64,000 nucleotides of DNA, from the NCBI GenBank assembly GCA_965198115.1, contig OZ240241.1, positions 4,288,001 to 4,352,000 of the forward strand, given 5' to 3'. This document shows, one piece after another, positions 1 through 64,000 of this stretch. This DNA comes from Candidatus Latescibacterota bacterium (GTDB taxonomy: Bacteria > Latescibacterota > UBA2968). The number at the start of each line of letters is the position of its first letter. Within the stretch, counting starts at the first letter, position 1. The translations under genes were made by a program, and so were the position numbers. The notes beneath the pieces were generated by a model. That model saw only the letters and a list, made by a program, of their open reading frames with translations. It was not told the origin of the DNA and made no database searches.

Positions 1-33
1 CCGCAACCAAAAGGAAAAAATAGACGAGCGCCC

Positions 34-438
34 TCAACGCTTCTCCACCCTTGCCGCAAACGTCACCGATGATCCCTCCGATGTTCGAAGTGTGAGAGGC
101 ACGTCGTTTCCTTCGCTAATAGTATAGGTCGGATTGATCAGCATCAGATGCTTTCCGCCCGGGCTCAGGCTCGTCGTCTCACCGGGCTCCAGAACTAGCG
201 TCCTCAGTCGTCGCATTCTCATCACGCCCTGCCCATCCGTCGTCATCTCGTGGATTTCGACAGCCTCGAAAGCCGGCGACGAAGCCCCTGTGACCCGAAC
301 TGTATCGCCCGTCCGATTCGTCACATCGAAGTAGGCAGCGGTCACGCTTTGCGTCGGCAGGATGGGTCGCACCCATCCACTCCCCACCTCGAGCCCAGCC
401 GATTCCTCCCCACAAGCCCACACGGAAAGCAAAAGCAA
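34..438 (-). CDS. Copper chaperone PCu(A)C, probable lipoprotein (start uncertain)
   Basis: Motifs W.R...TAAYF, VEIHEM, MRMRR and L.PGGKHLML match PCuAC; N-terminal VWAC resembles a lipobox. Confidence 0.85.
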   Translation of the reverse strand: MLLLSVWACGEESAGLEVGSGWVRPILPTQSVTAAYFDVTNRTGDTVRVTGASSPAFEAVEIHEMTTDGQGVMRMRRLRTLVLEPGETTSLSPGGKHLMLINPTYTISEGNDVPLTLRTSEGSSVTFAARVEKR

Positions 439-534
439 AAAAGTCCACCGTGGACGTCTAACGACTGCCGCGTTGTCCGACGCGCGACGATCCTGTGAGT
501 CAGGAATCTTCTGTGTGCTCTGTGTACTCAGTGG

Positions 535-888
535 CTAATCTTCCCCCTGTAGCGAAACCACGTACGCCGCGATCTTCTCACGATCTGCCGGCGATATGTG
601 CGGATACCCCGGCATCTTTCCCCCGTCCATTCTCGTGCCCATCTCGATCGTCTTCGCCATGTCGGCAATGTCTCGACCCTGCTTGTATCCACTGAGATCC
701 CGAAAATCGCGCGGGCGCGGCCGAAAGTTCTCCGCCATAGGCCCGTCCCCGCGGCCATCACGGCCGTGACAGAGTACACACCCATTGGACGCGTAGAGTT
801 TTCTCCCCTCCACGACCGACGGAGTACTCTCATCGTCCCCGGAACAGGAGATGACCATAGCGAAGACAAACGAAACCAAGCATCTCAC
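535..888 (-). CDS. Mono-haem c-type cytochrome lipoprotein
   Basis: CVLCH haem-binding motif, GRGDGP, distal Met in KMPGY; signal peptide ending VISC. Confidence 0.85.
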
Positions 889-1238
889 GCTCCCTGCAAC
901 ATCCTTCCCAACCTGCGTCCCCCGAGGAGGTGCATATGAACGTGATAGACTTCCTGTCCTCCGTCGTTGCCGCAGTTGACGATAAGACGGTATCCACCTT
1001 CATCGATTCCTTCGTCACGTGCGATCTTTGCTGCCGTAGTGAATAAACGGCCCAACGCCACTTCGTCTTCTGTCTCCACGTCCCTCACCGTCGGAATCAC
1101 CTTGTTCGGAATGATCAGCACGTGCGTCGGCGCCTGGGGATTGATGTCCCTGAACGCCGTCACGAGGTCATCCTGATACACGATGTCCGCCGGTATCTCC
1201 TTGCGGACGATCTTGCTGAAAATCGTCTCTTCGGCCAT
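885..1238 (-). CDS. hinT: Histidine triad (HIT) nucleotide-binding protein
   Basis: [23 protein letters not shown] and the HVHMH triad. Confidence 0.92.
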
Positions 1239-1338
1239 CTCAATCCCTCATCTCGAGTGCGCGGACTGGTCACGGACCTTTTCCGAATCCAGGGTCACCA
1301 CACGAAGACTTCGTCTTGCGGAAGCTCAACAGATCGAA

Positions 1339-1746
1339 TCATATGCCCGACGGGTCGACTCGACGAATGCCAGTGACCTCATCAAAGTCACGATCGGTGG
1401 TGACGATCGTATCCAGACCGTTGTTCTGCATCGTAGCGATGTGAATGGCATCGCGGGGGGAGAGCGAGGGGCTGTTCTTGTAGAGTGTCGCTGCAACCCT
1501 CAGATCTGGTCTCGTAACCGGGAGCAAGTTGGGGAACAGATCGATCAGATCGTGCGTGACCTCGGAGGCCAACTCTCGAGACCCTCGTCGGGAGAGCGCG
1601 AAAAGGACCTCCTGTATGACTTCCGTGTTCGTTTCTCCCTCGAGCCTTTCCTGCTCCAGCGCTCGCAGAACGGCTTGACACGGAGCCTTGAGTGCGTGTT
1701 CGCGACCGATCGCATACAGGAAGACGTTCGTGTCGATGAAGACCAT
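1339..1746 (-). CDS. vapC: Type II TA toxin, PIN domain (VapC family)
   Basis: FIDTNVFLY, EVIQE, RDAIHIAT and TTDRDF PIN acidic motifs. Confidence 0.9.
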   Translation of the reverse strand: MVFIDTNVFLYAIGREHALKAPCQAVLRALEQERLEGETNTEVIQEVLFALSRRGSRELASEVTHDLIDLFPNLLPVTRPDLRVAATLYKNSPSLSPRDAIHIATMQNNGLDTIVTTDRDFDEVTGIRRVDPSGI

Positions 1747-1982
1747 CAGGAATGCCGATTCTCAATTTCGGTCTTCAGTTCCTCCCAGTCCGGCAAGGGG
1801 ATGGCGTGTTCTGTGAGGCGGTCGACAATTGCCTTTTTGTCGCTCGATCCGGTGCCGTATTTCTCACGGACGGCTTCGCGAACCAATTCCGCGACCGAGC
1901 ACCCTTTGTAGTGGGCGATGCTTTCCAGCCGCTCGTATTCGACCGGCTCCATCAAGATCTGAGCGCGCTTAGACCGTGCCAT
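1746..1982 (-). CDS. Antitoxin, ribbon-helix-helix/CopG type (VapB-like)
   Basis: KRAQILM...SVAELVREAV RHH pattern; stop overlaps the toxin start; AAAGGAGG RBS before the ATG at 1982. Confidence 0.8.
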   Translation of the reverse strand: MARSKRAQILMEPVEYERLESIAHYKGCSVAELVREAVREKYGTGSSDKKAIVDRLTEHAIPLPDWEELKTEIENRHS

Positions 1983-1998
1983 TGACAACCTCCTTTGA

Positions 1999-2038
1999 TA
2001 TACTTATCAGTATAAGTATACATATAGCCGACGTCAAG
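1999..2038 (-). promoter_or_regulatory. vapBC sigma70 promoter with palindromic operator
   Basis: TTGACG and TATACT boxes on the minus strand; perfect IR TATACTTAT-N4-ATAAGTATA at 1999-2020. Confidence 0.65.
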
Positions 2039-2089
2039 CCGTAATTGCGGGACTGCCAACGACCGCCTACGCCAAGCGGAGCCAGCTTC

Positions 2090-3580
2090 TTGAAATATGA
2101 CACCATCATCGTTGGAGCTGGAGCAGCGGGCTGCGTCCTCGCATCAAGGTTGTCACAAGACCCATCCAGATCCGTCCTCCTGATCGAAGCCGGACCGGAC
2201 TTCCCCGACACGGAATCCCTCCCCGATGACGTGCGTCTCGGCTACAGTACGTCGTCCGGCACGGTCGCTCGAGGCCACGACTGGGGCTATGTCGCCAAGG
2301 CCGCTTCCCGGACCGAACCTATCATCCGCGGGAAGCTCGTCGGGGGGTCGAGCGCCGTCAACGCGCAGATCTATCTATGGGGACTCCCCTACGACTTCGA
2401 TCGATGGGTCGACTTGGGGAACGATGCGTGGTCGTGGTCCGCCGTCGAACGCTGGTTCCAAAAGGTCGAAACCGATCTCGACTTCGTTGACGGTCACGGT
2501 CAGGACGGACCGATCCAGGTGCGAAGGTATCAGCGTGCAGAATGGCTCGACGCCCAGTCTGCGTTCTATGCGGCCTGCCGCGACGCGGGCTTCGCCGATT
2601 GTCCCGACCTGAACCAGCCATACGCCACGGGAGTCGGCCCTTTCCCGATGAACAATCCTGGAGGCATTCGCATCAGCGCCGCGATCGGTTACCTGAACCC
2701 CGTCCGTGGGCGACCCAACCTCACCGTTTTTGCGAACACGACTGCCCACCGGATCCGTTTCGACGACGCCAGGCCGGTTGGCATCGAGATTGGACACAAC
2801 GGCGAGGTCCAATCGATCGACGCCAACGAGGTCGTCGTCTCGTGCGGCGCCATCGGCACGCCTCTTCTGCTCCAGCGATCAGGCATAGGCGACGCGACCA
2901 ACCTGATGTCTCACGGGGTTGACTCGATCGTCAACTTGCCCGGTGTCGGACACAACCTCCGCGACCATCCCGCCGTTCCGATCTACTGGCAGGCCAACGG
3001 CACGGGCCCGACGGACACGCACTGGCACCAGGTCGGTCTGCGGTATACGGCAGAGGACTCCACTGACAAAGACGACATGATCGTCTACGTCGCTCATCTC
3101 CGCGATGAGCCGAAACTCCTGATGCGACCAACCGTCAACTTGGCTGAAAGCGCAGGCCGCCTCACCATCGCATCACCAGACCCACACGACGACCCGCACA
3201 TCGACTACGGAATGTTCGCTCACCCGCTTGATAGAAAACGAATGCGCGAGGCCATCCGTCTGTGCCGGGACCTGGTTCGTCACGACGCATTCTCCGCCCA
3301 CATCACCGCGTTGCTGCAACCATCCGATGCCGATCTCGCATCGGACGATGCGCTGGACGCCTGGATCCTCCACCACGCCACGACCGGCCACCACGTCAGT
3401 GGCACGTGCAAGATGGGCTCCGCGACGGACCCGCTCGCCGTCGTCGATCAACAGGGCCGCGTCCACGGGGTCGACAACCTTCGCGTCATCGACGCATCGA
3501 TTATGCCCGATTGTGTCCGCGCCAACATCCACGCCACCGTCCTGATGATGGCCGAACGCCTCGCCTCCACGTGGTCGTAG
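2090..3580 (+). CDS. GMC family FAD oxidoreductase (choline dehydrogenase-like); start probably the TTG at 2090
   Basis: GAGAAG dinucleotide fold, GKLVGGSSAVN, SGIG, NLRDHP, HVSGTCKMG, LRVIDASIMP. Confidence 0.9.
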   Translation: MKYDTIIVGAGAAGCVLASRLSQDPSRSVLLIEAGPDFPDTESLPDDVRLGYSTSSGTVARGHDWGYVAKAASRTEPIIRGKLVGGSSAVNAQIYLWGLPYDFDRWVDLGNDAWSWSAVERWFQKVETDLDFVDGHGQDGPIQVRRYQRAEWLDAQSAFYAACRDAGFADCPDLNQPYATGVGPFPMNNPGGIRISAAIGYLNPVRGRPNLTVFANTTAHRIRFDDARPVGIEIGHNGEVQSIDANEVVVSCGAIGTPLLLQRSGIGDATNLMSHGVDSIVNLPGVGHNLRDHPAVPIYWQANGTGPTDTHWHQVGLRYTAEDSTDKDDMIVYVAHLRDEPKLLMRPTVNLAESAGRLTIASPDPHDDPHIDYGMFAHPLDRKRMREAIRLCRDLVRHDAFSAHITALLQPSDADLASDDALDAWILHHATTGHHVSGTCKMGSATDPLAVVDQQGRVHGVDNLRVIDASIMPDCVRANIHATVLMMAERLASTWS

Positions 3581-3708
3581 GGGCGTATTGCCCAGTATCG
3601 AGGCCCGAACGATAAGACGCACAAGGCGAAGCCTGTTGGCGCGTTCGGGTTGACGTGACCTACCCAACATCCGTATATTCAGCGCAGGTTCTTTGACAGA
3701 CATCATTA

Positions 3709-3873
3709 GGATTCAGGTGACGGCTGAGTCGTCAGCCGTAAGAGGGAAGACGGTGCAAATCCGTCGCGGGCCCGCCGCTGTAACCGGGTTGGCTCACGTC
3801 GAACGTCACTGGCCGCAAGGCTGGGAAGACGCGTGAGTCGGTAAACCGGAAGCCAGAAGACCTGCCTGAATCC
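3709..3873 (+). ncRNA. Cobalamin (B12) riboswitch
   Basis: AGGGAA-GACGGTGCAAATCCG, GCCCGCCGCTGTAA, CACTG...CTGGGAAG and B12 box AGCCAGAAGACCTGCC; P1 GGATTCAGG/CCTGAATCC; lies upstream of B12 uptake genes. Confidence 0.95.
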
Positions 3874-3937
3874 GTCGCATTCGAACTTCCTCGAGGACAG
3901 GGAGCGAAGCCACCGGACAGGCGTTTACGCACGCGTG

Positions 3938-3973
3938 CCCCGCTTCCCTGAGGGAAGTCGGGGTTCTTTTTTT
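3938..3973 (+). terminator. Riboswitch expression-platform terminator
   Basis: CCCCGCTTCCC-TGA-GGGAAGTCGGGG hairpin followed by a T run. Confidence 0.75.
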
Positions 3974-6164
3974 GCGCTTTACGTTCTCCATCGGTCTTTT
4001 GCTCGCGTCCTTCTGCGGTGTCGTCGATGCCACTACGCTCGACGGCATCGTAACCATCGTCGATTCCGGACAGCCTCTTGCGGGCGCAACGGTCCGGCTA
4101 GCCGGTACCGAACGTGCGGCGGAGACAGACGCGTTCGGTCGATTCCGCTTCAGCGATCTGCCCCAGGGCGACTACCGAATCGAAGTCCGCCACGTCGGCT
4201 ACCACACATCGTCGCTCGACGTCGCGATCGGAAGTGACTTCCTTCCGCTCTCCATCGCTCTCGTCCCTCAACCGATCCCCCTCGACGATCTCTCGGTCAC
4301 CGCTCACCCCGACCCGGACATCGCTCGACAGCCGGCTTTCTCGGTCATCATCCCGCGCGAAGCGTTCGAAGGTCGTGCAACGACCCTGCCCGAAGTCCTT
4401 TCCGCCACGACGGGAGTCCAGGTTCGATCGCTCGGGGGAATGGGCGCATTCAGCACGATCTCTGTCCGCGGCTCGTCTAGTGAACAGGTCGATGTCTACC
4501 TCGACGGGATCTCTCTCAACACTGCCCTTGGCGGAGGGATCGACCTCAGCAATCTGCCGCTGTCGCATATCGGCCGAATCGAAGTACGGCGTGGCGCCGG
4601 CCAGGACGGCCACGGACTTGGCGGGACCGTTCACATACGCACGAGAGCGATCGCCGATAAAACCCCGCCCGGGGTCTTTGCGTCGTGGGGCTCATTCGAC
4701 ACTCGATCGATCAGCGCCGTCTGGACGGCTCGATCGGGCCGTTGGCGCTCTCTCTTCGTAGTCGACTACGCTGCGAGCGACAATGACTTTCCCTTCCTGG
4801 ACGATAACGGCACGGAGTACAACGCCAACGACGATGCCGTCGTTCAACGGCGGAACAGCGATGTGTCCTCGGGTAGCGTGCTCGCAAAATCGCGTTTCCG
4901 GCTGACCGAAGCTCGCAGCCTGTCTCTTCATCAGACCCTGTTCTGGAAACGCCAGGGCATTCCAGGCCTCAGCAACAATCAGTCGACCGATGCCCGTTTC
5001 GACACATTCCGCAGCCTCACCGAGATCGTCTACGAAGACAGGGCATTCTTCGACCGCCTCTTCTCCCGACAGACGTTCTACTTCACACACACTGGTGAGT
5101 CTTTCGAAGACATCGTTGGGGAGGTCGGCGTGGGTCGGCAGAACAACGAAGACCGTACACGATCGATCGGCTGGCGCACCGAAACCCGCTGGCCGTTCCC
5201 CACCGGGCATCTGATCCGGCTGATCACCGATGTCGGCCGCGAGACGTTCGACCCTACCGCCCACATCCAGCTCATCACGCCACTGTTCGCCGCTCGGCGA
5301 ATGAGGTTTGCCGGAGGAACGAGCGCGGATCTCACCCTCCCGCGTGACATCGGCGTGTGGTCCTCGCGAGTAGACGCGCGACAACTTCGTAGCCGTCTCG
5401 AGGGTCGAAATCCATTCGCATTCTCACCACAGGCCCCCGACAGCAGTCAGACGCAAACGTCGATCAGCGCAAGCACGGGCATCCGCATCGACATTACGAG
5501 CACGCTCTCGTTCAGGGCCAACACCGGTCGTTCCGAGCGCGCTCCCAGCTTTTACGAGCTGTTCGGCGACCGGGGTGGCGTCGTCGGCAACACGAGAATC
5601 CGTCCAGAACGCGCCTACACGTGGGACACTGGATTTCGCTATGGCGGTCCCACGCTCGGGGCCGAGGCAGCCTACTTCGACCATCGCTACAACGACCTCA
5701 TCCAGTTCTTTCAGACATCGCAGGCCACCTCCCGGCCGCACAACATCGGGAAGGCGCGGGTCCGAGGATTGGAACTCAGCGGCTCCGTTACGACTGCGTC
5801 TTGGGCCGTCGGTTTCAACTACACCCTTCAGGACGCAAGCGACCGATCGAATAGTCCGAGCCGAACCGGGAAGACCCTGCCCAACCGGCCGCGGCACGCA
5901 TTGGCTTTCCATACGACCACGAAGTTCCACGGTGTCTCAACGCGGTATGACTACACCTTCCAGGGCGGGAACTTCCTCGACCCCGCCAACCGGCGTCCAC
6001 TCGATCCGCGACATCTTCACGGTGCAGTCGTTCACCTGGACGTGTCTCCGTCTGTTCGACTCGGGCTTGAGGCCAGGAATATCACGAACGCCCAGATCAA
6101 CGACGTTTGGGGCTATCCGCTGCCCGGACGCGCGTGGTTCGTCAACGTCCAAACAGTTCCGTAG
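3972..6164 (+). CDS. TonB-dependent receptor, probable cobalamin transporter (BtuB-like), with N-terminal CarboxypepD_reg-like domain
   Basis: Signal peptide; plug motif ISVRGS...VYLDG...IEVRRG; RAPSFYELF; C-terminal NITN..YPLPGR; directly under a B12 riboswitch. Confidence 0.88.
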   Translation: MRFTFSIGLLLASFCGVVDATTLDGIVTIVDSGQPLAGATVRLAGTERAAETDAFGRFRFSDLPQGDYRIEVRHVGYHTSSLDVAIGSDFLPLSIALVPQPIPLDDLSVTAHPDPDIARQPAFSVIIPREAFEGRATTLPEVLSATTGVQVRSLGGMGAFSTISVRGSSSEQVDVYLDGISLNTALGGGIDLSNLPLSHIGRIEVRRGAGQDGHGLGGTVHIRTRAIADKTPPGVFASWGSFDTRSISAVWTARSGRWRSLFVVDYAASDNDFPFLDDNGTEYNANDDAVVQRRNSDVSSGSVLAKSRFRLTEARSLSLHQTLFWKRQGIPGLSNNQSTDARFDTFRSLTEIVYEDRAFFDRLFSRQTFYFTHTGESFEDIVGEVGVGRQNNEDRTRSIGWRTETRWPFPTGHLIRLITDVGRETFDPTAHIQLITPLFAARRMRFAGGTSADLTLPRDIGVWSSRVDARQLRSRLEGRNPFAFSPQAPDSSQTQTSISASTGIRIDITSTLSFRANTGRSERAPSFYELFGDRGGVVGNTRIRPERAYTWDTGFRYGGPTLGAEAAYFDHRYNDLIQFFQTSQATSRPHNIGKARVRGLELSGSVTTASWAVGFNYTLQDASDRSNSPSRTGKTLPNRPRHALAFHTTTKFHGVSTRYDYTFQGGNFLDPANRRPLDPRHLHGAVVHLDVSPSVRLGLEARNITNAQINDVWGYPLPGRAWFVNVQTVP

Positions 6165-6172
6165 GAGGAACT

Positions 6173-7441
6173 ATGTTTTGCTCTCTCGTTCGATCCCTGA
6201 TCACAACCGTGATGTTCGTTTCGGTCGCCCACGGGGAGCCGAGAACCATCGTGACGACGACCGACTTCACGACCGGAAGCCTCTCCTCGGTCGACGACGC
6301 GGGAACAGTCACGGACGACCTTCTCCTCATCCACAGTGACGCGCGTGTACGCGTGTTCGGAAACCGTGTCTACATCATCAACCGGCTCGGCCAGGACAAC
6401 ATCATCGTGCTCGACAAGGACGACCTCGCAATGCCCCTCACACAGTTCTCAACGGGCGACGGTAGCAACCCGCACGAAATGATCGTCGTCAGCGACGAGA
6501 AGGCCTACGTTTCGGTTTATGGGAAGGACTACCTGCTTGTCGTCAACCCGGCGACTGGAGACTCGTCGGATATCATCAGTCTCTCCTCCTTCTCGGACGC
6601 CGACGGTCTACCTGAAGCTTCCCAGCTCGCATTTTATGCAGGGCATCTCTTCGTCGCGTGTCAACGACTGGATCGGGATGCTCCTCTCTTCGCCCCTACT
6701 GAATTCAGCACGATCGCCGTCGTCGATGTTTCATCGGACGCGCTGGTGGACATGGATCCCACGAGCCCGGAGATGGATGGGATCCGCCTTACGGCTAGCC
6801 AGCCGTTTGGGGCGGCCCAGCGCGGCCCCTGGTGGGTTCTGGCCGAAGTTGGGACATTCGGTGCCAACGACGGTGGCATCGAAGTTGTGGATCTGATCAA
6901 CCGTGAAGTCAGTGGCATTCTCGTTTCTGAGGAGGCCCTGGGAAATGACGTCAACGCCATCGCGATGGTCAGCGACAGTGAAGGTTATGTCGTGCTGTCA
7001 AGTTCGATTCCCCCGTTTCCGAATTTTGTGCGGCGCTTCAACCTTGGCACGGGGGAAGTATCTGCTACCCTTGAAGGCGTCACTACTGGCTACATTTCGA
7101 CCTTGGTTTCCGCGCCAGGCCGACTCTACGTCGCGGACCGGAGTACCTTCGACGCTCCCGACGAAGCGGGGGTGAGGGTCTTCGATTCAGCAACCGAATC
7201 CCTCATCCAAGGACCACTCGCCACGTCGCTTCCACCCTTCGACATCGCCATTGTTGATGTGGTTCGGAGCGACTTCGACGGAAACGGAAACGTCGATTTT
7301 ACCGACTTCCTCACCTTCGCCACCGCGTTCGAAACATCGCACGGCGATGAAACGTTCTCCTCCAGCTCCGATCTGGACACGAACGGGACCGTCGACTTTG
7401 CTGACTTCCTGATCTTCGCTTCGGAATACGACGGGCCGTAA
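6173..7441 (+). CDS. Secreted YncE/BtuG-like beta-propeller with C-terminal dockerin/EF-hand-like pair
   Basis: Blade repeats (VYIINR, NPHEM..VSDEKAYVS, LFVACQ, RLYVADR); two DxDGNGxVDFxDFL loops; AGGAGG RBS. Confidence 0.7.
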   Translation: MFCSLVRSLITTVMFVSVAHGEPRTIVTTTDFTTGSLSSVDDAGTVTDDLLLIHSDARVRVFGNRVYIINRLGQDNIIVLDKDDLAMPLTQFSTGDGSNPHEMIVVSDEKAYVSVYGKDYLLVVNPATGDSSDIISLSSFSDADGLPEASQLAFYAGHLFVACQRLDRDAPLFAPTEFSTIAVVDVSSDALVDMDPTSPEMDGIRLTASQPFGAAQRGPWWVLAEVGTFGANDGGIEVVDLINREVSGILVSEEALGNDVNAIAMVSDSEGYVVLSSSIPPFPNFVRRFNLGTGEVSATLEGVTTGYISTLVSAPGRLYVADRSTFDAPDEAGVRVFDSATESLIQGPLATSLPPFDIAIVDVVRSDFDGNGNVDFTDFLTFATAFETSHGDETFSSSSDLDTNGTVDFADFLIFASEYDGP

Positions 7442-7448
7442 CGAATAG

Positions 7449-8039
7449 ATGTCTGACATCAAGGCCATACCACCCAGCGACCGCATCGATTCACATCATT
7501 GCCTGCACGTCTACTACGGCTATGGGAAAGGCAAGACGACAAGCTGTATGGGGCTGGCGCTCCGAGCGGCGGGTTCAGGTCACAGAGTCGCCATCGTTCA
7601 GTTCGACAAGGGGTACGATGGCGAAGTCGAGCACTACGCCGAGCGAAATGTGTTGCGCACCATCGAGGGCGTGGATCTGCATCCTACCGGAGCCGAACGA
7701 ATGCAGGGCGACGGCAGTTTTCGCTTCGGTGTAGAGTCGCGGGACATCGACGAAGCAAAGCGGGGTGTCGGGATCGCGCGTGAATTCCTCGAATCGGGCA
7801 ACCAGCACGTCCTCATCCTCGACGAAGTCCTGGCGGCCGTCGCCTACGACCTGCTCCCCGAATCAGAAGTGATGTCGCTCATCGACTTCTACGATGCCAA
7901 CCGAGGCTGCGAGCTCGTGATGTCCGGTCACAAAGTGTGGGAAAGCCTGATCGAGCGCGCCGACCTGGTAACAGAAATGCGCAAGGTCAAACACTACTAC
8001 GCCAAAGGCGTCCCCGCACGTCCCGGCATCGAATTTTAG
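7449..8039 (+). CDS. cobO: Cob(I)yrinic acid a,c-diamide adenosyltransferase (CobA/CobO/BtuR)
   Basis: YYGYGKGKTT P-loop, ILDE, ADLVTEMRKVKH.Y..G..AR.GIEF. Confidence 0.92.
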   Translation: MSDIKAIPPSDRIDSHHCLHVYYGYGKGKTTSCMGLALRAAGSGHRVAIVQFDKGYDGEVEHYAERNVLRTIEGVDLHPTGAERMQGDGSFRFGVESRDIDEAKRGVGIAREFLESGNQHVLILDEVLAAVAYDLLPESEVMSLIDFYDANRGCELVMSGHKVWESLIERADLVTEMRKVKHYYAKGVPARPGIEF

Positions 8040-8230
8040 CGATTCTTGGCGCCCCTCAGTGACTGACCTGCTGGAGCCTGCACGAAGTCGAAGTGACAGA
8101 CATACTCGGGGACGCGGATCCTTATTCTTACGAAGACAATCGCCGTGAGCCCGAGTGCCCTTCGACGCTGGCGTCGAAGGGTGTAACGAAGGCCGCGCAC
8201 CTTAAACCTGACACCTGACGACTGGCAAAT

Positions 8231-9355
8231 ATGACCCCCAGATTGCTCGCTTACGTCGCAGCCCTGCTCATCCTCCTGGGCCCCACCCACGCCGCCGACC
8301 TCTTCCCCCACAAGGCAGAGATCCGACACGCGACCGGCTTCGAGGTCAGCTACCACGACACCTATAAGATCGTTCGCGTCCTCCGGCCCTGGAAGGGCGC
8401 GAGAGAGACGTTCACTTACGTGCTGGTCCAGGAAGGCACTCCGCGACCCGAGGGCTACGAGGATGCCCAGACAATCACGGTCCCCGTCCGTCGTTTTGTC
8501 GCCCTTTCGTCGACCTACTTGCCCCACGTGGAAAAAATAGATGCCATCGATCGCCTGATCGGACTTGGAAAGGCGTCTTTCGTCTACTCTCCGGCCATCC
8601 GCGCCGAAATTGCAAACGGAAGGATCGTCGAAACGGGGTCCGACGGGAGCCTAAACATCGAAACGCTCGTCTCGCTCTCCCCCGATCTCGTCATGTCCTA
8701 CGGGTCGGGGAACCCCGCCGGCGACGTGCACCCCAAGCTGATGGAAGTCGGCATACCTGCGGCTGTCAACGGTGAATTCATGGAACCCAGCCCCCTCGGT
8801 CGTGCCGAATGGCTGAAGTTCACAGCCCTCTTCTTCAACCTCGAAAAGAGGGCCGAAGTCGCCTTCAAAGAGGTCGAGACGGACTACCTTCGTCTCGCTA
8901 CCCTGACATCCGGCATCGATCATCGGCCGACGGTCTTCACAAACATCAGCTGGCACGGGGTCTGGCACGCATCAGGAGGACGGAGTTTCATGGCTCGGAT
9001 GCTCGATGACGCGGGGGCCGACTACATTTGGAAGGACGATCAGAGCGATCGGAGTATCCCTCTCGACTTCGAAGCCGTCCTCGACAGGGCCCTGCACGCT
9101 CGATACTGGATCAACACGGGTCAGTGGACGTCGCGTCAACAGGCGCTCGCAAACGACGAACGCTACGCCACGTTCGATGCGTTCAAAACAGGTCATATGT
9201 ACAACCACAACGCACGGGCGAATGACACGGGCGGCGACGACTACTGGGAATCGGGTGTCGCGAATCCCCACCTCGTGCTCGCCGACCTGATCAAGATTTT
9301 TCACCCCCATCTGCTGCCCGATCACACGCTGCACTACTATCGGCGGTTGCCCTGA
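8231..9355 (+). CDS. ABC transporter substrate-binding protein (cobalamin/iron complex)
   Basis: Signal peptide; PVRRFVALSST, E.SPLGRAEWLKF, YWESGVANP..VLADLI. Confidence 0.88.
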   Translation: MTPRLLAYVAALLILLGPTHAADLFPHKAEIRHATGFEVSYHDTYKIVRVLRPWKGARETFTYVLVQEGTPRPEGYEDAQTITVPVRRFVALSSTYLPHVEKIDAIDRLIGLGKASFVYSPAIRAEIANGRIVETGSDGSLNIETLVSLSPDLVMSYGSGNPAGDVHPKLMEVGIPAAVNGEFMEPSPLGRAEWLKFTALFFNLEKRAEVAFKEVETDYLRLATLTSGIDHRPTVFTNISWHGVWHASGGRSFMARMLDDAGADYIWKDDQSDRSIPLDFEAVLDRALHARYWINTGQWTSRQQALANDERYATFDAFKTGHMYNHNARANDTGGDDYWESGVANPHLVLADLIKIFHPHLLPDHTLHYYRRLP

Positions 9356-10446
9356 TGGCCACGCCGCAGCCGCGCCAGGATGAAAACATCCAACCGATGC
9401 CCACGCCGCCCTCGACCGGTGGGCCCTTTTTCACGCTTCTGGCTGGCGTGGTGGTTCTTTTCTGTGCCTCCCTTGCGCTCGGATCCGTCCGGATTCCCCT
9501 TCACGAGGTCATCACCATTCTCGCCGGCGATTCAACGGGCTCAACGGCCTGGCACCAGATCGTCACACAAATCCGACTCCCCCGTGCGATCACCGCTGGG
9601 CTGGGTGGGGCCGCCCTCGCCGTCAGCGGCCTTCAGATGCAGACCCTCTTTCGGAACCCGCTCGCCGGGCCCTTCGTCCTCGGCATCAGCGCCGGCGCGA
9701 GCCTCGGTGTGGCCCTGGTCGTGCTGACGTTTGGGGCCGGGGCTTCCGCCCTCATCGCGGGACTCAGCGTCGCTGGCGGGTTCGGCCTCACCGTGGCGGC
9801 CAGCTTGGGAGCCGGCGCTGTTCTGGGTCTCGTGCTGCTCGTGTCAAGACGTGTCGAGGACAACATGACGCTCCTCATCCTCGGGCTGATGTTCGGCTAC
9901 GCGTCGGGCGCGTTCGTCAGCGTGCTCATCTATTTCAGCGCATCGAACGCGGTACAGGCCTACCTCATCTGGACATTCGGCAGCTTCTCGGGTGTCACCT
10001 TCTCTCAGCTGATCGTCTTCGGCCCGGCGGCCACCATCGGGCTTCTGGTGGCCGCGTGCTCGACCAAGTCGCTCAACACCCTGTTGCTGGGCGAACGTTA
10101 CGCCGAAAGTATGGGCCTGAGTGTGGGATATGCGCGCGTCTGGATTCTGTCCAGCGCCTCGCTCCTCGCTGGCGTCACCACCGCCTTCTGCGGACCCGTC
10201 GCCTTCGTCGGCATCGCGGTGCCCCATCTCGTCCGCAGTCTTTTTTCTACATCCGACCACCGTGTTCTATTGCCGGGCACCTGCCTGATGGGCGCGGCCC
10301 TGGCGCTCTTCGCCGACCTCGTGGCCCGACTACCCGGCAGTCAGGTTACGTTGCCGCTCAACGCGGTGACCGCACTGATCGGTGCCCCGATCGTCGTCTG
10401 GATCGTCCTCCGACGGCGGAACCTTCGCACATCGTTTGCAGCCTGA
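9355..10446 (+). CDS. ABC transporter permease, FecCD/BtuC family
   Basis: RLPRAIT, QTLFRNPLA.P..LGISAGA, GE.YA.S.G, GPVAFVG...PH. Confidence 0.92.
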   Translation: MATPQPRQDENIQPMPTPPSTGGPFFTLLAGVVVLFCASLALGSVRIPLHEVITILAGDSTGSTAWHQIVTQIRLPRAITAGLGGAALAVSGLQMQTLFRNPLAGPFVLGISAGASLGVALVVLTFGAGASALIAGLSVAGGFGLTVAASLGAGAVLGLVLLVSRRVEDNMTLLILGLMFGYASGAFVSVLIYFSASNAVQAYLIWTFGSFSGVTFSQLIVFGPAATIGLLVAACSTKSLNTLLLGERYAESMGLSVGYARVWILSSASLLAGVTTAFCGPVAFVGIAVPHLVRSLFSTSDHRVLLPGTCLMGAALALFADLVARLPGSQVTLPLNAVTALIGAPIVVWIVLRRRNLRTSFAA

Positions 10447-10448
10447 CC

Positions 10449-11486
10449 GTGACCCTGCTCGAAACCCGATCGCTGACCATCGGCTACGCTCCACAAAAGG
10501 CGTCGCCTCAGGTCGTAGCCCACGACCTGACGGTGAACCTGGCGAGCGGGGAATTCGTCTGTCTACTCGGCCCCAACGGCGTAGGGAAATCGACGCTCAT
10601 GCGTACCCTCGCCGGAATGCAGCGACCGCTCGGGGGTCGTGCCTTGATCGCCGGCGTCGACGTCACGACGATGACCACACGCGATCGAGCGCGACACGTC
10701 GGCATCGTCCTGACCGATCGCGTCGACGCTGGTCATCTCGATGCCAGAACACTCGTTGGTCTCGGTCGCTACCCCTACACGGACTGGTTGGGTCGACTCG
10801 GTCCAGACGACCTCGAGCAGGTAAGCTGGGCGATCGCGGCGGTCGACGCGATAGAACTCGCCGATCGCCCCATCAACGAACTCAGCGACGGCGAGCGCCA
10901 AAAGGTGATGATCGCACGAGCCCTCGCCCAGGACACGGCCCTGGTCCTTCTGGATGAGCCGACAGCCTTCCTGGACTTGCCACGGCGTGTGGAAATCGTC
11001 GCTCTGTTGCGCCGGCTGGCCCGCCAGACAGGAAAGTCGATTCTCGTCTCGACACACGACCTCGATCTGGCTGTTCGTAACGCCGACAGGATCTGGCTCA
11101 TGTCGAATTCGAGCATCGAAGTCGGTGTCCCCGAGACACTCGTCCTCAACGGAGCTTTCGGCCGCGTGTTCGAACGCGACGGCATCCTCTTCGATCGCCA
11201 GGCAGGCGCCTTTACCGTCCCGACTGAAAACGTCACCCCCGTCCTGCTTCACGGCACAGGTCTCGTGGGGGCCTGGACGACACGAGCACTCGAACGAGTC
11301 GGTTTCGAAGTCCGTCCTGCACGTTCTCCGGACGAGGCCGCTACGGTCGTTTTTGTCGAAGGCGTCGAGGACCATCCCGTCTGGAGACTCGAGCGACCCG
11401 GTCGCGAAGACGTCTTCGAATCCCTCGACGGGCTTCTCGGTTGTCTGTCGCCCTCGCGGCCCCACCCGACCACCAGACGAACGTGA
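10449..11486 (+). CDS. ABC transporter ATP-binding protein (BtuD/FecE-like)
   Basis: GPNGVGKST, LSDGERQ, LLDEPT, STHD; GTG start at 10449. Confidence 0.92.
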   Translation: MTLLETRSLTIGYAPQKASPQVVAHDLTVNLASGEFVCLLGPNGVGKSTLMRTLAGMQRPLGGRALIAGVDVTTMTTRDRARHVGIVLTDRVDAGHLDARTLVGLGRYPYTDWLGRLGPDDLEQVSWAIAAVDAIELADRPINELSDGERQKVMIARALAQDTALVLLDEPTAFLDLPRRVEIVALLRRLARQTGKSILVSTHDLDLAVRNADRIWLMSNSSIEVGVPETLVLNGAFGRVFERDGILFDRQAGAFTVPTENVTPVLLHGTGLVGAWTTRALERVGFEVRPARSPDEAATVVFVEGVEDHPVWRLERPGREDVFESLDGLLGCLSPSRPHPTTRRT

Positions 11487-12406
11487 TGCGCATCGTCTCA
11501 CTTATTCCGAGCGGCACCGAGATCGTCTCCGCCTTGGGTCGTGCCGATCAGCTTGTCGGTCGATCTCACGAATGCGATTACCCGGCTTCGGTCGTCGATC
11601 TTCCAGCGTGCACGGCACCCAAATTCGACCCGGAAGGGAGCAGTGCCGAAATCGACGAGCGGGTGCGCGAAATCCTTCAGAATGCGCTCGCCGTCTACAG
11701 CGTCGACGAGAACAAGCTTCGCGACCTGGCACCCGACGTCATCGTAACACAGACACAATGTGAGATCTGCGCAGTCAGTGCGTTGGACGTGCAGCGGACC
11801 GTATCGCAGTGGGTGGGTACCAGATCCCGCATCGTCACCATGGAGGCGGGGGACATCGATGGCCTTTGGGCAGACATCGAATCGCTCTCACTCGCCCTGA
11901 GCGACCTCGATACGGGCAATCTGCTCACGGCGCGTCTCAAAATGCGAATGGCCGACATCGCCGGCGCGGTCCCTTCGCTCGGAGTCGAGCAACCAACCGT
12001 CGTCTGTATCGAATGGTTCGATCCCCTGATGACGGCGGGCAACTGGGTCCCCGAACTCGTGTCCATGGCTGGCGGCAAGTCGCAGATCGGACAGGCCGGC
12101 CAGCATTCGGGAACAATCGAGTGGCACCACCTGTTGGCTGCCGACCCCGATGTGATCGTCCTGAGGCCCTGCGGGTTCGATCAGGGTCGCACAGTCGACG
12201 AAGCGCGCGGAATCCTCTTCGATCGAACCGATTGGCAGCACCTGCGAGCCGTCCGGAACGATCGCGTCTTCGCGACGGACGGAAACCACTTCTTTAACCG
12301 TCCGGGCCCACGTCTCGTCGAGTCCCTCGAGATCCTGGCCGAAATCCTGCACCCCGACCAGTTCGATTTCGGCCACCGCGGCGTAGCCTGGAAACGGATT
12401 TCCTAA
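11486..12406 (+). CDS. Second periplasmic cobalamin-binding-type protein (BtuF-like)
   Basis: MRIVSLIPSGTEIV, SHECDYP, PDVIVTQ.QC..CAV, NRPGPRL; TGATG overlap with the upstream gene. Confidence 0.85.
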   Translation: MRIVSLIPSGTEIVSALGRADQLVGRSHECDYPASVVDLPACTAPKFDPEGSSAEIDERVREILQNALAVYSVDENKLRDLAPDVIVTQTQCEICAVSALDVQRTVSQWVGTRSRIVTMEAGDIDGLWADIESLSLALSDLDTGNLLTARLKMRMADIAGAVPSLGVEQPTVVCIEWFDPLMTAGNWVPELVSMAGGKSQIGQAGQHSGTIEWHHLLAADPDVIVLRPCGFDQGRTVDEARGILFDRTDWQHLRAVRNDRVFATDGNHFFNRPGPRLVESLEILAEILHPDQFDFGHRGVAWKRIS

Positions 12407-12550
12407 GCCATTGTTTTACAGTCGTATGGCATCGGAAAGGACCATCCGGGGACGACAATTCGCTTGCATCGCCGGTTGGCCTTGTCTATTTTAAGACTCT
12501 GATTTTTTACGCGTTTACGGTCGATTTGACCCAGTCATTCGAGGTTTCCG

Positions 12551-12793
12551 ATGGCCAGAAGATGTCGCCTGACGGGCAAGAAACCGCTCGTCGGCAACCA
12601 CGTTTCCCACTCCCAGCGCAAGGTCAAACGCGTCCAGAAACCGAACCTGAAGAACAAGCGCATTTACGTGCCGGAACTCAGACGCTTTGTACGCGTCAAG
12701 CTATCCACAAGGGCCCTGCGTACCGTCAACAAGAAGGGGTTCATGGCCTTCCTGAAGGACGAGGGACTCAGCGTTAAACAGGTCGCGAGCTAA
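12551..12793 (+). CDS. rpmB: 50S ribosomal protein L28
   Basis: MARRC.LTGK...GNHVSHS..KVKR.QKPNL; upstream TTGCAT-17-TATTTT promoter. Confidence 0.96.
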   Translation: MARRCRLTGKKPLVGNHVSHSQRKVKRVQKPNLKNKRIYVPELRRFVRVKLSTRALRTVNKKGFMAFLKDEGLSVKQVAS

Positions 12794-12816
12794 ACACCCA
12801 CTGAATCGACGGAATG

Positions 12817-12858
12817 CAAAAACGCGGCAGGGCTCTTAAGGCCTTCGCCGCGTTTCTT
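12817..12858 (+). terminator. Intrinsic terminator after rpmB
   Basis: AAAAACGCGGC...GCCGCGTTTCTT hairpin. Confidence 0.6.
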
Positions 12859-12873
12859 CGTTAGGAGAAGCGT

Positions 12874-13350
12874 ATGAACGCCCAGTTGGCGCGCCAGATG
12901 CAGATCGTCGAACTCTACAGAGAACTGAGGGACCAGCTGATCGATACGCTCACCGGAGACGATCTGGCGATGACACCCGGTGGCGATGCACCGGGCCTAG
13001 GAATCCTCTTTCGCGAACTCGGTGAAACTCAATCCGCATACATCGAATCCTTCAAAACCTTCGAATTCGGACCAGCCGAACCGTGTCCCATCGAAGGTCT
13101 CGCCAACAGTTTCGACAAGATTCGTGCGTGGTACACCCAGCTGGACACCGACCTCTCAGCAGTCCTCGAATCGGTCGGCGACGACGAGGGCGAACGCCCC
13201 GTCGACCGAGGCGGCGGAAACCAGCTTCCAGCCTGGATCCACCTCGACGTCTTCCGGGAAGCCTTGATCATCTTTTACGGCAAAGTCAGCGTCTATCTCA
13301 AAGCGGCGGGACGGCCGCGCCCCCAGAGATTCGAACACTGGATCGGTTGA
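12874..13350 (+). CDS. DinB-like four-helix protein
   Basis: L...LT..DL...P, LF.E...Q..YI.SF, EAL.IF.GK..VYL pattern; AGGAG RBS. Confidence 0.6.
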   Translation: MNAQLARQMQIVELYRELRDQLIDTLTGDDLAMTPGGDAPGLGILFRELGETQSAYIESFKTFEFGPAEPCPIEGLANSFDKIRAWYTQLDTDLSAVLESVGDDEGERPVDRGGGNQLPAWIHLDVFREALIIFYGKVSVYLKAAGRPRPQRFEHWIG

Positions 13351-13376
13351 ACCGCCGACCACCACATAGGTGACCC

Positions 13377-13859
13377 TTACCGTCTCTCCAACGGGATCTC
13401 CAGATCGAGCTGTTCCAGCTGGATCCCCGATTCACCAGCCAGCTGCCAGTAGATATCCTCCAGTTCCTGCTCGTAATCATACGGTTCAACGAAAGTGATA
13501 CGTCGGATCCCGGCCTGGACAGACTCCTTCAGGCAGCCGAAACAGGGTCGGGTCGTGCAGTAGAGCACGGCGTCTTCCGTCCGAGCTCCGTGACGCGCCG
13601 CAAAGCAGATCGCATTCTCCTCGGCGTGAACACAGATACACGTGTCCGTACTCTGACCCGACGGCACGTCCGACGCGCAACGCGGGCAACCCCCTTCGTA
13701 GCAATTTCGCACACCAACAGGCGTCCCGTTGTAACCCGTACTGATGATGTTGTTTTCCTTGACGATGACCGCTCCGACTTGCCTCCGAATGCAGTTCGAG
13801 CGCTTGGCCACGTCATACGCGATCGTCGTGAAGTACTCATCCCAGGAGGGTCGATTCAT
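13377..13859 (-). CDS. dCMP deaminase / ComEB family zinc deaminase
   Basis: RPSWDEYF, TGYNG.P, HAE.NA, PC..C. Confidence 0.92.
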   Translation of the reverse strand: MNRPSWDEYFTTIAYDVAKRSNCIRRQVGAVIVKENNIISTGYNGTPVGVRNCYEGGCPRCASDVPSGQSTDTCICVHAEENAICFAARHGARTEDAVLYCTTRPCFGCLKESVQAGIRRITFVEPYDYEQELEDIYWQLAGESGIQLEQLDLEIPLERR

Positions 13860-14016
13860 CTACGAACTCCTTTCATAACCTGCGCCGAATTTAGTTCGTC
13901 GCCTCATCGGGGCCAAATACAACGTTCGAGAAGCTCCGGCGATCGTCGCTTAACTTGAATCTTGGAATGAGAACTCCCATTGGTATATTTCTGACAGAAT
14001 CGCACTTCAACTTGGA

Positions 14017-15870
14017 GTGACCTCAATGATGCACCCGACAACGACCGCCTTCGGTATTTGGAGTGGCGGACACTTTATGCATTTCGGCAGCGACATCGGC
14101 TCGGAAAACCTCGAATCGGCCGTCCGATACGCCTACGACGAGGGCGTTCGTACGTTCATCACAGCCGACGTCTACGGACAGGGAGCGGCCGATGAACTAC
14201 TCGGACGGGCCCTCGCCCACTACGATCGAGACTCCTATTGCCTAGTCGGTGCCATCGGCCACGACTACTACAACGGCGCGCGCGAGGCCGAGCGAGGCTA
14301 CCCTCGCTTCACCGACCCGACGCTTCGCGCCCCGGTCGAATACGGAGATTACATCGACGAGGCGGTCGACAAATCCCTCGAGCGCCTCGGCCACGATCGC
14401 TTCGATCTGCTCCTGCTGCACAACCCCGACACGACGGGATACACACATCAGGCGGTGTGGGACGCCCTGGAGGGGGTGCGCGACAGCGGCAGAACCGCGC
14501 TTTTGGGCGTCGCTCCCGGCCCGGCGAACGGGTTCACGCTCGACGTCATCGACTGCTTCGAAAGACACGGCGACCGCATCGACTGGGCCATGCTCATCCT
14601 CAACCCGCTCGAACCGTGGCCGGGTGGTCTCTGTCTCGACGCGGCGGCCAAACACGACGTCAAAGTCATCGCGCGTGTCGTCGACTACGGCGGCATTTTT
14701 CACGACGACCTTAACGCCGGTGCCCGCTTGCCACGCACCGATCATCGTTCGTTCCGTCCGGCGGGATGGATCGAAGCCGCACACGAAAAGCTGGAACGGT
14801 TCCGCGAAATCGCCAGCCACCACGATCTGTCGCTCCTTCAGTTCGCCTGCAAGTGGGACCTCGGCCAAACTGCCGTCGAATGCGTCGTTCCCACCTTGCT
14901 CCAGGAACCGAAGCCCGACGCCAAATCCATCGAGCAGCAGATCGACGAACTCGTCACCGTCCAGGGCAAAGAAAACCTGACCCCCGATGAACTCACCGAG
15001 GTTCGCAGGCTCGGAGACAACGCGAATTGCATGGCCCTTAAGGGAGCGTCGACGCAGTATCTGGGCGAGCCGATCGGCGATCAATGGCCGATGACCAGCG
15101 AGTTGCGCGAAGTGGGCAAACGATGGGGCATCGAACCCGACCGCGATCTGCTCTATCCCGGCGATATTCGCGACATCCGCGAAAAAGGGGCACCGCGACA
15201 CGGCGTCCCCCAGTCGAGCACACGCCGGCTCTACGTCCAGCTGCTTGCCTTCGGCGTTTGTCGCGACACCGCCCCCCTCGTCGACGCGCTGGGAAAATCC
15301 GATCTGGAGACCGTCCTCTACAGCGACATCAACGATCCTTTCGGAGTTGCCCTCCTACTGATCGCTGAAGATCCATCGACCCTGACCGGGAGCGTCCGGG
15401 CCTTCATCGCATCCAGTCCCTTCGGCGAACTGACGCTAAAGCCGCATCTCACGATGCTCGGACGCACCTACTCGACCGGTCGCGAACCCAACCTCGAGGA
15501 CTACCTGCTCGGCAAGCCCAGACGAAACGCACTCAACACCGAATGGCCCTGGGCGATCTGGTATCCTCTGCGACGCAAGTCCGAATTCGCCCTACTCCCG
15601 CACGCCGAACAGGGCAAGATCCTCTACGAACACGCCACGATCGGTCGTACCTACGGGACTGCGGGCTATGCCCACGACATCCGTCTTGCCTGCTACGGTC
15701 TGGACGAACACGACAACGAATTCGTCCTCGGCCTCATCGGCCCGGATCTGTTCCCACTCTCCCGAATCGTCCAGGAAATGAGAAAGACCCAACAGACCGG
15801 AAAATACATGGAATCCCTTGGGCCCTTCTTCGTCGGCAGGGCAATCTGGCAGAGCCCACTGAAGAAGTAG
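14017..15870 (+). CDS. Fusion of an N-terminal aldo/keto reductase domain and a C-terminal chlorite dismutase/coproheme decarboxylase (ChdC/HemQ)-like domain
   Basis: AKR: TADVYG.G, SLERLG...DLLLLHNPD. C-terminal: WYPLRR..F..LP..EQ..IL.EH..IG, GLD...EF, IVQEMR, GPFFVG. One uninterrupted frame. Confidence 0.8.
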   Translation: MTSMMHPTTTAFGIWSGGHFMHFGSDIGSENLESAVRYAYDEGVRTFITADVYGQGAADELLGRALAHYDRDSYCLVGAIGHDYYNGAREAERGYPRFTDPTLRAPVEYGDYIDEAVDKSLERLGHDRFDLLLLHNPDTTGYTHQAVWDALEGVRDSGRTALLGVAPGPANGFTLDVIDCFERHGDRIDWAMLILNPLEPWPGGLCLDAAAKHDVKVIARVVDYGGIFHDDLNAGARLPRTDHRSFRPAGWIEAAHEKLERFREIASHHDLSLLQFACKWDLGQTAVECVVPTLLQEPKPDAKSIEQQIDELVTVQGKENLTPDELTEVRRLGDNANCMALKGASTQYLGEPIGDQWPMTSELREVGKRWGIEPDRDLLYPGDIRDIREKGAPRHGVPQSSTRRLYVQLLAFGVCRDTAPLVDALGKSDLETVLYSDINDPFGVALLLIAEDPSTLTGSVRAFIASSPFGELTLKPHLTMLGRTYSTGREPNLEDYLLGKPRRNALNTEWPWAIWYPLRRKSEFALLPHAEQGKILYEHATIGRTYGTAGYAHDIRLACYGLDEHDNEFVLGLIGPDLFPLSRIVQEMRKTQQTGKYMESLGPFFVGRAIWQSPLKK

Positions 15871-16038
15871 CTCACGCAAATCAGTTCAACGTGGATGGCC
15901 GGCGCCTGCGGGGCCGGCCATTTTCGTGCGCCCCTGGCGGGAACGAAGAGGCTTCCCGCCATTGCCCGGGTACCCAGTTCGGTAGCCCAACGACGATGCC
16001 GACCTTACATTTCGTCCAAACTATTTTGGAGGCGTTGA

Positions 16039-17253
16039 TTGGATCGCGAACCGGCTTGGCGTGAGCACCTCGATCGTGCGATTCTCGCACACGAAGAAAC
16101 GATCACCTCCGTCCGGAGACACCTTCACAGATACCCCGAGCCAAGCGGCCAGGAAATCCAGACAACCCAGTACCTGGAGCACCTGGTAGAGGACACCGGC
16201 CTGGCGCCGAGACGCCCTGAGAATGGCTGCGGTCTGATCGTCGATTCACCCGGGACGTCGCCTACCCGGGTCGCGCTGAGGGCGGATATAGACGCACTCA
16301 GGATCCAGGACACCAAGAAGACCGCCTACCGAAGCCACGTCGACGGTCTAACGCACGCGTGCGGTCACGACGGCCACACCGCCGCCGTGGTAGGCGCGCT
16401 GCTCGGCATCATCAATGCAGGGCGCCATAACCTTTTACCGTGGCCCGTCGACTGGCGGGTCATTTTCCAGTCTGCAGAGGAAACGAACGAAGGGGCCCTG
16501 GCAATGATCGGTGCGGGAGCGATCGACGACGTCAGCGCCATCTTCAGCCTGCACGCAGACCCCAGCAGGCCGACGGGATGCGTGGGGGTCTCGCCCGGTC
16601 CGATCACCGCCGAATGTCGCTTTGTCGAAATACACCTTCGAGGCGTCGGCGGTCACGCTGCCCGACCGCACGAAGCCCGCGACCCCCTCGCTTCGGCCAT
16701 CCGACTCATGCACAACCTGTATGGTGACCTCGGACGACGTCTGAACGCACACGACCCCGTGGTGTTTACGATCGGGCAGGTCGTTGGCGCGACCAGTCCG
16801 AACGTCATTCCAGATACGGTAACACTCAGGGGCACCCTCAGGTCCCTGGACACGACAGTCGGCGATACGGCCTACGACAGGATCGTCACGCTTGGCCGTG
16901 CAGAGACGGCGGCCTCCGGGGTTGACATCGACGTGTCGGGAAGCATCGGTCCCCCATCCGTCACGAACGACCCCGACCTGGCCGCTATTGTGACCCGCTG
17001 TGCGGAACACGTCGTTGGCCCCGACGGTGTTCAGCCGATCACCGAGCCCAGCATGGGAGGCGAAGACTTCGCCAACTACCAGACGCGTATTCCGGGCTGC
17101 TTGTTCCGGCTCGGTTGTGCGCTCGGGCCCCATGGTAGCCCGCCGCTACACGCCTCGGACTTTGACCTCGACGAAGCCGCACTGCCCCTGGGTTCCCGCA
17201 TCCTCGCCCGGTGTCTCGTCGAAGCTTCGAAACCCTGCCCGGAGGACCCATGA
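16039..17253 (+). CDS. M20D family amidohydrolase
   Basis: RRHLH..PE, LRADIDAL, HACGHDGH, FQ.AEE, GGH.A.PH, GGEDF. Confidence 0.92.
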   Translation: MDREPAWREHLDRAILAHEETITSVRRHLHRYPEPSGQEIQTTQYLEHLVEDTGLAPRRPENGCGLIVDSPGTSPTRVALRADIDALRIQDTKKTAYRSHVDGLTHACGHDGHTAAVVGALLGIINAGRHNLLPWPVDWRVIFQSAEETNEGALAMIGAGAIDDVSAIFSLHADPSRPTGCVGVSPGPITAECRFVEIHLRGVGGHAARPHEARDPLASAIRLMHNLYGDLGRRLNAHDPVVFTIGQVVGATSPNVIPDTVTLRGTLRSLDTTVGDTAYDRIVTLGRAETAASGVDIDVSGSIGPPSVTNDPDLAAIVTRCAEHVVGPDGVQPITEPSMGGEDFANYQTRIPGCLFRLGCALGPHGSPPLHASDFDLDEAALPLGSRILARCLVEASKPCPEDP

Positions 17254-18383
17254 GGAGTCTCGACTTCAACACCAGCCCAAAACCGACGATCGGTGTCGAA
17301 ATCGAACTGGCACTCGTCGACATCGAAACGATGGCCCTCAAGAGCGTGAACCAACCGATTTTAGATAGCCTGCCCGAAAACCTTGCGGATCGGGTCAAAC
17401 CCGAACTCATGCAATGCTATGTGGAGCTCAACACAGGGATCTGCAGGAACGTCAGCGAGGCCGAAGCCGACCTACAGACAACCCTCGGCGCCCTTTCCTC
17501 CGCCGCCGACCGAGAGAACGCCGCACTCTATTGGTCGGCCACACACCCGTTCTCGAAGTGGAAGGACCAGACCGTTACCGACAACGACCGGTATCGAGGT
17601 CTTGTCTCCCAACTCCAGGACACCGCCAGGCAGCTCGTCACATTCGGCCTCCACGTCCACATCGGCGTCGACACGGGAGACAAAGCGGTGATGATCTGCG
17701 ATCGGATCTTACGGTTCCTCCCCGTGCTCCTCGCGATCAGCAGCAACAGCCCTTTCTGGGAAGGAAGGAATACGGGTCTCGCTTCCTGGCGTTCCAAGGT
17801 GATGGAAGGTCTGCCCACAGCGGGTCTCCCTCCGCTCATGCGAAACTGGAGCGAGTATGTGTGGCTCGTCAACCACCTGATCGACACGGGGTTCCTCGAA
17901 TCGATCCGCGAAATCTGGTGGGATGTCCGCCCACACCACGGATTCGGAACGGTCGAGGTGAGAATCTGCGACATACCTGGCACCCTCCAGGACACGTTGA
18001 GCATCGTCGCGTTCATACAGTGCCTGGTACAGTATCTATCGGATCAGATCGAGGAGGGCACGTACCAGCACGACTGCCATCCCATGCTGGTCCGTCAGAA
18101 CAAGTGGCACGCCGCCCGGTACGGACTCGAAGCAAGTCTCGTCGATTCAGAGACGCACGAGTTACGGCCAGTCAGGGAAGTCGTAACCGAGATGATCGGA
18201 AAACTCGGACCCGTGTCCCAAGACCTAGGTTGCCAGGAGTATCTGGTGTGTCTGATCGACCAGGCCAGGCAAAAGTCGTGGGCCCATAGACAAGTCGACC
18301 TGCTGGAAAAGACGGGGGACCCTGCGGCCGTCGTACGCCAAGGAATCGAGGCGTCCTCGATCGGCGCGTCTTCGCCAAGCTGA
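17250..18383 (+). CDS. YbdK/GCS2 family carboxylate-amine ligase
   Basis: TIGVE.E, ELMQC.VE, FGLHVHIG, SSNSPFW.G, WWDVRP...FGTVEVR.CD. Confidence 0.9.
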   Translation: MRSLDFNTSPKPTIGVEIELALVDIETMALKSVNQPILDSLPENLADRVKPELMQCYVELNTGICRNVSEAEADLQTTLGALSSAADRENAALYWSATHPFSKWKDQTVTDNDRYRGLVSQLQDTARQLVTFGLHVHIGVDTGDKAVMICDRILRFLPVLLAISSNSPFWEGRNTGLASWRSKVMEGLPTAGLPPLMRNWSEYVWLVNHLIDTGFLESIREIWWDVRPHHGFGTVEVRICDIPGTLQDTLSIVAFIQCLVQYLSDQIEEGTYQHDCHPMLVRQNKWHAARYGLEASLVDSETHELRPVREVVTEMIGKLGPVSQDLGCQEYLVCLIDQARQKSWAHRQVDLLEKTGDPAAVVRQGIEASSIGASSPS

Positions 18384-18466
18384 CTTGAAAGGGTCACCGA
18401 TTCAGATTATCGTTCTGGGGATCACAAGCCGGGTCAGCGCGCCACAGTGCACGTTGGCCCTTTCTT

Positions 18467-19609
18467 TTGTTGCCGAAGTGTAGGTTGGCTGTGCATTCAG
18501 CTCCCCTTCTTCTGCTTCTCGTCGTCGCACCCTCTGCCTGGGGTGGCGACACCTCCACGCCCAATCCCATCGCCGGATCCCCGGCTCCGTCCGGAGGTTC
18601 CAGCGCGCCTGAAGATGTGGCGGGGATGGGCGTATTCCGTTTTCGCGACACCCAGACCGGCACGATCTGGAACGTCACCAGTGTGGCCGAATCCGGACCG
18701 CTCGTCGGACGGCGCCTCACGCGAGTCCCCGCTTACAGCGCTTATTGGGTTCGGCTGGGCCTCCTTCTGGCCGCGAACGGCCGCCCATAAGCAAGTGGGC
18801 GGCACCGAACCCTTCGACCCTACCAGCATTCGGAGCGCAGTTCCCCTCGAGGAAATCCTGGGCGATGTCCCCATAGACGCGATTCCACCGCTCAATCGCC
18901 CCAGACAGAATCAGGGATAGGCCAACTTCACATCCGCCCGCGTTGCCGATCACGTGGCCGATGAAGAGGTCGTCATCGGGGTGGAGTTCGATGGGGACGC
19001 CCGAGCCTATCCCGTTCGAATCATGAACTGGCACGAAATCGTCAACCACACCGTGGGGAATCGCAAGATCAGCCTCACCTACTGTCCCCTGACCGCCTCC
19101 GGCGTCGCCTACGACGCAACCGACATCGAGTTCGGCAACTCGGGCGCGCTCTACAACAACAATAACATGGTGATGTACGATCGAGGGTCACGGAGTCTGT
19201 GGTCGCAGATGCGGGCAAATGCCATCGCCGGAAACGCTGTCCCGGCAGGCATCGATCTGGTTCCGGTGTTCCAGGGAACGTGGGCGGCCTGGAAAGCCAT
19301 GTATCCCGAATCGCAGGTCCTCACCCGAAACACGGGCTTCATTCGGGACTATACGGGGGATATTTACATCGATCGGGGCTACACGACCAACAACCAGATC
19401 TGGCTCGCGCAATCGCCAGCGATCGACGAACGCTATCACCCGAAGGAAATGGTGCTAGGCCTGCTTAGTGACACGCACACCAAAGCGTATCCCTTCTCAA
19501 CGCTGGTTGAAGAACCAGTCGTGAACGACTCGTTCGAGAGGGGGTCACAGCAGTCCCCTTCAGTCGGATCGTGGACGGCCAATCGCTCACGTTCGAAGCC
19601 TTGCCTTGA
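18467..19609 (+). pseudogene. Disrupted, circularly permuted DUF3179-family secreted protein
   Basis: DAIPPL, VIGV..DG.ARAYP...M.WHEIVN, TYCPLT.SG, FGNSG.LY..N.VMYD....SLWSQ; +1 G near 18745, in-frame TAG at 18918-18920, frameshift near 19540. Confidence 0.75.
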
Positions 19610-20470
19610 TCAATTGGGGCCGTCGTAGGCGTAAGGTTTGTTCCTTCTGATGTGGTCCTCGCCGGGATCGTCCACGATAGGTATCTCATTCTCGATCTCG
19701 CACCCCTCGAATACATCCTCACATCCCCGCTGGAGCCGATACCCGCCCTTTCGTCGGAGCCACGACACGTTGTGAACCATCGCGATCATGAACCTTGTTT
19801 CGGTGCCCGCGTTCGGCATGCCGCGGTGCCAGAGACGCATGTCGCGAATCAGGACGGATCCTTTTGTCGTCTCTCCCAGGACCGGCGGCACGGTCTTTCG
19901 CCGCTCCTCGACAGCGCTCTCGTCAACCCGGATGTCCTGACCAATCACCTGACGTAAATCCAGATGCGTGCCAGGCCACAACTCGATGGCCCCGTTCTCT
20001 GCCGTCGTGTCTCCGAGTGCCAGGTTGACCGCGAGTCGCGACGCGGGCGGCGCAACGGCCAGACCGGGCCACAGCTGACCGTCGTCCACGTGAACCGGCT
20101 GGATCGTGCTCCCCGGCACATTGGAATTCCCCGTCACCCCGTTGATGTAGGCACCCGCTCCCAACACGGAACGCGTAATCTGGCAGGCGAAAGGGTTGGC
20201 TACCACGTCGCGAAAGATGTATTTTGCGTAGGGGGGCGGATGCTGCTGGATGTTTCCCCACACGAAGTTATGCGGAACAACGGAGAGTGACTGGATCTTC
20301 TTCAGGTCCTTCTCCATCTGAACCCGCAGCGTGTCCAGATGATCGTGATCGACCACGTCCTTGATCACGATGAACCCGGTTTCCCCGAGGGCGGTCACTG
20401 CCGCGTGCAGATGAGCTTCACCAAACGACTCTCTAGCCAGCTCCTCGCGTGTGGGTTTTAGTCCATCCAT
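19610..20470 (-). CDS. Phytanoyl-CoA dioxygenase (PhyH) family Fe(II)/2OG enzyme, KanJ-like
   Basis: QPVHVD, ENGAIELWPGTH, RD.RLWHRG.PN....R. Confidence 0.88.
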   Translation of the reverse strand: MDGLKPTREELARESFGEAHLHAAVTALGETGFIVIKDVVDHDHLDTLRVQMEKDLKKIQSLSVVPHNFVWGNIQQHPPPYAKYIFRDVVANPFACQITRSVLGAGAYINGVTGNSNVPGSTIQPVHVDDGQLWPGLAVAPPASRLAVNLALGDTTAENGAIELWPGTHLDLRQVIGQDIRVDESAVEERRKTVPPVLGETTKGSVLIRDMRLWHRGMPNAGTETRFMIAMVHNVSWLRRKGGYRLQRGCEDVFEGCEIENEIPIVDDPGEDHIRRNKPYAYDGPN

Positions 20471-20477
20471 CTGTTGT

Positions 20478-22019
20478 CTACTCCTCTCCTCGCAGAATGG
20501 CTGTCGCCATCGCGCGCGCTGTCACGCCGGGCAGCCATCGGCCGAGCCCTGCGGCCAATCTGTTCGGCCATCCCGGTACGAGCGACCGTTTCCGACGCTC
20601 GACGGCCCACAGGATCCGATCCGCCAGCTCTTCCGGCGCCATACGTTTGTGTTCTCTGCTGTTATCCGGGCTGTGTTGCCTTGCGTGCGCCGTTCGAGTG
20701 GGCCCTGGGAACACCGTCAGCACGTTCACGCTCAGGCCCTTCATTGCCGCACGCACGCTGCGAGCATAAGACGCGATCCCGTCTTTCGTCGCAGAATACA
20801 CCGAAGCCCCGGGGTAGCCTAAGAAGTGTGACAACGAACTGACAAACACGATCGTCCCACCCGCCCTGATGTGTCTGGCTTCCAAAAGACGCGCCGTCAC
20901 GACCATCGGCCCGGTCAGGTTCACGGCCACGATCTTCATCAGCGAGTCGAGTTCGAGCGAGGGCAACCTCCCGACCGCGTTGATCCCTGCGTTGTGGACG
21001 AGCAGATCGATCGGGTCACCTCGCAGCAGTCGATCGTTCGGTCATTGGCGTCGTTATCGCCGAGGTCACCCACCACGTATCGCGCACACGATCCGATCGC
21101 CGCCAACTCCTCCTCGGCAGTGCGCGAACGCGCCGCGTCGACGTCCACGCCCGTGATGTGCGTGCCATCCTGCGCAAGACGCCAGGCCAGCGCCTTTCCG
21201 ATGCCGTCAGCCGCGCCCGTCACAACAGCGTGCTCGATCTTCGCGCGGCGAGTCGCACAATCAGCTTCAGCCGACCCAGGCGATCGCAGCGCTGCATCCG
21301 CCAGCCGAGGGCATCGCCGGCCAACAGCCCACGCGACACGGTTTCCGAACCCCAGAACAGCACGCTGTCGGCGCCCGATCGCCCCGTCGACTTTCTTAGC
21401 GATCGACGCGGCCGAAGGAAAACGCCGCCAGTCAACACGGTCGCTCGTCAACCCCATTTTCTCGTGCAAACCTGTCCGCGTTGCCCCGGGATGGATGACC
21501 TGAACCGTCACCCTGGGCTCCAACTCGTAGGCGAGACTGCGCACCAGCCCGTCCACTGCTGCCTTGGTCGCGCCGTAAACCGCGTATTCGGGACACGCCA
21601 GAGCGGAGACAACCGAGCCGATGAAAACGACGTGTCCTTCGACCTTCTTCAGACGACCGAAGAGCGTGTGGGTCAGCGACACCGGCGCGCCGAGATTGAC
21701 GGCGACGACCCTGCGAATATCCTCGTTCGTTTCGACCTCGGTCCTGCCCCAGTAACCGGTGCCCGCATTGTGGATGAGAAGGTCGATCGCGTCTACCTTC
21801 CACACCTCACACCATCGCTCGACCTCTTTCCACATTCCTCGAGAGACAGATCAGCCTGGCAGTAGGTCGGTTCCGAAAAAACAAGGGATCATCGAGCGCC
21901 GAAAGACTCCGCCGGCCAACCAGAACCAATCGATCGTTCCGCATCGCAAACCGCCGGGCAAGAGCCAATCCGATGCCGTCCGTAGCCCCGGTGATCATGA
22001 CCGTCCGCGCCAAACTCAT
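20478..22019 (-). pseudogene. Tandem two-domain short-chain dehydrogenase, frameshifted
   Basis: Two TGA.DGIG, two HNAG and two YxxxK motifs (YGATK, YSATK) spread over three frames; shifts near 21860 and 21020. Confidence 0.75.
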
Positions 22020-22037
22020 TCCCATTCGTCCGTCGAA

Positions 22038-22066
22038 TTGACACCGTCGGCATGCCCCGGTATATT
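22038..22066 (+). promoter_or_regulatory. sigma70 promoter of purH
   Basis: TTGACA-17 nt-TATATT. Confidence 0.75.
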
Positions 22067-22113
22067 GGACGCCCACGACACGTTCCCCCGTCGTCGTGCG
22101 ACCGACGATGCGT

Positions 22114-22153
22114 AGCCTGGGCACGATCTCCCCTCGATCACCCGGGCTTTTTT
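22114..22153 (+). terminator. Leader (attenuator-like) terminator upstream of purH
   Basis: AGCCTGGG...CCCGGGCT followed by TTTTT, between the promoter and the start codon. Confidence 0.6.
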
Positions 22154-22195
22154 CATGCCACGCCCGTTCATTCAACGCCCTTCAGAGGTTTCTGA

Positions 22196-23368
22196 ATGCC
22201 GACCGAACTCGAACTTCGATATGGAATGAATCCGCATCAAAAGCCGGCACGCGTCTATCGGAAGGACGGTGGTGAACTGCCTTTCAAAGTGCTGCGCGGC
22301 GCCCCGGGCTACGTCAATCTCCTCGATGCCCTGAACGCGTGGCAACTGTCCCGCGAACTCAGACAGGTCTTCGGGATGCCGGGGGCGGCTTCGTTCAAGC
22401 ACGTCAGCCCCGCAGGGGCCGCCGTGGCCGTCCCATTGCCGGAGACCCTCAAGAGGGCCTATTTCGTCGAAGACCTCGACCTGTCCCCCGTCGCAACGGC
22501 CTACGCCCGCGCCAGAGGGGCCGACCGGTTGTCATCCTACGGGGACTTCGCGGCTGTCAGCGATGTCGTCGACGTCTCCCTCGCCAGCCTTCTTCGGCGA
22601 GAAGCGTCGGACGCCATCATCGCGCCGGGTTACGAACCTGATGCTCTTGAAATTCTGGATGGAAAAAAGAAAGCGTTTCTTATTGTCGAAGTCGACCCCG
22701 ACTACCACCCGCACGAAATCGAGTCGCGGGAGGTCTTCGGTGTAACCCTGGAGCAGCACCGGAACGATCGCACAACCGGTCCCGAGCTCCTCCAGAATGT
22801 CGTGACCCGGGCAAAGGACATCCCCGAGGAAGCCCGCCGTGACCTCCTCGTCGCATCTATCGCCCTCAAGTATACACAGTCGAACTCGATCTGTTTCGCA
22901 AAAGGGGGTCAGGTCATCGGCGTCGGGGCCGGCCAGCAAAATCGTCTCGCGTGCACCGACCTGGCCGGCCGCAAGGCTGAAGCCTGGCATCTGCGAACTC
23001 ATCCCAAGGTTCTCGACATGAAGTTCGTACCCAAGCTCATGCGCCCACAAAAGATCAACGCCATCGAGCAATACTTGGGAGGGCGAATGTCGACCGAGGA
23101 GCACGAGGCGTGGCGGGCGAACTTTTCCGAACTGCCTCCCTCCATCTCCGATGAAGAGAAATCCGCCTGGCTGAAAAATCTAACCGAGGTGTCACTCAGT
23201 TCGGATGCCTATATCCCGTTTCGGGACAACATCGATCGGGCGGCCCGCACGGGCGTCCACTATATCGTGCAGACCGGAGGATCGGTGCGAGACGAGGATG
23301 TCATCGACGCGTGCGATAAATATGATATCGCCATGGTTATGTCAGGTATACGCCTATTCCACCATTAG
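22196..23368 (+). CDS. purH: AICAR formyltransferase (transformylase-only PurH, lacks the N-terminal IMP cyclohydrolase domain)
   Basis: Begins at LRYGMNPHQ; SFKHVSPAGAA, KYTQSNS, GAGQQ.R, SDA..PF.DN, RLFHH. Confidence 0.88.
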   Translation: MPTELELRYGMNPHQKPARVYRKDGGELPFKVLRGAPGYVNLLDALNAWQLSRELRQVFGMPGAASFKHVSPAGAAVAVPLPETLKRAYFVEDLDLSPVATAYARARGADRLSSYGDFAAVSDVVDVSLASLLRREASDAIIAPGYEPDALEILDGKKKAFLIVEVDPDYHPHEIESREVFGVTLEQHRNDRTTGPELLQNVVTRAKDIPEEARRDLLVASIALKYTQSNSICFAKGGQVIGVGAGQQNRLACTDLAGRKAEAWHLRTHPKVLDMKFVPKLMRPQKINAIEQYLGGRMSTEEHEAWRANFSELPPSISDEEKSAWLKNLTEVSLSSDAYIPFRDNIDRAARTGVHYIVQTGGSVRDEDVIDACDKYDIAMVMSGIRLFHH

Positions 23369-23426
23369 GTTTTTAACATTATATTAAACAATAGTATATA
23401 TTTATTTATACAGATTATACAGAATC

Positions 23427-23476
23427 TTGACGTAACGTAAAATTTTGTTGACTTTAACGTTACGTTAAAGTATGTT
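23427..23476 (+). promoter_or_regulatory. Promoter with palindromic operator(s) upstream of a MerR-family gene
   Basis: TTGACT-17-TATGTT overlapped by the perfect IR ACTTTAACGT-T-ACGTTAAAGT (23451-23471); related half-sites TTGACGTAACGTAAA at 23427-23441. Confidence 0.7.
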
Positions 23477-23487
23477 TTCTGGAGTCG

Positions 23488-23982
23488 GTGGATCTCACAG
23501 GGGGTGCATTGAGCCAATCGACCATCATGCGAATTGGAAAGCTGGCAGAACGGGCAGGCACGACGACTCGCGCTGTTCGTTTCTACGAAGAGGTGGGTCT
23601 TATTAAGCCCTGCCATCGGACCTCGGGCGGGTTTCGCTGCTACAACGATCACCAGCTCAAAGAACTCCAGATGATTCTGAGTCTGAAGGAACTGGGTTTC
23701 GATTTGGACCAGATCCGTCAGATTCTTCAAAAGCGTTTTGCTCACCCGACGGGTGGAAACCTGGCTCAAGATGTCCTGCAGGACATGCACGGTCGGCTGG
23801 AAGAACTGAACAACCAGATCGAATCCTTGGGTCACATGCGCGACAAGCTGGTAGGCACGATCGACAGTCTTTGCGAGTGCTTGCCGTGTCAAATTCGACT
23901 GGATGAGAGGCTGTGCGAGGAGTGCGAAAAAATGCGGGACGAGACTTGTGTCCCGTTTTTCCACACGATTCAGAGCAATTAA
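23488..23982 (+). CDS. MerR family transcriptional regulator with Cys-rich C-terminus
   Basis: MRIGKLA...GTT.RAVRFYEE.GLI.P..T.GGFR.Y, LGF.L.QI; tail CECLPC-x8-CEEC-x7-C. Confidence 0.9.
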   Translation: MDLTGGALSQSTIMRIGKLAERAGTTTRAVRFYEEVGLIKPCHRTSGGFRCYNDHQLKELQMILSLKELGFDLDQIRQILQKRFAHPTGGNLAQDVLQDMHGRLEELNNQIESLGHMRDKLVGTIDSLCECLPCQIRLDERLCEECEKMRDETCVPFFHTIQSN

Positions 23983-24029
23983 AAAAAGCCGTCGGCTTCG
24001 GACCCTGACAAGATCGAAGCCGACGACTC
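23981..24029. terminator. Hairpin/terminator between merR and the sigma factor
   Basis: AAAAAAAGCCGTCGGCTTCG...CGAAGCCGACG inverted repeat. Confidence 0.5.
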
Positions 24030-24141
24030 GAACACGCTACCAAAAAGCGTAACGCTGTGTGTCTTGAAAGTATAATGACCTCCTGCCGACTGTCAACCTG
24101 GCAGGATGGAAGCGATCTGACAGCGACGAACGGGGACTGAC

Positions 24142-24963
24142 ATGCCCGGAGTATCCGACAGCACGGATCAATACCTGCGGGAAATCCGAAAATACACGCC
24201 TCTGTCGCGGGAAGATGAGGGAAAGACCATCGTTCAGGCACGGAAAGGCGACCGTAGCGCCCTCGATAAGATCATCACGGCCAACCTTCGCTTCGTCGTG
24301 AGGGTGGCTGGCGAGTACACGGGACGAGGACTCCCCATGTCGGACCTGATCGCGGAGGGCAACGTCGGACTCATCCGCGCGACAGAGACCTTCGACCCCG
24401 CTCGCGGCCATAAATTCATCACCTACGCTGTCTGGTGGATCAGGCAGGCCATTCTGTCGGCCCTCAACAAGCAGACGCACACGGTTTCGGTCCCCGTGAA
24501 TCAGATCGACGATCACGACGTCGTTTCCCGGACCGCTCGGCTCCTCACACAACAGTTGGGGCGAGCCCCGAGCATCGAAGAAATCGCCGAAAGCACAGAA
24601 ATGTCGCTTCGTCGTGTACGTCGTGCGATGGAGGCCAAACAACCGTCCCTGTCGATGGACAGTCCGATCTATTCCGACGGTACAATACGCTACGCCGACA
24701 CATTCGAGGCCGACGAACCGTCTCCCGACGAACGTGTTCACGACGCCCACGTCCGGCAACTCCTGCGCCAAGGTCTGGACGAACTCCCGGAGCGTGAGGC
24801 GAAGATCCTGGGCCTCTACTACGGCCTCGAGACCGACGAACCTGCATCACTCGAGCAGGTTGGGCGTGAGTTTCAGATCTCACGCGAGCGCGTGCGCCAG
24901 ATCAAAGATCGCGCCCTCAGCCGCTTGAAGCTCCACCTGGTCGAGGAGGAAATCGTACTCTGA
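24142..24963 (+). CDS. RNA polymerase sigma-70 factor, RpoD/SigA-like alternative sigma (no region 1.1)
   Basis: YLREI, ANLRFVV.VA, DLIAEGNVGL, FDP.RG.KF.TYAVWWIRQ, SRERVRQI. Confidence 0.92.
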   Translation: MPGVSDSTDQYLREIRKYTPLSREDEGKTIVQARKGDRSALDKIITANLRFVVRVAGEYTGRGLPMSDLIAEGNVGLIRATETFDPARGHKFITYAVWWIRQAILSALNKQTHTVSVPVNQIDDHDVVSRTARLLTQQLGRAPSIEEIAESTEMSLRRVRRAMEAKQPSLSMDSPIYSDGTIRYADTFEADEPSPDERVHDAHVRQLLRQGLDELPEREAKILGLYYGLETDEPASLEQVGREFQISRERVRQIKDRALSRLKLHLVEEEIVL

Positions 24964-24984
24964 TTTCAGACTGAGTTCGAATTG

Positions 24985-25020
24985 AAAGTCCCCCGCTGGG
25001 TTTCCCAGCGGGGGACTTTC
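24985..25020. terminator. Bidirectional terminator
   Basis: Perfect IR GAAAGTCCCCCGCTGGG/CCCAGCGGGGGACTTTC between convergent genes. Confidence 0.75.
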
Positions 25021-25113
25021 AATCTTACGATTTCGTTCACCACAAGCGAGGGCCCTGACTGTCCTTCCCGGGCCTTCCGTTGAACGTCACGTGACCGCAG
25101 CCGGGGTCACACC

Positions 25114-25836
25114 CTAATTGCTGAACCCGAAGCTGACACCTCCCCAAACCGAGGTGTCTGGGTTGACACCGTCGTCGGCAAACGTCACACCGATAATCGG
25201 AGTGATTGACGTGCCGCCTGCCACGAACCCGACCGACGCGCCGAGTGTCACATCGTTCCAACCAGCACGGTCGCCGTAGCCGTCGCCGCTGAATCCCACC
25301 GATGCGCTCACAGCCAGTGCGGGTGCATTCTCATCCTCGCTCAGCGGAAACTCCGGACTGACACCCAGCGCAGCGTAGTAGTCGTCGATCAAGCCGAAGT
25401 CGTAATACACCGTAACGCTTGGTGCCAGAGCATTGTCGAAGCTGAGGTTACCGTAAGCTTCTTCGGAGTGCTCGGCGCCCGATCCACCGTTCGGGAACGT
25501 ATACTGGATGTAGCCGACTGAGAAGCTAACGGGGCTTTCCGGGAAGCTGCCGCTGTAGTCTACCGTAAAATCGAGTTCATCGGCCCCCTCGGTTGCCGTA
25601 CGACTCTGCGCGAAGAAAGAACCCCAGATGTTGAACGAAACGCCCGATTCCGCAAAACCGAACGTCAGACTGGGCTGGAGAACGAGCTTGTTGTCCGCCC
25701 CCAGAATACCCCCCCTCCAGAGATAGCCGGAAAGGGCGTCGACCGACCCTTCGACCGTAATGTTGGATTGTGCGCTGGCCGGAGCGAGGGCGCCCAGAGT
25801 AAGAATCGTGGTAAGAATCAGACCGGATTTACGCAT
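25114..25836 (-). CDS. TorF/TIGR02001-like putative outer-membrane porin
   Basis: Signal peptide (PASA-Q), S.YLWRG, QP.L, E.D..V.Y, GYIQY.FP, beta-strand C-terminus; GGAGGAGG RBS. Confidence 0.7.
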   Translation of the reverse strand: MRKSGLILTTILTLGALAPASAQSNITVEGSVDALSGYLWRGGILGADNKLVLQPSLTFGFAESGVSFNIWGSFFAQSRTATEGADELDFTVDYSGSFPESPVSFSVGYIQYTFPNGGSGAEHSEEAYGNLSFDNALAPSVTVYYDFGLIDDYYAALGVSPEFPLSEDENAPALAVSASVGFSGDGYGDRAGWNDVTLGASVGFVAGGTSITPIIGVTFADDGVNPDTSVWGGVSFGFSN

Positions 25837-26337
25837 TTTCTGCCTCCTCCTAGGCATGGTTCCGATACGTGAATTGGACTCAATGAAGTATACCGAGTCA
25901 CGTGATCTGAATGTGTTAAATCCCAATGAACTTTAGGTTTCCAACCGTGAACTGTCGATGGCCAGGTTCGCCCGCTCTCTCGCCAGAACCCAACACTGAC
26001 GAAAGGGTGCACGTGGTCCATCGTGCTTCCCTGGTGTCTTCTGACTGGCCGGGGCTGCGGGCTGACGAACACCTTCCCATCCTCCTCTTCCACGGTGTTT
26101 TACGTGGATTCCGATAAATGCCACGCCGGTGAAATATGACAGAATCGTGATTCTTAATCGTGGGAGAACGAGGGGGAGGCTAACCAAACACTCTCTCAGT
26201 CTGGGCGAATACGACTCCGCAGTCGATTGAGGACGTGTTACGGGGATGTGAACACACCTGAACGGCAGATCACACAAAGAAGGCCCCCCGGCGATGAATC
26301 GCCGGGGCCGTAGAATTTCCACCACGAACCGAAATCT

Positions 26338-27498
26338 TCAGGGGCTCTTGATCAGCTTTCGGAGTCGGCCGAGTTCCTGCTCGACTGCCCGGATCTGGTT
26401 GAACAACACGTCTTCGGGGGGCGGCGGCGTTCGAAGGTCGTGCGACAGAGCAGTGGTCGAAGCACTTGGATCGAACTCACTCAGCTCACGACTTCCGGCA
26501 TCGGCCGTCGTCCGTTCAGTCACATTGACCTCCGCAGCCACGTCACGATTTCCCTTTTCCAACCGAATCTGAATCGCCGTCCCGGGTGGCGTCTCCATCA
26601 CCAGCCGCCTCAGGTGGAAAGGCCCTGTAACGGTGTGGCCACCGTAGGCCAGAATCCGATGTCCCTCGCGAATCCCGCACTTCCACGCGGGGCCCCCTTC
26701 GGCAACGCGAGTGACCACCACCGGGTAGGAATGTTCGTCGACTTCGACGCCCAGCCAACCGTAGTTCACCTGACCCTGTCGGACGAGGTCTCGGGCAATG
26801 CGTTCCAGCCGGTTGATCGGAATCACGAACACGGTCATCGGCGCTTCCTGCGCGACCGACGCCAGCGGATCACCCGACTGGAAGGGGGCCGCCCAGACCA
26901 TGCCCAGAACCTGTCCGGCGCTGTCGAACACGGGCGCCCCGCCGTAGCTGGGGTGGACGGATGAAGTGAGCTGAATCAGGTCTTCGTCCGGGTTGACCTC
27001 GTGAACCGAACCGATCGACGGCATCAACTGACCGAACGCGTTTCCGAGAATGAAGGAGTAGTGCCCCACGCGTACACCGTCGGAATCTCCGGGGCGAATG
27101 TGTGGCAGATCATCGGACGCGTCGAGATGGATCACAGCGACGTCGGACGCCGGGTCGGACGCCACAAAGGACGCCGTACGTGTTTCGCCGCTATCCAGAG
27201 TGACGCGGATTTCGCGAGCACCCACAACCGCTTTGTCCACGGTCAACACGAAACCCTCGGGGTCGAAAACGAACCCCGTTCCGTGTGTGTAACCCGAGCC
27301 GTACTGCATCGACTCGGCGTGGCTACCGGGCGAATAGATCGCGTGAATTCGAACCACACATCCGCGGTTCTGCTCGAGCAGCAGGGCGATCTCTTTCTCG
27401 ATCGCCTGCAGGATGCCCTCTCCACGTGCGGACGTAGGAACGCCCGCCATTCCGAGGATGAGAACGACGGGCAGGTATGTTCGAGTGAATTTCGACAT
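26338..27498 (-). CDS. HtrA/DegP-like trypsin plus PDZ protein with a degenerate catalytic triad
   Basis: GTGFVF, D...DVAVI, GDSD.VRVG, GWLGV PDZ motif; His site reads LTVDKAV and Ser site reads PSYGGAP. Confidence 0.8.
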   Translation of the reverse strand: MSKFTRTYLPVVLILGMAGVPTSARGEGILQAIEKEIALLLEQNRGCVVRIHAIYSPGSHAESMQYGSGYTHGTGFVFDPEGFVLTVDKAVVGAREIRVTLDSGETRTASFVASDPASDVAVIHLDASDDLPHIRPGDSDGVRVGHYSFILGNAFGQLMPSIGSVHEVNPDEDLIQLTSSVHPSYGGAPVFDSAGQVLGMVWAAPFQSGDPLASVAQEAPMTVFVIPINRLERIARDLVRQGQVNYGWLGVEVDEHSYPVVVTRVAEGGPAWKCGIREGHRILAYGGHTVTGPFHLRRLVMETPPGTAIQIRLEKGNRDVAAEVNVTERTTADAGSRELSEFDPSASTTALSHDLRTPPPPEDVLFNQIRAVEQELGRLRKLIKSP

Positions 27499-27546
27499 GA
27501 TGGGGTCTGACAGCTTTCCCCTCCCGGGGAGGATCGTGTCGGCCGA

Positions 27547-28167
27547 CTAAAAGGAAACAGGAACCCGACGGACTGCCCCACGGGGGGGCGGGGGAAAGGC
27601 GGTCGTATTTCGGGAAACACTTCGGGTTCGATAGAGCCGTCGTGAAAGCGCGTAGGACTCGGCCTGCGAGAGCTGCCGGAGTGCGCCACGATCGACGGGC
27701 TCCGCTGGCACGGTCGCCATAGGCCGGTTCATCGCACCGTAGATCCGCACGGCCATCTCTGGTTCGAGAAGCACCTCGGTTTCGGTCGCGGATGGATCGG
27801 CCGCCACCTGAATGTCGGTCGAATCCGTGAACAGGCTCGACACCCCCAGCGCGAGCGCGGCGGCGACAGCGCCCGTAAGCAGGCCGCGCCGGGCCGTCGG
27901 GAACAGAAGGGCCCGAACACGCCGACGGGCAGTCTGTTCCTTGTTCGCCTCCGTGAGGATGCGACTTCGAAGAGCGAACTCGAACCCGGCAGACGGCCGG
28001 ATTTCCGGCAGTTCACTCAACTTCCGCCGGAGCGAGGTCATCGTGCGGTAGGCTTCGGCGAAGGCCGGGTTTTCTTCGATCGCCTGAGCCATTCTCACCG
28101 TGTCGCCGTCGGACAACTCTCCGTCGACATAATCCGACAACCTTCGATGAAACGCTTCCGCATCCAT
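27547..28167 (-). CDS. Anti-sigma factor (RseA-like, one TM helix)
   Basis: LSDYVDGELS N-terminal anti-sigma domain, TM AVAAALALGV, directly downstream of an ECF sigma. Confidence 0.75.
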   Translation of the reverse strand: MDAEAFHRRLSDYVDGELSDGDTVRMAQAIEENPAFAEAYRTMTSLRRKLSELPEIRPSAGFEFALRSRILTEANKEQTARRRVRALLFPTARRGLLTGAVAAALALGVSSLFTDSTDIQVAADPSATETEVLLEPEMAVRIYGAMNRPMATVPAEPVDRGALRQLSQAESYALSRRLYRTRSVSRNTTAFPPPPRGAVRRVPVSF

Positions 28168-28194
28168 AGTAAAGTTCACTCCTGGTTTGATGAA

Positions 28195-28806
28195 TCAGAC
28201 CTCGAGGCCGATGTCACGTCCCTCGTTCTTCAACTTCTGCTGAAGCTTGAGACGGGCACGATTGACGCGTGATTTGACCGTGCCCACAGGGCAGTCGACG
28301 ATCTCGGATATCTCCTGATAAGACATTCCCTGGACATCGCGCAACAGAATGACCTGACGGTAGTTTTCCGGAAGCGATCGGATCGCGTCCTTGATTTGCA
28401 CGTTGGCAAGCGACGATTCGGCCACCTTGTCGGGGCGGAATGACTCGTCGGGCAGATCCATGCCCGTGTCGGACTCTTCGTCCCGATCGAGCGAAAACAG
28501 ACGCCAGCGTTTCCTTCGCCTCAGTTCGCTCTTGGCGAGGTTGCCGGCGATCGTGAACAACCAGGTCGAGAAGTTCGCGATAGCACGGTATTCGTCGCGC
28601 TTTCGGAACGCGCGGAGAAAGGTCTCCTGCACGATGTCTTCGGCAGTCTCCCTCTCGCCCACGAAACGAAAAATGAAGTTGTAGAGCCGTCCGCTGTATC
28701 GACTGACGATCTTGCCGTAGGCGTCGACGTTTCCCGCCGTGACCTCGGCCAGAATCTCCATATCCGTCAGTTCACCCGGGGTCTGCCTCGAACTGACCAT
28801 AAGCAT
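28195..28806 (-). CDS. ECF sigma factor (RpoE/SigW-like)
   Basis: AEDIVQETFLRA, FSTWLFTIA.N, SYQEI..I..CPVGTVKSR.NRAR. Confidence 0.92.
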   Translation of the reverse strand: MLMVSSRQTPGELTDMEILAEVTAGNVDAYGKIVSRYSGRLYNFIFRFVGERETAEDIVQETFLRAFRKRDEYRAIANFSTWLFTIAGNLAKSELRRRKRWRLFSLDRDEESDTGMDLPDESFRPDKVAESSLANVQIKDAIRSLPENYRQVILLRDVQGMSYQEISEIVDCPVGTVKSRVNRARLKLQQKLKNEGRDIGLEV

Positions 28807-29192
28807 GGAATCTCCTCCCGATGATTGTGCATCTCGTGAGACGTGTTTGCCGGCACAGCCACGAGATACTCGCACGCCCCCTTGAACATCCTGGGCGTTG
28901 GAAGGTTCCACTTTTCCGCTCGATTCAGCGTGATTCTTCACATCCACGATAGATTACAAAATCTAATATTCAATGTGTGGTCGTTAAGGGTTCTTTCTTT
29001 AGAACACCCCTCGGCAGGCCTGCCCGAAATATAAGGCCAAAGAGGCTGAATGGCCCCCATAAAGTCGCGATTCCGTAGTCCCTTGTCACCCTATTCCGTC
29101 TTGCGTCCCAATCGCGCACGGGCTATATATTGGCCAGTCTGATGTCCTTTCTTAGTCACATCGGGGCTCTTCACCACCGAAGCGAGGATGCA

Positions 29193-31181
29193 ATGTCATC
29201 GGTCGACGAAAAAAACGGCAAATTCCACCCGCCGGACGGTCTGAGTAACGTCGCCCACGTCAGAACGTTCGAGGACTATCAAGAGACGCACAGCCAGTCT
29301 GTCGAGGATCCGGAAGCATTCTGGGCGGAAATCGCCGAGGGATTCCACTGGTACAAAAAATGGGACACAGTTCGATCCTACAACTACAACGTGGAGAACG
29401 GACCCATCAGCATCAAGTGGTTCGAGGGGGCTAGAACCAACATCACCCACAATTGTTTGGACCGACATCTGGATACGCGGGGGGACCAGAACGCGATCGT
29501 CTGGGAGGGTAACGAGCCCGGCGAGGACTGCACCTATACCTACCGCGAGCTGCACACCCTCGTGTGCAAGTGTGCCAATGTCCTCAAATCCAGGGGCGTC
29601 CAGAAGGGCGATCGCGTCTCGATTTACATGCCCATGATTCCCGAACTCGCCATCGCCATGCTCGCGTGCGCCCGTATCGGTGCCATCCACAGCATCGTTT
29701 TCGGCGGGTTTTCCTCCGAGGCCCTGGCCGACCGCATCGTCGACTCTACGTGCAAAGTTCTGATCACGGCGAACGGCACGTTCCGGGGTGACAAACCGGT
29801 TCCGCTCAAGGCGAGCGCCGACGTCGCCATGGATCACGCCGATCAGCGGATGGACGGCGAAAAGGTCGAGACGTGCCTCGTCGTTAAGCGTGTGCCCGAC
29901 GGGAAGGGCGTGGACTGCGAGATGGCCAACGGCCGTGACATCTGGTGGCACGACGTCGTCGACGCGGCTCCCGGCGACTGTCCCCCCGAGGAGATGGATG
30001 CCGAAGACCCGCTGTTCATCCTCTACACATCAGGTTCCACGGGCAAGCCAAAGGGTGTGCAGCACACAGTGGGCGGCTACATGGTCTACACCGCCACCAC
30101 CCACAGATACGTCTTCGACTATCACGACGGCGACATCTACTTCTGCGGGGCCGACATCGGGTGGGTCACCGGACACTCCTACATCGTCTACGGCCCGTTG
30201 TGCAATGGCGCAGTCACCCTCATGTTCGAGGGCATTCCCACCTATCCCGACGCAGGTCGGTTTTGGGACATCGTCGACAAATACAAGGTCAACCAGTTCT
30301 ACACCGCGCCCACCGCGATTCGGGCGCTCGCTGGCGCGGGAGAGGCGATCCCCGCAAAATACGACCTCTCCTCGCTCAAGATCCTCGGCACCGTGGGCGA
30401 ACCCATTAACCCCGAGGCCTGGCAATGGTATCACAGAAACATCGGGCGAGGCCGGTGCCCCATCGTCGACACGTGGTGGCAAACCGAAACCGGGGGAATC
30501 ATGATCACTCCCCTACCCGGCGCCACTCCCACAAAACCGGGATCGGCCACTTTCCCCTTCTTCGGCGTCAAACCGGTCGTCCTCGATCCCGAATCGGGTC
30601 AGGAGCAGCAGGGGGATGGTGTCGACGGTGTGCTCGCGATTTCCGAACCGTGGCCTGGCCAAATGCGCACAGTCTACGGCGACCATAAACGATTCGAGGA
30701 AACCTACTTCCATCAGTACAAGGGCTATTACTTCTCGGGGGACGGGTGTCGTCGTGACGAGGACGGTTACTACTGGATTACGGGCCGCGTCGACGATGTC
30801 ATCAACGTGTCGGGGCACAGAATGGGCACAGCCGAAGTCGAGAGCGCACTCGTTTCCCACGCAAAAGTGTCCGAATCGGCGGTCGTCGGGTATCCTCACG
30901 AAATCAAGGGCCAGGGCATATACGCTTACGTGACACTGAACGCCGGCGAAACCTACACGGACGACCTTAAGAAAGAACTCGTCGCGTGGGTTCGAAAAGA
31001 AATCGGCCCGATCGCCTCGCCCGACGTCATCCACTGGGCGCCCGGGCTTCCGAAAACCCGCTCGGGCAAAATCATGCGCAGAATTCTGCGAAAGATCGCC
31101 GAGAACGACACGGGCGATTTGGGCGACATTTCCACGTTGGCCGATCCTGCGGTCGTCGAGCAACTCGTCTCCTCGCGATAG
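29193..31181 (+). CDS. acs: Acetyl-CoA synthetase (AMP-forming)
   Basis: [51 protein letters not shown]; upstream TTGCGT-17-TATATA. Confidence 0.96.
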
Positions 31182-31203
31182 TCGCGCGAGTAAGAAAATT
31201 CAA

Positions 31204-31240
31204 AAGGGCACGGCCTCCTCGATCGGGAAGCCGTGCCCTT
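31204..31240 (+). terminator. Hairpin/terminator after acs
   Basis: AAGGGCACGGC...GCCGTGCCCTT. Confidence 0.6.
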
Positions 31241-31250
31241 CGATTATCCC

Positions 31251-31937
31251 ATGACAGAACCACAACCCAATCGCGCCGTGCTTCTCCTCTCCGGCGGCAT
31301 GGACTCGACGACTCTTCTGTGGTGGATGCTTGACCAAGGGGTCGACGAAATCCACACTGTCGCCATCGACTACGGGCAACGGCACCGGATCGAACTGGAA
31401 TCGAGTGGCCGTCTGTCCACCCTGGCGCACACCGCCTCACACCGCCTCATCCACCTCGACCTCGCCCAGATCGGCGACACACCCCTGACGAGCACCGAGG
31501 TGGATGTGCCGGCCGCATCCGAAGACCGGCAGATTTCGACCGTCATACCTTTTCGGAATACGATGTTCGTGACCGCCGCTGCCGCCTATGCAGAAACCCG
31601 ATCCATCACCGACCTCTACATATCGCCCGTTCGAGACGACCACGCCGCCTACCGAGACTGTCGCCGCGTCTTCTACGACGCACTCCAGAATGCGTTGAGT
31701 CTCGGCGCAACGCGGGAAACCAGCATCCGCATTCACACGCCTTTTGTCACCTGGTCGAAGATGGACGTCGTCCGCGTCGGTCTCGAACTCGGGGTCCCGT
31801 ACGAGGACACCCATACCTGCTACAACGGCACCCGCCCCGCGTGCGGCCTATGCGACGCTTGTGTCGAACGACTTGCGGCGTTCGAGGCAAACGGCGTTTC
31901 CGATCCGATCGCCTACGTCGATCGAACAGGGAACTAG
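31251..31937 (+). CDS. queC: 7-cyano-7-deazaguanine synthase
   Basis: LLSGGMDSTT, DYGQRH..E, P.RN, Y.DCR, TCY....PACG.CDAC..R. Confidence 0.93.
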   Translation: MTEPQPNRAVLLLSGGMDSTTLLWWMLDQGVDEIHTVAIDYGQRHRIELESSGRLSTLAHTASHRLIHLDLAQIGDTPLTSTEVDVPAASEDRQISTVIPFRNTMFVTAAAAYAETRSITDLYISPVRDDHAAYRDCRRVFYDALQNALSLGATRETSIRIHTPFVTWSKMDVVRVGLELGVPYEDTHTCYNGTRPACGLCDACVERLAAFEANGVSDPIAYVDRTGN

Positions 31938-32043
31938 GCACAGGATACGATCACATTCGTACACAACAAGACCGGACCCATTGGATTCCCAACAAGCCCG
32001 GCCTCGTCTTTCTTCCCAGCGCCCTGCGCCTCCGCCGCTTCGC

Positions 32044-32958
32044 CTAGCTGCTTTTCAGCGCATTGATCGACTCGATCAACCTGCGATCGGCCTTCGCCCG
32101 AATGTCGAGGATACGCTCTACATCGACCAGGTTCGATTCGGACTCGGGACGAATGCGGTAGACCTGAGTCCAGTCCTGGAGCGCCTTGACGACCATGTCG
32201 AGCAACATCACATCGGTCGCATCGTCCTGTACCATGCACTCGTCGGCCAGCACACGTCGGATCGCCCGAATCGGAGCTTCGAGTGCCGATCGATCGGGTG
32301 AGGACTTCTCCTCCACAGCCACCAGGAGTCCCGGTGACAGGTCGGCCAGAAACCCCTCGCTCAGAAACTTTCGCGCGCGCTCTTCGGTCCACGTCTCGCC
32401 CATCATCTCTTCGATGGACTGTGGCCTGTCTGCAACTTTCTCCCGCTGTGGCTGTGGGCGCGGGCGCGAAGAGGAGCGCGGAGGCGGAGATCCCGGCTCG
32501 CCGTTATCCCGGTCCCTTGCATCGCGATCTCTGCCACCGCGTCCCCGGCGTCCTCGGCGCCGGCGTCCTCGGCGTGCATCGGAGTCCGGCCGTCCCTCTT
32601 CGCCATCTTCGTCGCGACGAGACGTTTTTTCACGGGCCGCAGGCGTTTTCTTTTGGCCCGGGGTCGCCCCGAGCGTCGTTCGAGCGTCCGTTGACTCGCC
32701 CGTGCTCGTGTCGGGTCCCCCGCGTTTAGGACGACGCCCATATTCGATGCCACGCTGGCTTGTTTCCGACGTGCTCGCATCAGGCTTGTCGTCGGTCTTC
32801 GCTTCCGCCTTCTTGGCCTTCTTCGCCTTCTTCGCCTTCTTGGCCTTCTTCGCCTTCTTCGCTTTCTTCGCTTTCTTGGCCTTCTTGGCTTTCTTTACCG
32901 GCTTAGCCTCGGCCACCGGAGCGTCGGTCGTTTCTCCGGCTTCGCGCACTTCTTCCAT
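32044..32958 (-). CDS. Hypothetical protein with (KKA)10 repeat, Arg/Gly-rich disordered region and helical C-terminal domain
   Basis: Long ORF with AGGGGA RBS; synonymous variation inside the repeat. Confidence 0.65.
   Translation of the reverse strand: MEEVREAGETTDAPVAEAKPVKKAKKAKKAKKAKKAKKAKKAKKAKKAKKAEAKTDDKPDASTSETSQRGIEYGRRPKRGGPDTSTGESTDARTTLGATPGQKKTPAAREKTSRRDEDGEEGRPDSDARRGRRRRGRRGRGGRDRDARDRDNGEPGSPPPRSSSRPRPQPQREKVADRPQSIEEMMGETWTEERARKFLSEGFLADLSPGLLVAVEEKSSPDRSALEAPIRAIRRVLADECMVQDDATDVMLLDMVVKALQDWTQVYRIRPESESNLVDVERILDIRAKADRRLIESINALKSS
32806..32895. repeat. Ten tandem 9-bp units (C/G)GC(C/T)TTCTT encoding Lys-Lys-Ala on the minus strand
   Basis: Counted directly. Confidence 0.95.
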
Positions 32959-33039
32959 CATTCCCCCTAACGGGTGCTACCCTCGCTCCTACCAGTGTGC
33001 CGACCAATATAGAAAATTCTTCGGGACAAATGTCGCCCG

Positions 33040-33328
33040 TTAATAGGTGTCGACCTCCGCACGCAGTTCCGCGTTGCGCGCCACCACACTCTTGAGAGTG
33101 TCCTCGAGTTCGGACACCTGACGATTCATCTCCACGACCACACGATTCAGCTCGTGGAGCCGGTCCGAGATCGGCCGTCGGGCCTCCTGCACAGCCGCCA
33201 GCCACTGCTCGTGCCGCACCAATTCGGTACGCGCGACGGCGAGCTGTTCGGCCGTCTTCTTGAACCATCGTGAAACCCTTCACTGCAACGACGGCCACAG
33301 TGATCAAAACAAGCTCGAGGTAGCCCAC
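33040..33328 (-). pseudogene. Small TM plus coiled-coil protein, apparently frameshifted near 33272
   Basis: GTG-GYLELVLITVAVVAVKGF in one frame, continuing RWFKKTAEQL...AEVDTY in another. Confidence 0.5.
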
Positions 33329-33345
33329 CGCTGACCTATCGCGTC

Positions 33346-33750
33346 TTACCTTTTGTTGCGTGGTAGAGGATCCAACTCCAACTCTTCCTGCCGCTTGTTG
33401 GCCTGATCGATCTGTTCCCGGGTCTCCGACATCCGGCTCTTGGCAGTCCGCAATTCCAGCTCCGTCTGAACGACGCTCTCGGCCTCCTCGACCTTGAGCC
33501 GCTCCTCCACGCTGATCTGCTTCTCGAGGTCCTGGCGCGAACGAACGAAGTGTTCGGTGTCCTGGGACATCTCCTCGTTCAGACCTCGATATCGTATCAC
33601 CGTAACGAGTCCGTAGGCCACGGCGACCATGGCCAGGGCGTCCAGAGGGCGTCTTTCGATCGAGCGAACGAACGAACGAATGTGGCTGTAATCGAGGAAT
33701 ATAGGCCAGACGGTGAGCCAAGGGGATGGCGAAAATTTCAAGACGTACAT
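33346..33750 (-). CDS. Hypothetical TM plus coiled-coil protein (start uncertain)
   Basis: Hydrophobic ALAMVAVAYGLVTVI followed by a heptad-like E/K/R/Q-rich helix. Confidence 0.55.
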   Translation of the reverse strand: MYVLKFSPSPWLTVWPIFLDYSHIRSFVRSIERRPLDALAMVAVAYGLVTVIRYRGLNEEMSQDTEHFVRSRQDLEKQISVEERLKVEEAESVVQTELELRTAKSRMSETREQIDQANKRQEELELDPLPRNKR

Positions 33751-33754
33751 ACAA

Positions 33755-33798
33755 GCGGACAGCCCATCCGGCCGAACGCCGAAAACGGGCTGTCCGCT
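33755..33798 (-). terminator. Hairpin downstream of groEL
   Basis: GCGGACAGCCC...GGGCTGTCCGC inverted repeat. Confidence 0.55.
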
Positions 33799-33825
33799 GT
33801 GTGTCGAAGGAGACCCAATGTCGGG

Positions 33826-35484
<1,659 letters not shown>

Positions 35485-35772
35485 TTATTCGAGAATGCCC
35501 AGAACGTCGCCTTCGTTCACGATGACCAACTCTTCTCCGTCAATCTCGATCTCGTTACCCGCATACTTTCCGATCAGGATACGCTGCCCAGGCTTCACGT
35601 CGAGCGCGACCACGTCACCATCGTCGGTTCGACGCCCCGGCCCGACGGCTACGACATCGGCCTGTTGCGGCTTCTCTTTTGCCGTATCGGGAATGATAAT
35701 TCCACCCGAAACCTGCTCTTCGTCATCGATTCGCCTGATCAGGATTCGATCCCCGAGAGGACGCACCTTCAT
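35485..35772 (-). CDS. groS: Co-chaperonin GroES
   Basis: MKVRPLGDR, GGIIIPDTAKEKPQ, VAVGPG. Confidence 0.97.
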   Translation of the reverse strand: MKVRPLGDRILIRRIDDEEQVSGGIIIPDTAKEKPQQADVVAVGPGRRTDDGDVVALDVKPGQRILIGKYAGNEIEIDGEELVIVNEGDVLGILE

Positions 35773-35850
35773 CGAGAAACCCTCCTCAATTCCCAGTCTG
35801 CACACACGACCGAGAGTGATTAAGAAACTGAAAATAAAGAATTTGAGATG

Positions 35851-35877
35851 TTAGCACTCGTGCGTGCCGAGTGCTAA
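35851..35877. promoter_or_regulatory. CIRCE element (HrcA operator)
   Basis: Perfect TTAGCACTC-N9-GAGTGCTAA upstream of groES. Confidence 0.97.
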
Positions 35878-35951
35878 CAAGCGTGGAATATAAAAGACCC
35901 CGGCGCGATGCGCAAGCGCATTATCACACCGGGGTCTGAACGACGAAGAAC

Positions 35952-36428
35952 CTACGAGTCGGCCTCTTCCAGGCGGGCCCTTCGGGCCTGTATCTTCGCC
36001 TCGAGATGCTCGATCTCCTGCGTGAGCAACGCTGGATTCGCCGGCGCTTCCGCTTCTTCCGGGGGTGGCGGCGTTTCTATGGGGTGATGGGCATCTTCCC
36101 AGTCGCCGAATCCGCCGTCCATACTGATGACACGCTCGTAGCCCAGCTCCTTGAGTGAAACACCGCCTAGCAGCGATCGAACCCCTCCGGCACAGTAAAC
36201 GATGACCTCGTCTTCCTTGTTGGGAATCCTTTTCTCCACCTCTGCCTCGAGGACCCCACGGGGGATGTGGATCGCACCCTTCAGATGACCACGTTCCCAT
36301 TCGTCCAGACCCCGAATGTCCAAAAGAACGGGTGTGTTGCCCTCCTCCAGGTAGTCGTTCACCTCGTCGACCGACAGCTCCTTGATCTCATCCCGGGCCG
36401 ACGACAACAGATCTTCTCGTGACTTCAT
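35952..36428 (-). CDS. Rhodanese domain protein with C-terminal coiled coil
   Basis: LLDIR..DEW..GHL.GA.HIP, active loop YCAGGVRS, MDGGF..W. Confidence 0.88.
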   Translation of the reverse strand: MKSREDLLSSARDEIKELSVDEVNDYLEEGNTPVLLDIRGLDEWERGHLKGAIHIPRGVLEAEVEKRIPNKEDEVIVYCAGGVRSLLGGVSLKELGYERVISMDGGFGDWEDAHHPIETPPPPEEAEAPANPALLTQEIEHLEAKIQARRARLEEADS

Positions 36429-36519
36429 ACGCGCTCCCATTGACTGTACGCTCATTGGCTTGCCACCGGTCTAACTGGCGTTTCAATTCTCGATCCTCGA
36501 TTCTAAATCTTTCAATCAT

Positions 36520-39500
36520 CTAGGCCCCGTGGCATCGCTTGTACTTCTTGCCGCTCCCGCACGGACACGGATCGTTCCGGCCAACTTTTGCCTCGACTCG
36601 CACGGGACGTTGTTTCGGCCGTCCCTCGCTCTCGGACGTATTGGTGACTGTCTCCTGCGTCGGCGGAGCGACGGGGACGTCGAAGCCCATGCCGACCGCA
36701 TCTTCGTGAACGAGGGACAAGCGGCCTGGCTGACGCTGTGGACGTGTCGGACCCTCATCGATCGGAATGCGATAGAGGGTTCGTACCGTCTCCCGATTGA
36801 TGTCGTCGAGCAACTCGACGAACATGCCGAACCCCTCGCGCTTGTACTCCACGAGCGGGTCTTTCTGCCCGTAACCGCGGAGGCCGATCCCTTCCTTCAG
36901 ATCGTCCATTTCCCGCAGATGCTCTTTCCACTTCTCATCGATGATACTCAGGTAAACCATCCGCTCGAGCTGTCGAATCCGATCGGCCCCGATCAGTTCT
37001 TCCCGACGGCTGTAGGCCGATCGCACATCGTCGTGGATCACGTTTCGAAGGTCGTCCCGATGGACGGTCGGGAGATCCTCGTCCGGATCGATCGCCGACT
37101 GGAGAAAGGTATTCCTCAGGTCGGAGGCGAGACCCTCGATATTCCAATCTTCGGGATGGGCGCCTTCGGGCGCATTCGCATCCATCAGAATCGTGATCGT
37201 ATCGTCGATCACCTCGATGATCTCACCCGAAATGTCCTCCTCCTCCAGAGCGTGGCGTCGTCGATCGTAGATCACCTCACGCTGCTGGTTCATCACGTCG
37301 TCGTACTCCAGCAAATGTTTGCGGATCTCGAAGTTCCGACCCTCCACGCGCTTTTGGGCACGCTCGATCGAGCGCGTGACCATGCTGTGTTCGATCACCT
37401 CGCCCTCTTCGGCTCCGAGACGATCCATGATTCGCGCGATCCGTTCCGACCCGAACAAACGCATCAGGTTGTCTTCGAGCGAAATGAAAAACCGAGAACT
37501 GCCCGGGTCGCCCTGACGACCGGAACGCCCCCGTAGCTGCCGGTCGATCCGTCGGGCCTCGTGACGTTCGGTTCCGATGATATGCAGACCACACGGAACG
37601 TCCTCCTGGCAGCCCAACTCTTTCAGGTGCGGACAGAGCGGCTCGCTGCTTTCAGGGTTGTAAATCAGCGCACACTGATGGGTTTCCGGCGCCTTGACGA
37701 CACCGTCGCCCAGCTTGATATCGGTGCCGCGCCCCGCCATGTTCGTCGCAATCGTCACGGCCCCTGGCTGTCCTGCCTGCCGGACGATGTCTGCCTCGTG
37801 TTGGTGCTGACGTGCGTTCAGAACCGAATGTTTGATCCCCTTGCGACTCAGCATCCGGGCCAGCAATTCAGACACCTCGACGGAAATCGTACCGACGAGT
37901 ACGGGTAGCTTCTCGCCATTCAGCCGTTCCACCTCGTCGACCAGGGCGTTGTATTTCTCACGCTTCGTCCGAAAGATCAGGTCATCGGCGTCGATGCGGC
38001 GAACGGGTTCGTTCGTGGGGATCGTCACCACGTCGAGCTTGTAGATCTGCATCAACTCGCCCGCTTCGGTTTCCGCCGTTCCCGTCATTCCAGCCAGCTT
38101 ATCGTAGAGCCGGAAATAGTTCTGCAACGTGATCGTCGCGACCGTTTGCGTGTCCCGTTCGACTTTCACACGTTCCTTGGCCTCCAGCGCCTGGTGGAGG
38201 CCGTCGGAGAACCTGCGACCCTCCTGCGGTCGCCCCGTGAACTCGTCGACGATGATCACCTTGCCCGTGTCCACCATGTACTGCACGTCTTTCTCGTAGA
38301 GCGTGTAGGCCTTCAACAGCTGTTGAACGCTATGAATCCGTTCACTCTTGGTGCCGTAATCCTGGTAAGCTTCGGCTTCGGCCCGGCTCTTGTCCTCGTC
38401 GGTCTTCCCGACATCGGATCGGATCTCGTGCAGCGTCTCATCCAGGTCAGGGAGCACGAACTCATCGGGTTGCCGGCTGATCTCCTCTCGCCCTTTTTCG
38501 GTAAGATCGATGATGTGGCTCTTTTCGTCGATGCTGAAGTAAAGCTCCGAGTCGATCTCGCCCATCAGCTTGTCACGGATGTAATCTGCCTCCACCCGAC
38601 CGATCAGCTGCTTCACCCCTTCTTCCTGGAGCAGCTTCATAAAGCGCTTGTTCCGGGGGGCTCCGCGATTCACCCGGAGCAGCTGGATGCCGGCCTCGTA
38701 ATCGTCCTCCTCCAGCTGACCCTCGGCATCCGCAAGAATCTGGTTCGCCACGCGGGTCTGCGCCTTCACAAGACGTTCAACGAGTGGACGCATCTCGTCA
38801 AAACGCTGGTTGTCGGCTTCGGCGACCGCCCCCGAGATGATCAGAGGCGTTCGGGCTTCGTCGATCAGAATGCTGTCGGCTTCATCGATGATGGCAAAGC
38901 TGTAACCACGCTGTAACAGGTCCTCGGGCCGAATGGCCATGTTGTCGTAGAGGTAGTCGAACCCGAACTGATCCTTGGTGCCATACGTGATGTCCGCCCG
39001 GTAGGCTTCGGCGTGGTCGCATTCCCGAACGTTAAACCCGCCGGATCCGTCCGCCTCGAGGACGTATCCCTCGATCCCCATCGTCCGGTCCTGGATGATG
39101 CCGACCGACAGACCCAGCCAGACGTAGAGCGGCCCGATCCACATGGCGTCGCGTTTCGCGAGATAGGAATTCACCGTGACCAGGTGGACACCCCGTCCGG
39201 TCAGGGCGTTCAGATACATCGGGAAACCCGCGACCAGGGTCTTCCCTTCACCCGTAGCCATCTCGGCTACCTTGCCCTCGTGCAGGACGATCCCACCGAT
39301 CAGCTGGACGTCGTAGGGCACCATATCCCACGTGTAATTCTCGCCGGCCCGGTCCCAACTCTGACCCAGCATCCGCCGGCACGTCTCTTTGAAAACCGCG
39401 AACGCCTCGGGCATGAGCTCGTCGAGCGTATCCGCCTCGACCGCCTTCACATCGGACTCGGCCTCCTCGGTCTGGTCCAGGATACCCTGGCGTTCAGGTC

Positions 39501-39726
39501 CCTCCAGACCGATCAACCGGTTCCTCAGTTCATCCAGCTCCGTCGAGATATCCCGCGTCGATTCCCGCAGCCGTTCTCGAAGGGAGCTGGTTTTGGACTG
39601 CAGGTCGGCGTCCGAGATGTCTTTCAGGCCCTCCCAGATCCCGTTGATCTGGTCCGCGGCCGGCTGAAGTTTCTTGACGTCGCGGTCGTGTTTGGACCCG
39701 AACAGTTTTGTCAACGCGTTCATCAT
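36520..39726 (-). CDS. secA: Preprotein translocase ATPase SecA
   Basis: [53 protein letters not shown] motif [13 protein letters not shown]. Confidence 0.98.
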
Positions 39727-39747
39727 GGTGTACGATTCCGAAGGTGA

Positions 39748-40467
39748 TCAGCTACCGCTGAGGAGACGTTCTGCCAAGAACGGCGGCAGGCCGGCTTCCA
39801 GTATTTTTGCCTGGGCGCTGGGGAGGTCGTAGGCCACGCGGATCAGTTCGATCGTCGGTGTTCCGTCGTCGACGAGACAGAACGCCGCGCGGGGGTCTCG
39901 ATCCCGTGGCTGCCCGACACTACCAACGTTCACGATGCACCGTGCGTCGGACACGTCGAAAGATCCCTCGACAGATACCACTTCGCCAGTCCCGTCGGCA
40001 TAAATAAACGCCCGGTGGGAATGGCCAACAAACGTCAACCGTGCATCTGTCGCGCGGAGCGCGGGTTCCGCGTCGCCGCCCGTGAACAGATAGGGGAATG
40101 TTTCCGGTTCTTCCGGAGACCCGTGGACGAAGTGCCAGTCGCCCTCACGATGCTCGAAAGGCAAGTCCGACAACAGGTCGGCGTGTGCCGTGCTCAACGT
40201 TGAGGCCGTCCACCTGATGGCCTCCGAAGCGAAGCGGTTCATCCACGACAGATCTTCCAGCCCGACGGCCGCACGGTCGTGATTGCCGGCGACGATCACG
40301 TCCGCCCGGTCCCGAATCACATCGACACAGTAGCCAGGATCGGCACCGTAGCCGACGATGTCACCCAGACAGACGATCCGCCCGACCCCCCTGGCATCAC
40401 AGCACGCGAGCACCGCATCCAGGGCTTCGGCGTTGCCGTGTATGTCCGACAGAACCGCGACCTTCAC
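39748..40467 (-). CDS. Metallophosphoesterase (calcineurin-like, YfcE/Metallophos_2)
   Basis: SDIHGN, GD.VGYG, GNHD, GHSH, N.GSVGQPRD. Confidence 0.9.
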   Translation of the reverse strand: MKVAVLSDIHGNAEALDAVLACCDARGVGRIVCLGDIVGYGADPGYCVDVIRDRADVIVAGNHDRAAVGLEDLSWMNRFASEAIRWTASTLSTAHADLLSDLPFEHREGDWHFVHGSPEEPETFPYLFTGGDAEPALRATDARLTFVGHSHRAFIYADGTGEVVSVEGSFDVSDARCIVNVGSVGQPRDRDPRAAFCLVDDGTPTIELIRVAYDLPSAQAKILEAGLPPFLAERLLSGS

Positions 40468-40469
40468 GG

Positions 40470-40925
40470 TCAGCCGTCCCTTTCGGTCGCCCCCGACGCG
40501 TCTCCAGAATCGACAGGTGTCAGATCGCCCTGGGCGAGCCGGTCCAGGACCCCGTTGATGAAGGCTGGCGCCTTTTCAACGCTGTATCGCTTCGCGAGTT
40601 CGATCGCCTCGTCGATCGACACCTTGACGGGCACTTCTTCAAAATGCTCGATCTCCGTCAACGCCATCCACATCAGGATACGGTCGATGCGCGACAGACG
40701 GTCGATCGACCAGTTTTCCGTCACTTCTCCAATCCGCGTATCGAGCGCTTCACGCGCCTCCCACGTCTTCGCCCCGAGGGTCCGGGCGAACGACGAGGCC
40801 TCCTCGGACAATCCTGACCGCAGCGCCATCGTTCGCAGCGTCTGCTCGACGGGATCGCCTGAACTCAGGGACCAGTAAAGTCCCTGGAGCACCGCCTCTC
40901 GCGCCTTGCGACGGGACCCCGTCAT
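40470..40925 (-). CDS. nusB: Transcription antitermination factor NusB
   Basis: RRKARE...Q.LY, W...[22 protein letters not shown]. Confidence 0.95.
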
Positions 40926-41392
40926 CCCTCCAGATCACCCATCAGGTTCGCCATCTCAATCGCGCTGAGTGCGGCGTCCCAGCCCTTATTCCCGGCCTTC
41001 GTCCCTGCCCGCTCGATGGCCTGCTCGATCGTTTCGGTCGTTAGCACACCGAAGATGACCGGCACGCCCGTCTCCTGCGACGCAGCGGCGATCCCTTTGG
41101 AAGCTTCGGCCGCGACATACTCGGAATGGGGTGTCGCACCCCGAATCACGGCGCCCAGGCAGATCACGGCGTCGTAGCTTCCGCTCGCGGCCAGCTTGCG
41201 CGCGACGAGTGGTATTTCGAACGACCCGGGCACCCAGACCACGTCCACCCCATCCACGTCGGCTCCGTGACGTCTCAGGCAATCGAGCGCACCCTCCAGC
41301 AGTTCTTTCGTGATGAACGCGTTGAACCGGCCCACGACGATGCCGAATCGTCTGCCGTCGGCGTTCAGTGTGCCCTCAATGACCTTCGGCAT
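40922..41392 (-). CDS. ribH: 6,7-dimethyl-8-ribityllumazine synthase
   Basis: [33 protein letters not shown]. Confidence 0.96.
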
Positions 41393-42650
41393 GCTGATCT
41401 CCCGGTGTCCCGTCTTCCAACGTGAGGTCTTCGTCGCTGAACAGGTGACCCATTCGCAGGCGCTTGGTCCGCAGGTAATTGATGTTGTATCGATTCGCCT
41501 GAATCGCCATCGCCTCCCGCGCGATGATCTCGATCCCGTAGGCTTCGAGTCCCACGCGCTTCGAGGGGTTGTTCGTGATCAGACGAATCTTGCGCGCCCC
41601 CAGATCGGACAGAATCTGGGCGCCAATCCCGTAATCCCGTTCGTCCATTTTGTAGCCCAGCTTGACGTTCGCGTCGACCGTGTCGTAGCCCGATTCCTGA
41701 AGCTTGTAGGCCCGGATCTTTTGACGCAATCCAATGCCCCGGCCTTCCTGCCGCATGTAAACGAGCACGCCTCGACCTGCCCTCGCGATCATCTTGAGCG
41801 CCGCATCCAGGTTCTGGGCACAATCGCAGCGCAGCGATCCGAGCGCGTCCCCCGTCAGACACTCGGAGTGCATCCGCACGAGCACCGGTTCGCCATCGTT
41901 GAATGCCCCCGTCGTCAGTGCCACGTGCTCGCGCTCATCCACATCCGACTCGTACAGGTGGAGTTGGAACTCACCATATTGCGTCGGCATGTCGACCGAC
42001 TCGAGACACCGGACCAGCTTTTCCGAGCGGCTTCGATACGCGATCAGATCCTTGATCGTGATCACCCTGAGCGAGAACCGTCGGGCCAACTCCTGCAACT
42101 GAGGAAGACGCGCCATCGTTCCGTCCGCGTTCAGGATCTCGCACAGAACACCGGCTGGCGCCAGCCCCGCCAGCCTGGCCAGGTCTACCGTCGCCTCCGT
42201 GTGGCCCGCCCTCCGCAGCACGCCACCCGGTCGCGCTTTGAGCGGAAAAACGTGACCAGGACGACCAAAGTCGGTCGCCACGGCCGCCGGGTCCACGAAT
42301 CGCCGAATCGTCTCCGCTCGGTCGCTCGCCGAGATTCCGGTCGTCGTTCCCTCGACCGCATCGATGCTCACGGTGAAAGGCGTTCCGTGCAACGCCGTGT
42401 TCTCGTCCACCATCATATCGAGCTGTAGATCTCGCAGCCGTTCTTCGGTTGCGGGCAGACAGACCAACCCACGACCGTGTGTGGCCAGAAAGTTGATGGC
42501 CTCTGGCGTCACCTTCTCGGCCGCCAGAATGAAATCGCCCTCGTTCTCACGATCCTCGTCATCGACGACGATCACGATCTTGCCGTTCGCGATGTTCTCG
42601 ATGGCATCTTCGATCGAGTCGAGACTGGACTCTGTTTTCGATTCGCTCAT
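41376..42650 (-). CDS. ribBA: Bifunctional DHBP synthase / GTP cyclohydrolase II
   Basis: [25 protein letters not shown]...S.RCDC, QEGRGIG, TNNP. Confidence 0.96.
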
Positions 42651-43291
42651 AACCCGAATCCCGCGCGTTGTAGGGTAGCTAACGTCAGGCCTCCAGCTTC
42701 CTCGCTCGTGCCGACAAGCCGTTCGAGGTATCTCGCCACGATGTCGACCTCCAGATTCACACGATCGCCCTGGCGGCGATCGCTCATCGTCGTCACCCGC
42801 ATCGTATGCGGAATGATCGTCACTGCGAATCGATCCGCGTCCACCCACACGACCGTCAGACTGATTCCGTCGACGGCGATCGATCCTTTTTCCGCCACAT
42901 ACCGGCTGAGCGCGACCGGCATTTCGATCGTGTAATCCGTATGATCGCCTCCGTCGTCGCACGTAGCGACCCGACCCACGCCATCCACGTGGCCCTGCAC
43001 GAGATGTCCATCCAGACGATCGGAAAGACGAACCGAGCGCTCGAGATTCATCCGGTCACCCAACCCCAAAGCCCCCATCGTCGTTCGCTTCAGCGTTTCT
43101 TCAACCGACTCCACCGTAAACGTCGGCGCAGAGACTTCAACCGCCGTGTGGCACGCTCCGGCCAGACTCACGCTGTCTCCAACCTTCATTCCATCCAACA
43201 CCGTGGGGGCTTCGATCTTCGTCTGCTGGTAGCCGGACCGTCGGTCGATCGACCGAACGGTTCCAACTTCTTCAACGATTCCCGTAAACAC
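42647..43291 (-). CDS. ribE: Riboflavin synthase (alpha chain)
   Basis: (M)[31 protein letters not shown]. Confidence 0.95.
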
Positions 43292-43350
43292 GCTCGTCGC
43301 TCCAGGTTCGGTCCCCGTCGACACGAAGCAGGCACGTTAAGCCCGTCGCG

Positions 43351-44445
43351 TCAGACCACATCACCTTCGTAGAGGAGGTCCGATCCCAACCATTCCGTCC
43401 GAACATTGGACAGTTGGACGCTCTCCTCGATCCTTCGGATTCCCAAATCGTCGACGGAAGGAATCCCGGCGCCCAGCATTCGCGGTGAGATGAACATCGC
43501 GATCCTGTCGACGCAACGCGCCCGCAGAAACGCGGTAGCCACGCGGCTCCCTCCCTCTACCAGCACGTGAATCACATCTTCTGATCCGAGCGTGTCCAGC
43601 AAGGCTTCGACCCGCGGCCGACCCGTTTCATCGGTCGCGACGGTCATTATCCGGGCCCCGCTCGCCTCCAGCTGCTTCCGCGCATCGGCATCGGCACCAT
43701 TTGCGGCCACGATCGTCGCCCCCGGAAGACACTTCGCGTCAGGTGGCGTGCGCAGCTGGGTGTCGAGCACGACACGCAGGGGATTCTCACCCTCCACGTG
43801 ACGAACCGTCAATCGGGGATCGTCGGCCAGTACGCTACCCACACCCACCACGATGGCCTGGGCCTCGGCCCGTAGCCCGTGCCCTCTGGCCCTCGCAGCC
43901 ACGCCCGTGATCCACTTGGAATCGCCCGTACACGTCGCGATCGATCCATCCAGAGACTGCGCGAGCTTGAGAGTCACGTTGGGCCGCCCCGTGCGGCGAT
44001 GGGTCAGGTAGGCCGTATTCAGCTTCTCAGCCTCGTCGGCCAACAACCCCACCTCGACGGTGATGCCAGCGTCCCGCAATCGCTCGAACCCCGCGCCCGA
44101 AACACGTGCGTCCGGATCCTCCAGACAGCAGACCACTCGTCCTACGTTCCGATTCACGAGCAAGTCCGCGCACGCCGGTGTCCGACCCTCGAAGGCACAC
44201 GGCTCGAGGGTCAAGTAGACGGTCGACCCTGCAACCTCCCCGCCCGCGTCGTCGATCGCCGCAACTTCTGCGTGGGCGGTTCCGGGACGAACGTGGTAGC
44301 CACGGCCCAGGATCTCTCCATCCCGCACGACGACGGCGCCAACCATCGGATTGGGCCGGGCCGTCAGCCGTCCGCGCTCGGCGAGTGTCAAGGCCTGACG
44401 AATGTAGTCGGCATCGATCACTGGCGGGGTAGGGTCATCCGACAA
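43351..44445 (-). CDS. ribD: Bifunctional pyrimidine deaminase/reductase RibD
   Basis: PNP.VGAV, HAE, TLEPC...GRTP.C, SLDG.IA, D.P.L..R, VEGG. Confidence 0.95.
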   Translation of the reverse strand: MSDDPTPPVIDADYIRQALTLAERGRLTARPNPMVGAVVVRDGEILGRGYHVRPGTAHAEVAAIDDAGGEVAGSTVYLTLEPCAFEGRTPACADLLVNRNVGRVVCCLEDPDARVSGAGFERLRDAGITVEVGLLADEAEKLNTAYLTHRRTGRPNVTLKLAQSLDGSIATCTGDSKWITGVAARARGHGLRAEAQAIVVGVGSVLADDPRLTVRHVEGENPLRVVLDTQLRTPPDAKCLPGATIVAANGADADARKQLEASGARIMTVATDETGRPRVEALLDTLGSEDVIHVLVEGGSRVATAFLRARCVDRIAMFISPRMLGAGIPSVDDLGIRRIEESVQLSNVRTEWLGSDLLYEGDVV

Positions 44446-44463
44446 TAGGTCTCCGCGGTCCGC

Positions 44464-46503
44464 TCAATTCTTCACGTCGAACAGACGCTTGGCCACGCCC
44501 ACGTTGCCCAACCCATCCACCGCTCGCACGACGATCGTGTACTCTCCAGACGCCAACCCATCCAGCTTCGCACCGAACGCTTCCTCCGTCGAGTCGAAGA
44601 TGTCATCCGACGGGAACAGAACGTGCCACGGTCCCGCGTTCAGAGAATAGGCAGCTTCGACAAGGGCGGTCGTCGCGTCGCTCATCCGACCCTCGATACG
44701 CACGGCCCCGGATGACAGCGTCGAAATCTCCAGCGAAACGACGGGCGGTGTGTGATCGATCTCGAACGGCTCGCTCAGTCTCTCGGCCGACAGGGCCAGA
44801 TGCGGCGGATTGCTCGCCTCGTCGGAAACCGTCAACCGAACCTGCATCGCGCCTTCGGGTGCCGACTCGGTGTTCCACGTGTAGCTGGTGGCCGTCAGGT
44901 CGTCCTCGAGAAGCTTCCAATCGCGTTCGGCTCGACCCTTGAAATGCAAGGCGTAGACAAGATCGTCATCGTTCACGTCCGCGCCGGACCAATCGAGCTT
45001 CCAGACTCCCCGAGCGTCCGACCCTCCGACCGACCCACGGGGACCGTTGGGGCCGCCCTTGGCCTGCGGCCCATCCCCGTTCGCCTTCGACCCGGGTGCC
45101 GAGACACGGAACGTCAGCACCATAGGCCGGACGTTGTCTTGCAGCCCCGCGATCCTGACGCGCCGCAACAGAGGAGATGATCCGCCACTCCCGGTCAGCG
45201 TCGCACGATACTGAATGAACCTCGCTGCAGGACTCGCAATGCGCCCGTCTGCGACGACCGCCCAATCGCTCCAGGTCTCATCCGGCGTCTCGCGATTCCC
45301 ACTCCGTGTTTCGAACCCGAGCGACGCCCCCTTTGCCGTCTCAGCCTGGGCGGTCAGCTGACCCCAGCGGGAAACGAGACCGAAGTCTTCGGGTTCACTC
45401 GTCAAAACACCCTTCGCTGAGGCTCCGGAATCGATCGACCAGATCTTCCCCGTGCCGGCGGAGCCCAGCCATCCGCCACCGCGACCGTTCGATAGAAACG
45501 TCCAGGGCGACGCCTCGTGCAGACGCGCGACCAGGGCGTGACCGCCCCGTGGATAGACGTGGTGGAGCCCTCCCTCGTCGCCCGTGACGATCTCGATTGC
45601 GCCGTCCGCGTTTTCGCCAACCGACAGCATCATCGCCGCCGACGTCTCCCAAAGCCTGTAGCCCGAACCCGACGGCTGAATCGCGTAGAGCGCGGACCGC
45701 GAACGGGATCCTGGGGACTCTGCGGCGCGCGAGCTCCCACCCGATGGCGTCACACGGACATCCTGCGACATCGCGCCGGCATACAGTGTGCCGTCGGCGG
45801 CGAGGGCCATCGTGTGAACTTCGTTTTCTATCGCATCGTAAAGCACGGTCGCGTCTTTCTCCTCGATGCGATAGATCAACCCATTTTCATCCGTGCCGGC
45901 GTAGAGGATTCCGTCGGACCTCCGTAGCAGCGAAACGACATTCGCGTCGGCGGCCTCGAGCACTGTTTCGACATCGCCACCCAACGACACGGACACGACA
46001 CGACCTTGCTGCCCACCGGTTGCGGCGTAGATGCGCCCGCGAGCGAGCGCGAGTGCCCATACGTGGTGATCGCCTGTGTGTGCGAGCGTTCTCGGTTCCT
46101 TCCCGGGTGAGATGGCATAGATCAACCCACTTGGCGACGATCCGGCGTAGACCGTTCCGTCCGACCCCACCACGAGGGCGAAGATCGCCACTTCGGGTGA
46201 ATCGAAGACGAGCTCAGGATCACCACCGGAGGAAATCCGGTAGATCCGCCCTTCGTTCCCGGTTCCCGCGTAGATCGTTCCACTGCCGTCCTGCGCGAGC
46301 GACCAGACATAGCTCTCGTCGGTCGTGGCAAACGGAGCGACCGAAGGTCCGAGACGTACGGTCCCCTCCCGTGACACCGACAGATCCTGGATCTCTCCTT
46401 CGAGGAAATGCGCCTGGGTATCCTGTTCCCAGATTCGGGGTTCGACGGCGCACACGTGATGCGCACCGATAAGAATCGAAATCGACAGCCAAAGCGCCTT
46501 CAT
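44464..46503 (-). CDS. Secreted WD40/beta-propeller protein with C-terminal FN3/Ig-like domains
   Basis: Signal peptide; repeated DG.IYAGT...G.IY.I blades; RSGN...PD.TWSDW, RFIQYR, D.N.D.L.Y, D.TPP. Confidence 0.75.
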   Translation of the reverse strand: MKALWLSISILIGAHHVCAVEPRIWEQDTQAHFLEGEIQDLSVSREGTVRLGPSVAPFATTDESYVWSLAQDGSGTIYAGTGNEGRIYRISSGGDPELVFDSPEVAIFALVVGSDGTVYAGSSPSGLIYAISPGKEPRTLAHTGDHHVWALALARGRIYAATGGQQGRVVSVSLGGDVETVLEAADANVVSLLRRSDGILYAGTDENGLIYRIEEKDATVLYDAIENEVHTMALAADGTLYAGAMSQDVRVTPSGGSSRAAESPGSRSRSALYAIQPSGSGYRLWETSAAMMLSVGENADGAIEIVTGDEGGLHHVYPRGGHALVARLHEASPWTFLSNGRGGGWLGSAGTGKIWSIDSGASAKGVLTSEPEDFGLVSRWGQLTAQAETAKGASLGFETRSGNRETPDETWSDWAVVADGRIASPAARFIQYRATLTGSGGSSPLLRRVRIAGLQDNVRPMVLTFRVSAPGSKANGDGPQAKGGPNGPRGSVGGSDARGVWKLDWSGADVNDDDLVYALHFKGRAERDWKLLEDDLTATSYTWNTESAPEGAMQVRLTVSDEASNPPHLALSAERLSEPFEIDHTPPVVSLEISTLSSGAVRIEGRMSDATTALVEAAYSLNAGPWHVLFPSDDIFDSTEEAFGAKLDGLASGEYTIVVRAVDGLGNVGVAKRLFDVKN

Positions 46504-48317
46504 CGTCCCTCTTTCTCTGTCGAAGATGGTGACGTCCGGCGGTGCGTGCCGCCGAATCGCAGCCCCGGTTGCTGGTCACCCACGTAGAGGAAAACGGTCT
46601 GGCTTCCGGACAGGACATAGTCGGTCGACACGCGTTCGTGAGAGAGCACCGAACTGCTCACGGCCGCGATTGAACCACTCTCGCGCCCCATCGCCAGGGC
46701 TGCAAGAACCGACGGCGGAAGGACGGCCATTTCCCGCCCCTCGATTGTCGCCCCCCGCCGTTGCGCGGAAAGCTCGATCACCATCTCGTCATTCCTGGGC
46801 AACTCCCCGAGCTTCCGAAGCAGGTGTGAGATGTCCTGGGGGCGATACTCCGCCGGAACCCGCTTGGCGTCGGCCGTGTTGTGATCTTTCGCGCTCGAAA
46901 CACGCAAAGTCAACTGCTGGTCCTTCACGAACGACGGCAGCACGACCGACGTCGCGATCTCGTGCGGTTCGCCCAGGTATGGCCGGACGATCACACGGAG
47001 ATCGACCGCATCGCCAGCCTCGAAACGGGACCGGTCCAAACGGACCCCGACGATTTTTGCGGCGTGAACCGTTTCGACCACGTCGAGATCGAAAGAGGCG
47101 CGCACCACCCGCACCGTCTCATACGGGTTCTGAACCAACATATCGAACGGGCGCGTCACACCACCGATACTCTCGCCGAGCCCGAGTGGACCCGCATAGA
47201 CGTTCTCGAGTTCGAGTGGATCGTATCCATCCAGCTCGATCGTCGAGCGGGTACTTACGGTCACCTCACCCGCCGCCTGCTGTGACGTGATTAACGCACT
47301 TACGATCGAGGCCTGCGTGTAGAGCGGTCCAAACCTCCGATCCCGCAGCACTTCGATCTCGTAGGTCTCCTCACGGCTCGGCGACCGAACGACGATCGAA
47401 ACCGGCATCATATCCACGGTCTGTCCGAGAACACCCCCGATACCCGGTGCGCGATCTTGCGTGACGGCACCGATCTGGCGCACGGCAGACCCGATTTTAA
47501 AAGAGATAAACTGGCTTGGGATGACGTCGTGGATGAACGCCGTTGTCATGGGCAGGGAGGTCGTTCCGCTGAACATCATCGGATGTCCCCACGCGATTGT
47601 ACGATCTCCTTCGATCCACGTAAGCGTCCCGATGCTCGTCATATCCAGGTCGCCCCGCACGAATTGTACGCCGATGGCAGCTCCTGGCTCCAGTGGCCCA
47701 TCGGGCAGGGAAGCGTCGGCACCGCCGGTACCCTGGACGGGGAGAAGCCCGTAGGGCGCGAGTCGATCGCGGAGATCATCGACGACCGAAGAAGCGAATC
47801 CCGAGGCGAAGACGGGCGTCGTCACCGGTCTGAGAGAAGCCAGGTCCATCGAGTTCAGGGGGTCGTGCTTCCGAGATAGAGAAGAGGTAGCCCCCATCCG
47901 AGTTGCCGGCACGGTATCCGGTCGATCCAGTATTTCGAGCATCTCTTCGATCGGGGTAATTCCCATAACCGCCTCTTTGGAAAAAGCCCACCCCAGCGCG
48001 ACTGCCCCGATCAGCTTGCCGTCCACGAACACGGGACTTCCACTTATGCCCAGAATGCCCTGAGTCCGGTCGATCGTTTCGCCCGAAAGACGTGCAAGAA
48101 TCACATCGGACCTGGCTCCGAAGACATTCTTGACGACTCCCAGGATCTCGACGTCGAAAGAATCGATTTTCGTGCCGTGAAACACCGTCCTGCCTACGCC
48201 TTTCATCCCCCGAGTAACAGCATCGGTAGGAAGAATGTCGGGTTCACTTCCGACGGGGCTGTCGAGAGCCCCGACCAGTAGCACGAGTAGAGCCGTTAGA
48301 ATCAAACGAAAATGCAC
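46500..48317 (-). CDS. SpoIVB peptidase S55 domain protein, secreted
   Basis: GMKG.G.TVF.G.....F.VE.LG, G.SGSPV.VDGKLIGAVA, GHP, QDR..GI. Confidence 0.85.
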   Translation of the reverse strand: MHFRLILTALLVLLVGALDSPVGSEPDILPTDAVTRGMKGVGRTVFHGTKIDSFDVEILGVVKNVFGARSDVILARLSGETIDRTQGILGISGSPVFVDGKLIGAVALGWAFSKEAVMGITPIEEMLEILDRPDTVPATRMGATSSLSRKHDPLNSMDLASLRPVTTPVFASGFASSVVDDLRDRLAPYGLLPVQGTGGADASLPDGPLEPGAAIGVQFVRGDLDMTSIGTLTWIEGDRTIAWGHPMMFSGTTSLPMTTAFIHDVIPSQFISFKIGSAVRQIGAVTQDRAPGIGGVLGQTVDMMPVSIVVRSPSREETYEIEVLRDRRFGPLYTQASIVSALITSQQAAGEVTVSTRSTIELDGYDPLELENVYAGPLGLGESIGGVTRPFDMLVQNPYETVRVVRASFDLDVVETVHAAKIVGVRLDRSRFEAGDAVDLRVIVRPYLGEPHEIATSVVLPSFVKDQQLTLRVSSAKDHNTADAKRVPAEYRPQDISHLLRKLGELPRNDEMVIELSAQRRGATIEGREMAVLPPSVLAALAMGRESGSIAAVSSSVLSHERVSTDYVLSGSQTVFLYVGDQQPGLRFGGTHRRTSPSSTEKEGR

Positions 48318-48359
48318 GCAAGTGCCTTTAGTTTTGGGAGTTTATCCTTCAAGGCCAAG

Positions 48360-48501
48360 AATCTACCGTTGGTAGGTAAGCGTGTCAAGCCGGCTGGTTC
48401 GGAGAGGACCCTTTACTGGTAAGAAAAGCGGTCCGACCTTAAGGGTATCGCCTTCCACTTCGGTGAACAAGCTTGTGACCTCAGGATTCGTGAATTATAC
48501 T
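48360..48501. promoter_or_regulatory. Divergent sigma70 promoters (S55-rib operon on minus; rlmH on plus, nearly leaderless)
   Basis: Minus TTGACA(48388)-17-TAGATT; plus TTGTGA(48473)-17-TATACT, ending 8 nt before the rlmH ATG. Confidence 0.55.
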
Positions 48502-48509
48502 GTCGATTC

Positions 48510-48995
48510 ATGCGCATCGCGCTCCTGACCGTCGGACGGTGCAAGGACCCCCCGCTACGCGAGGCCGGCGACGGATACGCCAAAAGACTCGGTCATTACA
48601 CCACATTTGTGGAGAAGCACGTGGCCGAAGAACGGGCGAGCAAGGGTCGTGGAAGCAGATCCCACGGGATTCGGCAGATCGTAGCAGCCGAGGGTGAGCG
48701 CATCCTCGGTGCCGTTCCGGATCGAGCTTATCTGGTTGCGATGGATGCAGCGGGTGAATCGGTCGATTCTGCTGGATTGGCGCGGAAAATAGAGGAAATC
48801 GCGACACGAAGCGTGGCTGTGCTCACCTTCGCTATCGGAGGCGCCTTCGGCCTGTCCGATGAGGTGATCACGCGAACTGACTGGCGTCTATCGCTGTCGA
48901 CCATGACGTTGCCACACGAAATGGCACGTCTAATCCTATTGGAGCAACTCTACCGCGCCTTTACGATCGTGCGCGGCGAAAACTATCACAAATAA
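48510..48995 (+). CDS. rlmH: 23S rRNA (pseudouridine1915-N3)-methyltransferase
   Basis: Y.KRL, EGE.IL, F.IGG..GL, LSLS.MT.PH..ARL.L.EQLYRA......YHK. Confidence 0.95.
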   Translation: MRIALLTVGRCKDPPLREAGDGYAKRLGHYTTFVEKHVAEERASKGRGSRSHGIRQIVAAEGERILGAVPDRAYLVAMDAAGESVDSAGLARKIEEIATRSVAVLTFAIGGAFGLSDEVITRTDWRLSLSTMTLPHEMARLILLEQLYRAFTIVRGENYHK

Positions 48996-49254
48996 GGCCC
49001 GAGGGCGGTGGTCCCAAACAGCCGGGGAGAGATGATTCCGCGTGTGTGGTAACACCTCAAGGAATCCGGCTGTCTAAAGACGCACCTGTCCTCGGGTCGC
49101 TTCTTTTAGGCGAAACGATCGGCCGACGAGTCGAAAGCTTTTTGGGGAGCTACAGCGCGATTTCCGGAGGGGATACAAACTGCAGAAACCATCGTGCTTC
49201 GCGGGTGAAACGCGATCGTTTTCGTAACAGGAAAGGAGCCCTTCTGCTCAAAGC
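48996..49254 (-). ncRNA. Candidate structured non-coding RNA (unassigned)
   Basis: Minus-strand TTGACT-17-TATTAT promoter (49289-49261), no convincing ORF, 103-nt irregular rod (48996-49098) and a second long-range stem. Confidence 0.4.
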
Positions 49255-49385
49255 AATCTCATAATAAGCCATTGTTTTTGCTGAGTCAAGAGCAATGAGG
49301 GCGAGCTCGGAAGAGCAGTCGAAGAGGGCGTTAGAGGCCGCCAAAACCGAACGGAACGGAACGCGCGGACAGAGTGTTTGGTGGG

Positions 49386-49601
49386 TTAGTTGAACGACTG
49401 AAGTCGGAAACGGTAACGCCTGTCTAGACGACGAACCATGCCTCGGATGCGCTCCGACCGAGCGACGTCGTCGATGAGGGCGTAACAGAATCCAAGGTAG
49501 GCGAGATGGTGTCTGAACCGTCGATCGGGTTCCCGAATCACGCGGACGCCTTCCGGGGTGGAGGTGCGGTCCAGGGTGCCGGCCTGGGGGTAGGTTGCCA
49601 T
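49386..49601 (-). CDS. Small hypothetical protein (71 aa, Arg-rich)
   Basis: ATG preceded by GGAG; fills an otherwise empty interval. Confidence 0.45.
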   Translation of the reverse strand: MATYPQAGTLDRTSTPEGVRVIREPDRRFRHHLAYLGFCYALIDDVARSERIRGMVRRLDRRYRFRLQSFN

Positions 49602-49929
49602 TCTGGGTCTCCGTTTCGAACTCCGATTGAAGCTCTCTTACTGTGACGCACCACGACCGATCAACGTTCCATCTATTGTAGTGCACATGCGTTCATCTAC
49701 CAAGACTCTTTTTCAACAAATAGACAGAATGTGGCCACACGGCCTTGATCTTATCCGACCACAATGCGATATTCGTCAAACTGATTCACCAAACTGAACA
49801 AGGAGTCCACGAAGACCCAGTGACTTTACGCACACTCGATTGCCCCGGGAGGAACGGACCCTGTCCCGGACTCGGATAGTCGGCCGGCGCTCGCTTTTCA
49901 GCGGGCCCCGAAGCCGATGCGGCGGCTAT

Positions 49930-49968
49930 GCCCCCTGTCGATACTCATTCGACAGGGGGCTTTTTGTT
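49930..49968 (+). terminator. Leader terminator upstream of an ECF sigma
   Basis: GCCCCCTGTCGA/TCGACAGGGGGC followed by TTTTTGTTT. Confidence 0.8.
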
Positions 49969-50064
49969 TGTTCCCCTCCCAGTCGCGCACCCCCTCAAAA
50001 ATACGTGCCTCGGCTTGACGACGACCTTCGCAAATCCTGTCAAACCGAAACGGTGAGACTCTCA

Positions 50065-50625
50065 ATGACGCAGCAATCCGAACAGATCTTGATTCAACGA
50101 GCCGTCCGCGGCGACCAGCGAGCCTACTCCAGCCTTTATCACGCCCACTGTGCCCGCATCGCGGCGACCGTCGCTCAACGCACCGACTATGACGACGACA
50201 TCGACGATCTTGTACAGCAAACCTTCATTCGCGCTTTTCGTGCGTTGCCCCGCTTCAGGGGAGACGCTGCCTTTTCGACGTGGCTGACCCGGATCGCGAT
50301 GAATGTGTGCAACAGTCACCACGACGGCCGCCGAGTCACACTACCTCTCGACGCGCTCGATCGCACGCCCGAATCCGCTGGGCATTGCCCGAAGCCAAGG
50401 CCCGATCAGGTCCTTCAACAGAAACAGCAGGTAGGTCGGGTCGTGCGCGAGATCGATGCACTCCCGGAGCGATACCGTCGGGCACTCCAGCTCCATTACA
50501 TCGAAGACCGGCCCTACCCGGAAATCGTCGAGCAACTGGGGGTGCCCTCGGGAACGATCAAGACCTGGCTGCACCGTGGCCGTAACCGTATACGAGCGTC
50601 GATCGAAGCGGCCGACGCCCTGTAA
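50065..50625 (+). CDS. ECF sigma-70 factor, no adjacent anti-sigma
   Basis: D.VQQTFIRA...L.RFRG.AAFSTWL.RIA.N, Y.EI...LG.P.GTIKTWLHRGR. Confidence 0.88.
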   Translation: MTQQSEQILIQRAVRGDQRAYSSLYHAHCARIAATVAQRTDYDDDIDDLVQQTFIRAFRALPRFRGDAAFSTWLTRIAMNVCNSHHDGRRVTLPLDALDRTPESAGHCPKPRPDQVLQQKQQVGRVVREIDALPERYRRALQLHYIEDRPYPEIVEQLGVPSGTIKTWLHRGRNRIRASIEAADAL

Positions 50626-50707
50626 CCGCTTGAGGCGACCAGCGGGCAGTCGTATACTCTCCGTCGTGGTCACCGGTCCGATGTCCAGGAGTGGTTGAGG
50701 AGCTCAT

Positions 50708-51382
50708 TTGTCGTCGAACCTTCGTCAGAAACTGCTGATCCTGTATTTGCATTCTCCTGACCTCAACAGCAAAGTCGTTGCCTGGTCGGCTTACGACGGC
50801 GCGAGGGAGGAGATGAACACCTCGGGCGATTCGGAGGAGCCCCCCTACGGCTCCGTCGTCGAAGCGATGAACGACGGCTGGCGAGTGGTTCAGTTTCCCC
50901 AACAATTCCCGGCGTATCCTGAGTTCTTCTACTTTTCCCACGACACACCACGAGAGATGGGTGGCACGATGTTCCTGCCGGGCAGCCACTTTCGCCGCAT
51001 CTCCGAGTCGGATGTGGCCCGCTACCAGAATTTCCTCGGGCAGGTACCGATGGTCTGCGAAGCAGGTACCGTCGCCGTCGCTCACCACGGAATCTGGCAC
51101 TGCGCACAACCCAACCTGACCGGCAACAAGCGGTATATGTTCAAGCTCCGGCTCAACCCGACCGTCAGGCAGCGTCAACTATGGAACACCCACGACATCG
51201 AGGACCCCGAAATCGGCAAGATTCTGAGCACGAACCACGGGTGGTATGGTAACGAAGTCCGTTTGGAGATCGTCAATCGCATCAGATTCTGGCGCTTTCT
51301 CACAGGTAACGACGACTTCGACGTTTCCTATTGGCTGTCGAGACTCGAGAATAAGCCCGAGACCGAGCTCACCGTAAGCTGA
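50708..51382 (+). CDS. Probable deletion chimera: small hypothetical protein N-terminus joined to the C-terminal half of a PhyH dioxygenase
   Basis: GGT..LPGSH and H.GIWH...PN....RYM present, but no upstream HxD iron motif. Confidence 0.55.
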   Translation: MSSNLRQKLLILYLHSPDLNSKVVAWSAYDGAREEMNTSGDSEEPPYGSVVEAMNDGWRVVQFPQQFPAYPEFFYFSHDTPREMGGTMFLPGSHFRRISESDVARYQNFLGQVPMVCEAGTVAVAHHGIWHCAQPNLTGNKRYMFKLRLNPTVRQRQLWNTHDIEDPEIGKILSTNHGWYGNEVRLEIVNRIRFWRFLTGNDDFDVSYWLSRLENKPETELTVS

Positions 51383-51461
51383 CCTTCGGCAGTCGACAGG
51401 TCAGCGAAATCCTGAAACTTCCTTTGCGCAGCTCTGTCTGATTGGAAAAGCGACAAATCTG

Positions 51462-51554
51462 ATGACACGCACACGATCACTCACCGTCACCCAGCGAGCA
51501 GCCGCGATCGTTTTCACCACGATCGGTCCGGATCCGTACGTCCCGCCGGAATAG
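51462..51554 (+). CDS. Putative 30-aa leader peptide MTRTRSLTVTQRAAAIVFTTIGPDPYVPPE
   Basis: Hand translation; lies just before a strong terminator that precedes the MFS gene once the IS is removed. Confidence 0.45.
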   Translation: MTRTRSLTVTQRAAAIVFTTIGPDPYVPPE

Positions 51555-51579
51555 CTGACGCTCGAGAGCATCTACGCGG

Positions 51580-51615
51580 AGGCCCGCCGGCAGAAATGCC
51601 GGCGGGCCTTTTTTT
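51580..51615 (+). terminator. Intrinsic terminator (ISL3 target)
   Basis: AGGCCCGCCGGCA-GAAA-TGCCGGCGGGCC followed by T7. Confidence 0.85.
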
Positions 51616-53035
51616 GGCTATATCCGGATCTCTCAACGAGATGAAGTGGGTGAAGGTGCCGTGGTTCCTGGCATGGGGGCGCGGTTAGAGTGTGCGGAAC
51701 CTCTTCGGAATCTGCTCAGGGATGTTTATGTCTCCGACGGTAAGGAAGATCATATCGTTGAATGCGTCGAGTGTGCGGAATCCGCTGGCTCGGTTCTTGA
51801 CGATTTGGACGATTCGGTTGAGGCCTTCGGCGATGGCGTTGGTAAGACGCGTGTTCACGAATGCGAGGACGCCGAAGAAGTGCTGTCGCAGGGTCCTGAC
51901 GAACTTTCGCAGGGGTTCAAGTCGACTTCTGAGTGCGGACGTCGTCCAGCATTTCAGGAAGCGTTCGGCAGCCCAGGGCGCTTTGTATTCCCAGAACTGC
52001 TCGAACTCGTCCTTGAGTCTCCAGGCTCTATAGATTCGGTAGTTCGCCTTCTCCAGTGCTTTGAGTGTCCGAGTATCCCCTCTGGAGCGTGTCGCTGAGT
52101 GCCGGTAGAGGAGCCATCGGAGGCCCTTCATGGCTTTGCGCTCATCCGGGGCAGCTTTACGCCACTGGTCCTTACGGACCTCGTCAACGGCGGCATTGAG
52201 AGCCTTGACGATGTGAAAGCGATCGAGGACCAGCTTGGCATTCGGACAGTGTTCCTGGATGGCTCCGATGTAAGCTTCGCTCATGTCGCAGCAGGCCCAC
52301 TCGATCTTGGATCTCCGGTAGGGACTGAGAGCCTCTGTGAAGAACCGATCGATCGTTTTACGCGCCCTGCCGCGGCCAACCCACACCACGCAGGAGCGGT
52401 CCAGATCGTAAACGAGCGTGGCGTACCTGTGACGCTTGGCGTAGGAGATCTCGTCGATCCCGATGGTTTTGAGCCCTCGGATACGATGACCTTCACGAAG
52501 CCGCGTGATGGATCGGTGAAGGAGATCCGACAGCGTCGAGGCAGAGATGCGCAGCAACTCGGACGCCGCCTTCTGCGTCATGGTCTGGCAGTAGCGCAGC
52601 ATGGCATACTCGAAGCGATACGTCACCCGAGAGAACCGCTCCGCCCACGGAATCTCCTCGACCACACGACCGTGGGTAGGACACCGAATCTCCCGAGGAT
52701 GGTAGAGAAGCCAGACCCTCCACCCGCACACCGGAATGTCACGCCACCGACGCGGATGGGGCATTGTGCGGACGATTTTACCTCGACGGCCGCACTCCGG
52801 ACAACAACAACCATTCTTATGTGGCTTTACGGCGATGACGAAGCAGCTTCTCCCCTCAAACCACCAGCTGACAACACGGAACCCCTTGAATCTCAGCAGT
52901 TTCGATAGTAATCTGCTCCCGGTCATAGGTCGCACCCCCTTCGCTTTGATTGTCCTACACACACAACCAAGCGTAGGGAACGATCTATGACCTTGTCATT
53001 CTATAGTTTCACCGTTGAGAAACCCGGATAGAGCC
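51616..53035 (-). mobile_element. ISL3 family insertion sequence, copy 1 (1420 bp)
   Basis: 23-bp imperfect IRs GGCT(A/C)TATCCGG..TCTCAACG; flanked by T7 direct repeats. Confidence 0.95.
51685..52962 (-). CDS. ISL3 family transposase
   Basis: CPECG zinc finger, IGIDE, CCDMS..Y, DRFH, TN..AEG.N. Confidence 0.95.
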   Translation of the reverse strand: MCRTIKAKGVRPMTGSRLLSKLLRFKGFRVVSWWFEGRSCFVIAVKPHKNGCCCPECGRRGKIVRTMPHPRRWRDIPVCGWRVWLLYHPREIRCPTHGRVVEEIPWAERFSRVTYRFEYAMLRYCQTMTQKAASELLRISASTLSDLLHRSITRLREGHRIRGLKTIGIDEISYAKRHRYATLVYDLDRSCVVWVGRGRARKTIDRFFTEALSPYRRSKIEWACCDMSEAYIGAIQEHCPNAKLVLDRFHIVKALNAAVDEVRKDQWRKAAPDERKAMKGLRWLLYRHSATRSRGDTRTLKALEKANYRIYRAWRLKDEFEQFWEYKAPWAAERFLKCWTTSALRSRLEPLRKFVRTLRQHFFGVLAFVNTRLTNAIAEGLNRIVQIVKNRASGFRTLDAFNDMIFLTVGDINIPEQIPKRFRTL

Positions 53036-53055
53036 TTTTTTTATTGGAACACAAT

Positions 53056-54159
53056 GTGACCGATCGCTATCGCGCCAACATAACGCGCTACACGACCTAC
53101 CGGCTCTTTCGCAGCCTCCTCATCATCGGGCCCGTGCTCACGCCCTACCTGCCCGGCAAAGGGTTGAACTACGCCCAGATCCTTACGCTGCAGAGCATTG
53201 CGGCTGTTTCCGTCGTCGTGTTCGAGATCCCGACAGGCGCCATCGCCGACAAGGTCTCCCGAAAGCTCTCCCTAACCCTGTCGACGCTGCTCCACGCACA
53301 CCTACATCTACGCCACCGATTTCGTCTACCTGGCCGTCGCCGAAGCGCTGTTCGGCCTGGGAGCGACGTTCGGAAGCGGAGCGGATTCGGCCATCCTGTT
53401 CGAGAGTCTCGACCGGATAGGAAGGAAAGACGACTATGCGCGCGTCGAGAGTCGGACCGCCTCTCTCTCGTTCGTGGGTCAGGCCATTGGCTGTGTGGCG
53501 AGCAGTTGGCTCTACGTCATCGACCCGAACCTGCCGTTTGGCTTCAGTGTCGGCTTTATGCTCGTCGCAACAGGCGTCGGGTGGCTCCTCCACGAACCCG
53601 ATCGTGTGATCAGTACGCACACCTACGGCGCCCACGTCTGGTCGAGCCTCGCGGAGATGCGACACGCGCCGGCACTCCTGTGGGTCTCGGGCTCACGTCG
53701 ACGATGGGACTCGTCTACCGAACCGGCTTCTGGCTCTACGAACCCTACCTCAAGCTGAACGACGTGCCGGTCGCCTGGTACGGAACGATCTTCTTCATCT
53801 TCAACGTGATCGCCGCCCTCGTGGCCCGCCTGGGGGGTCGCATCCGTCGGGAACGTCGGGCTCTGCTGCTCGCCCTCCAGCAGATCGTCAGAGGCCTCTA
53901 TCGTCCCACACTGACTGCTTACGTCAACGAACGGATCCGGGACGAAAACCGGGCGACGATGATCTCGATCGTAGGCGTGGCTCCGAACCTCGCGTTCGCA
54001 GCGTTCTCTCCGTTCGTCGGACTCGCCTTCGATCGACTCGGCGTCGTCGCCACCTATGTATCGGTCGGCACGATCTCCGTGGTCGGTTGGATGATGCTCC
54101 TAACCACTCGCGTTAAAGAGCTGACCCGCCGAGAATCTCGCCTAGACAGCCTGGCGTGA
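53056..54159 (+). pseudogene. MFS transporter, frameshifted
   Basis: FEIPTGAIADK.SRK motif A; the hydrophobic middle part (GSGADSAILFESL) is in another frame between about 53290 and 53690. Confidence 0.8.
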
Positions 54160-54173
54160 TCGCTCTCCAAGGC

Positions 54174-54607
54174 TCAGGTCTGTGGCGGACTGAGACCTCG
54201 AACGGGGTTTCCCTCAGCCGCCCGGACTCGGGCCTCTGCCCACCGGAAGTGAATCACGAACAACACGACGCTGATGACCGTCACGATCAGACTCGTCACG
54301 ATCGACCGAGGGCCCGGTATCGAACGATCTCGCGATGTTCTTTCTTCGCTGCCTCGAACATTGTTTGTAATGCTTCGTCGCTGGGAACGTATCCGCTCTC
54401 TCCGTTGTCTGCCAGCACGTCGACCTTGTAGTTCTCGAACGACGCGTAGCTCGGTCCTCGATAGCGACGCGATTTAAGTGGATTTCTCGCATCCATCCCC
54501 GAACCGATGATCTCGATCACGGAAAGTAAAACGGTGACGATCGCGATAAGACACACAGCATAGCCGTAGATGGCTCCGATGGGATAGGATTTCCCGTTCA
54601 CCTTCAC
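54174..54607 (-). pseudogene. Two-TM membrane protein, frameshifted near 54308
   Basis: N-terminal TM IYGYAVCLIAIVTVLL; C-terminal TM SIVTSLIVTVISVVLFVIHFRW in a shifted frame; GAGGAG RBS. Confidence 0.6.
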
Positions 54608-54633
54608 CTCCTCGCGGACGATATCGCATTGAA

Positions 54634-55805
54634 CTAGTGTCTCGTCTCAGGAATAACTAGAAAAATTCGTGATACAGTCGTAAGGTTCCTCAGGCACTCA
54701 TTGTGAGGAGGAACCGATGGCAAGAGGTCGTCCGTTACAACCACTGAACATCAGTGATGAAGTCCGCGATCAACTCCAGTCGTTGTCCGGTTCGCGCAGC
54801 ATGCCTCACGCTCTGGTGCGTCGGGCGAAGATCGTCCTGCTGAGCGATGGTGGTCTGACCAATCAGGAGATCGCCGAACGAGTCGGGTTGTCCGGAGCGT
54901 CCGTTGGCAAATGGCGCCGTCGCTTCTGCGAGCAAGGCTTGATGGGACTGTATGACGAGTTACGTCCTGGTGGTCCGCGGTCCGTTAGCGACGAAGAGAT
55001 CTCCTCACTCATCTACAAGACGCTCAAGAAGAAGCCGAAGAATGCCACCCACTGGACCTGTCGAGCGATGGCCGATGAGACGGGCCTCTCAAAGTCCACA
55101 GTGCAACGTGTATGGAGAGCCTTTGGACTGCAGCCGCATCGGCAGAAGCACTTCAAGCTGTCGAACGATCCCTTCTTCGTCGAGAAAGTCAGGGATATCG
55201 TCGGTTTATACCTGAACCCGCCGGACAACGCAATGGTGCTCTGCATAGACGAGAAGAGCCAGATTCAAGCACTCGAACGGACGCAACCGATTCTCCCTTT
55301 GGGCCTCGGGTATGTCGAGGGCGTCACTCACAGCTATACACGGCACGGCACGACTACCCTCTTTGCGGCGCTCAACATCGCATCAGGAAAAGTCCTGACT
55401 CAGTGCAAGCCCAGACATCGCAACAGAGAGTTCCTTCAGTTCCTCAAGCACATTGACAAAAACGTCCCGAAGGATCTCGACATCCATCTGGTCGTCGATA
55501 ACTACGGCACTCACAAGCACCAGAACGTCAAACGTTGGCTCACCTCACGTAAAAGATACCACGTGCACTACACACCAACGTATGCCTCCTGGCTAAACCA
55601 GGTAGAGATCTGGTTCGGCATCATCACACAAAGAGCAATCCGACGAGGAACCTTTCGGAACGTCAAGGATCTGATCACCTGCATCCAGAAGTTCACAGAC
55701 CAATACAATCAGAACTCAAAGCCTTTCGTGTGGACGGCAACCGCTGACTCGATCCTCGACAAACTCAACAGACTTCTAAAACTTATTCGCGGGACACGAC
55801 ACTAG
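54634..55805 (+). mobile_element. IS630 family element, copy A (coordinates include the terminal CTAG)
   Basis: IRs CTAGTGTCTCGTCTCAGGAATAA / TTATTCGCGGGACACGACACTAG. Confidence 0.92.
54717..55805 (+). CDS. IS630 family transposase
   Basis: HTH, THWT, DEKSQIQAL.R, Y.RHGT, DNY.THK, SWLNQVE.WF. Confidence 0.95.
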   Translation: MARGRPLQPLNISDEVRDQLQSLSGSRSMPHALVRRAKIVLLSDGGLTNQEIAERVGLSGASVGKWRRRFCEQGLMGLYDELRPGGPRSVSDEEISSLIYKTLKKKPKNATHWTCRAMADETGLSKSTVQRVWRAFGLQPHRQKHFKLSNDPFFVEKVRDIVGLYLNPPDNAMVLCIDEKSQIQALERTQPILPLGLGYVEGVTHSYTRHGTTTLFAALNIASGKVLTQCKPRHRNREFLQFLKHIDKNVPKDLDIHLVVDNYGTHKHQNVKRWLTSRKRYHVHYTPTYASWLNQVEIWFGIITQRAIRRGTFRNVKDLITCIQKFTDQYNQNSKPFVWTATADSILDKLNRLLKLIRGTRH

Positions 55806-56717
55806 CCTGAATCATGCATGAATTTGAGTTTAGGTTGTTTTGGAGTGATGTGATCACGCACAGGATTTGTTCTCGGCTTCTTCGGATGTCCAAGGTCCCG
55901 TAAGCGGTCTCTACGAGTCGCAAGAGTCACGATTTTCGTCCGGAACAGGTGTTGTTTTGCGACGTGTACATAGCTGTCCCCGGTATAGATCGGCGTTGTT
56001 ACTGCGTGTTCGTTTCGAGCCTGGTGATGATTGACACCAAGACGTTTTTGAGTGGATACGATGTTGGAAAATGGAATCGGATTCTTCGTGCGCTTTCAAT
56101 GACTCTCGCGCCGATTTTGAGGAAACGGTTCTGTATCGTGTTGACCTGAGGTTTGGTCCACGCGGTGCCCTTGAGTCCCTGTGATCGGAGTGCGTGAAGC
56201 AAGGCGTATGCAGCACTGTGTAGAAAGAGTCGGAACTGGTTGGCTTCAAACTTGTGGCACGATGTTCGATCGGAGTGAAGGAATGTTTGTGGTCCTTGAT
56301 GAAGCCTTCCGTGCGTCCCCTTGCGCAGTAGATACGATCATAGATAAAGCCGTCTCGATTACTCTGTAAATTGGTCACGCGGTATCTTGGATTTGCTTCG
56401 CCGTTTGTGACTTCAGCCTTGTGAATGATCCGGCGAGGCTGCCGGTAGGTGCCAGCCTGATATGAGAAGGATGAGAACAAGCGAATCGTCTCCTTATGCT
56501 CGCTCAGACGTAGCGCTTGGTCCATCAGGTTTTGTCCAGCCGCTTTGAGCTTGGAGTTGGCGCCCTGGCCCAGAACGTAGTAGATACCGTTGTCTTCGCA
56601 GAAATCGTGCATCTCTGGTGAGCTGAACTTTGAGTCTGCGCGAACGATGATCTCCACGTTTGGCCAAGATCCGCGTAGGTGTTCCACCAAGCGCTTGAGA
56701 ATAGAAACGACCTGTTT

Positions 56718-58091
56718 GAGCTATAATCAAAAGGTGTGGAAAAAGAGAAAGGGCGACCCTACCCTTCCCGTGAGATAGTTGATTCACACAAAACCGGGTG
56801 AGAGGCCCGGTTGGGAAGGAGGATCGCCGTGAAGGAACATACGCATAGAGCCCCATTGAAGTCCATGCCGACGTGGGAGACGGTTGACGATTGGATCCGT
56901 GAAGAGATCCAGGGCCGGTTCCAGTCCATTCTGGAGGAGGAGGCGACCGCGTTCTTGGGCCGGTCGTGGTATGAGCGCCGAGCCGAGGTCGATAGCTCCA
57001 GGGGCTACAGGAACGGCTACGGCAAGCCCCGGCGTCTCTCGACGAGCTGCGGAACGATCAAGGTCCGGCGTCCCCGGGTTCGTGGTCTGGAAGAGCGGTT
57101 TGAAAGCCGCATCCTCCCCCTGTTCGCCCGGAGAACCAGGGCCATTGGAGATCTGCTTCCCGACCTTTATCTCCACGGTCTCTCCCAGGGCGACTTCGAG
57201 TTGTCTTTGCGTGCGCTGCTCGGTGATGGCGCGCCGCTTTCGCCGACCTCGATCGCTCGTCTTCGAGGGAAGTGGGAGGTCGACTTCCAGGACTGGAAAG
57301 AAAGGCGTCTGGATAATCGCGAACTGGTCTACGCCTGGGCTGATGGCATCTACGTCAAAGCCGGGCTCGAGCGCGAGAAGGCGTGTCTGCTGGTCGTGAT
57401 CGGCGCGATGAGCGACGGCAGCAAGGAGATCCTGGCGATAGAACCCGGTTATCGAGAGTCTACAGAATCCTGGCTCACGGTGCTCCGGGATCTCCGGGAT
57501 CGCGGGCTCGAACATCCTGTCCTGATCGCCGCGGACGGGAATATGGGCATCTGGGCGGCCGTTGATCAGGTCTGGCCAGAGAGCCGGCAACAACGGTGCT
57601 GGAACCACAAGATCCTCAACGTGCTCGACAAGGTCGCCAAGCGTGCACAGGCTGAAGCCCGCGCACTGCTCGTCCAGATCCCCTATGCCGGCACGAAAAA
57701 GGAGGCCGAGAAGCTCCGGAAACGCTTTGCCGCACGGTATCGCTCACAGTTCCCTGCCGCCGTGGAGACGCTCGAAAGAGACTGGGATCGGATGGTCACG
57801 TTCTACGACTTCCCGAAGGAACACTGGAAACACCTGAGAACCACGAACGTCGTCGAGAGCCCCTTTGCTTCCGTTCGGCTTCGCACAAACGCCGCCAGGC
57901 GATTCAAGAAAGTCAGGAACGCCACGACTCTCATCTGGCGTACGCTCAAGGTCGCAGAGAGCCGATTCAGGAAACTCACCGCGCCACACTTGCTACAACA
58001 AGTCTACGATCAGAAACACTCAACCGGACCGCAGGTCGAAGCCGGGAAGATGGCCGCCTGATTTCTTTTACACACCTATTGACCTGAGCTC
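56718..58091 (+). mobile_element. IS256 family element
   Basis: Imperfect IRs GAGCTATAATCAAAAGGTGTG / CACACCTATTGACCTGAGCTC; no target duplication visible. Confidence 0.88.
56829..58061 (+). CDS. IS256 (Mutator) family transposase
   Basis: YRNGY, LYL.GLS.GDF, WADG.Y, ADG..G, QRCW.HK, RTTN.VES. Confidence 0.93.
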   Translation: MKEHTHRAPLKSMPTWETVDDWIREEIQGRFQSILEEEATAFLGRSWYERRAEVDSSRGYRNGYGKPRRLSTSCGTIKVRRPRVRGLEERFESRILPLFARRTRAIGDLLPDLYLHGLSQGDFELSLRALLGDGAPLSPTSIARLRGKWEVDFQDWKERRLDNRELVYAWADGIYVKAGLEREKACLLVVIGAMSDGSKEILAIEPGYRESTESWLTVLRDLRDRGLEHPVLIAADGNMGIWAAVDQVWPESRQQRCWNHKILNVLDKVAKRAQAEARALLVQIPYAGTKKEAEKLRKRFAARYRSQFPAAVETLERDWDRMVTFYDFPKEHWKHLRTTNVVESPFASVRLRTNAARRFKKVRNATTLIWRTLKVAESRFRKLTAPHLLQQVYDQKHSTGPQVEAGKMAA

Positions 58092-58792
58092 CCCGGGTCT
58101 CAAGATCGTCGTAATGAGCTTGCCGCTTTGGCCTTCATAGATATGTAGCGGCATATAGCAGTGTTCATTGTAATACGCGTTGAAGAGTGAAAATTGTTGC
58201 GCACCGTGCGTTGGGTCATCCGTGTCGTCGATATCGAGAATGATGCTTGGGGGTGCCTGGTCATACGATGCGATGAACCCGTCTACAAAAGCCCGTGCGA
58301 GCCGATACAAATCCGAGCGTCGCACATCATTCTCAAGTCGTGTCATCGTTGATTGGCTCCCGAGATCAGGACCGGAAAGAGGAAGCCGATCGCAGGCAGC
58401 CTTGACGCCCGGATCGTGGCGCAAATCATCACAATCGACGGCATCTTCATAGCCGCAAGCGATCTGAAAAACACGCTGCTTCACAAGATCCAAAAGCGTG
58501 TGATCGATATAGCTTGGGTGACGACGATCTCGCAAAGCATCTACCATTCTGGCGATCAATCCCATCTGAGACTCAAGGGCGCGAAGCAACAGAACTCCAC
58601 CGTCACTCCTGACGGCGCCACCGGCAAAATCAGCCTCAACTACCTTGCCCGAAATGCTTGCGAATGGTAACCGGATCTGACTAGGTTCTATCACGGTAGT
58701 TCCTTCCAAGTGTTGTTTTGATGTGTCAGCCCTAATGTAGGGAAAAACAAACACTTGTACAAGGAGACTACCTTTTTTATGCATAATTCAGG

Positions 58793-59966
58793 CTAGCGTT
58801 CACGTCCCAGGAATAACTAGAAAAATATTCGATTCTGTCGTATGGTTCCTCAAGCACTCATTCTTGGGAGGAACCGATGGCTAGAGGTCGTCCGTTACAG
58901 CCACTGAACATCAGTGATGAGGTCCACGATCAACTCGAGTCATTGTCTCGTTCGCGTAGCATGTCTCACGCTTTGGTGCGTCGCGCGAAGATCGTCTTGA
59001 TGAGCGATTGCGGTCTGACCAATCAGGAGATCGCGGAACGAGTCGGGTTGTCCGGAGCGTCTGTCGGCAAGTGGCGTCGTCGCTTCTGCGAGCAAGGCTT
59101 GATGGGACTGTATGACGAATTGCGTCCTGGAGGGCCACGGTCGGTCAGCGACGAAGAGATCTCCTCCCTCATCTACAAGACGCTCAAGAAGCAACCGAAG
59201 GGTGCCACCCACTGGGACCTGTCGTTCGATGGCCGACGAGACGGGGCTCTCCAAGTCCTCGGTTCAACGTGTATGGAAAGCTTTTGGACTGCAACCGCAT
59301 CGACAGAAGCACTTCAAACTGTCGAACGATCCCTTCTTCGTCGAGAAAGTCAGGGATATCGTCGGTCTATACCTGAACCCACCGGACAACGCGATGGTGC
59401 TCTGTGTAGACGAGAAGAGCCAGATTCAAGCACTCGAACGGACACAACCGATTCTTCCTTTGGGTCTCGGATACGTCGAGGGCGTCACTCACAGCTATAT
59501 CCGGAACGGCACGACCACCCTCTTTGCAGCGCTCAACATCGCATCCGGCAAAGTTCTGACTCAGTGCAAGCCCAGACACCGCAACAAAGAGTTCCTTCAG
59601 TTCCTCAAGCACATCGACAAGAACGTCCCAAAGGATCTCGACATCCATCTGGTCGTCGATAATTACGGCACGCACAAGCACCCGAACGTCAAGCGTTGGC
59701 TCGCCTCACGGAAACGATATCACGTGCACTACACACCAACATATGCCTCCTGGCTGAACCAGGTAGAGATCTGGTTCGGTATCATCACCCAAAGAGCCAT
59801 TCGACGAGGCACCTTCAGAAGCGTCAAGGACCTGATCGCCTGCATCAAGAAATTCACTGATCACTACAACGAGAATTCTACACCCTTCGTCTGGACCGCC
59901 ACGGCAGATTCAATCCTCGAGAAAGTCCATAAACTTTTGAAGCTTATACGCGGGACGTGACACTAG
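58793..59966 (+). mobile_element. IS630 family element, copy B (diverged relative of copy A)
   Basis: Ends CTAGCGTTCACGTCCCAGGAATAA and TTATACGCGGGACGTGACACTAG. Confidence 0.9.
58877..59960 (+). pseudogene. IS630 transposase with a +1 frameshift near 59214
   Basis: CACTGGGACC here versus CACTGGACC in the intact copy A. Confidence 0.85.
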
Positions 59967-60015
59967 TGGCCTATCACGAAAGTATTACTGGACTTTTGCT
60001 GCCAGACTAAGCGGC

Positions 60016-60139
60016 GTCAGTTCGAGCGTAGTCGAGAACACGCCCATTACGAATCACGAATAGGAACTTCTCGACTCCGCTCGAAGTGACCCTGCTCTCC
60101 TGATTTCAAAGGGCGATCAACGTAACAGTTCGCCCCTAC
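60016..60139. repeat. REP-like palindromic elements
   Basis: GTCAGTTCGAGCGTAGTCGAGAA...TTCTCGACTCCGCTCGAAGTGAC (60016-60090) and AGGGCGA...TCGCCCTAC (GTAG type on the minus strand). Confidence 0.6.
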
Positions 60140-60285
60140 GAACTGGCGACAATCAAGGACAGTCCCAACAGAATGCCTTGCCCTCCACGGGTTTGTCAAA
60201 GCCACTCGCAGGCGCTATCTTCCCGCCCCGAAAGGTTACCCTTGTTCGGTGTGACCGCCAAAATCGATCGAAAGGATTCACCAAA

Positions 60286-61350
60286 ATGGTAAGATCGCTC
60301 AAGGTCGGCATTGTCGGCGTGGGTGGCATCTCGCGCTCCCATCTCCCCGGATGGGAGGCTTCCGAACACGCCGAAGTCGTCGCTGGCAGCGATGTGAACG
60401 GCAAGGTGCTCAAAGCCTGGGGACAGCGTCAGGGCATCACCCAGCTGTCGACTGATCCCAAGGACCTGTTCAAGGACCCCGACATCGACATCATCGATGT
60501 CTGCACACCCAACAACTACCACGCCCCCCTTTCGATCGCGGCCCTGAATGCCGGAAAAAACGTCATCTGTGAAAAGCCGTTGGCTCCGAACCCCGCAGCC
60601 GTCAGAAAAATGATCGCCGCCCGCGACAGATCAAAGAAGCTGCTGATGACGGCCCAGCACTTTCGCTTCGGAGGCGGCGCGAAAGCGATGAAAGCCGAAC
60701 TCGACACCGGGGCCCTCGGCGACATCTACCACGCGAGGAGCTGGATGCTTCGGCGATCGGGTGCGCCGGTTCGCCCCGGCTTCATCCTCAAAGAGCACAG
60801 TGGTGGCGGGCCCTGCATCGACATCGGCGTGCACATCCTCGACCTGACCCTCTGGTTTATGGGCAATCCGAATCCCGTCGCCGTTTCGGGCGTCGCGCGC
60901 AAGGAGATCGCCAACCAACGCGGGGCTTTCACGGGTATGGGCGGGGGCGCCCGGATGCCGAAAAAAATGGACGTCGAAGACTTCGCCGCGGCATTCGTCC
61001 GCTTCGAGAACGGCGCGACCCTCATCATCGAAGTCAGCTGGCTGCTGCACCACGACACGCAGGGTGAGGATATGCAGATGTGGTTGTACGGTACGAAAGG
61101 CGGCAGTCACTGGCCGAAGTGCGAATTCTACGAGAGCAACAACCAGACGCGCCAGCACTACAATCGCACGCTTAAGAGCACGCGCGACACGATGGAACCG
61201 CACGCCCTCGAATGCGTCGAATTCGCCCGGGCGATCGTCGACGGGGCGCCTTCACCCGTGCCCGCCGAGCAGTCGTTGCAGGTGATGGCAATTCTGGATG
61301 GGATCTATCGGAGTCAGGAGCAAGGGAAAGAGGTGAGAGTAAGGATTTAG
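60286..61350 (+). CDS. Gfo/Idh/MocA family oxidoreductase
   Basis: GIVGVGGI, TPN..H, CEKP, GGG...DIGVH.LD. Confidence 0.93.
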   Translation: MVRSLKVGIVGVGGISRSHLPGWEASEHAEVVAGSDVNGKVLKAWGQRQGITQLSTDPKDLFKDPDIDIIDVCTPNNYHAPLSIAALNAGKNVICEKPLAPNPAAVRKMIAARDRSKKLLMTAQHFRFGGGAKAMKAELDTGALGDIYHARSWMLRRSGAPVRPGFILKEHSGGGPCIDIGVHILDLTLWFMGNPNPVAVSGVARKEIANQRGAFTGMGGGARMPKKMDVEDFAAAFVRFENGATLIIEVSWLLHHDTQGEDMQMWLYGTKGGSHWPKCEFYESNNQTRQHYNRTLKSTRDTMEPHALECVEFARAIVDGAPSPVPAEQSLQVMAILDGIYRSQEQGKEVRVRI

Positions 61351-61465
61351 GTCGTTCTGCTTTCTGTCTTACGCGATTTGGTAGACGGTGGAAACGACTT
61401 CGCCCGGTGGGCTCTGGTGGGAGCAGCCTCCCGGCTGCGAACCAACTTCAGCGGAGATATAAAGA

Positions 61466-62885
61466 GGCTCTATCCGGGTTTCTCAACGGTGAAACTATAG
61501 AATGACAAGGTCATAGATCGTTCCCTACGCTTGGTTGTGTGTGTAGGACAATCAAAGCGAAGGGGGTGCGACCTATGACCGGGAGCAGATTACTATCGAA
61601 ACTGCTGAGATTCAAGGGGTTCCGTGTTGTCAGCTGGTGGTTTGAGGGGAGAAGCTGCTTCGTCATCGCCGTAAAGCCACATAAGAATGGTTGTTGTTGT
61701 CCGGAGTGCGGCCGTCGAGGTAAAATCGTCCGCACAATGCCCCATCCGCGTCGGTGGCGTGACATTCCGGTGTGCGGGTGGAGGGTCTGGCTTCTCTACC
61801 ATCCTCGGGAGATTCGGTGTCCTACCCACGGTCGTGTGGTCGAGGAGATTCCGTGGGCGGAGCGGTTCTCTCGGGTGACGTATCGCTTCGAGTATGCCAT
61901 GCTGCGCTACTGCCAGACCATGACGCAGAAGGCGGCGTCCGAGTTGCTGCGCATCTCTGCCTCGACGCTGTCGGATCTCCTTCACCGATCCATCACGCGG
62001 CTTCGTGAAGGTCATCGTATCCGAGGGCTCAAAACCATCGGGATCGACGAGATCTCCTACGCCAAGCGTCACAGGTACGCCACGCTCGTTTACGATCTGG
62101 ACCGCTCCTGCGTGGTGTGGGTTGGCCGCGGCAGGGCGCGTAAAACGATCGATCGGTTCTTCACAGAGGCTCTCAGTCCCTACCGGAGATCCAAGATCGA
62201 GTGGGCCTGCTGCGACATGAGCGAAGCTTACATCGGAGCCATCCAGGAACACTGTCCGAATGCCAAGCTGGTCCTCGATCGCTTTCACATCGTCAAGGCT
62301 CTCAATGCCGCCGTTGACGAGGTCCGTAAGGACCAGTGGCGTAAAGCTGCCCCGGATGAGCGCAAAGCCATGAAGGGCCTCCGATGGCTCCTCTACCGGC
62401 ACTCAGCGACACGCTCCAGAGGGGATACTCGGACACTCAAAGCACTGGAGAAGGCGAACTACCGAATCTATAGAGCCTGGAGACTCAAGGACGAGTTCGA
62501 GCAGTTCTGGGAATACAAAGCGCCCTGGGCTGCCGAACGCTTCCTGAAATGCTGGACGACGTCCGCACTCAGAAGTCGACTTGAACCCCTGCGAAAGTTC
62601 GTCAGGACCCTGCGACAGCACTTCTTCGGCGTCCTCGCATTCGTGAACACGCGTCTTACCAACGCCATCGCCGAAGGCCTCAACCGAATCGTCCAAATCG
62701 TCAAGAACCGAGCCAGCGGATTCCGCACACTCGACGCATTCAACGATATGATCTTCCTTACCGTCGGAGACATAAACATCCCTGAGCAGATTCCGAAGAG
62801 GTTCCGCACACTCTAACCGCGCCCCCATGCCAGGAACCACGGCACCTTCACCCACTTCAGCTCGTTGAGAGATCCGGATATAGCC
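61466..62885 (+). mobile_element. ISL3 family insertion sequence, copy 2 (1420 bp, near-identical to copy 1)
   Basis: Same IRs as copy 1; 8-bp target duplication TATAAAGA at 61458-61465 and 62886-62893. Confidence 0.96.
61539..62816 (+). CDS. ISL3 family transposase
   Basis: Translation identical to 51685..52962. Confidence 0.95.
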   Translation: MCRTIKAKGVRPMTGSRLLSKLLRFKGFRVVSWWFEGRSCFVIAVKPHKNGCCCPECGRRGKIVRTMPHPRRWRDIPVCGWRVWLLYHPREIRCPTHGRVVEEIPWAERFSRVTYRFEYAMLRYCQTMTQKAASELLRISASTLSDLLHRSITRLREGHRIRGLKTIGIDEISYAKRHRYATLVYDLDRSCVVWVGRGRARKTIDRFFTEALSPYRRSKIEWACCDMSEAYIGAIQEHCPNAKLVLDRFHIVKALNAAVDEVRKDQWRKAAPDERKAMKGLRWLLYRHSATRSRGDTRTLKALEKANYRIYRAWRLKDEFEQFWEYKAPWAAERFLKCWTTSALRSRLEPLRKFVRTLRQHFFGVLAFVNTRLTNAIAEGLNRIVQIVKNRASGFRTLDAFNDMIFLTVGDINIPEQIPKRFRTL

Positions 62886-62984
62886 TATAAAGAACAGAGA
62901 ACGGATGGCATCTGTCAGCACTGCAAGGGCAGTCTTTGGACCAGTCAAAGAGAGAAGACAAGGACGACTGTTAGCTAAGCAATG

Positions 62985-63152
62985 TCATCCCGGTACGCTT
63001 TTTGGCCGGGATCCATTCTCATCAAGCGACTGCTCTCGAAGCCTCTCCTCTTCCTCCTTCTTCTCGAGCTTGTGCTTCTGCCAGAAACCGATACCACCGA
63101 GAATGATGCCAGCAAGCGCGACCAGGCCAGTACCAAATAGAATCGGATCCAC
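62985..63152 (-). CDS. 55-aa single-TM protein with a charged tail
   Basis: Hand translation MDPILFGTGLVALAGIILGGIGFWQKHKLEKKEEEERLRE...; starts 3 nt after the upstream stop. Confidence 0.55.
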   Translation of the reverse strand: MDPILFGTGLVALAGIILGGIGFWQKHKLEKKEEEERLREQSLDENGSRPKSVPG

Positions 63153-63155
63153 GTA

Positions 63156-63350
63156 TCAGCCTTTCTTGAGTAGTATGGAAGCTGTAATCATCGCTACACC
63201 GATGACCCAGCTAACCAGGCTACTGAGCCATAGCTCATACCTCAAATCGGTATGGAGGACCAGAGGGCTGAACGCACCGATCAAGATTGCGCCGGTTCCT
63301 AGATTGGCCAGGGCCGCACTCAGCCCATCGATCTGATCTCTATTGAGCAC
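63156..63350 (-). CDS. 64-aa two-TM membrane protein
   Basis: AGGAG RBS before the GTG at 63350; two hydrophobic segments and a basic C-terminus. Confidence 0.55.
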   Translation of the reverse strand: MLNRDQIDGLSAALANLGTGAILIGAFSPLVLHTDLRYELWLSSLVSWVIGVAMITASILLKKG

Positions 63351-63509
63351 CCGTTCTCCTTGTAAAGTACGCGATCCAAGGTTTGGCTGCAATCGGAGTG
63401 CCACCGATCTGGACGCGTGGGTGCTGCGTGTTGGCAGGATAATTAGTACACAATCCTTACCATCAATTCTTGGATCTGAACACATCTGACCATATCGAGG
63501 TTAAGCTCA

Positions 63510-64000
63510 ATGAACCGAATAAAACTTGGCCGAACAGGAATCGACGTCAGCGTGATGGGGATGGGCGCGGGTGGCCCGAGTCAGATTGGGAAAAAGCAGG
63601 GCAAGACGCCCGAAGAGTCGGCGGCGATTCTGCATCAGGCGTTCGACGCGGGCGTCAACTACGTCGACACGGCAGAGGGTTACGGCACAGAACCGCTCGT
63701 CGGTCTTGCGCTCAAGGAGTTTCCCCGTGACCAGGTCGTCATCTCCACCAAGAAGAGCTCGAGGGGGTCGAGCGCGGCCGACGTAGTTCCCAGTTTCGAG
63801 GAAAGCCTGAAGCGTCTCGGCACCGACTACATCGACGTCTACAGTCTGCACGGCGTCTACGACTTCGACTACGACCGCTGCAAGGATGAGCTGTATCCCG
63901 AGCTCGTGAAGCTACAGGATGCTGGCAAGATCCGATCGATCGGCATTACGGAGATGTTCAACGCCGATAAGGGACACGAGATGCTACAGCGGGCCCTCGA
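63510..64000 (+). CDS. Aldo/keto reductase (runs off the window end)
   Basis: Hand translation LGRTGIDVS..G.G, GVNYVDTAEGYG.E, ISTK, SLKRLGTDYIDVY.LH, GKIRSIG. Confidence 0.9.
   Translation, partial: MNRIKLGRTGIDVSVMGMGAGGPSQIGKKQGKTPEESAAILHQAFDAGVNYVDTAEGYGTEPLVGLALKEFPRDQVVISTKKSSRGSSAADVVPSFEESLKRLGTDYIDVYSLHGVYDFDYDRCKDELYPELVKLQDAGKIRSIGITEMFNADKGHEMLQRAL

Follow-up and report, generated by a model that had tools for sequence, protein, structure and literature searches.

The window analysed here, a stretch of 64,000 nucleotides from the genome of a Candidatus Latescibacterota bacterium, carries a gene in which a barrel of the aldo-keto reductase (AKR) fold is fused to a coproheme decarboxylase (ChdC/HemQ)-type domain. 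Comparison of genomes with and without this barrel suggests that it probably replaces the radical-SAM enzyme AhbC in the conversion of didecarboxysiroheme to coproheme, feeding ChdC: the carriers mostly have the first and last steps of the siroheme-dependent haem route without its middle step or an alternative source of coproheme, and in the fusion the barrel is placed just before ChdC. According to passages of PMC13564367, PMC10114771, PMC8305020 and PMC5746218, this route leads from didecarboxysiroheme, the product of AhbA/B, to coproheme through the loss of two acetates catalysed by radical-SAM AhbC; haem b is then formed by AhbD or, under aerobic conditions, by ChdC. In the relevant passages of two reviews (PMC13564367, PMC10114771) radical-SAM AhbC is the sole enzyme named for the step from didecarboxysiroheme to coproheme, and the latter also describes AhbC as not having been studied in purified form. 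The barrel is a candidate new enzyme type in a variant of this route.

The fusion gene and its ChdC-type domain

The gene occupies a single open frame (Table 1) of 617 codons when counted from GTG 14017, which also serves as the start of the residue numbering used here. The likely start codon is the ATG that follows at 14026, with a GGAG motif upstream and a database relative that also comprises 614 aa. Both domains that the sequence-only reading had seen in this 617-aa frame were recovered by Pfam profiles above their curated cut-offs: an AKR domain (PF00248, residues 23-294, E 7.8e-26) and a Chlor_dismutase domain (PF06778, residues 505-609, E 8.5e-14).

Table 1. Features of the fusion gene, in window coordinates.
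Feature	Position	Strand	Basis
GGAG ribosome-binding site (putative)	14014..14017	+	sequence; 8 nt before ATG 14026
Fusion gene, 614 aa from ATG 14026 (617 aa from GTG 14017)	14026..15870	+	open frame
AKR-fold barrel ('AKR-A' subfamily), residues 4-381, candidate AhbC substitute	14026..15159	+	PF00248, AlphaFold model, Foldseek, genome profile
I48, AKR catalytic Asp position (lost)	14158..14160	+	alignment
Y53, AKR catalytic Tyr, kept in 120/120	14173..14175	+	alignment
A79, AKR catalytic Lys position (lost)	14251..14253	+	alignment
H135, AKR tetrad His, kept in 120/120	14419..14421	+	alignment
ChdC/HemQ-type domain, residues ~383-617	15163..15870	+	PF06778, predicted structure, standalone homologue starts
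Y516, aligned with ChdC catalytic Tyr	15562..15564	+	alignment
H539, aligned with proximal haem ligand	15631..15633	+	alignment
D554-I555-R556, distal-position Asp and conserved Arg	15676..15684	+	alignment

The fusion is real rather than an assembly artefact or a chance read-through, since 68 of the best 120 database matches are full-length fusion clusters (590-680 aa, 52-100% identity); the earlier worry that it might be unique to this one assembly is thereby settled. Latescibacteria, Planctomycetota, Omnitrophica and Sumerlaeaceae are among the organisms named as their sources, and one Bdellovibrionota record was met as well. The remaining 52 matches are standalone barrels, mostly of ~376 aa and with 56-62% identity, and we estimate that barrel motifs occur in ~2,600 genome stretches. 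Standalone homologues of the C-terminal domain are common as well (~245 aa, 59-72% identity; a few are possibly fragments of fusions) and start at a motif matching fusion residues 386-391, so that almost no linker is left at the domain join. Among 80 metagenome loci with the C-terminal domain none had an unfused barrel alongside, and one was itself a fusion. A FastTree phylogeny did not place the fused C-terminal domains in a single clade, with samples biased toward near matches. Other fusion partners of the barrel were sought among 16 longer or odd matches, in which ChdC was the sole haem enzyme; an Atlas search returned AKR clusters without names and nothing else.

The AlphaFold model of the C-terminal domain (pLDDT 89.2) aligned with Listeria ChdC (4wws) over 199 residues by VIA-align, with a Z of 18.3 and an rmsd of 3.1. 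In the structure ranking the top 16 entries were all of HemQ/ChdC type (Z 16.1-18.3), followed by the best chlorite dismutase (Cld, 14.8) and the best DyP (13.0). The Tyr of the YP motif and the proximal His (EHATIG) had been recognised from the sequence, and their conservation bears this out: Y516-P517 is found in 74/74 fused sequences and H539 in 73/74, while Tyr and His are each present in 69/74 standalone rows, a set that includes mis-picked frames. The Asp noted earlier at the distal position, in place of the Cld Arg, is likewise genuine: D554 is present in 74/74 fused and 71/74 standalone sequences and aligned with the distal Gln of Listeria ChdC, which we take to be the position of the Cld distal Arg. 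A further conserved residue, absent from the sequence-only reading, lies two residues past D554: R556 is found in 74/74 fused and 70/74 standalone sequences. The Asp/Arg pair is thus a trait of this ChdC subfamily and not of the fusion.

Counted on the alignment, R520, R589 and T594 correspond to K151, R220 and S225 at the propionate-binding positions of Listeria ChdC. Passages of PMC7611857 describe propionate-binding roles for a Lys, an Arg and a Ser of Listeria ChdC, and name as distinguishing marks of Cld a distal catalytic Arg and an Ile where ChdC has Tyr; the C-terminal domain has Asp554 at the distal position and retains Tyr516. The curated NCBIfam HemQ models gave 34.2/253 and 33.1/235 bits, far below their cut-offs, which sets the domain apart as a separate subfamily. 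Two standalone homologues occur in haem gene context, one (L154) closing a hemD/E-hemY-hemH operon and the other (L140) following hemD/E-hemY. Because of its fold, its catalytic Tyr and proximal His and the operon context of these standalone members, the subfamily is most likely ChdC.

Active site of the AKR-fold barrel

Both Pfam and the AlphaFold model (pLDDT 86.6) confirm a (beta/alpha)8 AKR fold for the N-terminal domain, whose best Foldseek matches are AKRs such as 6ow0, 1pyf and 3n2t. The beta1 GxW motif is kept, as are Y53 and H135 in 120/120 relatives. The catalytic Asp of solved AKRs aligned to I48, a position occupied by M, V, L or I in 119/120 relatives, and the Lys position is A79, where Lys falls outside the five commonest residues, which together make up 118/120 rows. 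Two of the four tetrad residues have therefore been lost and not one: the earlier assignment of Tyr (TADVY) and His (LLHNPD) holds for Tyr53 and His135 and the altered Lys position (GAIGHD) is confirmed, whereas D51 of TADVY cannot be the catalytic Asp, I48 being the aligned residue. In addition, the beta5 Ser-Asn has become Ala-Pro and the beta6 Gln has become Met in 119-120/120 relatives. These beta5 and beta6 positions, like the Asp and Lys of the tetrad, are catalytic or nicotinamide-contact positions in AKRs, and with all of them replaced the NAD(P)-linked chemistry previously suggested for this subfamily appears doubtful. An NAD(P)-linked porphyrinogen oxidase in particular is unlikely for a barrel without the catalytic Asp and Lys.

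Each of 33 charged or aromatic residues is unchanged in 118/120 relatives or more; seven Arg, Lys342, His82 and His243 are amongst them. From this near-invariance we infer a conserved site of non-canonical type that would suit a polyanion. The losses at the tetrad and at several nicotinamide-contact positions are also what a pseudoenzyme would display, and the barrel could accordingly be an accessory of the siroheme-haem route that carries or protects didecarboxysiroheme or coproheme, or that helps with redox chemistry, with the acetates removed by ChdC and peroxide, by another protein (for instance a HemN/HemW-like radical SAM protein) or by no enzyme at all. PitA, according to passages of PMC5746218, is a precedent for ChdC joined to a domain of another kind whose role is unclear. 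The 33 retained residues speak against such an accessory role, to which we assign a rather low probability on these and on the genomic grounds given below.

Haem genes of the barrel carriers

The host genome (8.43 Mb, one contig, 100% complete) has an operon of hemA, hemC, cobA-hemD and CysG-N/SirC (above cut-off), and elsewhere hemB, hemL and CbiX. PF06778 matches nothing in it but the fusion. When the whole genome was searched for the haem enzymes that it might lack, as the sequence-only reading had proposed, no HemH, HemE or HemY was found; a UroD Pfam match considered as HemE turned out to be an MtaA-type methyltransferase beside a corrinoid protein. The host therefore likely makes no coproporphyrinogen, which would remove the substrate from the porphyrinogen oxidation step once suggested for the barrel. 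A separate cluster combines canonical AhbAB with an AhbC-like gene and an ahbD-like gene that has two frameshifts; contigs of two runs on a single sample, which may be the source of this DNA, show the same frameshifts, and the cluster may be an anaerobic route with a decayed AhbD.

A second, divergent AhbAB is encoded as a single chain at C1:6943514-6944647. It shows the Pfam domains NirdL-HTH and AsnC_trans_reg2, which are of siroheme-decarboxylase type, scores below the NCBIfam AhbA and AhbB cut-offs (58/140 and 90/125 bits), has the NirD-like protein 4ch7 as its best solved relative (E 1.1e-5) and keeps a His-x-Tyr-x-Arg-like motif in its C-terminal half. The AhbAB proteins of the fusion genomes form a divergent clade with 23-27% identity to canonical AhbAB. 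In terms of gene content the host thus answers to the siroheme route, with siroheme synthesis genes and AhbAB present and HemE, HemY and HemH absent. A complex prediction for the barrel with divergent AhbAB scored 0.00, which is no usable answer and counts neither for nor against an interaction.

This pattern was followed through three sets of genomes, most of them metagenome assemblies, with the subsets tested for HemE, AhbA and AhbC picked by us and comprising up to 80 genomes. Amongst 151 genomes of the host's own phylum, 51 have this ChdC type and 7 of these have the barrel, always fused and distributed over three genera in two families; 2 further genomes of the phylum have only a distant sister AKR. 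HemH was absent from all 7 genomes with the barrel and present in 44/44 ChdC-type genomes without it; for HemE the counts were 0/7 against 14/14 tested, and for divergent AhbAB 7/7 against 0/14 tested. An AhbC-like gene was found in 2/7 fusion genomes.

The second set is an actinobacterial class, probably Thermoleophilia, with 20 barrel carriers in 61 genomes. Here HemH was found in 0/20 carriers and 19/41 non-carriers, HemE in 0/20 carriers and 14/20 tested non-carriers, and AhbA in 19/20 carriers (the missing one being a partial genome) and 2/20 tested non-carriers, both of which have AhbC in the same region. AhbC-like genes occur in 5/20 carriers, and hemB-ahbAB-hemL operons were seen in the carriers where read. 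In the third set, reached mainly via loci labelled as Verrucomicrobia, divergent AhbAB was present in 27/30 carriers (two as contig-end fragments; the 3 without it are partial genomes) and in 4/29 non-carriers (two close and two weak matches), 3 of which have AhbC-like genes. HemH was found in 2/19 of these carriers, HemE in 2/19 and AhbC-like genes in 4/19, with both HemE and HemH kept by the same two genomes (G007 and G018).

Summed over the sets, AhbC-like genes (E<1e-90) are present in 11/44 genomes with barrel and AhbAB, the host amongst them, and missing from 33/44, compared with their presence in 5/6 AhbAB genomes without the barrel; these counts do not separate AhbC from NirJ because no match reached the curated AhbC cut-off. 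Fisher tests on the profile counts are descriptive only, the genomes being kin and not independent, and the data therefore amount to three or four lineages rather than ~100 independent tests. The claim that the barrel belongs to haem synthesis is supported by this profile: the barrel co-occurs with AhbAB and ChdC and almost never with HemE or HemH.

The same counts bear on the remaining part of the sequence-only reading, taken here as a barrel that would act in the coproporphyrin route either by oxidising coproporphyrinogen with NAD(P) or by giving ChdC obligatory redox support. An AKR fold joined to ChdC and the absence of HemY from the host would be in keeping with such a role, and yet HemE is absent from 7/7 fusion genomes, 20/20 actinobacterial carriers and 17/19 other carriers, so that coproporphyrinogen is likely not made in nearly all of them; moreover, 44/51 genomes have this ChdC type without the barrel, which speaks against a need of this ChdC for redox support. 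We consider this role extremely improbable.

Gene neighbourhoods gave no such signal. From 80 genome loci with the barrel, 6 were fusions and 74 unfused, 51 of the latter with at least 3 kb on both sides; C-domain tblastn, ORF clustering and 21 hem-pathway queries found hem genes in the available flanks of 0/74 unfused barrels, and the neighbourhood link expected by the sequence-only reading for unfused AKR homologues thus failed to appear. Searching 50 genomes with unfused barrels for this exact ChdC subfamily returned no close match and 9 weak ones. A ChdC-family gene was present in 10/12 unfused carriers tested, and these are ordinary types, two of them above HemQ cut-offs: the unfused carriers use other ChdC types, and the linkage of barrel and haem is visible only at the whole-genome level. 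The 0/74 result and the small number of independent lineages are what would be expected if the barrel had an unrelated function, merely travelled with AhbAB lineages and were fused incidentally. Such a coincidence seems very improbable to us: three phyla repeat the pattern with AhbAB and without HemE and HemH, and do so with AhbAB of two types and ChdC of several; the pattern also separates genera inside one family, and the fusion has been kept in 68 clusters.

The sixth AhbAB genome without the barrel, G290, is a minimal one (915,884 bp, read in whole). It contains hemA/B/C/L, cobA-hemD, a two-domain CbiX, divergent AhbAB and ChdC, together with cytochrome-oxidase and cytochrome genes (by motif); searches of the whole genome returned no match for HemE, HemY, HemH, AhbC or AhbD. 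Haem routes with AhbAB and ChdC but without AhbC therefore exist, as this genome shows. Its sole AKR match belongs to a sister clade (AKR-B), has the full tetrad and has several motifs in common with the barrel; its distance to AhbAB is 4 kb and to ChdC 11 kb, all three being within 18 kb, for which the chance with three random points is ~0.001. AKR-B is at most a candidate gap filler and may be unrelated to the route, given its complete tetrad and its presence next to AhbC in another genome (G205). An obligatory pair of AKR-A and AKR-B was considered and rejected, with no close AKR-B in the host or in 5 carriers.

G290 also encodes a HemN_C radical SAM protein, a possible agent of acetate removal if the barrel were only an accessory. 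Such an accessory role fits the remaining genomes less well: AhbC is present in 5/6 barrel-free AhbAB genomes, for which substitution is a better explanation than assistance, and the ordinary ChdCs of unfused carriers give no sign of a gained reaction.

No SirC match was found in G290 with one query and one motif, so that a second pathway gap may exist there. This would suit a barrel that acts earlier or on a metal-free branch, in precorrin-2 oxidation (as a SirC substitute), in iron insertion or in acetate loss from a metal-free didecarboxy intermediate, as would the absence of HemH from all 7 fusion genomes, the NAD(P)-type tetrad of the sister AKR and the fact that the substrate of divergent AhbAB is assumed. 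Against it, the host has CysG-N/SirC above cut-off in its hemA operon as well as CbiX, G290 has its two-domain CbiX, and fusion to ChdC points to the immediately preceding step. Replacement of ferrochelatase as the sole role of the barrel was rejected, a simple swap being insufficient where HemE is lost along with HemH. Overall we regard an earlier or metal-free role as quite improbable and retain substitution for AhbC as the preferred reading.

A candidate route to haem b and its known counterparts

Under substitution for AhbC, siroheme would be made by HemA/L/B/C/D and SUMT, then SirC and a chelatase, for which genes were found and flux is presumed. The divergent single-chain AhbAB, encoded in the genome and assigned its activity by family, would convert siroheme to 12,18-didecarboxysiroheme. 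Taking off the two acetate arms of rings A and B, which gives coproheme, would be the task of the barrel, as the pathway gap and the order of the fusion suggest, and the fused ChdC domain, with peroxide and Tyr516, is predicted from its fold, residues and operon context to complete haem b.

If the barrel does perform this step, NAD(P)-independent chemistry can be put forward only tentatively and by analogy. Invariant Arg and His residues of the barrel might grip the iron-isobacteriochlorin, and the substrate iron with O2 or H2O2, together with Tyr53, might start C-C cleavage as in ChdC; since loss of two acetic acids from the pair of reduced rings is formally redox-neutral, a radical or transient oxidation at the substrate iron is a plausible guess. 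No enzyme of the AKR fold is known to us to break a C-C bond of this kind. The barrel has no radical SAM or SPASM domain (Pfam, NCBIfam) and would be at most a functional analogue of AhbC, not a member of its family.

We see an even chance that Verrucomicrobia, Thermoleophilia-type actinobacteria, Latescibacterota and Planctomycetota widely use an oxygen-tolerant route to haem that needs no radical SAM enzyme and is composed of siroheme synthesis, divergent AhbAB, an AKR-fold deacetylase and ChdC. The key enzyme of such a route would be an AKR barrel adapted to cutting two C-C bonds in an iron-isobacteriochlorin, with the fusion as a two-step haem synthase. Many genomes have the steps on either side of AhbC but no AhbC, HemE or HemH, and the fusion offers one soluble protein in which to test for the missing step; if active, it would represent a new haem route, new AKR-fold chemistry and a possible air-stable way to coproheme and haem. 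A keyword search of the open-access literature found no paper tying this AKR family to haem synthesis.

Comparison with known systems places the two halves of the protein differently. The barrel resembles AKRs of the IolS/AKR11 and MtmW group (1pyf, 3n2t, 6ow0) in its (beta/alpha)8 fold (TM ~0.64-0.67) and its tetrad Tyr and His, whereas it differs from them in sequence (~21% identity), in the replaced catalytic Asp and Lys and beta5/beta6 cofactor residues, in an insertion after beta3 and in an extra C-terminal segment. With ChdC/HemQ from Listeria (4wws/5loq/6fxj), Thermus (1vdh) and Corynebacterium (6xuc) the C-terminal domain shares the fold, the catalytic Tyr, the proximal His, basic and hydroxyl residues at the propionate positions and homologues in hemE-hemY-hemH operons; it departs from them in its ~20% identity, scores below HemQ cut-offs, a distal Asp for Gln with the conserved Arg, the N-terminal barrel and a host without the coproporphyrin route.

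Known ChdC fusions likewise combine ChdC with a second domain: haloarchaeal PitA is ChdC-ABM, and in the CpfC-ChdC of Cutibacterium acnes the partner is the ferrochelatase, the enzyme that makes coproheme (passages of PMC8529089). The Cutibacterium ferrochelatase precedes ChdC in the chain, as the barrel does here. In the present fusion, in contrast, the partner is an AKR-fold barrel and the host is without the ferrochelatase HemH. Haloferax volcanii uses AhbAB and AhbC, with ChdC (PitA) replacing AhbD aerobically, as passages of PMC5746218 and PMC8305020 report. Unlike in this AHB route, AhbC is missing from 33/44 genomes with barrel and AhbAB, and the AhbAB of the fusion genomes is divergent; like it, the arrangement described here would start from siroheme via an AhbAB-like protein, end in haem b and have ChdC in place of AhbD.

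Genes around the fusion and elsewhere in the host genome

In relatives (loci L093, L095, L097, L098 and L132), ChdC genes have a divergent gene of the dCMP-deaminase family upstream of them whether they are fused or free-standing. The stretch at 3972-12406 encodes a TonB receptor, a DUF5074/dockerin-like protein, a CobO adenosyltransferase, two periplasmic binding proteins and ABC transporter parts, and is likely a cobalamin uptake cluster. In the host genome (G000), the ahbD-like gene is accompanied by an AhbC-like gene, canonical AhbAB and an ApbE-like gene; both of its frameshifts recur in contigs from two runs of one sample. The same contig, C1, also carries 20 tRNA genes arrayed inside 2 kb (2870558-2872531).

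Locations of the features discussed
Feature	Location	Strand
Putative cobalamin uptake genes (cluster)	window 3972-12406	
Divergent dCMP-deaminase-family gene	window 13377-13859	-
Distal-position Asp, with Arg two residues further, in the ChdC domain of the fusion	window 15676-15684	
Genes for an M20 amidohydrolase and a YbdK-type carboxylate-amine ligase, downstream of the fusion	window 16039-18383	
ahbD-like gene with two frameshifts	G000:C1:4200019-4201123 = L083:14020-15124	-
AKR-B gene of genome G290	L302:8502-9563	
HemD-HemE fusion protein genes	L154:1069-3063; L140:1483-3453	

The sister AKR clade and genomes with both gene sets

The sister clade, AKR-B, retains the complete catalytic tetrad, with further members in G205 (L304), G052 (L305) and G059 (L130); G052 contains ChdC and gave no match for HemH or AhbC. 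Two genomes, G007 (L219, L309) and G018 (L218, L308), carry the barrel and divergent AhbAB alongside HemE/HemH, and possibly either hold both routes together or are binning mixtures.

The distal site of the ChdC subfamily

Across the fusion's ChdC subfamily the distal-position Asp is invariant and is followed two residues later by Arg. Both residues also occur in stand-alone members from coproporphyrin-route operons; at L154 and L140 the operon begins with the HemD-HemE fusion gene and ends with a ChdC of this subfamily. The Asp/Arg arrangement is reminiscent of the peroxidase-type Asp/Arg pair.
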